A DNA stretch of 64,000 bases from Microthyrium microscopicum (lineage: Eukaryota): positions 1,027,359 through 1,091,358 of the forward strand of contig MU004241.1 of the NCBI GenBank assembly GCA_010405405.1, in the 5' to 3' direction. Each line of letters starts with the position of its first letter. Positions within the stretch are counted from its first letter, which is position 1. Below are positions 1 through 64,000 of this stretch, piece after piece. Under the pieces are notes generated by a model. The model was not told where the DNA came from, did no database searches, and saw nothing but the letters and a program-made list of their open reading frames with translations. The position numbers and the translations under genes were made by a program.

Positions 1-960
1 AGATATTATAGATATTATAAATATTATAGATATTAAAGTTATTATAAATATTATAAATTATATTAATATTATAGTAATTTAAAATATTATAAATATTTAA
101 GATCTATTAAGTATTATAAATATTATAAATCTTATAGAAGTTTATATTACTTAATCTATTATAATATTCTATATATATAGTATATAAAATATATCTTTAG
201 AATTATACTAGTTTAAAGAATTTAATATATATTCTTTATTAAAGCAATTTTTATTATTTATTTAATTTAGCTAGTTAAAAGTATTATAGTATTATAAATA
301 TTTAATATATTTAAGTTATAATAGCTATTTAAATAATTATACTATTTATATTATTTTAAATATATAAGTTATAAATAATATAATAGTAATTATAGTATAC
401 TAGTTATTTATACTATTTATCTTATATAAATTATTAAATATATTTAGATTATATTAAATATAAGTCTATTTTACTTATTATATCTATATATATAATAATT
501 ATTATTTTAGTTATTAAATAATTTTAAGTATTTATTCTATTTAAGTAATAATATTTATTATAAACATATACTAGTTCTAGCTATTAATATTACTTAAGTA
601 ATAGAGTATATTAGACTTATTTAAGAATTCTAATTATTTATCTTATTTAAAGAATATCCTTTATTAGCTTTATAAAAGTACTTTAATAGTTTATCTTATT
701 TTATTAATTTAAACGCTATAAGTAGTTTTAGTTCTCATTTCTATTTAATATATTTCAAATTAGTAAATTTATTTTAATTATTCTATATATTTTAAACGAA
801 TTAGATGTTAAGTTAAGTACTTAGATATAGGACTACGTATTATAGTAATAAGTAGTTATAGTGTTATTAGATAACTTAAATCAATGATAATTTTTTCACG
901 ATGTAATAACTAGAGTTTTATATATTCTAATTCTATAGGCTATTCTACGTGTGATTAATA
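1..960. mobile_element. AT-rich RIP-mutated repeat/transposon relic (family not identifiable), truncated by window start
   Basis: Extremely AT-rich, TpA-enriched and CpA/TpG-depleted, with no ORFs; begins with tandem AGATATTAT-like units. Composition returns to normal around 880-990. Confidence 0.8.
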
Positions 961-1082
961 GGATCCTAAAAATTCTAGCAATTTAGACATACTAGGGGGA
1001 GGGTAAGAGCGTACCACATTTCGCAAACCAGTGTAAGTCCCTGGTGTGGTTTTTCATCACACTATTGATTACGAAAGGCGTG

Positions 1083-3108
1083 CTATGAAGAGCTACCAGC
1101 ATCACCATAAACAGTTTTGACGAGATCTTTCTTGTTGACTTGGTCATGTTAGCACTTGTTGCTTCGTGATCGCGACTGAACACTTACTTTTTCCCATGGC
1201 ATTTCTAGGGATTGATTGTACCACTTTCATGTCTTGCGGTATTTTGTAGTTAGCCAAGTTGGCTTTAAGAGCACGCCTCATATCTAGAGGGCTCCATTGC
1301 TTTCCCTCCTTGCCAGCAGTTCGGCCTTTCTCACTCAACACTACGACCGCTACTACTTTCTGGCCCCATTTATCTGAAGGAAGACCTACAACTGCGCATT
1401 CAGAAACCTCTGGGCTAAAATCGTTCATCAGCGTTTCCTTTTTCGTATTGTCAGGCGGGATGGACTTACAGCGATAGCATCTCACGTTCAACCTCCAATG
1501 CGCTCACTTTCTCACCTCCTGTTTTGAGAATATCTGCACTCTTCCGACCTTGAATGAAATACATCGGGCCCTTCGCCCAGTCCTGCGATGAACTAACACC
1601 TTCAACAGGTCGCCGGACTGCAACATCGCCGGTCTTGAACCATCTGCCATGGCCATCTTCTCCTTCGACAAAATCTTTGGCTGTGGCTTCTGGATTGCGG
1701 AAATACTCCTTGAACACTGTAGCGCCCCGTAACTGAATCTCGCCGTAGCGCTCCTTTCCATCAGCATCAAATTCCTCACCAGTTTTGATGATCTGGTTTG
1801 TGTCAGAATCAACTAGCCGTGCTTCAACGCCAGGTAGTGGCCAACCGACTGAGCCGTCTACTCGATCGCGGTAATCTAGCCCACAGCTTAAAGCCATACC
1901 CACCTCAGTCATACCGTAGCGTTCTAAAAGGACGTTGCCGTTGGCAAGGTTCGTCCACGCAGCTTTCGTTGGAGTGGGTAGGGCAGCTGAACCTGATATA
2001 TTAACTCGAAGGTTTTCTGGGGAGATGGCCTTGCGGGTTGCTTCCTGAAGTTCCGGTGAAAGTGAAGGGTGTGTAGATAAAAGGAGACTGTATATCGTTG
2101 GGACCACCGTGAAAAATGTGATTGGCTGTTTTAGTGACTCTGGCGCTGATGATTTTGGTAGAAACGGTGCCGCAAGTCGATCCCAAACATCGTTCGCTTT
2201 GAATGGGAACATGAATTCTATCGTTGATCCGGCAAACAGTGGCGTAAGAAGTGCGTTTACAACGCCATGGATGTGATGAAGAGGTAGAACGTGAAGTAGT
2301 CGGTCTTTAGATGAATATTTCCAGGCTTTCAGTAGAGACCTTGATTGCGCCGTAAGGGCGGATTCTGGAAGTAGTACCCCTTTCTATCATGCCGTTAGCA
2401 AAGGCGCGAAGTCCCATGGTAAATACTAACAGGCCGACTCGTGGTTCCGGATGTGTAAAGCATGAGTCCACTCTGGTCCATCTTGACATCCAACAGCTCG
2501 ACCCTTTCTGCACTCTTGCTGCCTTCCAAGATCTTCTCTACTGCTATTATGGGCTTTGTTACGGTCCCTTCCTTCATCACATCTTGCGCTTTTTCTTGAA
2601 ATTTCTCTGAGGACAGAAGCATGAAAGCTTCGCATTGGTCGATGATATATCGCAGCTCATAGTTTGGATGAGTTGTACACAGCGGGACGGCAATCGCATT
2701 ATTTGCAATGATGGAGAGAAACGTCACTATTCATCTTTTAGATCAAGGCCGTAAGCTCAGAGCGGAGTATGGAGGAAGCGAACCAATGTAATCGTACCCA
2801 TTCTCTACGAGGAAAGCTACCCTCTCTCCATCCAAGCTTTTGCCTTGTGCCTTGATCTTCAATTCCTCGATCGCATCCGCGACATCATGCGCCAGCTCTC
2901 CATATGTAAATGTTCTCCCCGATGGGTTATGTACTACAGCGTTTCGTTTGAGGTCGTGATTGGCAATGGCCTCGAAGATGGGCAATCGCGGGAGTGTAGA
3001 GGCCATTCTGATGAACAATGGGATACGCGGTCTTCTCGTATGTCTTAGTGAAGATACGGCGAGTCTTGACAGGCGTAGTAGCCCTCCGAGATTGGAGTGA
3101 ATCTTCAT
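1083..3108 (-). CDS. AMP-dependent acyl-CoA synthetase, malonyl-CoA synthetase (ACSF3/MatB)-like; multi-exon
   Basis: YTSGTTSRP|KGV P-loop split by an intron, ERYGMTE, FKTGD and IPRNAMGK|VNKK motifs. Last exon ends at TAG 1083-1085. The Arg/Leu/Ser-rich N-terminus from Met 3108 looks like a mitochondrial presequence; second Met at 3006. Confidence 0.9.
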
Positions 3109-3429
3109 GCCGAGGAACCTTCGGAGGTAGGATGGCCGGGAATAAGGGAAATCGCGAACGCGTCGTTTGCTAAAGCATAATGCAGGATCCGATAAGTTTG
3201 TGAGCTCTTTTAATCATGGCGACGAGTACCAAACGACCCGCAAGCTTCGATCGGTTTGAACAGGAGATGAGATGAGAACTGGGGACAAGATCTGGGTCCG
3301 TACTTTTTGGTGGCGGCCTCATGTTGAAAAAGAGCTTGGGCCACTTGATGATGATCCATACATTTTCTATCCTTACCTCACTTGATCACCAACCTCAAAA
3401 CATACTGATAAAGGGTCCTTCGCAAGCAG

Positions 3430-4129
3430 ATGATTCCCCGGCCGGCAGTATCTGTTGCTCGAATTGCTCGAAGATACTTCGCAATGGCACAATCCACCCC
3501 CTCCGCAACTCCTGTCGAGGACACAATCCGTTCCAAGGTAAGCTTTCAGCGGATCGGCAATATAAATGGCGCGCTCCCATCATCCTCGTTGGCTCCCAGA
3601 CGCTACGCTCTTTCATCGAGTGCTTTATGCGCCACGAAGGATGTTTAGATTCGAATGGTTCATCGAATATCGTGGGATATAAAGCATCTTCTGCTTAAGA
3701 GCGTTGATGACAGCCATCAGAGTTAATGGGGGGACGCCATCTATTTTGCCATGCCGTTGGCTTTCTAGACTCTGTCTACTTCCAGGCTTACTAGTCTTAA
3801 GATCACAGAGTCAATTTCTCCTTCGTTTCTTGAGATCCATAACGACTCACATCTACACGCACATCACAAGGCAATGCAAGACTCGACGTCGAGAGAGGTA
3901 GGATAAACCCGATTCTGTCATTCTAACAACACTGCTAAAGTCCTTGCAGACGCATTTTCGAGTCTATATCACATCAGCCGCCTTCACAGGAAAGTTCCAG
4001 CCCGCCCGGCATAGGATGGTGTATTCTCTATTGAAAGAAGAAATGGCCAAGGAAGGGGGAATACACGCCCTGCAACTACGAACAAGAACCCCAGAAGAGG
4101 AAGAACAATCCAAAGAAAAGGAACAATGA
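3430..4129 (+). CDS. BolA-family protein (BolA1/Uvi31-like), 3 exons (3430-3537, 3802-3897, ~3950-4129)
   Basis: Spliced product contains LEIHNDSHLHAHH, ETHFRVYITSAAF, RHRMVYSLL and GIHALQL; presequence-like N-terminus. Confidence 0.92.
3547..3759 (+). ncRNA. Candidate intronic structured RNA (long imperfect hairpin) in BolA intron 1
   Basis: Nine nested complementary segments, e.g. 3621-3628 TGCTTTAT/3679-3686 ATAAAGCA, 3605-3612 ACGCTCTT/3697-3704 AAGAGCGT, 3566-3571 ATGGCG/3735-3740 CGCCAT. Confidence 0.6.
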
Positions 4130-4391
4130 CTGAAAGTCTAGTCCTTGATCTCAGGTCCTTTTCTCTCTTTGATACCCATTGAGCCTTTGTTTTCTATTGT
4201 AATCAATTTTTCTCCAGCCATAATGAGCTGTCAAACACAATCAAACACAAACCCATCCACACGATGAAAAAGACAATCGCACGAAACCAACAGCAAGTAA
4301 AGAACCGGGAGCTGGATATGATGTGTCGGCGCACTTTTTGCTCGAACTTTTGGCCACATTCAAGTGAACATGTCCGCCAAAGTTGCAGAAA

Positions 4392-5814
4392 TCAGTATTT
4401 CCGCTTTTGTGCCTTTGCTTTCGTCTTAGGAGCCGCTGTACCCATGGTTGATGATTAGTAACGACACGGATTTGCTACTGTTGTATCAAATGTTACTTAC
4501 GTGGAGATGGCGCCCCATCAACTTGTAGCCAACCTTGGCCCATCAGTTCCTGGATCAATTTGTCCATCTTAGGTCTCTTTTTCAGGTGTTCTTCGAATTG
4601 TTTGACCTTCATCTTGTCGCCAAACGTGTGACGAGCTTGATGACGCAACAAATCTCCCAATTTCCACTTCATAAGCTCTTCCCAATGATACTGCGTTGTG
4701 GTCGACACTTTTCGGAAAACAATTTCTGTTGTCTTCATCTTCCCGTTCCTTCCCTTGGACTTGCGGTCGTATCTAACAACCTCTTCTTTGTATCTGACAT
4801 CGTCCTCGTCTGGCCAGTGAATGCTTTCATCCTCAGCTGCATCTTCTACAGGGATTTCGGATGGGTCATCCAATGTCTGTCCGTCAGCAAAATGGAGGTT
4901 ATCGACTGAGTTTGGCTCCTCGAATCTAGTTCGCTTAGACGTATCAGGACCATGAGCTGTTATGGACCGGTTAGTACATGGTAATAGACAGCTAGTAAGA
5001 TATAGTGCTTGCTAACCTGGATTAGTATATCTCTTGTCTGGCTTTCGATGGCGGTCTTTGTACGCCTGTTCCATCAACGCCATGTGTGCTGCTCGAACCT
5101 TGTGATGCTATGTAAAGCTTAGCATCATTCAGTTGTTTGGTATACACTAAGTGCTTACCGATGCACAGCTTGCAAGATCCGCTGCTGATATTTTAGTGAT
5201 GACGCATCTCGAGGAATCATCCTGTGCAGCTCGATATCTAGCGTCCAATTCATTGCGGTCTTCATCTGTGAGTCTACCTGCTGTAGCACGTTGGTAGAGT
5301 TGCTCCGAAGTACGTGACGCGTCATACGTAAACTCTGGAAGAAAAGCTCGAAACTGGTATCGGTATGCAGGATCTTCTTGGAGAAACAGGCCGAATGGCA
5401 GTTTAGCCTCGCCTTCTTTGACTGACTTGAGACAGGAGTCATAATGCAGCCACATCCAGATCAGCTCATCATGAAGGTAACAGCAAAATTCTTTGCTATC
5501 CGCTTTCATCCAATTGGCGAAATAGCATGCCTCTGGAAAGTTCTCGACTGCCGCGTACACCTTGCTGTCGTTACCTGGATACTTTGCTAGAAACCGCTGC
5601 CAAAATTGAGTGACTTTTGTAGCGGACTCGCTTGTCTCATTCGTCGGTGGAGGACTGTGCCCAGTGAAGACGGGCTTGTCCTCCATTTCCTATGCTTTAG
5701 AGATCAGAAAATCTGATTTCTTTCCTAGCTCACATCTGGCAAACTCACCTGCTTGATTTTTCCGTTGGTTGCACAATCCTCTACGGCGCAGGTGGAGTCT
5801 TCCAATCCTTCCAT
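4392..5814 (-). CDS. Orphan hypothetical protein, 5 exons, basic C-terminus (possible NLS)
   Basis: ATG at 5814; canonical introns (e.g. 5748-5690 and donor at 5158) join ORF-track pieces 5147-5686 and 4493-4873 in frame. Ends PKTKAKAQKRKY-TGA at 4392. Confidence 0.65.
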
Positions 5815-6847
5815 TGCTTTAAAGGGGAAGCTTTGCAAGCAAGATTGTGTAAGACTCGATTACAACAGATATTATGACCTCCTGCAAGCTTATAGAACAG
5901 CGTTGATTGACTGGTACAAGTGTGCTAAGTACCTGAGCTGAGTGCGAAAGTATAGTTGACGGAGCAGGGTAGACAAGTTGACAAAGTAGGTTTAAATAAG
6001 CTTGTGTCTTTGCTACTTGGGATATTAGGCAAGATCATAAATCAGGATGATGATGGGAAAGTTGAGTTTGTTACTACAGCACTTGCAGTGAGGATCAAAG
6101 GTTGAAATAACCTTCTCTTCCTTCGTCAGGAGTCATGGAAGCTTTTCGAGCTGTTGACTCCTAAACTTCATGACATTCCTTCCAGGGTATCTATGTAAGG
6201 TAAGTACTCATATTCGCTGTTAGTGCCTGGTTCTGATCATCGAGTCTAGTACCAGGTAGTTCTTACCCCTTAGAGATACTTCGAAGGTCTCGGTCGAGGT
6301 CTCTCATAGAGTGAGTTCAACCGCCCCAAAGCTTATGATCAAGCGGTGAAATACTTCAGTTCTAATCTCTACCTTCTTACAATATCAGGGACATTTTCAA
6401 TTCCAACAACTCACTATGCCATACTTAGCAGTAAGATATAGCTCGGAGCTACTCTATCCTCCTATCGAGGAAAGTGCTAGAACCTTACTCATTATCTTTC
6501 TCTCTCCCCGTCACTTTCACCATATTCTCTTTCACGCCCTGCATAGTATCAGACCTTGATATCCTCTTCTCTGCCTCTACTCTCCACTCCCTCTCCACAG
6601 TACACTCTTCCATCACTGCTAACTAAATCTCCACACATTTACTCCTCCACTTCTCTAAGGTTCCCTCCTCTGACCTTTTGCATTTGTTCTCCTCATTCCA
6701 CCAATAAAACTCCTCACAGTTACCTGGCACAAAATCCTCTGCCCCATTTTGTTGAGCACCATATTATTATCGAGCACTGTAGTAGATTATCTTGACCATC
6801 AGAGGTCATAATTCAGCTACATCCTCAATCTGAAGGTCTGAAGCAAG

Positions 6848-9800
6848 ATGGACGACCCAGAGCAATCTGACATTAATGAAGCCTTCCGTCTTTTGGAAAA
6901 GTCGAAGAAGACAAAGTCCATGGATACAGTTCTTTTCCTACTACAAATGAACACTGAATCGGAGCTTTTCGAGAAGGTCTTCAAGATGGAATGGTTCAAA
7001 GGAATGTGGGATCGATTCCGAGACTACATTTACGATCCAGAAATTCCGAAAGATCCAAAACGACTAAATCTCAGGACTATTGCTGAACAAAACTTGCGCG
7101 ACTATCGAAACATGGCAGGACGTAAGTGTTTGATAGTTTCACGATGACGATAACTTTGTTGTCCTCCCATTATCAGAATATCCACAGGAGTCTCCATGAA
7201 CTTTTAAAGCAAGCTAACCCTTCGGTCCAGATAATGAACTCTACTGGAGCCCCGACTACTCTATCCAGACTCAAAAGGATGCTCATTTGTGGCTATGTCA
7301 CCAGCTCATCCAGAGACTCAGCAATTTGTTTTACCGTACGGAAGATCTCCAAGCACGTGGGATCTTGGGCGTTGTCAAGTTGGTGTTTTCTCTTCGGGAC
7401 GCCTACGCCCCAGGAGGAGACCGTGAAATGGCTAAGAAGATAGATGAGATTGTTGGAGCCTCTCGCAGTAAGTCTCACCGGGTTACATTACACTGAGCTC
7501 GAAAGAACGAGGTCGATGTCTGATATCAAGTGTGTATCTTGAATGGCGGGCAGGCAATGCCAGAGAAATCTTTTGCGCTCGTAGTGTCTGCTCGTGTCAG
7601 AGAAGACACAGCAAAAATGCAAATGCTAACGACCTCACAGCATACCCATGGCAATCAGAGATCGTGGCGGGCAACACTCCGTACGTCCAGGTCGATCCCT
7701 CCGAGACTTATCTGCGTTTGGATGACAATGGGAATTTGCAAGGGGTTGGACTATTGGATTTCGAAGATCCCTATGAGTATGACCACGACGGATCCATAAC
7801 TGTGGGATCAAAATCCTACGCAAACTACGACCTTCCTGACGCTTTCACAAGCCAAGAGCATCAAAGCAGTGTGGGGACTCTCGTTGCAAAGTTGGAACCA
7901 GAAGCAAGAAGAAAACACGACAAATGTCAACGTCTTGCGTTAATGGGTATCAATCATATCAAAGAACTGGAAGATGACGTATTCCTAGATGAAGGTGAGT
8001 GTTTAACACTTTTCTAAAAATTCTTGTAGTGCTTGGTGTTTGCCATGCTTTGTTGCCCAGCACTTGCGCGAAATTCATGCTGATGACTTGTAGGACCTTT
8101 CAACTTCACAGATGCCTCCGAGATTGAGGCAAAAGACAAATCACACCGAAGATACTACACATATGAAGGGAAATCCAAAACTTCAGCCAAAGAAGAATCG
8201 GAATCGCAAGACGTAGCTGAGAGTGAGATGCAGGATGAAAAGGACTCGAGGGCTGAAGAAGTAACGACCATAGCTTCCCTACTCGAGAGAGCACAGCAAG
8301 CCATCGGAACTGACGAAGCCGAAGAGAACAAGCAGAACAGTGAAGTTCAAGAAGGGTTTGCCGACGCTGGCATAAGCTTAACTGATGCTTGTAAGATGAT
8401 TGGTATCGACCCTGAAGCCATCCACAAGCGCGTTTCCGGTATGGAAATGGTTTGGACCTTAAAGCATCACCAAATCGTTGGAGCAGCATGGATAAGAGGT
8501 CGCCTCCACGACCGGCTCGATAATGCTGCATTGCTAGGGTGCTTACTATGCGATACCATGGGGCTAGGAAAAACTATAACCATTATGGCAAGCATACTAG
8601 GCCTCATGAATGAGCGACAAGCTAGGGTCCAGAGTCATACAGAACGAGTGACCCAGAAGAGCTGGCGTGGAGGACCGCACCTGATCATAGTGCCTGCCAA
8701 TGTCTTCCACACATGGGAGAGATCACTCCAGTCATTCTCGCACACATGGCATCTTATCTTCTACAGAGCCGGAAACAATATGCCAGACCTCCAGGGTCCG
8801 AAAGATTCCCGTTTTCAAACGAAAGACATCAATAGAACTATACTGCTTACAACCTATGATATCTGGACCAAGCGCCATGGTAATGATCAACGGTTCAAGA
8901 GTTATTTTCAGGTTGTTTGGGCTGATGAAGCGCACATGCTGAGATCCTTCTCTCAGAAGAACAGTTCTGCGAGGTAAGATCCATTGCATTTGGAGATTGA
9001 TCTATCTACCCATCGGGTGCGATGCTTCGTTTTGATCACGGATCTGTGCAATCATAGGAATTTTTTACTGACAGAAAATAGATCGAAAGCGGTTATGAAT
9101 CTGAAGCCTTTCTTCTTCGTGGGAATAACTGGCACCCCCATATGCTACGAGGCCAAAGATATCCAGTCCCTCATGCAATACACAATCAATTCCCAAAAAG
9201 TCGAGCAATGGATAAGCAAACACACATGGAAGCCAGATTGGAACCTCTTTCGCCGCGGAGCCGTTAAGCCAGCCGATAGGTGGATGTGGAGATCAAAACA
9301 TGCCATGGAACATATTTTCAAAAAAGATAAAGGTAATCAAAACATAGGAACGAGGTCTTTGTTGTCCAATCAGCTAACCAGTCAAAGAACGTAATTGGGC
9401 AGAATTGCTTAAATCGGCTGTACAGCCTGTCATACTACGACGATCTCCCGCGTCAATCGTTAATGGAGTGGCTATTGGCGAGGATATACCTCCTCGTGCT
9501 GTTCGGCAGGGCATTCTGAAAGGAACACAGTATCAGCGGCGGTTGATTAAAAATGGATTGCTCCAGGTATGTCCGGATGCTGTTTGAACCCTGAGATTGC
9601 TAAGGCATGCATTGCGAAAAAGAATGCACTTAGCATCGACTAAGCTGTGACACAACATGTCTTTCCATAATCAAAGCTAATGTTCTTTTTAGGAGAATCC
9701 TGATCTGATTGAGCGGCCCAATAGCGTCAAGTTTACAAAAGAATTGGTGAGAGTAACAGCACACATCACCACATTCACTGAATTCAAAAACTTGTCCTTG

Positions 9801-10637
9801 AAAGGGGGACCCGATGCTCACAAAGCATGGAAAGTGGTAGAACATCCAAGCTTTGACACCAAAGGGCAGCACTTTGGCCGAGTTCTCAAGGAGCTTTTCC
9901 AGTACATCAAGGAGAAAGATCCAGGTTGCAACTTTCCGGGATTGGATCTTTCAAAGGCACATCCAGGAGATATTCAAGAATACATCGTCAGAAGATCGCC
10001 TAAGCTACAATACCTTACCCATGACATTGACATCAAAGTCATTTGCCAGAGACGAAAGGTCGTCATCTGGACGCAGTGGCCTTGGATTCAACTCTTGGTC
10101 ACTGCGTACATCCGCAGTCTGGGCGTAGACGCGCATGCCTTGCATTCTGGCCTGAGTCAAGATCAACGAGACATACTTGTCGACAGATTCAACGAAAGAA
10201 AAAGTGACAATTCAGTATTAGTTTGTTCTTATGATGTCAGTTCGGAAGGTATCAATCTGGACAAAAAATGCGGCCTGGTTGTTTGCTTTGAGCTCGCGGA
10301 ATCGTCAGCTCTACAGGAGCAGGCCATGTACCGCATCATCAGAATGACGCAAGACAAGCCGCAGATTGTGACGATCTACACTTTGATTGGTTCCTTGGAC
10401 GTCAACAGACAACTCATGAACATGTCCAAAGATCATGTCCTAACAACCCTCCTTCTGAGCGATAACAAGGAACCAGGTACCGGAACGACGGACCAGACCA
10501 ACACTCAAGCAAATAACACCAAGTTTCCTGGTTCGCGACAAATCAAACAGACGGCTCAGAGCAATGTTCGTGTAGCTGATCATATAAGAGGGAAGAATGG
10601 GTTCACGGAAGCCGCTGGTCGAAAGAGTGCCCTGTGA
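6848..10637 (+). CDS. Divergent SNF2-family helicase/ATPase, about 7 exons
   Basis: LKHHQ Q-motif, LLCDTMGLGKT (I), LIIVP (Ia), LLTTYD, WADEAH (II), ITGTP (III), ILRR, SPKLQYL, KVVIWTQW (IV), SEGINL (V), EQAMYRIIRMTQ (VI). Introns 7122-7230, 7468-7640, ~7995-8093, 8973-9081, ~9332-9388 and 9567-9692 keep the frame. The 3' end is uncertain. Confidence 0.85.
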
Positions 10638-10815
10638 GCCAGATCAAATAAAAACAGCTGGTGGCAACCATCGCCATTGATGAGAGTCATAAGAGCTCCG
10701 TTGACGATATGCTTGGCTCTCTCTGTGCGAACGAATTGAAGTTGAAAGTGTGGACGGAAACAAACTGGACATAACTGGGAAGATTGACGGATTTGAAATT
10801 GAGATTCAACACTTA

Positions 10816-12703
10816 TTAACTAGTTGAATAATGAACTGATGCTTTGGCCGATGGGATTTTCTCACCGATGTTTGACTCAAATACACCTCCAGGAGGTGCG
10901 AATCCTATGTCTGGTTAGCAAACCCACTATACAGTCAGTGCCTAACTTACCTCCTGTGTTAGTTGCCGCACTGTAAACATTCGGCCAGAGATCGCAATCA
11001 GCAGCCGCCGTCAAGCTGTCATCAATCAGAGCCAGAGTACTTCCGACTGACATAGTGTTTGCAACTTTTGGGCCAATAGTCGATTTGGGCCAACCTGGCG
11101 CCTGTGGATCTTTGAACTTATTTGGATCCCCCGCCCTGACAAGAGAAATTATATATTTCTGGTACTTTGAATCAGAAGCTGTGCCCAAGAACGACTTTGT
11201 GATCGAAGTGGGACTGTAGAAATCTGCTGCCATGTCGGAGCCATGATTACCAGTATACTGAACATTGTAAGTTATGTCCTTGTAAGCCTGGGCAGTATAT
11301 CGCGAATTGCAAGCAAAAGTTGACAGTTGTACGTATTGAACGATTCGATCTCGTTGATTCTTGTATTTCGACAGTGGCATCAGTTGGTAAACCGCCTTTT
11401 CGATAGCATCACTTTTGCCATATTCTCTAGTCATAAGAGCAACAAAGTCCGACTCTTTCGCCTCTCCACGAGTAACGAACATCTCAGCTTCCGTGGTGGT
11501 ATGAGAAGAGATGATTGCTGTCATGTTCTTCCAGTAATTTCCAGTCAAGAGCTCGAGCTGAGGAAGTTGTCTCACCCATGCGCCGTCAGGAGAAGGGCCG
11601 AAACCAAATGTGCCTCCTGGAGCATCATCCACAACTTTGCTTTGGGCCTTGTGGATAGTTGCAAAATCTTTCGATCGAAGGCATTCCAGACCTTTTCCTG
11701 AACAATCAGCTGCGGCTTCTAATTGCTTGAATACATCCGTGTTGTGCCCTGTACGGTCCCAAGTGTATGTTCCAAACGCCGCGCTCTGAATAATAGCTTT
11801 CCTGAACAGGGGATCTTGTTTACCACCAAAAGCAGTCAATTGATGCATGATCGATCCGGCTCCAGCTGATTCACCGATCACGCTCACGTCTTGTGGATTT
11901 CCGCCGAATAGGGGCTGTGACCTGAATTAGCAGTGGATTTGATGTAACATACGAGACACTTACGATGTAGTCTCGAATCCACTCTAGAACTGCGCGCTGG
12001 TCATAAAGCCCAGCATTTGGTGTTCCTGAGCTGTCCTTCTCCAGTGTTGTTCCTGCAAGCCAGCCTAAAGCCCCAAGACGGTAGTTTGCGCTCACGTATA
12101 CCAGATTACCCTCAGAGGCTGCTACCAATGGCCTACCGTCAAAGAGAAACTCTTTCGAGCCCAAAATATAAGCGCCACCATACAACCAGTTGAGAACGGG
12201 TAGTTTTGGAGCACCCTCTTTGAATGCCTTTGCTGGAACAATGACGTCTAGAAACAGACAGTCTTCCTGATCAGCCATCATGTTTTCTGCCAATGGCGTA
12301 ATGAGATTGCCTTTTGCGCTCGGTATAGCCCCTAAAACTCCCTTGAGTAGCTTGCTAGGAAATATGGATGGGCACGCGATGCCAGAAGTTTTCAAGTTTT
12401 GTATTCCCTCGGCCTTTTCTGGTGGCGCTGGTTTCGCAAACCGCAGCTTTCCGACTGGTGGTGCGGCAAAACGGACGTTCTTGAAGATGTAGGCCTAACA
12501 AAAGTCAGCTGGTGTAGTACTTATGTCATGGAATTTGTCCTTACATCGCTACCTTTGTCGTACGTCGATTGGTACGAGCCGTAGGGGAGCTTCACTACTG
12601 GGTTATCTTGTCCGTCTGCGCTGGAGGCTGTAGCTCTGGAATCCACAGGAGAGGCTGTTACCGACCCCAATAGAGCTGCTAGTGAGAGAGTAGTGAGATG
12701 CAT
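10816..12703 (-). CDS. Secreted type-B carboxylesterase/lipase (alpha/beta hydrolase)
   Basis: Signal peptide MHLTTLSLAALLGSVTA; EDCLFLDV, YGGAY, NYRLG, NAGLYDQ and GESAG nucleophile motifs; last exon ends TAA at 10816. Confidence 0.92.
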
Positions 12704-13391
12704 TGCTCTTGATTATGATGAAGAACACTGGACACCGAGGCGCAAACACAGAAAGAGCTGATGCCATGGCATTTGTATCTGAGTGCCTGTGGTACTAATA
12801 TAATGACCGTGCTGGTGCTCGTAATTGCTATATACTTTAAGGTACAGATGCCGACCAAGGGCCGAGAACATATCGCATTTGTTGTTCAGTGTTCGTAGCC
12901 AAGTAAGAAGCCAGTGTTTGATTTGCCGATTGAAAGCCCTTGATACTTCACCAAGAGTATTCCTGGAAGGAAAGACTGGAGGTTCCGGTGGTGACATGGT
13001 GTTGAGAATCTTCAACCTCATCAATGATTTACCCGGGCTACAGGGCAGAAGCCGGTGCGTAGTTCGGTTCATTTCATGGCTGTACAGTGCTGGTCGATGG
13101 CTGTTTCACACAAACAACAGTTGAAGTTGGGCTAAAAGAACAGAAGTACCACAACAGGCTTGAGATAGCCGAACCGAGCGAGAGCAGTTAAGCCTCATAT
13201 ATATTGCTCCACAGACTCGGAAGGATAGGAAATCGTCTTCGTTTACACTCATTGTGGAGATAGGGTGAGGTTGGAGAACCCCTGCATTTATACCTGGCCC
13301 GTGCACTCGGTTCAACTTATTTTTCGCGATCTCGAAATCTCGATCCTGAAGTATTCACCCTGTTATTCTCCGAACAAACCCTTTCGCGAAA

Positions 13392-15853
13392 ATGAGCGCC
13401 GATGACGATGGTATTCCTGTACCTCGATCGATAGCGAATAAAGCAGAATTCGAACCAAACGCAAAACCGACAGTGGTCCTTCATCCAGGCAAAAAGAGGA
13501 AACGCGCGCCTCAACAGCAAATAACAGATGCGAAGCATGAAAATACAGTGGGAGAGGACAAAACGAGCCTGGAAACTCGTCAGCTGGATTCCAAGAAGTT
13601 GAGGCGCCCTCATGGCCAATCCAGCTTGAAGGCTACCTCGAACGTGGCACCCACTACCCCGAAACCTGTCAAAGGACTGAATGCCAAACGCGAAGCTCTC
13701 TTCAGGTTCAGAAAAGACCTACCCATATGGCCCAGTGCAGACGGTATTCGCCAGCTCCTCCGGAGCAAAAACATAATGATTTTGGTCGGAGAGACTGGTA
13801 GCGGAAAGAGTACCCAAGTTCCTCAGTTTCTACTACATGAGGCATGGTGTACTGGTGCCATTGCCATAACTCAGCCGCGACGAGTGGCTGCGATTTCTCT
13901 TGCGCGACGTGTTGCTGAAGAAATGGGTTCTCCGCTTGGATCATCATCACCTGCCAGTAAAGTAGGATACTCCGTTCGGTTTGACAATTCCGTGTCTGCC
14001 AACACCAGAATCAAGTACCTTACTGAAGGCATGCTTCTACAAGAAATGCTAAGAGATCCATCTCTAAGCTCGTATAGCACTGTAATCGTAGATGAAGTCC
14101 ACGAAAGGAGTGTCAATGTTGATTTGATTCTTGGGTTTCTGAGAAATCTCCTTGCCAATGGATCTAGCAAGCGAAAGGGCAAACCCCTGAAAGTAGTGGT
14201 AATGAGTGCCACTGCGGATGTTGAGGCTTTAGTCAATTTTTTCAACGCAGGGTTTACTAAGGCTGAGAAGTCAAATCCACATGCAGCACCTAAATCCATT
14301 GCACAAGATGACGATGCTGATACAACAGCACAAGAATTACACGCCGATGAAGTCGCGACATGTCATATTCAAGGGCGATTGTTTCCAGTCAAGGTTGTCT
14401 ACTTGCCAGCGCCCACCCAAGACTTTGTTGAAGCAGCTCTGAAGATTATATTTCAAATACATTACAAGGAGCCGCTGCCGGGAGACATACTCGTATTTCT
14501 CACAGGCCAAGACACCGTCGAATCTCTAGAACGACTGGTAAATGAATACGGTGATACCTTGGGCCCCGAGGTTCCAAAGGTGCGTCTATAAAGCTTTATC
14601 TCTGGGTGTTATTTTGAACTAATAGGTGTAGATTCTTGCTCTACCTCTCTTCGCAGCCTTACCGCAAGCCGCTCAGCAGAAGGTCTTTCAGCCTGCACCC
14701 TTCAAAACCCGCAAAGTCATACTCTCTACCAATATTGCCGAGACTTCCGTGACGGTTCCTGGCGTTCGTTATGTCATTGACAGCGGCAAGATGAAGATGA
14801 AGCAGTTCCGGAGTCGACTTGGTCTGGATTCATTGCTCGTCAAACCCGTCTCCAAATCTTCCGCTATTCAGCGGAAAGGTCGTGCTGGTCGAGAAGCTGC
14901 TGGTATCTGTTTTCGACTGTACACCGAAAAAGACTATCAGTCACTGGAACAAAATTCAATTCCTGAGATACTGCGATGTGACCTCAGCGACGCTTTGTTG
15001 GGAATGAAGGCAAGAGGCGTATCCAACGTTCTTGAGTTTCCATTCTTGAATCCCCCTTCTCGAGAAGCACTAGAGAAGGCACTGCTACAGCTCCTGCAGC
15101 TCAGCGCCTTGGGAGATGATGGGTCAATCAGTGATGTGGGCCTTCAAATGGCAAAGCTGCCACTGAATCCTGCTTTGGGGCGTGTCATTGTTGAGGCTGC
15201 AAAAGTCGAGAATGATTGTCTTGCTGATGTAATTGACATTGTTGCCTGTCTTAATGTGGAAAGCATCTTCATTAACCTCATGACCGAGGAGAAGAAAGAA
15301 GAGGCAGAAGAAGCGCGACGAGAACTTTTCAGAAGAGACGGGGATCATCTCACTTTACTTGCAGCAGTGCGAGGATATGCAGCAGAGCAATCTGATCGAA
15401 AGGCTTGGGCACGAAAATATTTCGTGTCGCATAGAGCCATGCAAAACGTGATGGTAAGATAGGTGTCGTCTTTTTGTTGAGGTATAAAGCTAACAAATGT
15501 AGGACATTCGTAAGCAGCTTTTCCAACAATGTAAGCAGCTCAAGCTGCTTCCCGAATCGGCTTCATTGGAAGTACCGGCGACAACCTACTCTGAGGCCAG
15601 AAATGCGGCCATCATCAAAAGCTTATTGCGTGGCTTTGCTACAAATACTGCACGTCTCACCCCTGATGGGAGCTATAAAACTCTTATTGGCAATCAAACA
15701 GTCGCCATTCACCCGTCCAGTGTACTATTTGGGCGAAGAGTCGAAGCAATTCTATTCACGGAGTTTGTCTTCACTAGCAAGAGCTACGGGCGGAATGTGT
15801 CGGCGGTTCGGCTTGGTTGGATTGATGAAGCTCTTGCTAACGATCACTTATGA
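13392..15853 (+). CDS. DHR2: DEAH-box RNA helicase Dhr2/DHX33-like, 3 exons
   Basis: GETGSGKST, TQPRRVAA, DEVHER, MSAT and QRKGRAGR motifs, HA2 region, IHPSSVLF OB-fold. Ortholog assignment from overall similarity. Confidence 0.85.
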
Positions 15854-15863
15854 TACCCAAATT

Positions 15864-17879
15864 CTATCGCCGTCGACCAGGTCCGGCTTGTACAGACTGT
15901 TTGTCCGCGAGTGACACCACTTCTCCAATGCCAGCCTCTGTTTGCTCGTCTTCCAAAACCCGAATCTCTTCTCTGCAGTCCCACCATTTGTCTTCTGCGC
16001 GTTGGAACCCTTTAGTGCTGATTTCCTTAGGTGATAGGTGAGCTGAATCTCCTGATTTTTGAAGATCGCTTATGACAATTTCCTGCCACGGGATTTTGGT
16101 GCGATCGAAAAATTCTCGCAATGATTCGAATGGCCTTGGGAATGGCAATCCGTCAGTAAATGCTGAGGATTCTTCCAAGGTAGTCTCTTCATCAGCAACG
16201 ACAGAACTGGCCGTCGTCGAGACTTGGGTTGGGACACTACCAGCGGTGCTCTGAGCGTCTTCCATGTCGACATCGGAATCTTCCTCGTCGTCATCTTCCT
16301 CCTCATCGTCATCATCCTCGCTATCTTCTTCGATTTGCCAGTCTTGGACATCTCGTTTATAGATTTCTCTAACCCCATCAAGCTTGTTTAGATCAATGGC
16401 CCACATCTCATCCAGTGTGTATTCTTGATCACCCTTCTCAAATGTGCCGCCGAAAATGTAAAGTACATCACCTTGAACAGTGAGCTGTGCATTGAAGCGA
16501 GGATGAGGCATCTCAAATGAGACCGTCTTTGCCGGTTTTGCTGGTTCGTTGTCATTCTCTTCATCAAGCTGCATTTTGTTCTGAGCCTCTTCATCATCAA
16601 TTTTCGCCCCCATTTCCAAAGCCTTCAAATTTCGAAGAAGCTCGTCTTCTGTTTGCTTACCGCGATCTCTTCTGCTCCGGTCTGATGCCTTCTGCTTTGT
16701 CGAGGTTTTGGGCCGACGGAGAGTCAATTGGAAATAGCGATTGCGATCAACATTCCACGCATAGAGTATATTGAAGAACTCGCTGTCAATGCCTTCTTCA
16801 CTTTCTTCCACATCATGCACTCCACCAAACATGATTCCTCTTCCCCGATGCGCGCACATGGTAGCGCCAGCCCTTGGAGGATTTGGGGCATTTGCTGGCT
16901 TCTTGGGCCGTCTCTCCCATCGAACAGCAGGCAATGTTCCACTGGGCGCATCGGACGACGGAGGAGTTATGCGAAGAAACCACGTATCTTGATGTATAAC
17001 TGGTTTCAGTGTGACTTTTTGAGTTCCAGGCCGACTTCCGCCTTTTACCTGTTTTTGACTCGTGGCTGTTGTCTTGACTCTGGAATATCCACCAAACATG
17101 ATGCAACCAGATTCATGAGGCAGAAAAGAGAACGAGGATCTAGCATCCGGTTTGCCAGTTCCAGCAGGCAGCTTCGGTTCATGCCATGTATATGTGGTGC
17201 AATCGTAAATCCAAAGATCATTCAGATACTTGGTCTGTTGCGAAGTGTCTTGAAAGCCGCCAAATAGAATGATATATTGCTTGAAGTAAACCATACGATG
17301 CCCGCTTCGTGATGGTGGACTTTTTCCTTTGCTTTCGAGTCGAGTCCATTCTCTCGTGGAAGGTTCAAGTCTCCAGAAATCGTTGTAGTGGTAGAAGGTG
17401 CCTTGTTTTGGCGATGAGAATTCTCCTCCAAAGAGAAATAATCCTCCAGTGTTGCCGCCTCTGGTCACAGCATGGCCACTTCTGGGCAAAGGAGAATTTG
17501 GACTTGTAACTCGCTTCCACTCATCTCTGTTCACATTGTATACGAACAAGTCGTTGTAAAATGAAGCCAACGAGCCATTGAAAAACTCTCCACCGAATAA
17601 AAGCAGTTCGTTCTCATTTGATGGCGACGCAACGATGGTCGCAGATGCCCGTGGCGATGGGGGTTCGCTGACTTCTTCTGTGACTTTCAAGAAAAGCTCT
17701 TGTTTGGCCTGATATTCAGCCAGAATTGCATCAAGATCCACATCTTCATCGTCGCTGTCCTCCTCGCCTTTTCCGCGTGTTTTTTGCTTCTTGTCCTTCT
17801 TAGCTGCTTTCCTTTCTTGCTTCTGCGCATTTCGCATCTTTTTTTCCACCTCCTTGGACTTTTTGTCCTTTTTCGCCAT
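15864..17879 (-). CDS. KEL3: Kelch-repeat protein Kel3/KLHDC4 with acidic tract and C-terminal DUF4110-like domain
   Basis: Single 671-aa ORF with Lys-rich N-terminus, repeated LFGG/ND(L/F)W kelch motifs and PFPRPFESLREFF. Confidence 0.9.
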   Translation of the reverse strand: MAKKDKKSKEVEKKMRNAQKQERKAAKKDKKQKTRGKGEEDSDDEDVDLDAILAEYQAKQELFLKVTEEVSEPPSPRASATIVASPSNENELLLFGGEFFNGSLASFYNDLFVYNVNRDEWKRVTSPNSPLPRSGHAVTRGGNTGGLFLFGGEFSSPKQGTFYHYNDFWRLEPSTREWTRLESKGKSPPSRSGHRMVYFKQYIILFGGFQDTSQQTKYLNDLWIYDCTTYTWHEPKLPAGTGKPDARSSFSFLPHESGCIMFGGYSRVKTTATSQKQVKGGSRPGTQKVTLKPVIHQDTWFLRITPPSSDAPSGTLPAVRWERRPKKPANAPNPPRAGATMCAHRGRGIMFGGVHDVEESEEGIDSEFFNILYAWNVDRNRYFQLTLRRPKTSTKQKASDRSRRDRGKQTEDELLRNLKALEMGAKIDDEEAQNKMQLDEENDNEPAKPAKTVSFEMPHPRFNAQLTVQGDVLYIFGGTFEKGDQEYTLDEMWAIDLNKLDGVREIYKRDVQDWQIEEDSEDDDDEEEDDDEEDSDVDMEDAQSTAGSVPTQVSTTASSVVADEETTLEESSAFTDGLPFPRPFESLREFFDRTKIPWQEIVISDLQKSGDSAHLSPKEISTKGFQRAEDKWWDCREEIRVLEDEQTEAGIGEVVSLADKQSVQAGPGRRR

Positions 17880-18297
17880 GGTTGAAAATTTTGAGGGTCG
17901 TCACCACACACATTTCATGGCAAAACGGGTTGGGTTTGTTCTCGATCGGTGCGGGACAGAAGGACGGTTCCACCTTCGCCTTGCTTTGTTAAACAGTACA
18001 AACTGGTTCGGATATGGTTCAACTGATGATGATATTTTTCGCCTATATTTTCAAGAGTAATTACAGGCCAAAGGCTTGGGCAGTGGAGTCCATGGATGTG
18101 AGCGGCAAGTTCCCCGCTGCCCAGGTGTCCCTGCAGGAAGCTTTCCCCAGTCACCACCAAGCAGCAAGCTCCATCTTACTCCGTACATCTCCATCATCTC
18201 AGTAAACAACTCAATCATACAAGATCTACCTTTCACTTTCTTCTCCCCAAAATTCTTAACGAAATAGTCAATCGTGAACACTCATCTTTAACTAACA

Positions 18298-19929
18298 ATG
18301 GCTGCGCCTGTCGTAGCACGAATACTGCGATGGAACAGCTACAATGTGCCAGGTCCGTCACGCGACAAAAACTTGATAAGCCCAATGGCTGTCTAACTCA
18401 CAGTGCAGGTCGCATTCGAATCACTGAGTACTATTTTGAGGTTCCACGAGATTATTCGAACCCTAATAGCTCGCAAACCATCACTCTCTTTGCTCGCGCT
18501 GGCCATCGTATCCACAAACCAGCGGATCCAACTACAGTTGCGCCACATCAGCCTTGGATGCTGTTCTTACAGGGCGGCCCGGGCTTCGGATGCTCCAGTC
18601 CCCAGAACAATGCCTGGACGCAGAGTGTCCTGGATCGTGGCTATCAGGTCCTACTCTTAGATCAGCGTGGAACTGGAATGAGCACTCCATTATCGGCAGC
18701 CAGCCTTGGGCTCCGTGGCGACGAAAAGGTGCAGGCGCAATATCTGAAGAGCTTTCGCGCGGACAGTATTGTTCGTGACTGCGAAGCTGTGAGACTAGCG
18801 TTAACATCTGGTCTCCCTCCCGAGAAACAGAAGTGGAGCGTCATGGGGCAAAGCTATGGTGGATTTTGCATTCTGTCGTACTTATCATTTGCGCCCCAAG
18901 GCCTCCGCGAAGCCTTCTTATTTGGTGGGCTTCAGCCCTTGGTGGATGATCCGGATCGCGTCTATCGTGCAACTTTCAAGAAACTGATCGAGCGCAATGA
19001 GGCATACTATAATAAATTCCCAGAAGACATTCAGCGAGTCCAGCGCATTACCACATTCTTGCAACGATTTGGGAACACCACCGTCAAAGACACCTCAGAC
19101 TCTGGATTTATGACAGCAAGACGGTTCATGCAATTAGGGATGGCTTTTGGATTTCACAGTAAGGATAAAAGCCTTTGTGTCCGACCTAAAGCTAACATCA
19201 AGCAGGTGGACTAGATTCAATTCATGGTAAGGTCCTTGTATGTGGAGAAATCTTCGGTCTAATGTATTGCAGATATCGTTATTAGAGCCGACAACGATCT
19301 AACATGCTTCGGCACTCTCACAAGACCGACCATCTCTCGCATAGAAGGCTACCTTCCGTTCAACGACGCGATCATCTATGCTATACTGCATGAGTCAATC
19401 TATTGTCAAGGGTATTTTAAAGATCCGACATTGTTCGAACTCAAGCTGACTGTTCGATCTCCAAAGTAAATCATCCAAGTGGTCAGCATACAGAATACAA
19501 AAGGAGCATGAGAAACTCTTCCAAATACCAAAAGAAAATCCAACCAATCCCATTTACTTCACAGGCGAAATGGTAAAGTATCCCAAGATCTTGTGACTTT
19601 TGTACTGACCATCCTAGATCTTTCCGTGGATGTTCGAGGATTATGGTGAGCTCACTCGAATAAAAGACCAAGCCGACTTCGTGGCCGAGTTCAGTGACTG
19701 GCCAGCATTGTTTGATCGAGCGCAACTCAAACGAAACGAGGTCCCTGTCTATGCAGCGTCATACACGGATGATATGTTTGTGGACTTTGAGTTGAGTATG
19801 GAAACAGCTCGTGCTATCAAAGGCTGCAAGACCTACGTAACGAACCAGATGTATCATGATGCGCTTAGATCACGCATGGACGAGGTATTCAAGGCGCTTT
19901 GGGCACTTCGTGATGACTCAATTGACTGA
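18298..19929 (+). CDS. Proline iminopeptidase (alpha/beta hydrolase, S33), multi-exon
   Basis: LQGGPG, LLDQRGTGMSTP, FRADSIVRDCE, GQSYGG nucleophile, DDMFVD and YHDALR motifs. Confidence 0.9.
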
Positions 19930-20130
19930 AGATTTGTACCCGCAACAAAGCCTGGATATCCAGTAGTCGTTCATATTAATATGGGATATAGAAGTAGAGG
20001 TACATGCCTAACCCGGAATATCAAACAACAGTGTGTAACAAACGTGCCGCTCATCTGGCGTATAATGCATCTCGCTGCCGTACAAATCAAATCCAAACAT
20101 TTAATCGACAAAGCTCACCGGAACAGCATT

Positions 20131-21198
20131 CTAAAACCTAGTGTCATGATCTTCGTCCATTATACCACTCCATCTAGGTACGTTCTCCATCGTGGCAGTG
20201 GCACTTTCCGCTCCAGCTCCAGCTTTCAAGGGATCAACCACGCCAAATTTGTTCCTGCTAGCAACCAACGCCCTGATCAAGCCAATGGCAATTTGCTTCC
20301 CATTTTCCTTGTCGTCTTCGGTCGGCAGGTCCGGAGTATGTAAGAACGTGACTGGCCTTTCAAGCACCTCATCCTGTTTCTTCTGCGCTTCCTTGTTTCG
20401 TTTCCAGAAATATGCTAAACTGACGAAATAAATGAACCCGCAAAGATATAGACCTGGATCGTCTGATGGTCTCAAATCAAGCAGATCGTTTGTCACGTTC
20501 GAGCGCCATCGCCTCCAGACGTCTTCCATGTCGAATGTCGGCTTGAGCACGGCTGGCAGGTCACCAAATAGAGCGTCCTGTCGAGACATTGGGAATGACT
20601 TTCCGTCTACATCCTTGAACTTGTTGAATGGTCCCCGCGGCGCCTGCCTCTCAAGCGTGAAGAACTTTCGACCGGCGGCTAGACCAATATGAAGTATTAT
20701 ATCCGGGTTTGGTAACGGCGCTTGATCTGAGTCGTTTACATTGTTACCGTTCGGATGGTTCTCCTTTGAGGAGTCGGCATGTTTAGGCCTGTATGTTCCA
20801 GACAGAAGCTGTGGGTCCAGCTCGAGCACCTCATCGTAGGAGACCCTCAAAGCTCTGTCTGGGACAACTATTCGTATGGGAATCGGTGTTGCAGCGGTTG
20901 CTGGAAGGTAAGATGGTAATCTCGAGGCAATTGCCCAAGAAGAATTGGTTGGATAGTTGTCTAGCCAGGCCTTTATGAAAGAAACGATTGTTAGCTACTA
21001 TATCACATAAGATTACTTGTGTACCTGATACATCATCTGCCCTGGAAAAGAATTCCTTGGACTAAAAGTAAAAAATATGAAGCATTATCTTACACCATAG
21101 CCAGTTACTAAAACCGTAACTTCTGCGCCTTGAGCATCCACTTCTGCTTCTGGGTCTTGCTTGTGTTCATATAGGGAAAGATGGGGGGCTCGTGTCAT
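20131..21198 (-). CDS. Pyroglutamyl peptidase I (peptidase C15), 2 exons
   Basis: VLVTGYG|AWLDNYPTNSSW, ILHIGLA, LERQA, DPGLYLCGFIYF (catalytic Cys) and FLHTP motifs. Confidence 0.88.
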
Positions 21199-23199
21199 GT
21201 TGTAATATATGTCCTAATCAATTTTCGAACAAAGTGCGTTGCTATGGGCAAAAGCCGAAATTCAGGATGTAAAAAGAGGATAAAATAATCGTGAGATCTG
21301 ACGTATTAGTGGACCAAGGGAATGGTTGTGGTATATGACGAGGTTGGTGACTTATGCGGCTACTACATTAGTAGTACGTAGTAGCTAACATCAAATCGTG
21401 CTAAACGCAGGGTCCGCTGATCCGTCTACTACCTACCAAGTACTTAACAGGTAGGCATTTAATCGATTTTGCATTTGCGGTTGGAAGAAGATGATTAGCG
21501 AAGAGTGGCGGCAGAATCAAGATCCTAAGTGACGATGCGAAGCTCAAGCACTTAAAATCCCCCACACTAAGGTGACATATCACGAATATGGCCAGGGATG
21601 TTGGGGCGGGAGGAGCCGACATCGTTTGGGCACCACCAGCTTGATACCATCTACCTACCTAGTACTATGTAGGGAGACAACTAGAGTACTCTAACACACA
21701 ACCACTTTTATCCTGATTCCATATTCCATATTCTGAGCAGTGAGATCATCGATTTCGAAGCAAAGCAGCGATGCTCGACCGTCTCGCATCCGTGGAGTCA
21801 GTCATGTCTGTATAAATGTACTTGTTTGGTATGCAGTTCACTACTTGGGTTCTTAAAATTTACAATAAGCGTCAAAACTACCCATACCGTAGCGCGTACT
21901 ATCTATACTCAGCATTTTCTGCTTTACCTCAGGATCATTCTTCCAATTGCAGTACTCGCTATAAAACAAGGGCGGTAGTACCTCTTCTAGCCACGGCAAG
22001 TTCTGTCGGAACAGATATTCATACTGAAGTTTTCTAAACTCATCTATGTACCGGTCAGTTGGTTTGCAATAACTACTGCTCTTGATAGTGGGGAAAGATA
22101 CCTTGATCTACTCAGGTTTTGATATTGATCCTTCACCGTAACATCTGGAATCTCATAAACCTGGAGAGCCATGGCGGGATCTCATCTTCTGGCGGCATCA
22201 TTGATTGGCCCTGATGAACTAGAGCCCGATCGCAATCCTTGAAGTTGGACTCTCTCAGATTTTCGGACTTTTTAATGATAGCTTCTTGACTCATAAGCAT
22301 GTGATCATCATCATCAGTGTGTGTAGAAGTGCTATGGCCAGATTCGCTTTGATCTATCTGATAGCCAGATCAAGAAGTATAGAAATGATATTTCAAATAC
22401 TAATAATCACCCGTTTGGCGTGAGCTCGCCCATGACTTGAACATGGGCATAGTTGGCTGCATGCAGGACACCTAGGAGGTGCACATTTCGGAGGATCGGA
22501 TGAAGACATGTTTTCTTAGGCTGCTGGGAGCTGCAACTGGACGATGTCAAAGAAACGATACCTAGGAAGTGAAGGGTGGTAAGTATGCAATTTTTTTCGA
22601 CCTGTGGGTGGCTTCTATGGAAGCACGACATCTTGTTATCATTCTACCAAATTTTGAGAATCTGAACCAGAAACCAAACTTGGGGCAGCAAGAACAGCTT
22701 CACTGATGCTTTTTCCTATTCTTTAGCATTCTTGAGGCTCAGATTTTGGCCTCTCTTGTGAATGGCCTTTTTAAACGTGAAGACCGTCAAGCGATAAATT
22801 GGTAGCTCGACTTCTTGATTGAAGTTGACTCTACATCGTCTAGCTGTTCAAAAACCAGCGGTACCGATCACACAAGCTTGCCATGGACAAAAAGTCATTT
22901 CATAGAACTTCCCTGCAATTAGAATTGTCCGAGCTATTAATAGTTCACTCTGTACTCAGCGCAGGTACGTTTCTGGTAGTGGCATGTGTGGGAAGATATG
23001 TCTTTAAGGATGCCAATTATTTTCACATGAAAGTCTGGAAAGCTATCACAGGAGCTGACATCTTCTCGATGAACAAACAAATACCGATCGGCTGATATTC
23101 TAGCTACCTACCTAGGTACTTACTCAAATACTCAAGTAGAGGACAAAGCCAGTTTGGAATCCGACTTCCTGAATTTTTTGTCTCTCTTCCAGTGTTGAA

Positions 23200-23734
23200 A
23201 TGACTTCTATCATGTACATGATCACCCTACTTGGGGCTGCCTCCATGGCTATGGCGAGCCCCGTTTATCAAGACACCATTAGTAAGACCAGTGCTGAGCT
23301 TTCTGTGTCCTGTCAATACTCTAACACTACCGCTATAGCTTTACAAATCCCAACATCGCACCAACAAGCGCGAGAGTATCGATTGGTATGCAACAAAGAG
23401 AATTTGGAAGTCGGGGAAATACACATGGCGGCCTCCAAATTAGAAACCAAGAGTGACAGTTGTAAAGTTGGAAAAAGCGGCAGCCGGTTCATGGAACACG
23501 GTGGAGTTAAAGTAACTGGCTGGCCATTTGAGACCGATGATACATCTTCGCCTTGTAAGGCAGTGGGTGCAGCAGTACATAAGATTGCCGACGAATGCCA
23601 GGGAAAAGGAGGTAAGTTTACTGATTCTGTTTGTTTATATCATATATGCGCATACTTTAACATCTTGCTCAGGCTCGGCTCAAGTTGGCGATAATCTGAA
23701 TCTCATTGTTCATGTTTCCAGCAACTGGGTTTAG
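23200..23734 (+). CDS. Small secreted Cys-containing protein (effector-like), 3 exons
   Basis: Signal peptide, introns 23282-23338 and ~23612-23672, four Cys in the mature region, C-terminus CQGKGG|SAQVGDNLNLIVHV. Confidence 0.8.
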
Positions 23735-23983
23735 CGATGGTTTCCTATCGAAGGGTCACCTCATGGACCTTGGAAGAGAGCTTATAAGCCGTTGAATATG
23801 TTATCTCAAAGCCTTCAGCGTGGGAATACGCTAGCTTTGACACATCTGTAGATAGTTTGCCATGAGCGACATCAGAGACGATACTATCGAAGAATAGTTC
23901 TCTATGCTTCCTTTCAATTGAGTATTTTCTGCCAGCTGACACCTCTTCTTAAGCATCGCTGGCTCGTCGTATCGGCTGCATCA

Positions 23984-24589
23984 TTATCCCATTCTCTGCT
24001 TTCGCCTAACCCATACCTGTCTATCCTCTTCATTGCCAGTGACTTTTCTCAGCTGCACTTCCCACAGTTTCAGCTTGTAATTTCCCCGGTCAGCGAGGCC
24101 AGTGAACAAGTCAAAGCTCCATTCATGCTTTGGGCATGTGATGCCCGCGGAAAGCGTTACGCCAAAGTCTTCAATATCAAAGGGAGTACCATTTGATAAT
24201 GGATAGGAAGAGTGTGGACATTTCTGAACCCACAAGTTAGCCACCTCAAATTTATATACAAAGCTAGATGTCAGAAAAATACATACGTTATCAACGGCGT
24301 GAAACTTTCCTCTATACTGAAAGACGAGAACTTGATGTCCTTTCCGTAGCGAAGCGTTGACTTGTTCGTTCGGGTGCTCCGATAGCTGAGTTGCCTGGAC
24401 ATTGCCATCCTCTGCATCGGGCGCGAGGAACACTTTGCAGCCATGCTCTCCAATAGACTTGTCGTCGCAACTGACTTGCTCGGCTAGGACAATGCTACCA
24501 GAGTCTGATATGTTTGGAAACGACGACGTTAAGCCAACATTAATCCATCCCTCACCATGAAGGGAAGAGGATCCGTAAGGACGTGCCAT
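23984..24589 (-). CDS. Rieske [2Fe-2S] ferredoxin-domain protein
   Basis: FHAVDN|KCPHSSYPL and ITCPKHEWSFDLFTG Rieske boxes; intron 24286-24224; first in-frame ATG at 24589. Confidence 0.88.
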   Translation of the reverse strand: MARPYGSSSLHGEGWINVGLTSSFPNISDSGSIVLAEQVSCDDKSIGEHGCKVFLAPDAEDGNVQATQLSEHPNEQVNASLRKGHQVLVFQYRGKFHAVDNVCIFLTSSFVYKFEVANLWVQKCPHSSYPLSNGTPFDIEDFGVTLSAGITCPKHEWSFDLFTGLADRGNYKLKLWEVQLRKVTGNEEDRQVWVRRKQRMG

Positions 24590-25142
24590 TGGTAGACCTA
24601 GTGTAGATGGACGAAATATGAGCGCAGTGCCAGTAGTCAACGCAAGTCTCAAACGCCTTCAAGACTTTGAGCTGATCCACCGCCGGAACTGATTAGAAAT
24701 TTGTTGCTGTCATGGTAGAAATGGTGATATGAGGATGAGCCGAGATCCAAGAAACGACTACCAGCCGCGATCGAGTAACTTATTCTGTCCTAACGATCGT
24801 GAAACTTGAAAGATTTCTTTGTGATAAGTTTGGTGTGCTTGCTCACCCCACTTTGGATCTCCACCTCGTAGTACATAACGTCGGTTAGTACAAATCGTAT
24901 TCTTATATAAGCAAGTCAAACCCGAGAGTTTTTGAAAGTGATACAAGACCATATAGGCTTATCGCTTTTCTATTCACTCTACACGTCTAGGTGCTGTACA
25001 AAATGGATGAGTGTGTGGAACGATTGCAGAACGTAATTGAAGAACATCACGCCATGAAGCACCCCAAAGCTGCTTGAGTGTCGGGAATTTCTACATGTTG
25101 GATCAAATTCCTTTGATAAGAAAAGAAATTGATTGTTGATAA

Positions 25143-26967
25143 TCATGTCGCTGACGGGGCAATCGCGTTCCACATTTCTACCGAATGTATCGAACAAAAT
25201 AGTTCCGAATGCATGGTCTCTCGCAAGCAATCCGTGAAATCTTCCCAAGATGTGATGTTTAAGGCAAAACATAGCTGTCTCAAGCTCAAGAGAAAAAAGT
25301 CCTTAGCTGATGGATCTCGAGTGTCAGCGGCACCGACATAACAGATCCACATTAGCAAAGTCACCAATAGTCTGGGAGCTGAAATGGTTGAAAAGTCCGC
25401 AAGTGGCGGCATAGACACTCTCAATCTATCGAATAGATTTCGATGTCTTTTCGCATCCCGTGGTGTTTCTCGAATGGCTAGGTGTAAGAACAATTGGGCA
25501 GCAAGTGCCAGCAACTCGGAGATATCAAACGCCGAGTCGAAAGACTCGACACGAATTATATTGCCTGTGTTGTTTATGCTGGATAATTTATGTTCGAGAA
25601 AATAAATTCCGTTGGCAATGGGAAATTTGTTTCCATATCCAGGCACATACTCTCGGATTTTGATAGTAAGCGTATAAAGTTGCTCTAGTGCTTCGAGCAC
25701 ATCGAGGCGGTTGAATGTTAGGTCGGAAGGCCCATAATCTGTTGACTCTGTGATGTTGCGTGTAATGAATCTATCGTATATCTCTATCGGCCATGCAAAA
25801 GATTCTAATAATGGGAAGAATAATGGCCTATTCCATGTAGCGGCATAACAGAAATCAGCCCTAATCAATGTCAGTGAACAACTTTCGCGCTGGCCCAGGT
25901 TTACATACCAGCTGATAACTCTTTGAACAACGGGTAAATGCTCAAGGGTTTGTAAGCCTCCTCTCAGCTCAATCAACCTAGCGAGTCCCGTCATATGCAC
26001 TGTCGCACTCTCGTAGCTCCCATCGGTAGCCTAATCGCAAGCATTAGAAACAACTACTGGATAAGGCGATGAAATAGACCTACTTCTCGATTGACTAGAA
26101 CACCAACCGCATTGCATATATCATCTGTTGGAAATGCACCAGGCTGATCAAAATGTTCATTGATCAATCTTTCAGCTTTCATGCGATGGTAGAGAATATC
26201 AGGATCATCGATTTCTAGACCCAAGCTATAAACGCGCAGAGTTCCAATCGTTGCAATGAAGGAATAGAGAACAGCTGGGTGTAGTCGAGCAACATTCCAA
26301 ACGTTTCCTTCTGGATTCAATGCGAACGAATTGACTCGTAAATCGTTGTGATCTGATAGAAGAAATCAGCTTATAGCAGTCGCATGATATCCGGTTACTT
26401 ACAATAGTCTAGTATGGCATGAGTTGAAGGAAGAAGAGGAATTGGCAAGCCATTGAAGGCTGGCATTGAAGGTATCCAATACTGTAACCTTTCTTCTGGA
26501 TAGCGAACGACTTCTTCAACCTCTTCAAGTTCTTCTGAAGGCACTGCTCTCACTGATACCTCAACAACCGCCCTATTCTTCCTCGCTTTGCTTTTGCTTA
26601 TAGACTTCGTCGATGATGGATCCACAAGTCGAAATCTGGATGTAAATGCTTTGGCGCCTTGATCATTGCCCCCAGGCTTTGGCCTCAGTGCCAGAGAATT
26701 GGACTCTGCTAAATCCTCATGTTGCTGACCTGTTGCCCGTCGTGCCTGAGCTCTGATAAGTCTTCTCGAATCCGGATTGGCGCTTGCAGCTCCAGGATGT
26801 CCAGTCAAGGTAATGAACTGGAACTCAGGGTTAGATCGTGAAGTGTCTCCACCCGTTAAGCGCGAACCGCGCTTTGAGACCCTGGATCGGCGACCGCGAC
26901 GTGGAGTAGACTCCACAACACTATTTTGTTGATCGTTCGAATCGTCAAATCCTTCAGTATCCTCCAT
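25143..26967 (-). CDS. Fungal-specific transcription-factor-like protein lacking an evident Zn2Cys6 cluster
   Basis: FQFITLTG...RRLIRAQARR N-terminal motif and HMTGLARLIELRGG middle-homology-type motif; multi-exon. Confidence 0.7.
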
Positions 26968-27300
26968 TTCCAATCATCAATCTGTGCCCTGGACGTCTTT
27001 ATTGTACGATTACAGCCGACTGAGAGCAATGGGGACAATTTTCTTCCACCGGGCAATGTCGCAAGCAGTACCCCGGCCCACCATGCAGCTTCGAGTCTAA
27101 TAGTAAGCTAGTAGACATTTACTATTCTACCGTGTTGAGAAGTCGCGTAATGAAAAGAGATTGAAATAATCTAGATGGTCTACATTATCTATGGATGGGA
27201 ATAGAGATTGACATACAACAGACCAGTAATCAACTTTGTCAGCAGCCACAAATGCATCTAACCACAAGTTACAACCAGCTTCTATCTTTAGCACAAAACC

Positions 27301-28379
27301 TCAAACTGCAGTCTTTAGCTCAATATATCGACCAACAACATCTTTCACTTGCTCTTCAAAGCTCCGGAATTTGAAACCAAGCAGCTCTTCCGATCTGCTT
27401 TCGTCAAAAGGCAGCGGAAGCATAGCAGTCTTCCCCTGGCTTAGCACGCCGCTCTTGACCGCGTCGGGAAATTCTTTCGACACAATATCCCACGAAGTCG
27501 CCCAGTCGGTCCCTTTGACACCTTCAGAAGCCAGAGCATATGCTTGGGCGGGAACTTTGGGATCCAAGGCTTTGACGTGCGCGAGCGCAACGTCTAGGAG
27601 ATGTATGGAAGTGCCTGGTACTTTGGACCCGTCACCACCACCAGTGACGGGACCTAGGACGGTCTTGTTTGTTCCGTACATCGCGTCTTTCACGTCTGTG
27701 ACTAGTTCGTTCTGACCGATGATGAAGCCGGGGAGGATGTTCACTACGTCAAAGGACGGCTTCTCTTGCTCGATCCAGGCCTCTGTCTCGTTGAGGGCTT
27801 TGATTTTGCTGGCGCTGTATGCTTCCATGACACTGTGGTATGGGCCGTGAAGAAATGCAGTTCGACTCTTTTCGTTATGAACGGTATGTATCTTACCTGG
27901 AAATTTGATCAGTCTCAATTCATGCTTATGTTGCAAGAAATCTCACCAGAAGTAAAATCCTTGAAAGCAATCACGGCAACGACCGAAGACGTGATTACCA
28001 CACGCTTGACAGTGCTTGCTCTCTGAGCAGCAGTCAGAATGCTCAGTGTTCCTTTGACAGCAGGAGTCACGAAATGCTCTTCCATGTCTGTACCCTGAGC
28101 ATATGAGGAGGTTATGGGCGAGGCGCAGTGTATTATGTATACTGCATCTTTGACGGCTTCATCGTAGGCGCTGTCCGCAAGTAGATCAGGAACTTCGACA
28201 AACTCAAGACGATCTCCCGGGTTAATCGCCTTGATGGAGGGAGCAGAAAGAATCTGGCTAGCTTTGCTCTGGCTTCGGATGGCAGCACGAACGCGATATC
28301 CGGCTTGCAGCGCGTCGACTATAACGCGGTAGCCCAAATGGCCTGAGCCACCTGTAATGAAGACGAGTTCTCCGGTCAT
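27301..28379 (-). CDS. NAD(P)-dependent aldehyde reductase / epimerase-dehydratase (extended SDR, Gre2/DFR-like)
   Basis: ITGGSGHLG Rossmann motif, IHCASP, VVITSS and YSASK (YxxxK) motifs; one intron. Confidence 0.9.
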
Positions 28380-29235
28380 CGATGGTGATGGTTTTGATAT
28401 AGATGGATTAGGAAGAGCTTGTATAGTTGAAGACCTGGTAGGATTGGTGCTTATGTGTGGAATGATATTGAATTGTTGACTTCTGAGAGCGATATCTAGA
28501 GCACTTCAAGATCTGTTTTATATCTGTCCGGCTCTGTATCTTGCCGTCAATTTGCAATCAAGAACTCAAAAGTCTTGGTAATGATTCCTCACCAGGTCTG
28601 GAAAACCCAGCGTCAGGCAAGGATGACAAACGGGAATAGTGTTATAAGAACATCTCATTTGCCCAATGCGGTAATTCCGTTCACAACTCGAATGCATGAC
28701 TTGGCGTACCGCGACTACCGGATAGAATGACAGAATACCGGCGCGGTGTCATTCCTGCATGATATGAGCCTATCTTCTTCTGGTCCGTATTCATCAGAAT
28801 CGCTTCCATGTCTTCCGCAAAGTCTTGATCCGCACGCAAGAATCGAACGAATTGGCGTAGAGGAACGAGTTTGCTTCGAGGGCAATATGCTAGATTTAGT
28901 CGTGGGTACTCGCGGCCGCCCTGACCATCAGTAATATGATCCGAAGACGGGGTTCTTGACCAAGTCCATTTGCATGTCCATGCTCTGGCAGGCTTATCTA
29001 AACTTACTAATCTGTCAAATGTGTAGGAGCGTTGCACTTCTTTACGAACTTACCATGACGGTCAAACGCTTGTAAGAGTAAGAGCACCGACAGAACAAAC
29101 TTTCATAGGAATTCAAAACCTTTACATCGAGAGCTGAAGAATGCACCAAGGTCGCAAATGAATAAGTATATTCCGCTGATAAAGGGGTATAGATAGCACA
29201 AGGCCGACGCCAAAATCATAACCAACATAGAAAGC

Positions 29236-30743
29236 CTACAACGCCTTCAACTTGCCCAGTATCCCTCGAATACTCTCGCCCCCTTCTCGGCCCTCTCGTC
29301 CACCGATCTTTTCCTCAAGTCGTCCAATTTCTTTGATGGCTTTTCGCTCGAGCTCGGCAATAACGCGTCGTGTATACTCAAAGCTACCGCACTTTTCCAA
29401 GTAGTCTACGGCATAGCGCTTGACTTCGATGTCTTGGGTCCGCTGCCGGAGCACATTGAGCAGCACGAGATTGCTGGGTTGGGCACGAATGGCGTGGACT
29501 ACTGGGAAGGAGAACTTTCCTTCTGTCAAGTCTTCGGCGAGTCCTTTGCGAGAGTGGTATGTGGTGGAGCAGAGATTCAGTAGGTCGTCGAGAATTTGGA
29601 AGAGAAGACCGATGGTGGTCGTCAGCGGTACACAGGTCAATTCGGAAGCAGACGAGGTGGATTTTGCGCTCGTGTTAGCCTGCGTTTGATCTGCGCCTGC
29701 AGTAGCGGGTGATTCTTTTGGCACACTCGTGGTATCTTGCAGAGCCGTTGAACCAGATTTACGCAACGTGGTGCTTTCAGCTTCCATAAGCTTTATGGCA
29801 AGGCGGAACAGGCCACCTGTCTTATTCGAAACCATCTCCAGATAGTCGGCCTCAGTAGGACACGTGAGGGTGTCTCGCCAAAAGAGGTCCATTCCTTGTC
29901 CTCGATGTAAATTTAAAAGCTCTTCGGTGAATATTTGGATACATAGAGGATTATTGAGGGTCGATAGCTCTTGTAAGGCCAGAAAATAGACATAATTTGC
30001 GCTGTTGATGACCTGCGGAACTCCAAAGATGTTGTGAGCCACAGGTTCTCCTCTTCGCAATAATGATGAATCTTCGACGTCGTCAACCCTATTATAGTCA
30101 GTGTCGTGTCAATTGCTCATGATTTTGTCCGTTCTTACAGTAGGCTAGCCGTGTGCAGCATGCCAACTACTTTCGTAATGACAGCCAGCTTATCTTCTGG
30201 AACTTGTAGCCATTCGTTAAACGCAGATACAAGCTGGCCTCTTATGTCTTTGCCAGGCTGTCCATATAAATATTCAAAAGGTCCAAGTAGAACCTTCTCT
30301 TTCTCTGAAGACCAAGACGCCCGCTTTGCATGAATGAGATCGTCGCCAATCGTCTTTGGAGGGGTTTCGACAGGCTGATTTGGAGCCATTGTGAGGTAGT
30401 CTTTTTTCGGTGAAAGACTTTCCCTTTGCTTGGAACGTATGGTGTGGGAGTGTCGTCTTGAAGCTTTAGACTGGTTGCCCTTGCTTTCGGAAGCTAGCGG
30501 GTCTATGTTACGCGACGTAAGAAGCTTCTTTTCGCGGCTCTGAGCCAACCAATTCTCGGAACTTGTAGATATAGGGCGTTTACTCGATTTTCGAAGCGGA
30601 GGAAGCGGCTGGCCGGGTAATGGCAAAACGGAAGGGAAAGCGACACCGTGGGAGGAGGAACGTGGCGGAACCAATGCGGTTTGTGGAGTTGTGGAGGAAT
30701 CGGGGTGGGTTAGAGCGTCATCTTTAAACACAAGGCTCGACAT
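29236..30743 (-). CDS. Geranylgeranyl diphosphate synthase (al-3/BTS1-like)
   Basis: [26 protein letters not shown] (FARM), [26 protein letters not shown] (SARM) and [11 protein letters not shown] motifs. Confidence 0.95.
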
Positions 30744-31947
30744 GCTCAGAAGATGAAGCTGGAGTGTGAATATCGGCGACCGTGAGCAGTCAAATAATTA
30801 AATGGAAGCCTGGCCGCAGCAGCCGGTCAAGTTGTGGTGGTGCAGCAGGACGGTGGACGCGTGATGAGTCGATGAGCGCACAGCTTGGTAGAGCTTCAAC
30901 CTGGCCTCCCAACCATTGATATTTTTTTGGGGAGCTCTGAACACTGACAAAATTACAAAAACGTGGTATATTTGTTGAGCAAAAAGACAGAATCTTACAA
31001 GCTTCACAGGATAGGAGTGTTTATAGTCGATTCTCAAGTCGTGGCTCTCTCAAGGGGGCTCTCTCAAGGGGGTTCTCACTCAACATGCAACTTTGTTCCC
31101 GTCTGATGTTTGCTCTCCAGAGGCCCGGATTGGGTCCCACATGGCAGCATGTGATGAAGCAAGGCTCCACAAAGAACCAATCATCAAGACAGAGAGGTGT
31201 CGGTTCTTGAATAGAATGCGGGGTTGCGTGTCCAGAAATGTACCTTGCAGACAGCTCCAATATTGAGTCGTCAGATTTCAGCATCGGCTAGAGACGGTAG
31301 CGAGGTCAAAGAGATGGAATCACAGCCAGTCAGAAGAGTACGTAATGTCAAAGTGATATGTTCAGAGAGAGTCCATCTGCAACGTCGACTATATCTCTCA
31401 TGTTATGCTAAAGATGTAGTAGGTATCGCCCAAGAAGGAAACAGTCACAACTGCTCCTTTCGACATCCTGCATCACAATGCCCATTCAAACAGTTGGAAG
31501 CTGACTTTTCTATGCAAAAACCTATATTAGGTACTGTGAGATTTGTATCAACCAAGAATCATAATAGTAATGGCACGATGGGTGGGTTGGGTGGATTTAG
31601 AAAATATCCGTTCAGTATTCAATGTTCAATTTGAAGGCTGATAATTGGATTATTTCTGCACATGTGCCTGAAGATACTCATCAAGCCTTATTACCAAGGC
31701 CAAATGGTTTCCTAGCAACGCCACCCTGGTCAATAAACACTAACATCAAATCTGATCTTTTTTAAGCCTCAACATCTCCACCCGAAAAGTGTCCACGCCA
31801 CCCACGTTTTCCAAGAGCGTGTCATTTCTAGCGCGCCACCTACTACTTGCGCCTTTCTTGACAAACTGATCTCAGTCAAACCTAAAAAGTGTGCATCAAC
31901 AACCTTTATCAACCTCTGCGCAGGCTGAGCAAGGCCTCAACCCAGCA

Positions 31948-32911
31948 ATGGAGTCTCTACTCTCTCTATCTTTCTCCAACATCTCCTCTCGTGATGCAGT
32001 CAAAATACGCAAAGGCCTAAGGCAAATAGAAGGCTTATTAGCCCAAATTTGTCTATCGTCAATAAAAGGTGGCTCCAACCGGAGAACTAGTGTGGTGGAT
32101 ATATTGCCAACTACGTGCAAGAAGATCGATGAGCTGGTTGAAGATCCCGCATTCTATGAGTTCTTTCGACTTCAAGATGGATTCGAATGGAATGGTAAGT
32201 TCTGCTTTGCAGTGCTCTTGTTATTGGGTACATGGACTGACCACATTTTAGTTACCACTCATCTCATCACATGCCTCGAACGACTACTCTCCATGCATTC
32301 GAATACTGCAAACGATACTCTTCTACTCAGTGCACTGAATCTGCTACAAGGAATGCTCTTGCTACACCCGCCCTCTCGCGCACTATTCTCCAGAGAAATC
32401 TACATGAACGTGAGTTTAAAGAATCGATGACTGATCTGGTGAGTCCAGCTGACTAAATAAAAAACAGCTCCTCCTCGACCTCCTCCCACCTTCCCTCCCA
32501 CCTTCAATACAATCCGCCACTCTCATTGTCCTAGTGATCGCTCTCCTCGATAATCCACAAAATGTCCGCGTATTCGAAGCTGCAGACGGCCTACTTGCCG
32601 TAAGCGCTCTGCTACAAGACCCCGACACCACACGTATGGTCCGATCCAAAGTGCTGGAATTCCTGTACTTCTATCTTCTTCCCGAGCGAGATATAAGTCC
32701 CGCAGGCTCGTACTCGACCGACACGGCTCGAAAGATCCCAACCACGGGTAGTGGTAGCAGTGCGGACCTATCCCTGACAGATTTCGACGAGCGGTGTATA
32801 CTTCGAACTGGTCGAGAAAAGCAGCGGTTGCTTGGGCGACACATAGAAAGCATCGGGGAGTTGATGGCTGAATTCGAAGAAAGTAGAATTTTCGAAGGTG
32901 CTGGAGGATAG
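31948..32911 (+). CDS. Cdc14 septation-initiation-network protein (S. pombe Cdc14-type, not the phosphatase)
   Basis: MESLLSLSF...KIRKGLRQIEGLLAQICL, FFRLQDGFEWN, QGMLLLHPPSR, NVRVFE and KVLEFLYFYL motifs; two introns. Confidence 0.88.
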
Positions 32912-33149
32912 TGTGCTCTGTGATAGCCATGGGCGTTTGTGGCCAAGAGCGTGTATTGGACACAGTGGATCGCGGTTGCTGGTTGCGTGTTTTTATGACT
33001 GCGCATGAAAGAACTATGAATATCATGAGGATAATGAGAACAATTTCCCCTTCCAACTAACTTACCATCACGAAGACCTTTAGTGTTTCGAATAACAATA
33101 TGGGGTGGCTCCAGTCTATAAGGTTGAAGTACGAGTTTATGAGTGATCT

Positions 33150-33779
33150 TCATCCATCCACAACATATTGATGTCTCCTCCACTTCTTTTTCTTTTCGAC
33201 AGCTCCTCTCCAGACTTGACCGTGCAAGAGATGGGAAGCTTCCGACTCCGCTGGCTTCACCCGACGTACATAGTTCAAAGTAACACTTGAACTATCTTCT
33301 GGGAACTTTGCTGGAGTGGTAGGTGAAGAGCCAAGGGTTGTGGTTTCTGGTCCAGCAAGAGGAGGAGTATTTGGGGACGAAGTCGTTGGCGAAGACTTCA
33401 TGTCTACATCTCGGGAGGATGAAGTAGTCTCGGTTTTGTTTTCATCGTCCATCGCTAGACTCGGCGCAGGTACATGTGGATACACTGGAGGTAATGCTTC
33501 TGAGGTATTGGTATCTAGAGTATTGTCTGCTTTGCCACTTTCGAATTCCGGATTTGGTTGTACACTTTCAAGAAGAGACTTGAGCATTGGATGTTCGCCT
33601 GGGCCTGGCAATTGTCGAACTGGTTGTGTCCATATCGATTCAGGGTCCCAACAGAGTTCTTCACTCTCTGTCGAACTGTCGTTCATATCTGAATTCGATT
33701 CGGGTTTTTGTTTCTGCTTTTGTTTACGGTCTCTCTCATTCTTCCGTCTAATCGACAAGCGTTTGGTGATTTGTTGCAT
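33150..33779 (-). CDS. Hypothetical low-complexity (S/T/P/E-rich) protein with basic termini
   Basis: 209-aa ATG-started ORF with protein-like composition; no recognisable domain. Confidence 0.5.
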   Translation of the reverse strand: MQQITKRLSIRRKNERDRKQKQKQKPESNSDMNDSSTESEELCWDPESIWTQPVRQLPGPGEHPMLKSLLESVQPNPEFESGKADNTLDTNTSEALPPVYPHVPAPSLAMDDENKTETTSSSRDVDMKSSPTTSSPNTPPLAGPETTTLGSSPTTPAKFPEDSSSVTLNYVRRVKPAESEASHLLHGQVWRGAVEKKKKWRRHQYVVDG

Positions 33780-36623
33780 ACTTGATACGAAGTGGCAAAT
33801 AGAAGGTCCAGTATGGACTTGAAAAATTCCAGGTCATATATAAATATTCAAATGATTTTGCCACTTGCTAAAATCCAACACAACGTGCGCTCACGTTTCC
33901 CCAACTTCCTGCGGGCCCTACAATGATAAATATCTTGGTACCCACGTTAGCCAATTGTCAAATATGCAGCACACCCACAGCACCTTCAATTAAACGCGCC
34001 ACTGACTCTAGTATTGGGTCGCTTCCTGTTACCAGCCGCAGGCCAAAGTGAGGCTTGCGCAACAACAGATCCTATGCAACCATTTGAAAGTAAGCCCCCT
34101 GCAAGCGACATGTTACCAGGTATTTGGTGCCAGTCTGCCAGAGGCAAAGGCTGTTTTAGAGTTGGAACAGCCAACCTCGTGCCAGAGTTCTAACATCACC
34201 AACAACTCGGGGCTGAGGCTGACTGGGTGGTATCTTTTGACGAGATTTTCGTCATCTCGTGTATCCAGCTCCTAGGATGCTCATAGTATGGCACTGAGGA
34301 TTTGAGACGAACCAGCTAGCCACAGGTCGAGCCGCAGGAGGAAAGAGACCAGTGCAGAATGCAGATGAGATTTACCTTCGATTAGATCCTCAAAAGGGAC
34401 TGAGTTAAGCTTACAAGCGCTTGCCTAATAGCTCAAAGTCAATTAGTGTTATTATTTCGGTATAAACCGTCTCCACGCCGATCATTAGAGTTATTCGAAA
34501 GCGTTTTACGCTTTTAGGGAAATAGTGGTATGCGAAGGAGCATAGCTTGATTGGTTAGATCTGAGCATTATCATTTATCGAATTCTAAGAATCGCATCTT
34601 TCTCAGTCAAAGGTCATCATCGCCTGTCGTTACGACTTATTACGGCACAGCCAGCCTCATGGGCAAATCATGGTTCTGCTAGTCTTACTATGACTAGCTA
34701 CTAGCAATATATTGGTTCTTCATAATTTCCTGACCTAACCCAGAGTCATGCGCAAATAGTCTCGCTGTTGCTGACTATTAGCAGAATTTGGGAGTCTGGG
34801 ATCGCTCAAGTGCGACAGGACTGGACCCGGATTGTTGCGTCACAACTTACAACTCTTCAGCTGCCCAAGAAGAAAGCCTTCTCAGACATAAGTGATTCTT
34901 TGCAATCCTTTCCCATACTGAAACGTGTAGTCAACCACGCCTCCAAAGATAACTTTGCGGCCAGTCTGCGGCCAACGGCCTACGGCCCTGCGGCAACGAA
35001 CAAACATGAAGAGACGCTCATCGCTTGCCAAGCCAAGGCTGAATATATGATGCCACACATTCAACATAAGTCGTCGAAACTTGAGCAACTGCGACCGGTT
35101 GAAAGTTTGAAACCTATCGAGTTGCAGGAGGCGTTCTGCTCTTAGGCAGTGGCTCGCTATTGTTCAGGGTCCTCAGGGACAACTCTCCCCTAAAAAAACA
35201 GCGCCAGAGTGGTGCAACTCGATTTCTAAAAACGGGCATCACATCGCGGCCTCTTGCTCTTGTCCAACTTCAAAATGGAATTAGAACATGTTCAGCAACG
35301 CCTCATTACAATTCAACCACCACTACGCAGCTTTTAACCAGAGTCACTGAAACACCCGCCATAAAAGTGTGTTTCCAGGCCCCTTGCTGACCACCACCAA
35401 CAAAGCGCGGTCCCATCAGGATTGAGCAACACCAACCTAACCAAGCCAAGCAGTTGGCCGTACCTACTCCGTAGAGCCGCGCTGACGCAGAAAACTCGTT
35501 CTCCTCGCGTGCGCACCCCTCAGCTTTCGCGTGCGCAATGTGGCTTGCCAAGCCTGGGGCGTGGCTGCCGTAGCTTAAAACCTTGTCCGCCAGTTTGGAC
35601 CGCCTTTCAACCCTGTTCTTCACTCTGAGCGGCCGATTCTCTCCAATTCTCAACCTCCAAAACGCGGTCGCTGCCCGGTCACTATCGCAAGCCAGTCCCA
35701 AACTTCTGAGCTCGCGTTAACTATCAGCCCTGGGCTGCTGCACAAGGCTCTTCAATGCAGGCGGTCGGGTCGTGAGAGGGATCCGGAATGTCGGCGTCGC
35801 ACCAACCTCAACGACTTTCCATGATTGCCTTAGCTCGGGGCATCGTAAATTTTTTAAAATCTCAAGATGAATCCTCCTCAGTCCAACAGTTGCAAGTCTC
35901 ATCGATATAATGACTCCTGGATCATAGAATATGGTACGACTCTGAAGTTGCCCACCCCTGGCACGCGCAAAAGACTAAAGTAGTAGGAGAATAGACAGTC
36001 ATGACAGTCACAAAGCTGCGCTCTAACCACACCAAGTCAAGGTAATGTTTAACGCGCTTACTAGTTGGTCTCAATGCCGGTTCAGTACGGAGTACTCCTA
36101 TCATGTATGCCGCGTGAAAGTCGCGAGCGAACATCGTGGGTAGTTTGCGCCGCTGTCACACAAGAAAAAGCTCCTTGCCTTTTGTGTATCACCACAAAAA
36201 TTGGAATCCAAGCAAGTGGCCGTAGGCCTATGCATGTTCACGGCGTTCCCGCTTAACGCGCTTTTAAGAAGCTGCATGTTGGGCAGTGAATGCAGCCTAG
36301 AAGCAACTAGAAGTGATATGCGCAATTGTCCAACTATTGTGCTGCAATATTTGTGGACTACAGGAAATAGGCTGTTTGTTTAGGGCGATATTTGGTTCAC
36401 TAGCATTGACTAAATTGATTCAAGAAACTTCTACTGAATATATGTCCATAGATCATGCGATTAAGCATCTTGGCTGTAAAAATCTTACATAATAACACTA
36501 TTCACAAGCGGAGTTCCAATGAGAATGAATGCAATTCGATTTATTTCCTGAAAGATTATTTTTATGCCGCCGCTCATTCTTTCTATCGAGCTTCATGCTG
36601 TGCCTCTTATGCAACAAAATCAA

Positions 36624-37684
36624 CTAACCAATCAAGCCAGAACGCATCAACAATCCAAGACCCATGCCTCCTCCGAACATGGCCGCAACAGAAATGATAC
36701 TTGATACTGAGAGCATGGACATGCCTGTAATACCATGTCCAGACGTGCATCCACCAGCCATCCGTGAACCGAATATCATAAGAAACCCACCCAAGAATGC
36801 TCGTTCGTTTGATATTGGCATACTATCGCCAATAGCAAATTCCGGAAATTGTTGACGCATCAGGTACGTTCCTAGCATGGCACTCAGTGCAAAGTGGATA
36901 TTGCCGAATGACGGCCGGGTCTTAGGCTGCTGACCGCGGATGGTATCGATGAAGTACCATATCCAGGCACCAAACTCTTCATATGATCCTGAGATCCCAA
37001 GTCCTTGACCGCTCAGCAGGACCGATGCCAACTGAGAGAGTCCGACGAGCAAGCCACCAACGATTGGATTCAACAGGTACGGTGCTGAAGGTTGTTGGCT
37101 CGACAGGACGATGGCTCCCATCATTAGCGCTTCAAAGGCCAGCAAAGTCGTACTAGGATCAGTATGCAGTTTTGAGTAGACGCAATTTTGGCTTTCATCG
37201 GATTTTTCTCGCTTGGCAGCGGCAGTTTTGAGATATGGCGCTGTTCCGAAGTAGACGAAGCCGGCGAAGAGACCTCCTAGCAATACAGGCACCCCAGAGG
37301 CTATTGCTGATGCCACTTGGAGGTAGACGGTGCCAGGACAGCTACCTGTGAGAGTCATGCCGACTCCGATTAATGCGCCGCCAATAATGTTGCCGTCATA
37401 ACTTCCTAGCCAGCCTAGGTTAGAAGGCGACCTTGGCTTGAGGCTTTTATATGATTTTGATAAAACTGTAAGGATGATACTGGGTCAAGTCAGAATCTAA
37501 TTCCACAACCATCGGGAGGTACTCACGCGCTGGCAGCACTAGCTGTTAAGAATACTTTCATCATGTGGAAATCTTGAAGATACATCTGGTCGATTATCAC
37601 AGATGGGAGATAAACGCCAGCAGCTGTGAGGGCGGAGCCAAATAGGGCGCCGCGCAAAGTCTTTGCGACCAAATTGTACGACAT
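36624..37684 (-). CDS. YeeE/YedE-family sulfur (thiosulfate) transporter, 2 exons
   Basis: Polytopic Gly-rich membrane protein with GMTLTGSCPGT and GSRMAGGCTSGHGITG signature motifs; ATG 37684; intron ~37525-37481. Confidence 0.9.
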
Positions 37685-39077
37685 GGTGTTTCTGACTGAT
37701 GGTGGATTGGTGTTGTTGCGAAAAGGATGAATAATAGGGATGATGATATGCTCAGGTGCGTTTATTTATTCAAGACGGCCGTGACTCTCATCATAGGTTG
37801 GTGGTAGACGATGTGACTGATTAGTCTTGTTTGCCGCCTGAAAAACGAATTCAGTGACTTTTGGAGGTGAAGCAGAGTCGGCGATTACAATTGAGTGGAA
37901 TGGATGACGCGAGAACGGAATGAAGAGGGAGGCTCAAAGCTAGGTGCGCTTACTGACTAACACCTAAACAGCCCCAAAATCGTAATGCCTCCCTTGGTTG
38001 AGGAAAAGATTCAGGTGTAGAAGTGAATATTGCTGCTTAAAAGAACCGGTATATGATCGTTATGTGCGGTACCTGCTTTAGGAGGTTGCCAACAAGGCCG
38101 TAAACGGGCCCAAATTTCCTTCTCTTTCTGACAGGCACATGGCCAACCACGCAAACCACACGTGGGAATGCCAAATACAGCAGGATCGTGGGTCCAGTCG
38201 TCGCGATTGCCTTTCACAGCAGCAATCGTTACTCTAAATATGTAAACACCTGTAGAGATGGTAGTGACTTTTGGAAACTACATCGCCCTTTGTGTAGCAA
38301 CCAAATCGGAGGAATATTCTTAAAGGGAACTTTCCTCCGTATTTTGGCCCTAAGGAAATGGTCGGCGACCAGATCTGGTGGCTGATGAATTATATTCGAA
38401 TGCACCAATGGTAACGGCGATCGCTCCGATCGAAAAGCAACTAGTAACCAATTATCGATATAAAAAGCCATTTGGATATCCTGAACGCCGACTCCAGGAA
38501 AGTTCTACAGCATTCGTTTGCAACAATATATATTATGTATGGTTACTGATCATAATCAACACATATTTGCCTATGGAAGCAAAAACCACATCAATTTCAA
38601 TTTCAAAAGAGTAACAATATCCCAAGTTCGTTTATTGTTTGATTCAAAGGCGATGTGTTCGGCGAGCTACCTGTTACAAACGTGTCAGAATTACTCATCC
38701 AGTTTGGCAGTTATTTTGAAGTAACAGGTAGTGTTCAATTCGGACACCACAGATATGCTTGAATGCTTTACAGACCCTGCAGTGCCAGCTATCTTGTCTT
38801 ACCTACCTAATCTAGCAAAACTCTTCGCCGATGTCCAGTTATATGCGCTCAAAGTACACATTAGATGAGCTAACTAACATCTCCCTGTCCGAAGCGGCCT
38901 TCGTATAAAGAAGCTCGGGGCTCAAGTCTGATATAAGAATACACCCACAAGTTATCAAGTCAAGTCAAAAGAAACTTTCCCATCAGTCTGGATTACCTTT
39001 CCCACAAATTCGGTTCTTCCGTCTCACAAATCTCGTACTACCCACTGCAACTAGCTGATTCACATAGAAGAATCACC

Positions 39078-39998
39078 ATGGCTGCGCTAGCAACAAAACA
39101 AATCCCCTCAGAGCCCCTGGTTCATACACAGTTTGAGACAGTCACTGGCACCTGGCAGTACATTGTCGCGGACCCAAACACAAAAATAGCCGTGATAATT
39201 GATTCTGTTCTGGATTTTGATCCAGCCACCGCCACCGTGAGCACCAAGGCGGCGGATAATCTCCTAACATCTATCCGGGATCATGGCTACTCAGTGTCGC
39301 ACATCCTCGAGACCCACGCCCATGCCGATCATCTTACAGCCGCAAGGTATCTCAAGTCAAAGCTTACCTGCGGTGCTCAGCAGCCGCTCGTCTGTATAGG
39401 CGCAGGCATTGAGCAGGTCCAGCGGACTTTTGCTGAAAACTACGGTATCTCAGACACGGATCTGGCTGGAGCCTTTGACAAGACTTTTGGCGACAATGAA
39501 CAGTTCCAGATTGGAGGGTTCACCGCAACGGTTCTGCACCTCCCTGGTCATACACCGGACCATATTGGATACAAGATCGGATCGAATGTGTTCACGGGCG
39601 ATTCTATGTTTAATCCAGATGTTGGTAGCGCACGATGTGACTTTCCTGGTGGCTCTCCAGTTGAGCTCTTTGCGTCGACTCGTAAGCTATTGGCACTGCC
39701 GGCTCATTTTCGTTTATACACTGGGCACGACTATCCACCCGCAGGGCGTGAAGCTCAGGCGTATTATACGGTCGAAGAGCATAGGCAGCAGAACAAACAT
39801 GTTGGATCCCAAGCAAACCGGGAAGACTTCATCAAGTGGCGGTCAGAGAGAGATAGTCAATTAGGAGAGCCAAGGTTATTACACCAAGCACTTCAAGTCA
39901 ATATTAGGGGAGGGCGATTGCCGACAGTGAATCAACAGGGCATGCGGTTAATAAAAGCCTCAGTAAAAGGGGAAGCTACTCTTCTGGCAGCATTGTAA
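39078..39998 (+). CDS. Persulfide dioxygenase (metallo-beta-lactamase fold, ETHE1/Blh/SdoA-like)
   Basis: IIDSVLDFD, LETHAHADHLTA, PGHTPDH, FTGDSMFNPDVGSARCDFPGG, GHDYPP and PRLLHQALQVNIRGGRLP motifs; uninterrupted ORF. Confidence 0.9.
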   Translation: MAALATKQIPSEPLVHTQFETVTGTWQYIVADPNTKIAVIIDSVLDFDPATATVSTKAADNLLTSIRDHGYSVSHILETHAHADHLTAARYLKSKLTCGAQQPLVCIGAGIEQVQRTFAENYGISDTDLAGAFDKTFGDNEQFQIGGFTATVLHLPGHTPDHIGYKIGSNVFTGDSMFNPDVGSARCDFPGGSPVELFASTRKLLALPAHFRLYTGHDYPPAGREAQAYYTVEEHRQQNKHVGSQANREDFIKWRSERDSQLGEPRLLHQALQVNIRGGRLPTVNQQGMRLIKASVKGEATLLAAL

Positions 39999-40229
39999 GA
40001 GTACATCAAATGATATAAAATTGAGTAGCAAAAAACGGCCTTTTCCAACCTATGCTATTGTCCGAATCCAATCTAACAGTAAAAGAGATCCAACTTCCAT
40101 TCTCGCTCCTGGAACATGATGACATTCTTTTGGTCGCGGATTTGTAACCAAAAGCATTTCCATCACCTCCTATGGCAATGCAAATAGAGTGCCTTAGAAT
40201 CAAACAACGGTAGTAGCATTTTGTCATTC

Positions 40230-41159
40230 CTATCCAAGCATCAGAACTTGGTCAACTTTGACATCCATCTCCTCCAAGCTCACGGGCCGATTGAAGAACA
40301 GCCCAAGCATAGCAATGGTCTTGATGATAGCAGCTATCAGGAGAGCAAACGCCGAATTGACACCTTTATTCGCAAATGCCCCCGCAAAACTACCACCCGC
40401 TAGTGCAAGCAAAAAGGCGAACCGCCGGTTCCGACCACGATTGGTCCCCTTGTAAAGATTCGGATCAATCACCAGATCCACATATGCCGCAGTCGCCATA
40501 GCAGTGGTAATCTCAGTGATCTTGAGACCTCGAGACATGGCGACTTGTGCTGCAGATGAGAAGGCGAGAAGTGAGAGGACGAGATAGGACGTAGGGCCAT
40601 TCTTGACCACAGGGTAGCAATACTGAATTGCCACGGCTGCCCAAACCATGGCCGTCTGAATGAGTGAGGAGAGCAGAAGCCAGAGACGTCGTCGGGTGCC
40701 CACGACGTTGCCGATTTGGCCAGCTACCCAGCCGCCGGCGAGAAACAGGGAGAGTGAGATGCCGATGTTCTCGAATTGGAAGGCACCTGGTGCCAGACCG
40801 GACACCCCGATGGCGAGGAGCACTGTATTACCTGTTTGATTTGAGGCGAAACAGAAGAAGTCGGGGTACTATTTACAAAGTTCAGTGATTGAGTAGTGAG
40901 TGTTTCTTAGGAGATATCGTACGGTGCAGGCATCTTGTATGCCGGTACCAAAGGCAAGGAGAAGTAGCTCGAGTTCAAGGAGTAGATCTTCTCGAATGGA
41001 CTCGTTCAGATACGTCGATATTGTTCGTTTTCGCATAGGAGATGTGGAGGGTTCTTTGCTCGTCACAGTATTCAAGGCAACGCCCTGTGCTGCGGTGCTG
41101 GAAGGTGACAAGATATGGGCATCAGCTCTGACCAACGACCTCTGTTTAATGTCTTGCAT
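40230..41159 (-). CDS. DUF1275/YoaK-family membrane transporter
   Basis: GIQDACT|YPDFFCFASNQTGNTVLL, AAQVAMSR, ITTAMATAAYVDL and RNRR motifs; one intron ~40922-40869. Confidence 0.88.
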
Positions 41160-41634
41160 ATTTCTTGCAGTCCTAAGCCAGGAAACTAAGTCAACGTGAA
41201 GTAGGGATGAGATGAAGGATTGGATTACAAGGAACGTAGTTCTAGGCAGAAGATCACGATAGCCAGAGAACAAGCTTGGAAACTTCAGCAGTTGAAGAGG
41301 TCTTTAACTCAAAAAGTCGGAGTGACTGCCGTTCGCGCAAATCCAGGAGCAATCACCGTCCCTATAGTCTCAACCATTTGATATCGCCGTATTGACTCCA
41401 TCTGCAGGTCTCTTGGACTTTTGGGCACCGGATGTTGTCCCTAAAACCTCTCTTGTCTCCAAAAACACTGTTAAAGTTGCCAAAGTGAGCAGATTCTCCA
41501 CATCCGATGCCTTCCATAGGCCAGAAATGTCTCCGGGGCGGTGAAAACCGGAAATTTTGCAATGGACCACAAGATGCAACAACAAACTCTAACGTCAATT
41601 CAACACCAAAAACCCATCTGAAAGGTCAGCCAAG

Positions 41635-41717
41635 AATTGTGGCGACAGGGTATAAAGACCCCTAAAAATTGTGGCGACAAGGGTTGAAAATGTGGCGACA
41701 AGGAGAGCTTGTCGCCA
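41635..41717. repeat. Cluster of TGTGGCGACA direct repeats plus one inverted copy
   Basis: Direct copies at 41638-41647, 41670-41679 and 41691-41700; inverted CTTGTCGCCA at 41708-41717. Confidence 0.85.
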
Positions 41718-42120
41718 TCTTTTTCAGTTGCTGTTTCGGCGCATATAAGAGGTAGACATCGTCAAGCGGAATCGGTTGCATGCGTTAGAAGCTCTGCGCT
41801 GGTCCTGCTGTGGGTTTGGTAGCGTCATAATCTAGAGAGAAGACGGCAGAGTAGAGCATGATGTCTTATCAATCCAAATCGCCCTGTGGTAGTGCGTTGT
41901 AGCCTCGAAGAGCTGAATCCAGAACTCTCACTTCTCTTTTCGACGGTAAAATTGCGAAGAATGACATCTTCCGTCTAGAGAGTTCACCTGCCAATATAGG
42001 AAGAAGCAAAGCAATCGCAGAAGCGGTCACCTCCAACTTGGAAAGCAACTATAGTGAAAGTCATACTATCCATGAAAAGCGGCCTACAGCATGAAGTTAG
42101 CGCATGTCCACGGGAAAAAG

Positions 42121-45100
42121 GAAGAGAAGTTTTTGGACCCCCCCTTTTTGGACCCCCCGTCCTGTAGGGGACCCTAACGCCCATTTTGGGCGCTTAATAG
42201 GGGTAATAGCGTCGCTACTAAATTTGTTAGTAGGCGCCATTTTGGGCCTAAGAGGGACGTATTTAATAGTAGAACTAGTGGGATTAGAAGGTAAGATCTT
42301 AACTAATTCTTAGCTAGTAGGAATTGATTTAAAGCTAAGATTTTAGTTAAAATATTAAATTTTAGTATTAAAGTTAATGCTACTATATAGGTAGAGATAA
42401 AGGAAAGAAGCAACAGTAAAGACAAAGGAAAGGATAGATTTTAAAGTACTTATAATCCTCTACTATTCTTTTAGGTCGTTACGGGAAGAGCATAATATAA
42501 TATTATGCCCTTTTCTACTATATCTTAAATAATACTAATTAACCTAAGTTAGCTCATAATAGCCTATATTTATCTCTTTCTACTTTTTAGCGTCTAGGCC
42601 CTACGTAACCATAGACTCTAGCAAAATTAAAGTATTATTGTTTATAATCTATAAATTATTAATAGAGATTAGCTTTATAGTATACTAAGTAGGGGTACTA
42701 AAGACTTTATTATTGTTAGTATTATTAAGATAGGCCTACTATAAATTATTAATAAACTAGAAGTAGTAGACAAAGTCTATTAGATTAGCACTAATTTTAT
42801 TATTTTAAAGAATAGTAAATGTGTATACGTAAGAGAATAAGTTGTCTTACTAGTAATAATAGCTATAGCTATAAGTAGTAATGTTAACATAGTATTTAGC
42901 TTTATAATAGCAACTATTCTTATTATTATAATAAGTAACTATAGCTATAACCTCTAGGATATCTTTAAAGGTATTAAAGTTAATAGTATATTTAGAAGTG
43001 TACTTATGGGTAGCTTTTAGGTAAACCTTTCCTTAAGTTGTAAGATATTATATTAAGATCTCTTGTCTTTAAGATAACCTTAAAATCTTTAGATTTATAG
43101 CTCGTAGCTATTCTATGCGCTTCTTTATAACTTAATCCTAAATGTAAATAAGTAGTTTAATAAAATACTTATTATGCGCTTTCTTTATTATTAAGTTAGT
43201 AATCTTGCTAAAATTAAATATAGTATAACTATATCTTAACGTAAGAAAGTATTAGAAGTTCTAAAGAGCCTTATCTCCTTAGGTATTAATATAGCTTATG
43301 AAGATTAGATTAACCTATAATCCTTCTTAAATTATCCATTTATAGTAAGCGTTAGTATTAGTATGAGTAAGTTAGTATGTAAGTTGTTTATAGAGCTTAC
43401 TATAAGCGCGTATCTTTATATTTTATACTAAATAGAAGATATAATAGCCTAGCGTGAATTAAGGAAAGGTAAAGGGAATAGTATTCTATAAGCCTTTATT
43501 ATGATTAGAAATAATTATTATTTAGCGACCTATAAATAGGTTAGTTAAAGTAGTAGAAGTAGTATAAAGTTACGTTATAGTAAAGCTATAAAGGGGTCTT
43601 AAAGATATAATAATAATTTAATAGGGTAAATAGAACGAAATAACTAGCTTTAAAGGGGTCTTAGCGTTACCTAATATTAAAATCTTACTTTTAAATATCT
43701 TATCTACTTCTAGTATTACTAGCTTATAGTTTCTATACTACTATAACTACGCGTTATTATTTTTACTCTTAATAATTCCCTACGCGTAAATAATTAATTT
43801 ACTCTTAGAATTAAATCTATAAGCTATAATGAGCTTTAGACTATACTTATTTTAATAATGCGCTACGTTAAAGGTTAAGTATTTAGGTAAGAACTTCTAA
43901 GTTATTTAACTAACAAAAGGATAAATAAAGATACGTTTATAGTACCCCTCTTTAATCTTTAGATACTTCATAATAATTATAAGATTATAGTATATTAACT
44001 ATGCAAGATAAGAAGGAAATAACTTAAAGTTCTTTCTAAAGTTATCTATAAATTTGCTAAAAAGCTTATACTTTACTTTAAGGACCTACTAGTTACTTAT
44101 ATTTATACCTATAATATGCTTTAACATCGTGATAATATCTTTAGGTGCTATTTTGGTAGTAATATGTGCATTCTACGTAATAATCTACCTTAATACTAGC
44201 GTTCAAAATATCTACGCCCTTAATGGGATAGCTATAGTAACGTAGATATAGTTCTTTATAGGATTTAGCTTCGTATAAACCTATACTATATTATTAGTAT
44301 CTTTTAAGCGCTTCTTTAAGGTTATACGCGCGTGCTATTTGCATCTTATAATAGCGTAGTTATAAATCTATTATTTAGCTATATGCCCTAAACTAGTATT
44401 CTTCTTTAAATTATACCCCTCCTTTAACGCGTATAATCACACCTAATTGTTAAAGTCTATAGAAGTTTTAAAAACTATACCTTTAAATAGCTTTTAAGGA
44501 GCATAGATGCCATAGAATGGTAGGCTAAATTCCATATTGAAATGATAAAGATTAGATAAGAATAAGTAAAGTTAAAGAGTAAGATTTTAGTATTTATTAC
44601 TAATATTAGATATAGATATTTACATATTTATGCTAGAATTATTATTAAATACTATTTAGCTATATTCCCTTACTAAATCCTATCCTCTTACGATATTCTG
44701 ATTGATTTTATAATATTAATGGACATTAACGGCGGTGAAGCTATATTAATAGAGATTTCATAACATTTGGCATAGAATTAAACCTATATTGTATATAGAT
44801 ATAATTTAGGTATATTTACCTATAGATTTCTATATCTATATTATCTTCTTGTATATTTTAGACTTGATATTAAGAGATCTTGACTCTCTATCTTTACGAT
44901 CCTAAGCGATAGTGATATCAATACTAGAGTCAAGATCTCTTAATATCCTATCCTATAGATACTTTAGTGATATAATTTACTAATAAAAGCTATATTTTGA
45001 TAGGGAATTTATGAAGCTATAGCTACGTATGTATTGATATATTTTAATAGAGTTGTTAAGCACAATCTAGACTTAGGATTTAATGCGTCTAGAATCCTTT

Positions 45101-45275
45101 AGTGGTAAGTTCCTCCTAGTAGAGCCCTTTAATTTTACTATAGGATGCTATAAGGTTATATATTTATATAGCGCGCTAGTACTAACTTTTGACAAGGAAT
45201 ATTTAAGGCTAGGTGGCTTTGGGGTCCCCTGCAGGACGGGGGGTCCAAAGAAGGGGGGTCCGAAAACTTATCCTC
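42121..45275 (-). mobile_element. Mutator/MuDR (MULE) DNA transposon, full length, RIP-inactivated
   Basis: ~60-bp TIRs (left GAAGAGAAGTTTTTGGACCCCCC..., right reverse complement GAGGATAAGTTTTCGGACCCCCC...); perfect 10-bp TSD CGGGAAAAAG at 42111-42120 and 45276-45285; AT-rich interior. Confidence 0.92.
42500..44535 (-). pseudogene. RIP-mutated MuDR-type transposase
   Basis: Conceptual translation from ATG 44535 gives LFKGIVF...YALKEGY...PKDII with many stops. A SWIM-like remnant near 42820-42900 has Cys changed to Tyr, as expected from G-to-A RIP. The 3' end is approximate. Confidence 0.75.
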
Positions 45276-45901
45276 CGGGAAAAAGAGTGCAGAGCTCTGC
45301 TCTTCAGAAAAAATCCACTAACCAGGTCATTCACAAGCGGTGTCTGCTCCTATTCGTCTAACCGCTGCAAGCACTCGATAACAATGCCCAGCCCTCCGGA
45401 TTCGGATAGGCGGATCAGCGGCCCTCGCGGACATGACCTTCATCGAATCGTGATGACTCTAATTGACGTTTTTGGCACAAAAAGTGAGGCCTTGGGAAGC
45501 AAAAAGAGGAAACGGAAAGTCGAAGTAAGATGGGCGTTGGCGGTTTATATAAGAATCATATCAACCTCCTAGATTTCGCAGGCATTTCCCTGATGTGGCT
45601 TATCACGTCAAGAGTGCTTCGATCACGAAATAATTCTGAGGTTAGTCAAAACGCCTCTGAAGCATGGATTCTGGGTTTGTACAGCAGTTCTGGAGATGCA
45701 TGAGAGGTTTCTAGCTCGTATGCTGTGGCCCCGGTTGTGCATGAAGCCTACGACTGGTCGCCGACTTCAGTCTTCGACGAAGCGACCACTCAAACAGCAT
45801 AACAACCACATACCTGGGAACTTGGACTGAACAATCTATGCATTCGCTAATTCTGGGTATCATAAGTAACGTCAACTGGCCGAGTAAAGGTACCACATCA
45901 A

Positions 45902-48900
45902 TCATGCCAAGGCTCGAATCCCTCCTCCACCTTTCTTGTTTCCCTTGAATTTTGCTCCTCCGCCAGAAGAGCCGCCTTTCTTCGAATACGAAGTCTGTCT
46001 TTTGCGGGGATATGAACCACCTTTTTGGAAGGGTTTAGTGAAATTCTTCGCTGCGGGTTTGCTCGATGCCTTGCTCAGCTGCTGGAATTTCTTGTTGAAT
46101 GCTTCTACGGCGGGATCTTTACTGGCTAGGCCACTGGAAGGTACAGTTGGCCCCTGAAAGAAATGACTCTCCTCCATTGCATCGAGATCGTCGTCGTCTG
46201 AGAAATTATCATCTTCGTCCACGTCCTTGGTGAGGTCAATCACTGTCTCGCGGTTTGGGTCATGAGGCCGGAAGGTTGGATTGTCTCGAGGCATTCTTTT
46301 CTTTCCAAGGGGAGAAGCTTCGGGGTCATTGGATATCGTTCGTTTGATCAGGGCCAGGAACCTATCGCCAAACTGGGTTACTGAAGTCGAGTTCACCCCT
46401 TCCAAAGCTAGCATCTCCTGTTTAGAACTTGGAAGTGCAAGCGCCATGTGCTGGAGCACAGTATTCGAGAATGGTGGGTATCGAAGCGCATTCTTCAACT
46501 TAAGATCCATAGACAGCTTGGTCGCGTGGTGCAAGAATAGTTCAATATTCTTCTTGTGCCCAGGACTCAGTGCCTGCATGATCTCGTCTCCAATGATAGG
46601 ACCTGTATCTCGTGTTGGTGTCTTGTTGCCTCTGAAGGATTGCGTCGATTGTTCAAAGAAGTCTTCGTCGTCTTCGTCGTCATCAACCACGAAACCATCA
46701 TGAACATAACCATGCTGCCCAGTAGGTTGTTCGTTGTCAAAGTACTTATCGTCATCATCGTCAACAACCCGTCTAGGGGCACGGCGTTTCGAAGCTTCTT
46801 GGGCAGGAGACGAGACATAAGTCGACAGACCTTGCTCACGACGAGAAGCTGGCTTTTCTGCATTCTTCTTGGCCTTTGCCTTTGTTTTGCTTTTGGCAGC
46901 GACTTTCTTCGGGGTACGATCGGTTCGCACGTTCATCTCAAAAGTGGGAACCCGGCTCTGAGTATATAGATTTGCAAGCCGCCCGGGCTAAAAAAAAAGG
47001 TCAGCCATGTTATGGTTGCAAGGCAATGGGAACTTACAATAATGTACTGCACCGTGAATTGTTTGTTGGTTTGCTTGTTCACATCCCCAAGTATACCTTG
47101 CATCAAAAGCTTCCAGAAAAAGCGCTCAACATCTTCACGTACCAATTCCTTTCCACTACCATGATGCGACATCTTGCGTCCATTGGGATCTGTGATTGCC
47201 TTTCCGCCTCGATAATGATCTATTAGCTTGAGCATTGTGACATCGAGTTTAAAAGTCTCGCCATCGTCCCATCCACGGTTTCGGGTTGGAGGTTGACATT
47301 CATAAATCAGGGCAACTGCATTTTTGGCATGTTCTGTGAAATCTTCTGTCTCAAAGGTAGCTCCTGAATTGCAGTTGTCGCATTCTTTGTAGCATTCTTC
47401 GGGGTCGAATATGTCACCAAAGTATCGCAACACTTGTTCGCGACGACAGTCAGTTTTGTTGTCGCAGAACTGGGAAACAACATTCAGCATCTCGAGCTGT
47501 GTTTGCTTTTGTTCAGGGGTCCCCTCTCCTTCTTGAATCATTCTCTTGTATTTGGGAAAGTCTGCCCCCGAGTAGAAAAGAATGCAGGAAGATCGATTGC
47601 CATCGCGGCCGGCTCGACCAGTCTCTTGATAATATCCCTCTAGGCTTTTCGGAATACTGTGGTGAATAACAAAGCGCACATCAGGTTTATCGATTCCCAT
47701 GCCAAACGCTACCGTTGCAACAATAACCTTGTACACTCCACGCTGCCATTTCTCCTGGATATCGGTCTTTTCTCCATCCTCTACTTCGGCATGATAATGA
47801 TGTGCGGAAATATTGCTTTCTCTTAATTTTTGAGCGACCGTTTCGCAGGTTTTGCGGGCTAGACAATATATGATGCCACATTGATCACGAAACGAGCCTT
47901 TGATGATTTCGACAATATCCTTCATGACGCTGGCAGTCTTCTTTCTCACTTCGTAATAGAGATTTGGGCGATTGAAACCTTGCTTGAACACTTTGCAGCC
48001 AGTCATCCCGAGCTGGAACATCACATCGGTTTTGACGTTTTCGGTAGCGGTAGCAGTCAAGGCCATGACGGGAACTCCCGGAAATAGCCTTCTTACGTTC
48101 CCGAGCTCTTTATAATCTGGCCGGAAATCGTGGCCCCATTGACTGACGCAGTGTGCTTCGTCAATGACAATTCGAGCCAACTTGTTTCGCCGATGGAGCT
48201 GAACAAACTGATTAATCATGGCCTGATTTTTGCTGAGCATCTCAGGAGTAACGTAGAGCATGCGAACATATTGCTCAGGTTCCGTCTCTTGCATGCCGGC
48301 TCGTATCAGGTTTTTTGATTCTCGGTCACTTTTGGAGTTTATGAGAAAGGCTTGAATACCAAGAGCATTCAAATGAGCCACCTGATCAGCCATCAAACTC
48401 AACAGTGGAGAAATGACAATAGTGACGCCTCTGGTTTTGCCCTTGTTGATCATTGCTGGCAATTGGTAGCATAGCGACTTACCGCCTCCTGTCGGCATGA
48501 GGACGAAAACATCCTCTCCAGCCAGAGTGGTGTTGATAGAATCAAGCTGATTAGGTCTAAAGCCCGTGAGCTTGAATCTGTGAAGCATTTCCTGCCTAAC
48601 GCTCCTTGACCACGGAAATTTCAGAAGGTCGTGATTGTCCATGGGATTTGCTCTGTATATTGACGGAACCTCCTTTCGAGATTTGGCATGTTGATCGAAC
48701 AGGGTTTTGGTGGTCGCATTTCCCGTCGTCTCTTTCAGAGGTACTCGTGCAGCAGATCGCACAGGTGCTGCTGGAATTTGACGCAAAGACGGCTGGCTGT
48801 CATATTGTTCGGCTGCTTTAACCAAGTCGTCGTCAAAGCCGTCGGATCCAAATTCACCGTCATTGTCAAGCATGAGGGCATCATCATCGTCTTCAAATTT

Positions 48901-50826
48901 ATCTGGAGGCATATCTCTGAACAAAGACTCCTCGAAATCGGGGTCAGAGAAATATCCCACATCCTTGTCGTGTATTGGCTGTGCTCTGGAAGCGGACTGA
49001 CATTGTGGTACTCCGGTGTAACTTGGGGGCTTTCTGATTTCCGATTGATTTGTTTGGTTGTTTTTACGTGGAAAATCATACGATTCTACCCTCGGAGCAA
49101 ACTGTATTCCTTTGCCAGCGTTCCAAGTCTTAACAGGACTTTTAGGTGGTTCAACATCGCTGACAAAAGACTGCGTTTGTTTCACTAGTTCTGGACTTTG
49201 GAGATATCCGGACTTTGGCTCGCGAGGCGCAACTTTTTCATCATAATTTCGCGGTGCTTGAGTGGACTGCACCATGATCGCTTTACTATGCTGGTCCGAG
49301 GGCGGTCTGATAAGGTTTCCTCCCTGTAAAAGCTTCGCCGTGGTGAGATATTGAATAACCGACAGTTGCTCCTCCTTCATCTTAGCCGTGAGCGCAATGT
49401 TCTCTTTCGAAATCAGCTGGAAATCCCTGCCTTGGTCAAAAGCGTCATGTAGATCTTGTGCGAGTTTATCTTTTCGCGTTTTGAGATGGGTCAGAGTACT
49501 GCTGGAAGCCTTGAGATACTCGACCGCTGTTCGTCGCATACCATTTGCCTGTCGTCTGACCCCCAACTCCGGAGGAAGAGGTTCTCCTTTCTCAAAGTAT
49601 TCGTGAAGGGTCTTTTGGATTGCAATCTTCTCCTTTTCAACTACTTTCAATTCTGCATCCAGGTCTTGGCACGACCACTTAAGAAACATGTCAATGACTG
49701 CAAGATCTCGATTTGAAATTTGCTGAAGTAGCGCTGGAGCCGGCTGAGGAGGGAATACTTGGACCACCACTGGAGTATTTACGGTTTTGATCGGAGGGGA
49801 TTCCGGCACTGCATCGGCGGAGTGAAATTCAGTATCTCCTCCGCTGTCGAATTCATCGCCGGAATCTGGTATAACACGCCGCCTAGATATCTTGATATTT
49901 GATTGAGCATCAGAATTGGTGCGACTCATAGTCTTTCTTTTCCTTTTCTCGCTCCCCGAGGAGGTAGGGACAACAGAATGCGGCTCTTTCGGTTTGGGAC
50001 GATTGACAGATGGTGGCTGATGAATATCTACAAACGTCTCCGGCTTCCGCCTTCTCACTTGTGAAAGCAATGGGGATGGACTTCGGATGGGCAAACTGAG
50101 TTGGCTCGCAGACTTTCGGGGGCTAAGTAAATCATAAGGCGGTGGCGGATCTTCTCGGTTCATGATAGCATCTATCGCTTGAAATCCTTCATCATCTTCG
50201 ACTGGCGTTGCTGCTCTTCGCTTCGGGGCTAAAGCCGTAGATGTTCCTGAGATATCACTACTTTTGCGTTTGTGTCCTGTGCGATGCCCGGGCTTTGTTG
50301 GTTGAGGGTCCATGGTCAAGTCAAGCGACTGAATGTCAGACGGTAAAGGAATCATGGTCATTGGGACTTGAACGGTGTTTGACATCGTACGTCCCACTCT
50401 ATCGTTGACGGTGTAGCTCTGTCCGAATTGATCTTCATTGTTGTCCGTCGAAACAGGCGTTGCTTTGCGACTTGACTTTGGGGCCGTTCTCAGTCTGGCC
50501 ATATCAGGACCAGGCATGGAAGTTTGAATGTCCGGGCCAAAATCGTGTTGTTGCCTGGATTGATGTTGCTCGATACCCGTAGCCAACGTTACCGACTCTT
50601 CAATCAGATGCTCCAAGATTGGGCTTGGATCTCTTGCAGTTTGTAACCCACTAATTGTGTCATCTGGTGGAATGTCGAAACTCGTGTTAGAGTAATCCAC
50701 GAGAGTCTCTGCGCTAGGATCAACAGGCGTGTATGGTGCGGCGAGTGGGGGAATGAAGGGTCTGTTGTTGAGAAGCCAGTTGATCTGCTCGGTGAGGTTG
50801 TTTACAGTGGCGGTACTAGAAGGCAT
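45902..50826 (-). CDS. SGS1: RecQ helicase (Sgs1/BLM/MusN/QDE-3 type) with RQC and HRDC domains, 2 exons
   Basis: FRPNQ, MPTGGGKSLCYQLP, DEAHCVSQWGHDFRPDY, ALTATA, YYQETGRAGRDG, CRR...CDNC Zn site; HRDC-like region in exon 2. Confidence 0.95.
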
Positions 50827-51321
50827 TGGATCCGTATATGCCTTCTACGCTAGCTTTGTCCAGGAGAATGCGCCCCATGAGAAGTTCAAGGACTGCGAGC
50901 CTTGCAATGTGTCGGGAGTTATGGTTTGTAGGAGTCGAGGTCCGAGTGCGAAGGCGATGTCGAGATACGGAGGTACAACGACGCGTTGACGCGTCGGGAT
51001 TGGCTCAAAATATTCAATGCACACGATATCAGCTGACCTGGCCGTCTCAAAATATTCTGAGCGTTGGAGTTGAGCTAACCACTTTAGGTTCCACTATAAA
51101 CACGAAGCTAGATTAAATGTTCTGAGCGGTATTTAAATGGCTCTTATCGTCTCTTTAAATGTGACAGGAAAGTGACTGGTCGTCTTCGAGTATATCTAGG
51201 ACAACCTGCGTCGATAGCCCGCCAAAAAGCATGCCAGAAAGCCTCCATGACCTCAATCATACTCTAACAGGAATCTCGCTTAGAACTTTAAGTTTCCAGT
51301 TTTCATTCCGGTGTCTAACAG

Positions 51322-52156
51322 TTATACCTTGCCCAATAACAGGTTACCGACCATCTCTCTCGCAGTTATGCGTACTGTGTGGTACAGAGAGGGAATATCC
51401 AAGGTGCTGGCGAAAGCATCCGCAAAACCGAAAGGCAACATGCCAGGGATAAATCCTAAAATCATGTTAGATATGCGCAATCAGTAATGATTCGAAAAAC
51501 ATTACCCTGCGCGAGCTCGATCGCCCAGCAGCCCTCGTGCATTTTATACTGCTTTGCTTTGCCTCTAACCAAATGGTGCACCGAGCCTTTTGGATACCGT
51601 TCCATTACTAGTGAATTTTGGGTTGCTGCCCACTGCTCCCCTTCAATGATGTTGAAGTAGTCGTCCGCTGTATGCCGACCACTATGACCCTCAGTGCCCA
51701 ATGGTGTGCCAAAGACAATCAAGTATTCGGTGATGCTAGCATGGAGGAGATACATCGACCCCATTGCGCCGCCAGCATTGTTGAAGACCCATTCGGAGGC
51801 GTATGGGGAGATTTGTTGCGCGCGCTTTTCGTCTTCCAAGAGCGCAGTGTAGGCATCCCACGATGGATGGTCGGGGAATGGGTTGGCGTTCATGTGTGGG
51901 CCATGCTCGCGACGAAGGCTTTCGGAGATGTGATGGACGACTCCGGCGGTGGAGTTTGGGTAGAGTTCTATTGCTTCCTGGACGAGCGCATGCATCTTGC
52001 CATGCTCGAATATGTAAAACCGTTCCTAGAATCACACATCAGGGTATCGACTTACACTACTATGGCTTGTCTTACCTTGACTCCATCAACCCAAACTGCT
52101 ACACCAGCTAGCAGAGCAACAACAAGCGCTAGAAGCGCCGAACGAGGACCAAACAT
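51322..52156 (-). CDS. ERG2: C-8 sterol isomerase (Erg2/sigma-1 receptor family), 3 exons
   Basis: EWVFNNAGGAMGSMYLLHASITEYLIVFGTPLGTEGHSGRHTADDYF motif; N-terminal TM helix; ends GKV-TAA. Confidence 0.93.
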
Positions 52157-52739
52157 GTTGCGATGGTGTTGAAAGGAAATGTAAACACCACTCGGAGAAT
52201 TTCAGGGTGCAAGAAGATTTCAGGATCTACCAATCAAATGACCGAAATGACTCTAGATCTGTGCACGGACTCATGGCTCAGCCTGATCCATTTGATATCG
52301 GCCTCTCATGCTTCGGGTACTGTGGAACTGTACAACCGGATGTCAGACGTGCTCTCCACTGACCTGCGTGCCTGCAAGTTGCAAGAAAATGTTGATACAA
52401 TAATATTAGGCTTAGTCGTGCACAAATCAAACCTCAGCCTGGTGAATTATCAAGTCATTTTGAATTGACGTGATATGTTATATTTGATTGATCAAGTACA
52501 TACAAGGGCTCTGACGAATGGATCAGGTAGTATTTAAACAATGGTAAATGAGGTTTTGGCGCAATTGCATGTCACTTTCGATAAATTGTGAGGAAAAACG
52601 ATGCAATGTTGATTTGACGTGATTGATTTATTCAGGTATCATAAGCATATCATTAGGTATTGACATAAAGCATGAAGCATTCAAAGGGGTAAGAACAAAA
52701 GGTTCGAACTCCAACTAATCATCTCAGAAGTGTAGAGAT

Positions 52740-53063
52740 TTAGTGCTTGTCTCCCATTCCAAGAGCGTTCTTGGTCTTGTCGAGAACACTCTCGCCTGTT
52801 CCTCCGTGAACGGCATCGTCCTTGGATCGACCCATCTTGTCAGCGGCTGATTGGCCTGTTGACTTCTCAGAGTCTGGCATGACGGATCTGTGAGTCAATT
52901 AGTATAAGCTTTGAATGATGCTTAGTGCTTAAACATACCGTGAGATTTTGTCGCCAGTGTCGGTGAGACCCTCCTTGGTCTTCTCCATGGTAGACTTGGA
53001 AGAGTCGGGGGTCATGCCCTCCTTGGCCTTGGTGGAGAAATCTTTGCGTCCGGCGTCAGTCAT
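52740..53063 (-). CDS. HSP12: Heat shock protein 9/12 (Hsp12), 2 exons
   Basis: MTDAGRKDFSTKAKEGMTPDSSKST...|SVMPDSEKSTGQSAADK...LGMGDKH. Confidence 0.93.
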
Positions 53064-53177
53064 GTTGATTGATTGAAATGAGTTTGGTTTGGTAAGTGTT
53101 TGGTTGTAGAATTGGTTTTGAATTGTAGAGTTGATGGATGATGGAGAAAGGATGAAAAGTGCTTGCTGGGACGAAGC

Positions 53178-53915
53178 TTTATAGAAGATAAAAGACCAAA
53201 GCTGAGCATTTGACGTCACGGTAGTAAAGGTAAACGGAAGGAACAACAACACTCAGGTTGCCCGGTGGCATTGGCACATATGCTTGCCTTCCTTGTGTTG
53301 CTCTCACTGGTTGAGAGGGGTCAGTATGATGCTCGATCTCGCCTTCCTCCAACAATGAATGACGTGGTAAGAGCAGAGTTTCACAAGCACTCTTCAGCAA
53401 CCCACTGTAATGACCATTTAGAGCTAGGCCTTTGAGATACAGTGCTGCATACATGGATATCTACCAGCATTGATCCCAAACAGCAGTATTTTGAGTACCA
53501 ACATGAGCATGTCACATGAAGCATATGACGCTGCCCGGCTGCGGGAGTTATTGGTTGACCCTATACCTCAGAACCTAGACCTCTGTGCTGATTTGCGGGG
53601 GGCCAGGACCACGGAATAAAAATCATGGCAAAGTGACGAACATAGGAAAGTCAGTACCGATGATATTGATCGACATGGCCGATATCATTAATGGTAAAAC
53701 AGGTAACTACGCCAGCAGTAGTCAGGGCTTTTGGGGCCAGTGGCAGGTAAGGCATGCAGCCAGGCGTACCTACCCGAGGCCTCTGGAGGTTAGAGAGAGA
53801 AACATTTCATTATTTAGTTTGGAACATGCTCTGCATCTTTCGCTTGTGCTATACATCTCATGTGGGGTTGTCGTACGCGGTATTCCGTAGTGGTGGGTCT
53901 AGATCCGTGACGTCA
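53178..53915 (-). promoter_or_regulatory. Stress-responsive HSP12 promoter: TATA box, two CRE (TGACGTCA) sites, STRE
   Basis: TATAAA on minus strand at 53178-53183; TGACGTCA at 53211-53218 and 53908-53915; AGGGG at 53316-53320. Consistent with Atf1/Msn2-type control known for hsp12/hsp9 genes. Confidence 0.6.
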
Positions 53916-54779
53916 CACCACGTTTCCCCGTGTTTAAGCGGCGGGGAGATCCAACGGACGCTTCAACACCATGTCCTTACAAGTTTATGTAGCTGTTGCT
54001 GGAATAATGCCAGATTATTTCGCCGGACATCGGGTTAGATGCGAGTCGAACCAATTACTATCGGTTTCTCACCAGACCGTTTCGAGGACACTATGCGGTA
54101 GACATGCGAGGCACCGTTACCGCCATGTGCTTCTCGCGTGGCCTAGCGGAGGGCTAGTCAATCATGAGAAATGTGATGGTTGATATCGTTCGTCATTTGT
54201 CTTGAATCGACTCTTAGACGACTCCATATACAACAGCTTGCAAGGAGGAATGGAAGAGGTTTTATCACGCACAGCCTAATAATCTTTGCCCAAAGGTAAC
54301 TTCAAACCTCAGCCTTATGTGACATCACGTTCAATTGCCAGGTACGCGGTCTTTATTATGCCAGTACTAAGCAGTGAGATATGCAGCGATTTGGCCTTTC
54401 CTAAATCCAACCAGTTGGCAAGCTTGAATATATTGAGCAAAGCAAGGATAGAGACACTTTGCATAACTAAGGCCGTTGCGGTAAGATCGGTTGTGAAGAT
54501 TGATTGTTTCCTCAAACGGTTCGATATCGGAACGGAATGATTTTCATAATGTGATGCAACCATTGACGTAAGGTCTCTAGCTGTATGGTGAGGGCCACGA
54601 GTTACCTGCTTATGAAGTCTATCAAGATCAAAGAGATCTGATCTTCGTGAAACGCCCTTGTTAGCAGTATGCTCAATACCGGGTGACCGCATGCATTGCC
54701 AACTTCCACTCGTGTTTGCCTAAAAAGTAGGCAGAAAGCCTGTTTGAAAACGACTTTCAAGTAGGATCGTCGATTGCGA

Positions 54780-56320
54780 TCATACAAGTCTTTCGGCCCA
54801 ATCGTTGGCTATTTTCTCCAATACAGACTCCACCACCTTGGCTTCTCGCTCAGGCACAACCTGCCAGTTGGAAATTGCTATTCGCACCGCCTTCTGATCA
54901 TCCCAAGCAGTCCCGGATACGTACATTTGTCCACTTTCATTTATCAAATCGACTAAAATGTCATTGAGACCAGAATCGCTGGCCCTGAAGAGTACAATCA
55001 TGTAGATGTTGTCCATGTTCTTCACTCCTTTTCCAGTTTTTGATGGTAAGAGAGTATAAGCTTCATGCTCATTCACCCATGACGCGACACGTCTAGCCGT
55101 GTTCACTTGCCGCTCAATTATATCCACATAGCCTTGGATGCCGTATGCATGCAGCGAAGCATACATTGGCAATGCTCTAAAGCGCCGGGAGTTTTCAATG
55201 CCAATGTTCAGTGGTGATGCAATGGTATTCGGGTCACTGTATGCAGAACCAAGATAAGCAGCGCCGGCATTCTGGAACACAGATTCTGCAACGTCCCTGT
55301 GTTTAGACCAGAAGATCCCGCAGTCATACGGCACGTTGAAGAGCTTATGGCCATCACTTGCAATAGAATCTGCGAGTTCTATTCCTGCAGTACCATCCAC
55401 AAGCAGAGGAAACTTCTCAGCCGGCAGACATCTGGCGAGGATTCCGAAAGCTAAACGTCGTCAAAAAGCCATTCTCCTGAAAGTCTCCAGCATAAATAGA
55501 GATTAGAAAACTTACCCGCATCGACATGAATCCACGCTCCATGGTCATCGCACAGTTTGCGAATTTCATGCATGTAGTTCCTAGTCGTTGCGAATTGACC
55601 TGTGTTTACTTCTCCGCAAGACACTGCCACTATACTCACCGTTTTTGGCTTGTTCAGGTGCTTCTTTAAAGCCTCAAGGTCAAACAGCAGAGGAGTTGAA
55701 GGATCCGTAACATCAATGACCGAGTTGCGACCTAAACCAACGACACTGCTGGCTTTGCGTATCGACGAATGTGGCATGGTGGTCAAAATCTGTATACCCT
55801 CGATGCCAACAAGCTTCAAAGCATCCGAAAGACCAAATTCTGCTACACTAACATCTTCTAGCCCATTTCGACGACCTGCTTCTCGAACAACAAAGTCCCG
55901 ACCGCATGCAAGGCCCAGAATGTTGCTTGCGGTTGCTCCTGTCGTAAATGTACGATGCTTCCAGTCTCTTTCGTCCAGCTTCAACAGTTCGAGGAGCCAG
56001 CGTAAAGCCGTGTCTTCAACCACAGTCGCTATGCTGTATTTGGGCAGATGGACTTGGACATTGGCATCGAGCTGCGTGACTAGATTGTCGGCCCTTGCTG
56101 CAACTGGTGTTACGCCTCCGGTGACAAAGCCGAAATATGAAGGCGCGGTTGCTCCAATTACAGCCTTTGATATCGCTTGCAAGTGCAGTTCTGTGTCTTT
56201 TGAGCCCTCAATTGGTAGATGACTGGCCAGCAGTTGAGTTTTGAGTTGCTCGATGTGGCGGGCATATTCTTCTCTAGAGCTTGGATAGAGCGCAAGCTGA
56301 CTTTGGGAGGTTGACAACAT
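54780..56320 (-). CDS. Group II PLP-dependent amino-acid decarboxylase
   Basis: PSYFGFVTGG, FTTGATASN, PHSSI, WIHVDA|AFG, ADSIASDGHKLFNVPYDCG (PLP Lys) and ENSRRFRALP motifs; substrate unknown. Confidence 0.9.
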
Positions 56321-57235
56321 CTGGGATACGGCTTCCCTTGTTATTCTAGGCCTTGCTAGAGACCGAATTTCGAAGGTTATAGTATGATATATATTCACTG
56401 CTCATGCGAGTCTGACTCTTGAAGCTAAACCGATGTCGGAACCACTGGTCGTCTAGTGCTTTTCTACCTGTACTGAATCCTTCAAAGTACGGATAGTTGC
56501 TAATGTTGCTGGATATGGCAGGTGGTGATCGGACGCTACCCCGTTCGATTTCATAATCACAAGGATACATAATCTGTAAAAAGGGAGCATAACACAGCTA
56601 CTAACTCAAAAAGTAGGCGCGCTTTGTATCTATGTTGACATCGATGGATGGTGCTGCAGCTGCTTCTGTCTGCTGAGGTGAAAGTAATTTGGCATCTCTA
56701 TTCTCAATAAGATCAAAGATATATTTACTGCGAAGTCATTGTGAAGAGCTTCAGAGACGCGCCAGGGCATAGATTTGACGTGTTGGTTCCCGCGCTGCAA
56801 GCTGGTGGGGAACGATTGGTTTCGGCGACCCAACGAGGCAGGTCACCACCAACAGTTGACGTCCTGCCTGCCTCTCAACCGCATGCACCAACCTCTATTA
56901 AGCAACCATCTCTTCAACCCAACTCGATACATTACAACTCATTTCTTTAAACCATACAACAAACGTGTCCTTCTCATCGCCGTCGCTTCAAAGTCTAATC
57001 ATCGGATTCTGTGTCGACCTACTGACTTGAAACACCAATCACAGCCCCATTCAGGCTGCCGTCATCAATCTTCGCGATCTACAAGACCTCTCGCCTCCTA
57101 TAGCCCCAACACGTTTCTATCACTATCTCCCAAACCTTTGGCGGATCATAGGTACTTCAGATCAAGCACCCAAGCAATATCTCCACTTGCACACCCCACA
57201 CGGCGAACCCGCCCCGCTTCACAGCTTAAATAACC

Positions 57236-57955
57236 ATGTCTACCTTCATAGAAAATCTCTGGAACTCCGTCTTCACACCTGGTACTACACCTACGCTTCT
57301 AATCGCAACAAACGTTACATTCGGAGCTCTCCAAGTTGTCCTTGGTATCCTTTTAGCTACCACCAAATCAATACACTTTATCGTCCTATCAACACTCTGC
57401 GCAGGCCTCTGGTGGGCTATCAACTGGTTCGCCGCAGAACTACAGAAAGCAGAAAAGGCAGAACAAGAAGCCGGCCGGCTAAGGAAACGACGCACCGGAC
57501 TCATGGAAGAAAAACGTGAGAACGATCGTGATACCGATTATACTGGGGAGGACTCCACGGAGACTGAGACGGAGGTTGAGGGAGATCAGCCCAAACGCGT
57601 CCAAGTTCGTGGTGGACCGCATAAGGCTCAGGCTGTCATGGATAGTGCTGCTGGCGCGAGCGACGACGCGTCGGAGCATCCTCGCATGCGCATTCGCGGA
57701 GGACCTCAGAAAATCCTTGGAGTCATGGAAAGTGCGAAGAGGGCTGAGGCTTCGCGTCAAGAAACTGCGCGACAAGATCGATCCGCTTCGTCTGGCATTC
57801 AGATAAGGGGAGGCCCGGAAAAGATTGCAGCTGTTCTTGGATCGGCTGGACAAGACTCTGAAAGCCAGGAGTCGGCTAGACGCTCTACGGGAGAGCTTGG
57901 AGAATCAGGCTCCGTCAGTACTGACAGCGAGTGGGAGAAAGTCTCTGATCGATAG
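57236..57955 (+). CDS. PKR1: ER membrane V-ATPase assembly factor Pkr1
   Basis: MSTFIENLWNSVFTPGTTPTLL...SIHFIVLS..LWWAINWF two-TM domain; C-terminal STDSEWEKV. Confidence 0.85.
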   Translation: MSTFIENLWNSVFTPGTTPTLLIATNVTFGALQVVLGILLATTKSIHFIVLSTLCAGLWWAINWFAAELQKAEKAEQEAGRLRKRRTGLMEEKRENDRDTDYTGEDSTETETEVEGDQPKRVQVRGGPHKAQAVMDSAAGASDDASEHPRMRIRGGPQKILGVMESAKRAEASRQETARQDRSASSGIQIRGGPEKIAAVLGSAGQDSESQESARRSTGELGESGSVSTDSEWEKVSDR

Positions 57956-58381
57956 ATATGGACTATCTTGACGAGTTCCGAGACGGGATCAATGGGCAGA
58001 ATTAGCTCTATGAACGACGGAAAGACGTCTAGATGTTGCCTCAACGACCTATAAGATATACCCCAAACATTCCCAAATTCTATAATTGTGCCATCACGTA
58101 TTTCTCTCTCAATTCGTCCAATTTCAGAGAGATTCGTTACAGTATATGCTCACTGTTGATACTCCACGTGCCGCACCTGCCTAAAGGATCTGGAGATAGG
58201 GGTCTGTGCACCAGCCTAATTTTTTCGTTGGTTGGTTTTGGCGCGCACACTTCAACGACATCTTTACTCTTCACTTACCAAACTCTCATACGCAGCCAAA
58301 TATCCGCAATCAACACACGCCTCGTCTATAGAGACCTTTGTCCTTCCTCTACATAGCGTCTCTCAACCATCTCTCGTCACA

Positions 58382-58944
58382 ATGAAGCTCGTCCGGTAAG
58401 CTCGTCCCAACCTCCCATAGCTTCACCGCTGAAGTCCATGGCCCCCTCAGTCCCACGCGCATGATCAAAGCTGACAGTAATTCTATGCAGGTTCTTGATG
58501 AAATGTATCAATGAGAGTGTAACAATCGAGCTCAAAAATGGTACGTTCTCTCCTTAAAGCTTCCAAAGCTTGGTGCTGACTTTCAAAGGCACAATCCTCC
58601 ACGGTACAATAGCCTCCGTATCCCCTCAAATGAACACAGCACTACGAACCGTCAAAATGACCATCAAGGGCCGGGAAACACTTTCACTAGACACCATCAA
58701 CGTGCGCGGCTCTACAATCAGATACTTCATCCTACCCGACAGCTTGCCATTGGACACTCTGCTGATCGACGACCAACCGAAACCCAAAAATAAGGCTCGA
58801 AAGGATGCGGGCGAACGTAGTGCTGGTCCTGGCGGGCCTGGAGGACCACGAGGAGGACGTGGTGGAAGAGGGCGAGGTGGTGGCGGTGGACGTGGTGGTG
58901 GACGCGGAGGAGGACGTGGCCGTGGTGGTGGACGAGGATTCTAG
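58382..58944 (+). CDS. SMD1: Spliceosomal core protein Sm D1, 3 exons
   Basis: MKLVR|FLMKCINESVTIELKNG|TILHGTI...IRYFILPDSLPLDTLL plus RG-rich tail. Confidence 0.95.
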
Positions 58945-60109
58945 GCATGTGAAAGATGAGCGTTATGCTTCCAACGTTGAATATGAATGCGGCCGGCTAC
59001 TGGCTAGTAGGTTGCTTCTCATCAGGACTTGTACGCTTGGATCCTGATTGAAAGCTTCTAGGATTGCAGGACGTATCGGTCACGGCGTTGTCGACTCCAG
59101 GAATACCTTTTACTGATAATCACGATTAATCAACGACTTAATTCAGTCTGGAATAAAATGGATCTACGGCGTCCAAATGATGACTGATGATTCAACCAAC
59201 CTCTGCTGCTCTCCTGTGTTTCCCTTTCATGGCAACCTCTTCTGCCATTTTATATTGCTCCTCTTTGTCTTCAAGAGCGAGAATGGTACTCATTGGGCAG
59301 TTGCAACAATGACTGTGGAATTACCTCCAGTATGCTAACTAACACACTCCGTAGTTGCCTCTTTCTCACTCAAAACAGCCATTTCATCCTCGCGAACTAG
59401 GAATGGTAAACGTCTTGGTGCTTAATGCCTTGCCTGGCCATTCTCATTGCCGGAATACTAAATGACCCATTGAGTATTTTCAAAGCACTTTCACCTTATG
59501 CTTGGATTCTACGTTGGTGCCTGATCACGACCGATATAACCTTTGCTCTTCTCTTTCGCAGCACTCTGTCCCCATCATCTTCCTTACAATCTGCGCTCGA
59601 AACCAATTTTTACGATAATCCTGGTATGATTTCCCCAAGAGCACCATATTCCCCTATCCTATATCATCGACTGTTTTGGCTGTGATATACTCCCCATATC
59701 TCATAACTGAGCAGTAAATTCAGCGGTATCTGAGACGACCGGGTCAAGAGCAGCTTCTGTCTTAGCGATTGCATATCTGAATTACCGCTTCAAAAAGCAC
59801 GTACACCCCTGAGCTTTTCTTTCCCTATTAGGAGGTACTAGGGGTTCAATGGATCTCTAGAAGCTCTCGTGCGATTCGGTAGTCCTATTGACTGAAGAAT
59901 GTGCTCAACACAAACACGCTTTTTCACCTATCATTTGCCAACATTCTTACTTACTCCTCGCATTTGACTTTGAGACGTTTTCTAACCAAGGCATATAGAC
60001 CAATTGCGGCGACCGCACAAAGCAAGTTGAGCTTTCTTGAGGTTCTTGCTTCGTACCTATCCTCGCAAGATCAAATCCGCAAAGGCAAAGCCGGAAGGCA
60101 CGATATAAG

Positions 60110-61339
60110 ATGGCACTTGCAAGCAATGGCCAAAGTTCAGGCCCTATATGCAACCAGGCGGCAGGAACGTCCGCCGAGTCAAGATTGGCAAGTGCTACCC
60201 CGTTGCCACAGTCCTCACCACTGCAGCAAGTGAGTGCGGCATACGAGCATCGTCTCGGAAAGGCCACGCGCGAAATCAGCCGGTTGCAGAAAGAGCTATC
60301 CGCAACAAAAGCACTTGTTGCCCACAACAACCTGCTTCCAAATTCAGCTCATCCACCCACTATGGATTCTGCCTATCCTCAACCTCCGTATTTTCATCAT
60401 TCTACCACTATACCACCGCCATTCTTCAATATGGACCGAGAAATGCGCGACTCCTCTCTAGCCCAAGGCATGGATACCGGAACGCCTGATACTGATCCTT
60501 TCGGTCATAATCCGTACCAAGATGCAGTCGCAGCCACTGAAAAACGTGCCGAGCAGCTCGCGTTGGAGCTGGGTGCAGCACAAGAGCAGATCGCAGAGAT
60601 TGAAGCTGAGCAGGAAGATGCTATGGCTCAAGCAATCGAGTCCGAGGCCAAGTACAAGGAGGAGAAGGTAAGAATCCAATAATTCTAATATATTGTGACT
60701 GCAACCACTAACCATATCTAGACTCTTCGCTTGAAAGTCGAAGCAGAGCTGGCAAAGCTACAGGCTGATTTTGCCCTCAAAGAAACCGAACTGGAAATCT
60801 GGGATGGTCAACTGTCGAACAAATCTGAGGATCATAGTGCTCTCCTCAAAAAGCACGCAGCTCTAGAGGCACATAACCGCGGAATGGAAGATCGCTATAG
60901 GGCCCTCATTCAAGCTGCTCGCATCGTCCTCAGCTATCCATCAATTACCATGTTCGCTGGTCCACAGTATGGCGAGTTTGGTCAAGCTGTCGTCAACCTA
61001 GGACAAATGGCAGGACTTCAAGGCATGGGTCAACTTCCCTCACCACACACACCGCAGCCTCAGATGTCTCACTTCTCTGGCCCCAACTCTCCAATGGTAC
61101 GTCCTATGTTCAGTGGTCTTCCTCAAGATCATCTTGTTCATGCAGCGCAGATGGCCCATATGGGTCGAAGCCTCACGCCATATGCGCGTCCACCAACTGC
61201 CACCTTTACACCAAAGCTAGCACCTCCTCCACCAGGACGTCGCTCCTCTTCTCGCCACTCCAACTCATCACAAGGCCATCCGTTGGGCTCTTCGAAGAGC
61301 CAACAATCCCGACCTCATGATATCACCATGCACCCATGA
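60110..61339 (+). CDS. Hypothetical coiled-coil protein with Pro/Gln/Ser-rich tail, 2 exons
   Basis: ORFs 60110-60682 and 60731-61339 are joined by intron ~60668-60721; E/Q/A/K-rich helical middle region. Start uncertain. Confidence 0.65.
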
Positions 61340-61559
61340 TTACCATTGCTAGTACTCTTGACCTATTGTTCACCAATTCCTAGCCCACGATCGAGTAGGA
61401 TTCAACAACTTTTTGATGGATGTTGGCTATGACATGACAGTGATGATAGGTTTTGGAGAGTTGGAAATCAACCTGCAATGCTGAAAAGTATGATGTGTCT
61501 AGCTAGGCTAGAATGAGGGCGTAATGGTCTGTTTTGAATGCTTCATGTTCGGTAATTAA

Positions 61560-63359
61560 TCAATTGTCCTTGTCGGGCGGTAAACCCACTCCAAAAAGTC
61601 CCATCAAATTGCCTGCTGGTCCAGCCGCGCCTCCCTGTGATTTAAATGCTTCGAGCATATTCTTGACCAGTGTCTCGTCAATTGTGATTTCCGCATCCTC
61701 GTCTTCTTCTTCGTCTCCCAGAACTCCCGCTTCTTTGAGCTCGGCTTTCATGCTGTTCGATACCTCACGAATCTCGTCTGCGTTGACTTCATCCTCCTCA
61801 GCGATCACACGGCCTTTGCCTTTCACGACCGCTCCAGCCTCAGCAGTCGTTTCTTCAGGAGGCATACCCATCATCTGACGCATCGCGCTAGCAAATTCAT
61901 CCTCATCAAAAGAGATCGCCTGGTCCTCGTCCTCATCGCTAGACTCCTCGTCATCTTCCGACCCATCGCTATCGTCATCATCGTCCCAATCCGCGCCATC
62001 CATACCCGATTTGTCATCGTTTAGAAATGCATCAAAACGAGAGACCATTTTCCGAACTTGCTCCTGCGCTTCTTTATCGCCAAAGCCTGCGCCTGGACCT
62101 TTACCTTTATTTTTCCCAGACAGTTCTTTATCAAACTCGTTAAAATCGATATCCATCCATTTCTCGTCATCTTCCTTTTGACTCCACTGCGCAATCTCTT
62201 CGTCTGTGGGGAGGACCTCTTCACCAGCGTCGATATCTTCGAGTATGATCTGCATCTCCCTCACGGCCTTTTTGTTCTGATTTTGGGGATCCCGTATGAG
62301 CATCTCGAAGCCACAACTAAGCTTCATACCAATCTCTGCTTTCGCGAGTGCTTTTGGCGAATCAATGTCGCCAAAACAGCTCTGCCACGACTTTGGTGGC
62401 AGAAATTCTTGGCCTTTGAGTTGTGCAAACCCTACTTTGGTGAATTTGACAGTAGTATCAACAAAGTCTTCAGGCGGAAAGCGTAGATCTTCGGGTTTAG
62501 GTGTGCTGAGTGGCTTGAGAGCAATGGGGTCTCTGATGTAAAACGCTTCGATCGCTGGACTAACATACGTAGGGTCGTGATGAAGAATGTGAGCAATTTT
62601 TCGTGGTATGCGTACCGCAGCATGATGGAATTGTTCTGATATTGCTTTCGGGTAGTTTCGTATGCGGTAGAATGCTTCTTCTTCGATGAGTGGCGATCGC
62701 ACAAGATGTTGCTGATTCCTTTCAATATAAGATATGGCTTCTTTTAGTGAAGGAGACCTTGTTTCTAGTTCTGGTGCTGCTTTCAGTGGAATGATTCGTA
62801 GTCCTCCTGCATGTATCCATACCTATACAAATCAGTAACAGTGAATCTCATTCTGAGACCTTTGCGTACCCGATTTTGGGTTATCTCTGGGCTGATCCAT
62901 TTTGGCAGCATCATTGCAGCTTCAATGAGAAGAAACTCGCCATCTGTGTCGTATACTCGAACCCATATATCTGGATTCTTGAGACTTAGTTCCCTTAGCA
63001 AGTAGACGATGAGCCACTCGTCCGCCACTGAGTCGCCGTAATTTGTACTGCCCCTAAGGGACCAAGTAGCTAGAGCTATTAGCTAAAGACTTGAGAGAGT
63101 TGTATATAAACTCACATATTTCCAGTTCCAAATCAAGCTTGAACTCTTCTCGTTGCCATATATAATCATCCAGCAGATCGTTGACCAGCCGATTGGCTTC
63201 CTTCAAGATTTCTTTCAGTCTCGATACTACTTTTGCTTGTGATAGTGTGGAGTCGATGATATGAATAGCGTATTCGACTGTGTCTTCTGGAAGCCGCTTG
63301 GGAAACCCATCGAAGCCCTCGCCAAACCACTTGAAGCCATCATCTACGCTTGGCTCCAT
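61560..63359 (-). CDS. Ecdysoneless/hSGT1 (SGT1 family) protein, 3 exons
   Basis: YIWQREEF, ADEWLIVYLLRELS, DTDGEFLLIEAA, AFYIRDPI and GMKLSCGFEML motifs; acidic region; SQGGAAGPAGNL C-terminus. Confidence 0.9.
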
Positions 63360-63815
63360 CTCTCTTGGTAGCTTCGACTCTCGATGCTATGTTCGTCTGT
63401 CCAATTTCAACAGTTTTCAGATCAACTTGCTCCAGCAACGCTGTAAAGCCTGTCTGAAGGCAACAACCCGTGAGCAACAAATACACACGAATTGCGACTG
63501 GATAATCTGAGAGAGCGATTGGAATTCCCGCGATTTTCTGTATTTTTTTCTTCTGCGAATACCTAATATATTGAGAAGGGGCAGCAGGATGACATTTTGG
63601 GTGGTCTCGAAATTTAGACGCGGCAAGCGCGGAGCAGGGATCAGTTACCACCTCTAAGCGCCCATGTTTACTTCACGACACCCTGATTTTAGTAAACACC
63701 AAGTCGCGTTTCTCCAAGTTTACCGTCAAACCTGCCTTTCCTCTCCCATTCTTCATGCATTGAGCCGGGTATATCTACAACACTTTCAAAACTTACTTCC
63801 CCTCTCCACTCCACC

Positions 63816-64000
63816 ATGGCGCCTCCCTATCTCGACACGCCTCATACGGAGCGCGCCGACCGAACCCATGCCATCGACATTGAATTCTCCGAAATGCCTT
63901 CTTTCGCGCCTCCTCCTGGCGCCGACGATTTACTGAACGCTGTACGAAATCGGCGCAATAGAAATACGCTCACCACGCCCTCTGCTCGCAATGCGCTGGC
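63816..64000 (+). CDS. 5' part of probable spindle-pole-body protein (Pcp1/PcpA-like), runs off window
   Basis: CCACCATGG start context; MAPPYLDTPHTE...TPSARNAL resembles, from memory, the N-terminus of filamentous-fungal Pcp1 proteins. Confidence 0.5.
   Translation, partial: MAPPYLDTPHTERADRTHAIDIEFSEMPSFAPPPGADDLLNAVRNRRNRNTLTTPSARNAL

Follow-up and report, generated by a model that had tools for sequence, protein, structure and literature searches.

The closest described counterparts of the sequence analysed here come from three sources in fungi and one in yeast. The degenerate MITE families of filamentous ascomycetes are exemplified by 13 EFT-m families of Epichloe festucae (Fleetwood et al. 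2011, PMC3227409). According to that description, the families are short and non-coding, carry terminal inverted repeats and have mean lengths of 81–524 bp; they are present in tens to about 100 full-length copies together with many deleted ones, and their mean pairwise identity is 49–90%. Repeats that constitute introns in their own right are represented by the introner-like elements (ILEs; Collemare et al. 2013, PMC3609843) and by the internally symmetrical sister (stw)introns of the Hypoxylaceae (Fekete et al. 2021, PMC8469720), whose authors take seamless integration to exclude DNA transposition (PMC8469720). Finally, in yeast introns of the RPS17B type, pairing of sequence downstream of the 5′ splice site with sequence upstream of the branch point is described as supporting splicing (Rogic et al. 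2008, PMC2536676).

Here, we analyse a palindrome of 213 nt that occupies most of the first intron of a BolA-like gene in a 64,000-nt stretch of DNA, referred to below as the window. The palindrome is very probably a degenerate copy of a MITE-like or foldback-like family of ~213 bp, which inserted into a pre-existing, ordinary intron of this gene. The coordinates of the features discussed are collected in the table.

Features of the BolA-like gene and of the element in its first intron (positions are those of the window)
Feature	Position	Strand	Description and basis
BolA-like gene, three exons	3430-4129	+	Pfam PF01722, homologues and spliced contigs
Exon 1	3430..3537	+	36 codons; N-terminal extension, end ...TPVEDTIRSK; translation
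Intron 1	3538..3801	+	264 nt, phase 0, GT..AG; spliced contig in run X5
Flanking direct repeat GCTTT, left	3542..3546	.	Putative 5-bp target-site duplication; exact match to 3760-3764
Palindromic dispersed repeat (MITE or foldback-like)	3547..3759	.	213 nt; arms ~80% complementary; termini CAGCGG...CCGTTG
Flanking direct repeat GCTTT, right	3760..3764	.	Boundary at 3759 independently supported by the loose ends of the copies
AGGCTTAC	3784..3791	+	Holds the weak and only branch-point candidate (CTTAC); complementary to the 5′ splice site GTAAGCTT (3538-3545)
Exon 2	3802..3897	+	32 codons; PF01722 profile positions 1-24, E 9.9e-06
Intron 2	3898..3949	+	52 nt, GT..AG, contains CTAAC; spliced contig in run X5
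Exon 3	3950..4129	+	59 codons + stop; PF01722 profile positions 29-76, E 3.4e-20

An earlier, sequence-only reading of the window had proposed a BolA gene with three exons, and this model is borne out by the Pfam match, by alignment with homologues and by splice joints in the contigs of the public run X5. The PF01722 scores are 72.6 bits for exon 3 and 26.2 bits for exon 2, against a gathering cut-off of 25.7 bits; jointly the two exons span positions 1–24 and 29–76 of the 76 positions of the profile, which places the product in the BolA family. The N-termini of BolA homologues from fungi can be aligned with exon 1 (TP.ED..R.K), and in these homologues the equivalent N-terminal sequence runs straight into that of exon 2, beginning ITE. 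The best homologues are no more than 88% identical, and the top named matches are mostly from Helotiales and Dothideomycetes. Exon 1 contains two in-frame methionine codons, M1 and M19. Many homologues start at the position of M19 (MAS... or MAQS...), and the Botrytis proteins have the longer, basic N-terminus in common with exon 1; to judge from the alignment, the two starts may give rise to two isoforms, with and without a mitochondrial presequence. Intron 1 is much longer than usual, as had been remarked, at 264 nt versus 52 nt for intron 2. The CTAAC motif of intron 2 is one that we take to fit the fungal branch-site consensus.

Five public runs cover positions 3300–4300 of the window: four DNA runs of one sample and run X5, which is from another study and carries another organism label. 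The contigs of DNA runs X3, X1 and X4 and of X5 were placed on this stretch at a likeness of at least 80%. X1, X3 and X4 represent a single sample, probably the window's own source, and are not independent of one another. X5 is labelled as RNA by way of a guess. Splicing of intron 1 as predicted is shown by one X5 contig, in which 264 nt bounded by GT..AG are missing at 3537|3802; the joint was reported as 3534->3799 with a cut of +3, and its shorter side is 27 nt where 31 were required. The 52 nt of intron 2 are likewise skipped in an X5 contig, again with GT..AG ends and with a shorter side of 97 nt. Cover in X5 falls to zero at 3300–3435 and 3912–3945, and these gaps, taken with the GT..AG joints, indicate that X5 behaves as RNA at this locus. 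A further X5 contig of 321 nt, matching 3508–3828 with 0 differences, keeps intron 1 unspliced with the element in place; it may derive from pre-mRNA, from a retained-intron form or from trace DNA. If intron 1 were retained, the gene's reading frame, followed from exon 1, would meet a stop codon inside the element at 3646–3648, and translation through the intron gives the 72-residue product that had been predicted. An alternative 3′ splice site at 3785 was considered and rejected, since on reading the sequence it would introduce an in-frame TAG. A single X5 contig of 8339 nt contains spliced BolA exons 2–3 and continues from 3948 past 4300; it reflects either overlapping transcripts of neighbouring genes or a merge by the assembler.

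The hairpin itself is confirmed. The nine nested stem pairs listed in the earlier reading are all present where it had placed them, comprising 55 Watson–Crick and 2 G-U pairs over 57 positions, and the outermost of them are CAGCGG/CCGTTG and GGCAA/TTGCC. Alignment of one arm against the other shows that they are complementary over ~100 nt: 76 columns match, 19 mismatch and 23 contain gaps. Terminal inverted repeats, by which MITEs and foldback elements are recognised, are therefore present. The predicted folds are also far more stable than expected of their composition, which answers the shuffling check that had been proposed: for the whole of intron 1 (3538–3801), the minimum free energy is −97.4 kcal/mol with a z-score of −5.34, and for the hairpin alone (3547–3759) it is −85.6 kcal/mol with a z-score of −5.57, and in neither case was any of 200 dinucleotide shuffles as stable. 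When 220-nt windows, 1595 in all, were scanned over the 64 kb and their stability was regressed on GC content, positions 3545–3764 came out on top at −3.69 sd, followed by runners-up at −3.23 and −2.96 sd; this ranking compares the registered window 3545–3764 with the nine other top windows, each finely re-registered.

The origin of the hairpin emerges from its copies. According to the earlier reading, the presence of multiple copies in the genome would make the hairpin an introner or MITE rather than a gene-specific regulator, and such copies are what the DNA runs contain: the numbers of matching contig pieces are 186 in X3, 159 in X1 and 173 in X4. One piece in each DNA run covers the entire 1001-nt stretch, and the extra pieces are confined to ~3548–3761. 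In X3, the summed contig depth is at the single-copy value of 881.5 in every bin outside 3538–3775 and rises to 86875 at 3572–3605 (~99-fold) and to 97860 at 3708–3741 (~111-fold). The corresponding ratios for the two arms are 87-fold and 82-fold in X1 and 90-fold and 104-fold in X4; in both of these runs, slight bumps in depth occur outside intron 1 too. Summed contig depth is not equivalent to copy number, and we take from these values only an order of magnitude of ~100. The centre of the element (3640–3673) reaches a depth of only ~13-fold, which implies that most copies differ or are deleted there. The extra pieces listed are situated at the ends of different long contigs (971–22490 nt), each at single-copy depth, and so represent separate loci of one genome. 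Run X5, from the second study, shows the same pile-up pattern with 67 pieces.

The copies have diverged considerably. In X3, 1, 13, 62 and 110 pieces fall into the likeness classes 99% and above, 95–99%, 90–95% and below 90%, respectively, most copies being 80–95% alike. Several have internal deletions, with joints that skip 69–109 nt, or switch strand in mid-element, as is to be expected of a palindromic family. We conclude that the hairpin belongs to a repeat family whose many degenerate copies are dispersed within one genome. A blastn search with a word size of 7 found no second copy within the 64-kb window (next best E 0.57); this is the expected outcome at ~100 copies per genome and lends no support to the repeat family. 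Searches of metagenome contigs with an exact two-arm pattern and with an exact 25-nt pattern from the right arm returned 0 loci each, a result that is uninformative for copies that are 80–95% alike.

The limits of the element can be placed with some precision. No listed piece begins before 3548, 15–18 copies in each DNA run lose their likeness directly after 3759, and in X3, X1 and X4 alike the bin 3776–3809 has the depth of single-copy sequence. Repeat homology thus ends 9–10 nt inside the 5′ splice site and ~40 nt short of the 3′ splice site, and with limits at ~3548–3761 the repeat excludes the splice sites at 3538 and 3801, which are single-copy, as are the last 40 nt of the intron. Directly outside the palindrome, whose symmetric ends are at 3547 and 3759, is an exact direct repeat, GCTTT. 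For this one copy, counted over the positions of the window, such a flanking match has a chance of 0.14% when the ends are held fixed and of 5.5% when 3 nt of slack is allowed at each end. The flanks of the other copies agree with their consensus only to the extent of 0.42–0.57, which fits variable flanks and gives no duplication length; on the downstream side, where the agreement is only 0.42–0.43, the flanks are evidently unrelated. Target-site duplications of TA, of 8 bp and of 9 bp were sought and are absent at the palindrome ends and within 3 nt of them. The element is short (213 nt) and contains an in-frame stop, and it appears to be non-coding; its length does not allow for a transposase.

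Removal of the element and of one GCTTT from intron 1 leaves 46 nt, close in size to intron 2. Since the length of this remainder does not divide by 3 and a stop codon lies in frame within it, the flanks were intron, and never coding, before the insertion. This bears directly on the possibility that the repeat is an introner or introner-like element that created intron 1 on landing in coding sequence, bringing or co-opting its splice sites. Multiple copies, a length far in excess of the neighbouring intron and a very stable predicted fold are indeed hallmarks given for ILEs (PMC3609843). Repeat homology, however, stops short of both splice sites, and the 46 nt of non-repeat intron, being out of frame and interrupted by a stop, were not exon. 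A weak argument against an introner is the abundance of the family in the RNA-like contigs of X5, where some of the 67 pieces have a depth of 245–625, unlike what would be seen for efficiently spliced introns.

The introner explanation also makes the position of intron 1 a recent acquisition, on which the gene models of other fungi can be consulted. A regular-expression search of the 120 homologues listed found 62 that carry the motifs on both sides of the exon 1/exon 2 junction. The junction is contiguous in 57 of them, and the other 5 have insertions of 8–21 amino acids exactly at this point, three of which begin with V, end with Q and are 17–21 amino acids long. Insertions of this form would arise by read-through of a phase-0 GT..AG intron of 51–63 nt. 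The three V...Q insertions are in deposited models of other fungi (P0008, P0054 and P0075); models P0012, P0020, P0058, P0066, P0074, P0091 and P0108 likewise have an insertion at the junction, or else start inside that stretch and have Q before the exon 2 motif. Insertions and mid-stretch starts of these kinds probably reflect introns that the annotators left unspliced or placed a start in. On the evidence of these models, other fungi would have an old intron of ~51–63 nt at the same phase-0 position, which argues, indirectly, against a recent gain. With the splice sites outside the repeat, a remainder that was never coding and an intron position apparently common to other fungi, the introner suggestion of the earlier reading does not hold in its strict form, and we regard it as very unlikely.

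The sequence-only reading had further suggested that the G-U pairs and internal loops point to selection on the RNA rather than to a DNA palindrome. The two strands are, in fact, nearly indistinguishable in this respect. The antisense strand of the hairpin folds with the same energy as the sense strand, −85.6 kcal/mol (z −6.56); of the 70 pairs in the sense fold, 6 are G-U, as are 5 of the 73 pairs in the antisense fold. In the alignment of the arms, 3 mismatches are of the G.U type and 5 of the A.C type, the latter becoming G.U on the other strand. With near-equal counts and identical energies, the G-U pairs carry no signal of selection at the RNA level. The hairpin has the appearance of a decaying DNA palindrome, and selection on the sense RNA is without support. 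A search of positions 3300–4200 against Rfam 15 gave four rows at chance level (E of 2.6 or more), scoring 12.8–18.8 bits against gathering thresholds of 35–64. Moreover, membership of a family of ~100 copies means that no local selection is needed to account for the hairpin structure.

These observations weigh heavily against the proposal that the hairpin is a gene-specific cis-regulatory RNA, selected to gate the splicing or retention of intron 1 under, for example, iron or oxidative stress. What commends this proposal is the location of the hairpin, which has the 5′ splice site on one side and a weak branch point on the other, the truncation of the protein to 72 amino acids that retention would bring about, the occurrence in X5 of the unspliced 321-nt contig beside the spliced form and the presence of an additional 8-bp helix that would join the 5′ splice site to the branch region. 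This last helix pairs GTAAGCTT with AGGCTTAC through 7 Watson–Crick and 1 G-U pairs. It is the closing stem of intron 1 in the minimum-free-energy fold and likewise of the 46-nt intron that remains without the element (−11.1 kcal/mol). The helix is thus a feature of the old intron rather than of the element, and may be a product of chance or a splicing brake. The unspliced contig, for its part, may come from pre-mRNA or from trace DNA; levels of retention cannot be read from contigs, and those of X5 give no retention levels, transcript ends or small RNAs. Since, in addition, the structure is strand-symmetric, lacks an Rfam family and is derived from a repeat family, the hairpin does not stand as a gene-specific regulator, and we consider selection for such a role to be highly improbable.

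Overall, insertion of a repeat into an ordinary intron accounts best for the locus, and the following sequence of events can be envisaged. A non-autonomous, palindromic DNA transposon, whose mobility we infer from its anatomy, would have landed in an intron of ~46 nt, 9 nt beyond its 5′ splice site, probably with duplication of 5 bp (GCTTT). The rod-shaped RNA fold would then simply be the transcript of the element's inverted arms. As these arms zip up, the 213 nt would be looped out, leaving the donor and the branch site about as close to one another as before. With the original splice signals still near each other, the spliceosome would be able to remove the enlarged intron. The locus can thus be seen as a natural experiment in which a 213-nt rod, placed 9 nt from a 5′ splice site, has made a 46-nt intron grow nearly sixfold and splicing is still accurate. 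Accurate splicing despite such an insert is consistent with the looping out of surplus intron length by stems.

An origin by transposition is compatible with later roles for the RNA. In plants, small RNAs are known to arise from MITE hairpins, and the hairpin might, like other copies of its family, be diced to milRNA or siRNA. It offers a long, near-continuous stem of 70 pairs that is transcribed within an expressed gene; there is nothing in the sequence of this copy to set it apart from the others, and we view a role as small-RNA precursor as improbable. Domestication, whereby the hairpin would tune splicing versus retention, and with it the 72-residue truncation, of a BolA protein of mitochondrial type or would feed double-stranded intron RNA into RNAi, is a speculation to which we attach very little weight. 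Were it correct, a repeat family of ~100 copies would be tied to the control of an Fe–S assembly factor.

The more general lesson is one of caution. Very strong folding z-scores in long introns of fungi are just what a nested inverted-repeat transposon yields, and a screen of such hairpins for genomic copies and for strand symmetry should come before any label of riboregulator. Elsewhere in the window, the blocks 1–1000 and 42001–45000 have GC contents of 13.8% and 25–31%, respectively, versus ~46% in the remainder. These AT-rich blocks are full of degenerate inverted repeats, among them a pair with 37-nt arms at 44851–44887 and 44926–44962, and they have the look of transposon remains degraded, we presume, by repeat-induced point mutation.

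Comparison with the systems introduced at the outset places the element closest to the MITEs. Like the EFT-m families as described, it is short (213 nt), has ~100 genome equivalents, and has copies that are mostly 80–95% alike, some of them internally deleted. The target-site duplications given for the EFT-m superfamilies (TA, AT, TWY, 8 bp and 9 bp; PMC3227409) differ from the possible 5-bp duplication seen here, which matches none of these. The present element is, furthermore, palindromic nearly throughout, and in a comparison made by description only, the long-TIR Mutator-type families are the only ones among the EFT-m set that are similar. The host lineage probably differs from that of the EFT-m families, to judge from the BolA identities and the taxonomy of the matches given above. 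A family of ~213 bp that possibly duplicates 5 bp may not have been described before, but it is of a well-known kind.

With the ILEs, as they are characterised by Collemare et al. (PMC3609843), the element shares a multiplicity of copies, a length greater than that of regular introns, a stable fold and removal by the spliceosome. ILE copies, in contrast, are whole introns with donor, branch point and acceptor, and mark recent gains, whereas the element here is nested in an older intron. The (stw)introns resemble it in being intronic, in having long inverted repeats (theirs are terminal and of 45–55 nt), in the possible formation of double-stranded intron RNA and in intragenomic proliferation (PMC8469720). 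They are reported to integrate seamlessly as complete introns, without flanking duplications (PMC8469720); our element, on the other hand, is flanked by a 5-nt repeat and lies inside another intron.

For the behaviour of the enlarged intron, the yeast introns provide the nearest parallel. Stems of the RPS17B type shorten the distance from the 5′ splice site to the branch point (PMC2536676), and the hairpin described here is similarly placed and would do likewise. By analogy, a shortening of this kind is the likely explanation for the continued splicing of an intron enlarged fivefold. The yeast stems are, by the account given of them, gene-specific and tied to splicing efficiency (PMC2536676), whereas the stem in the BolA-like gene is a by-product of the arms of a transposon.
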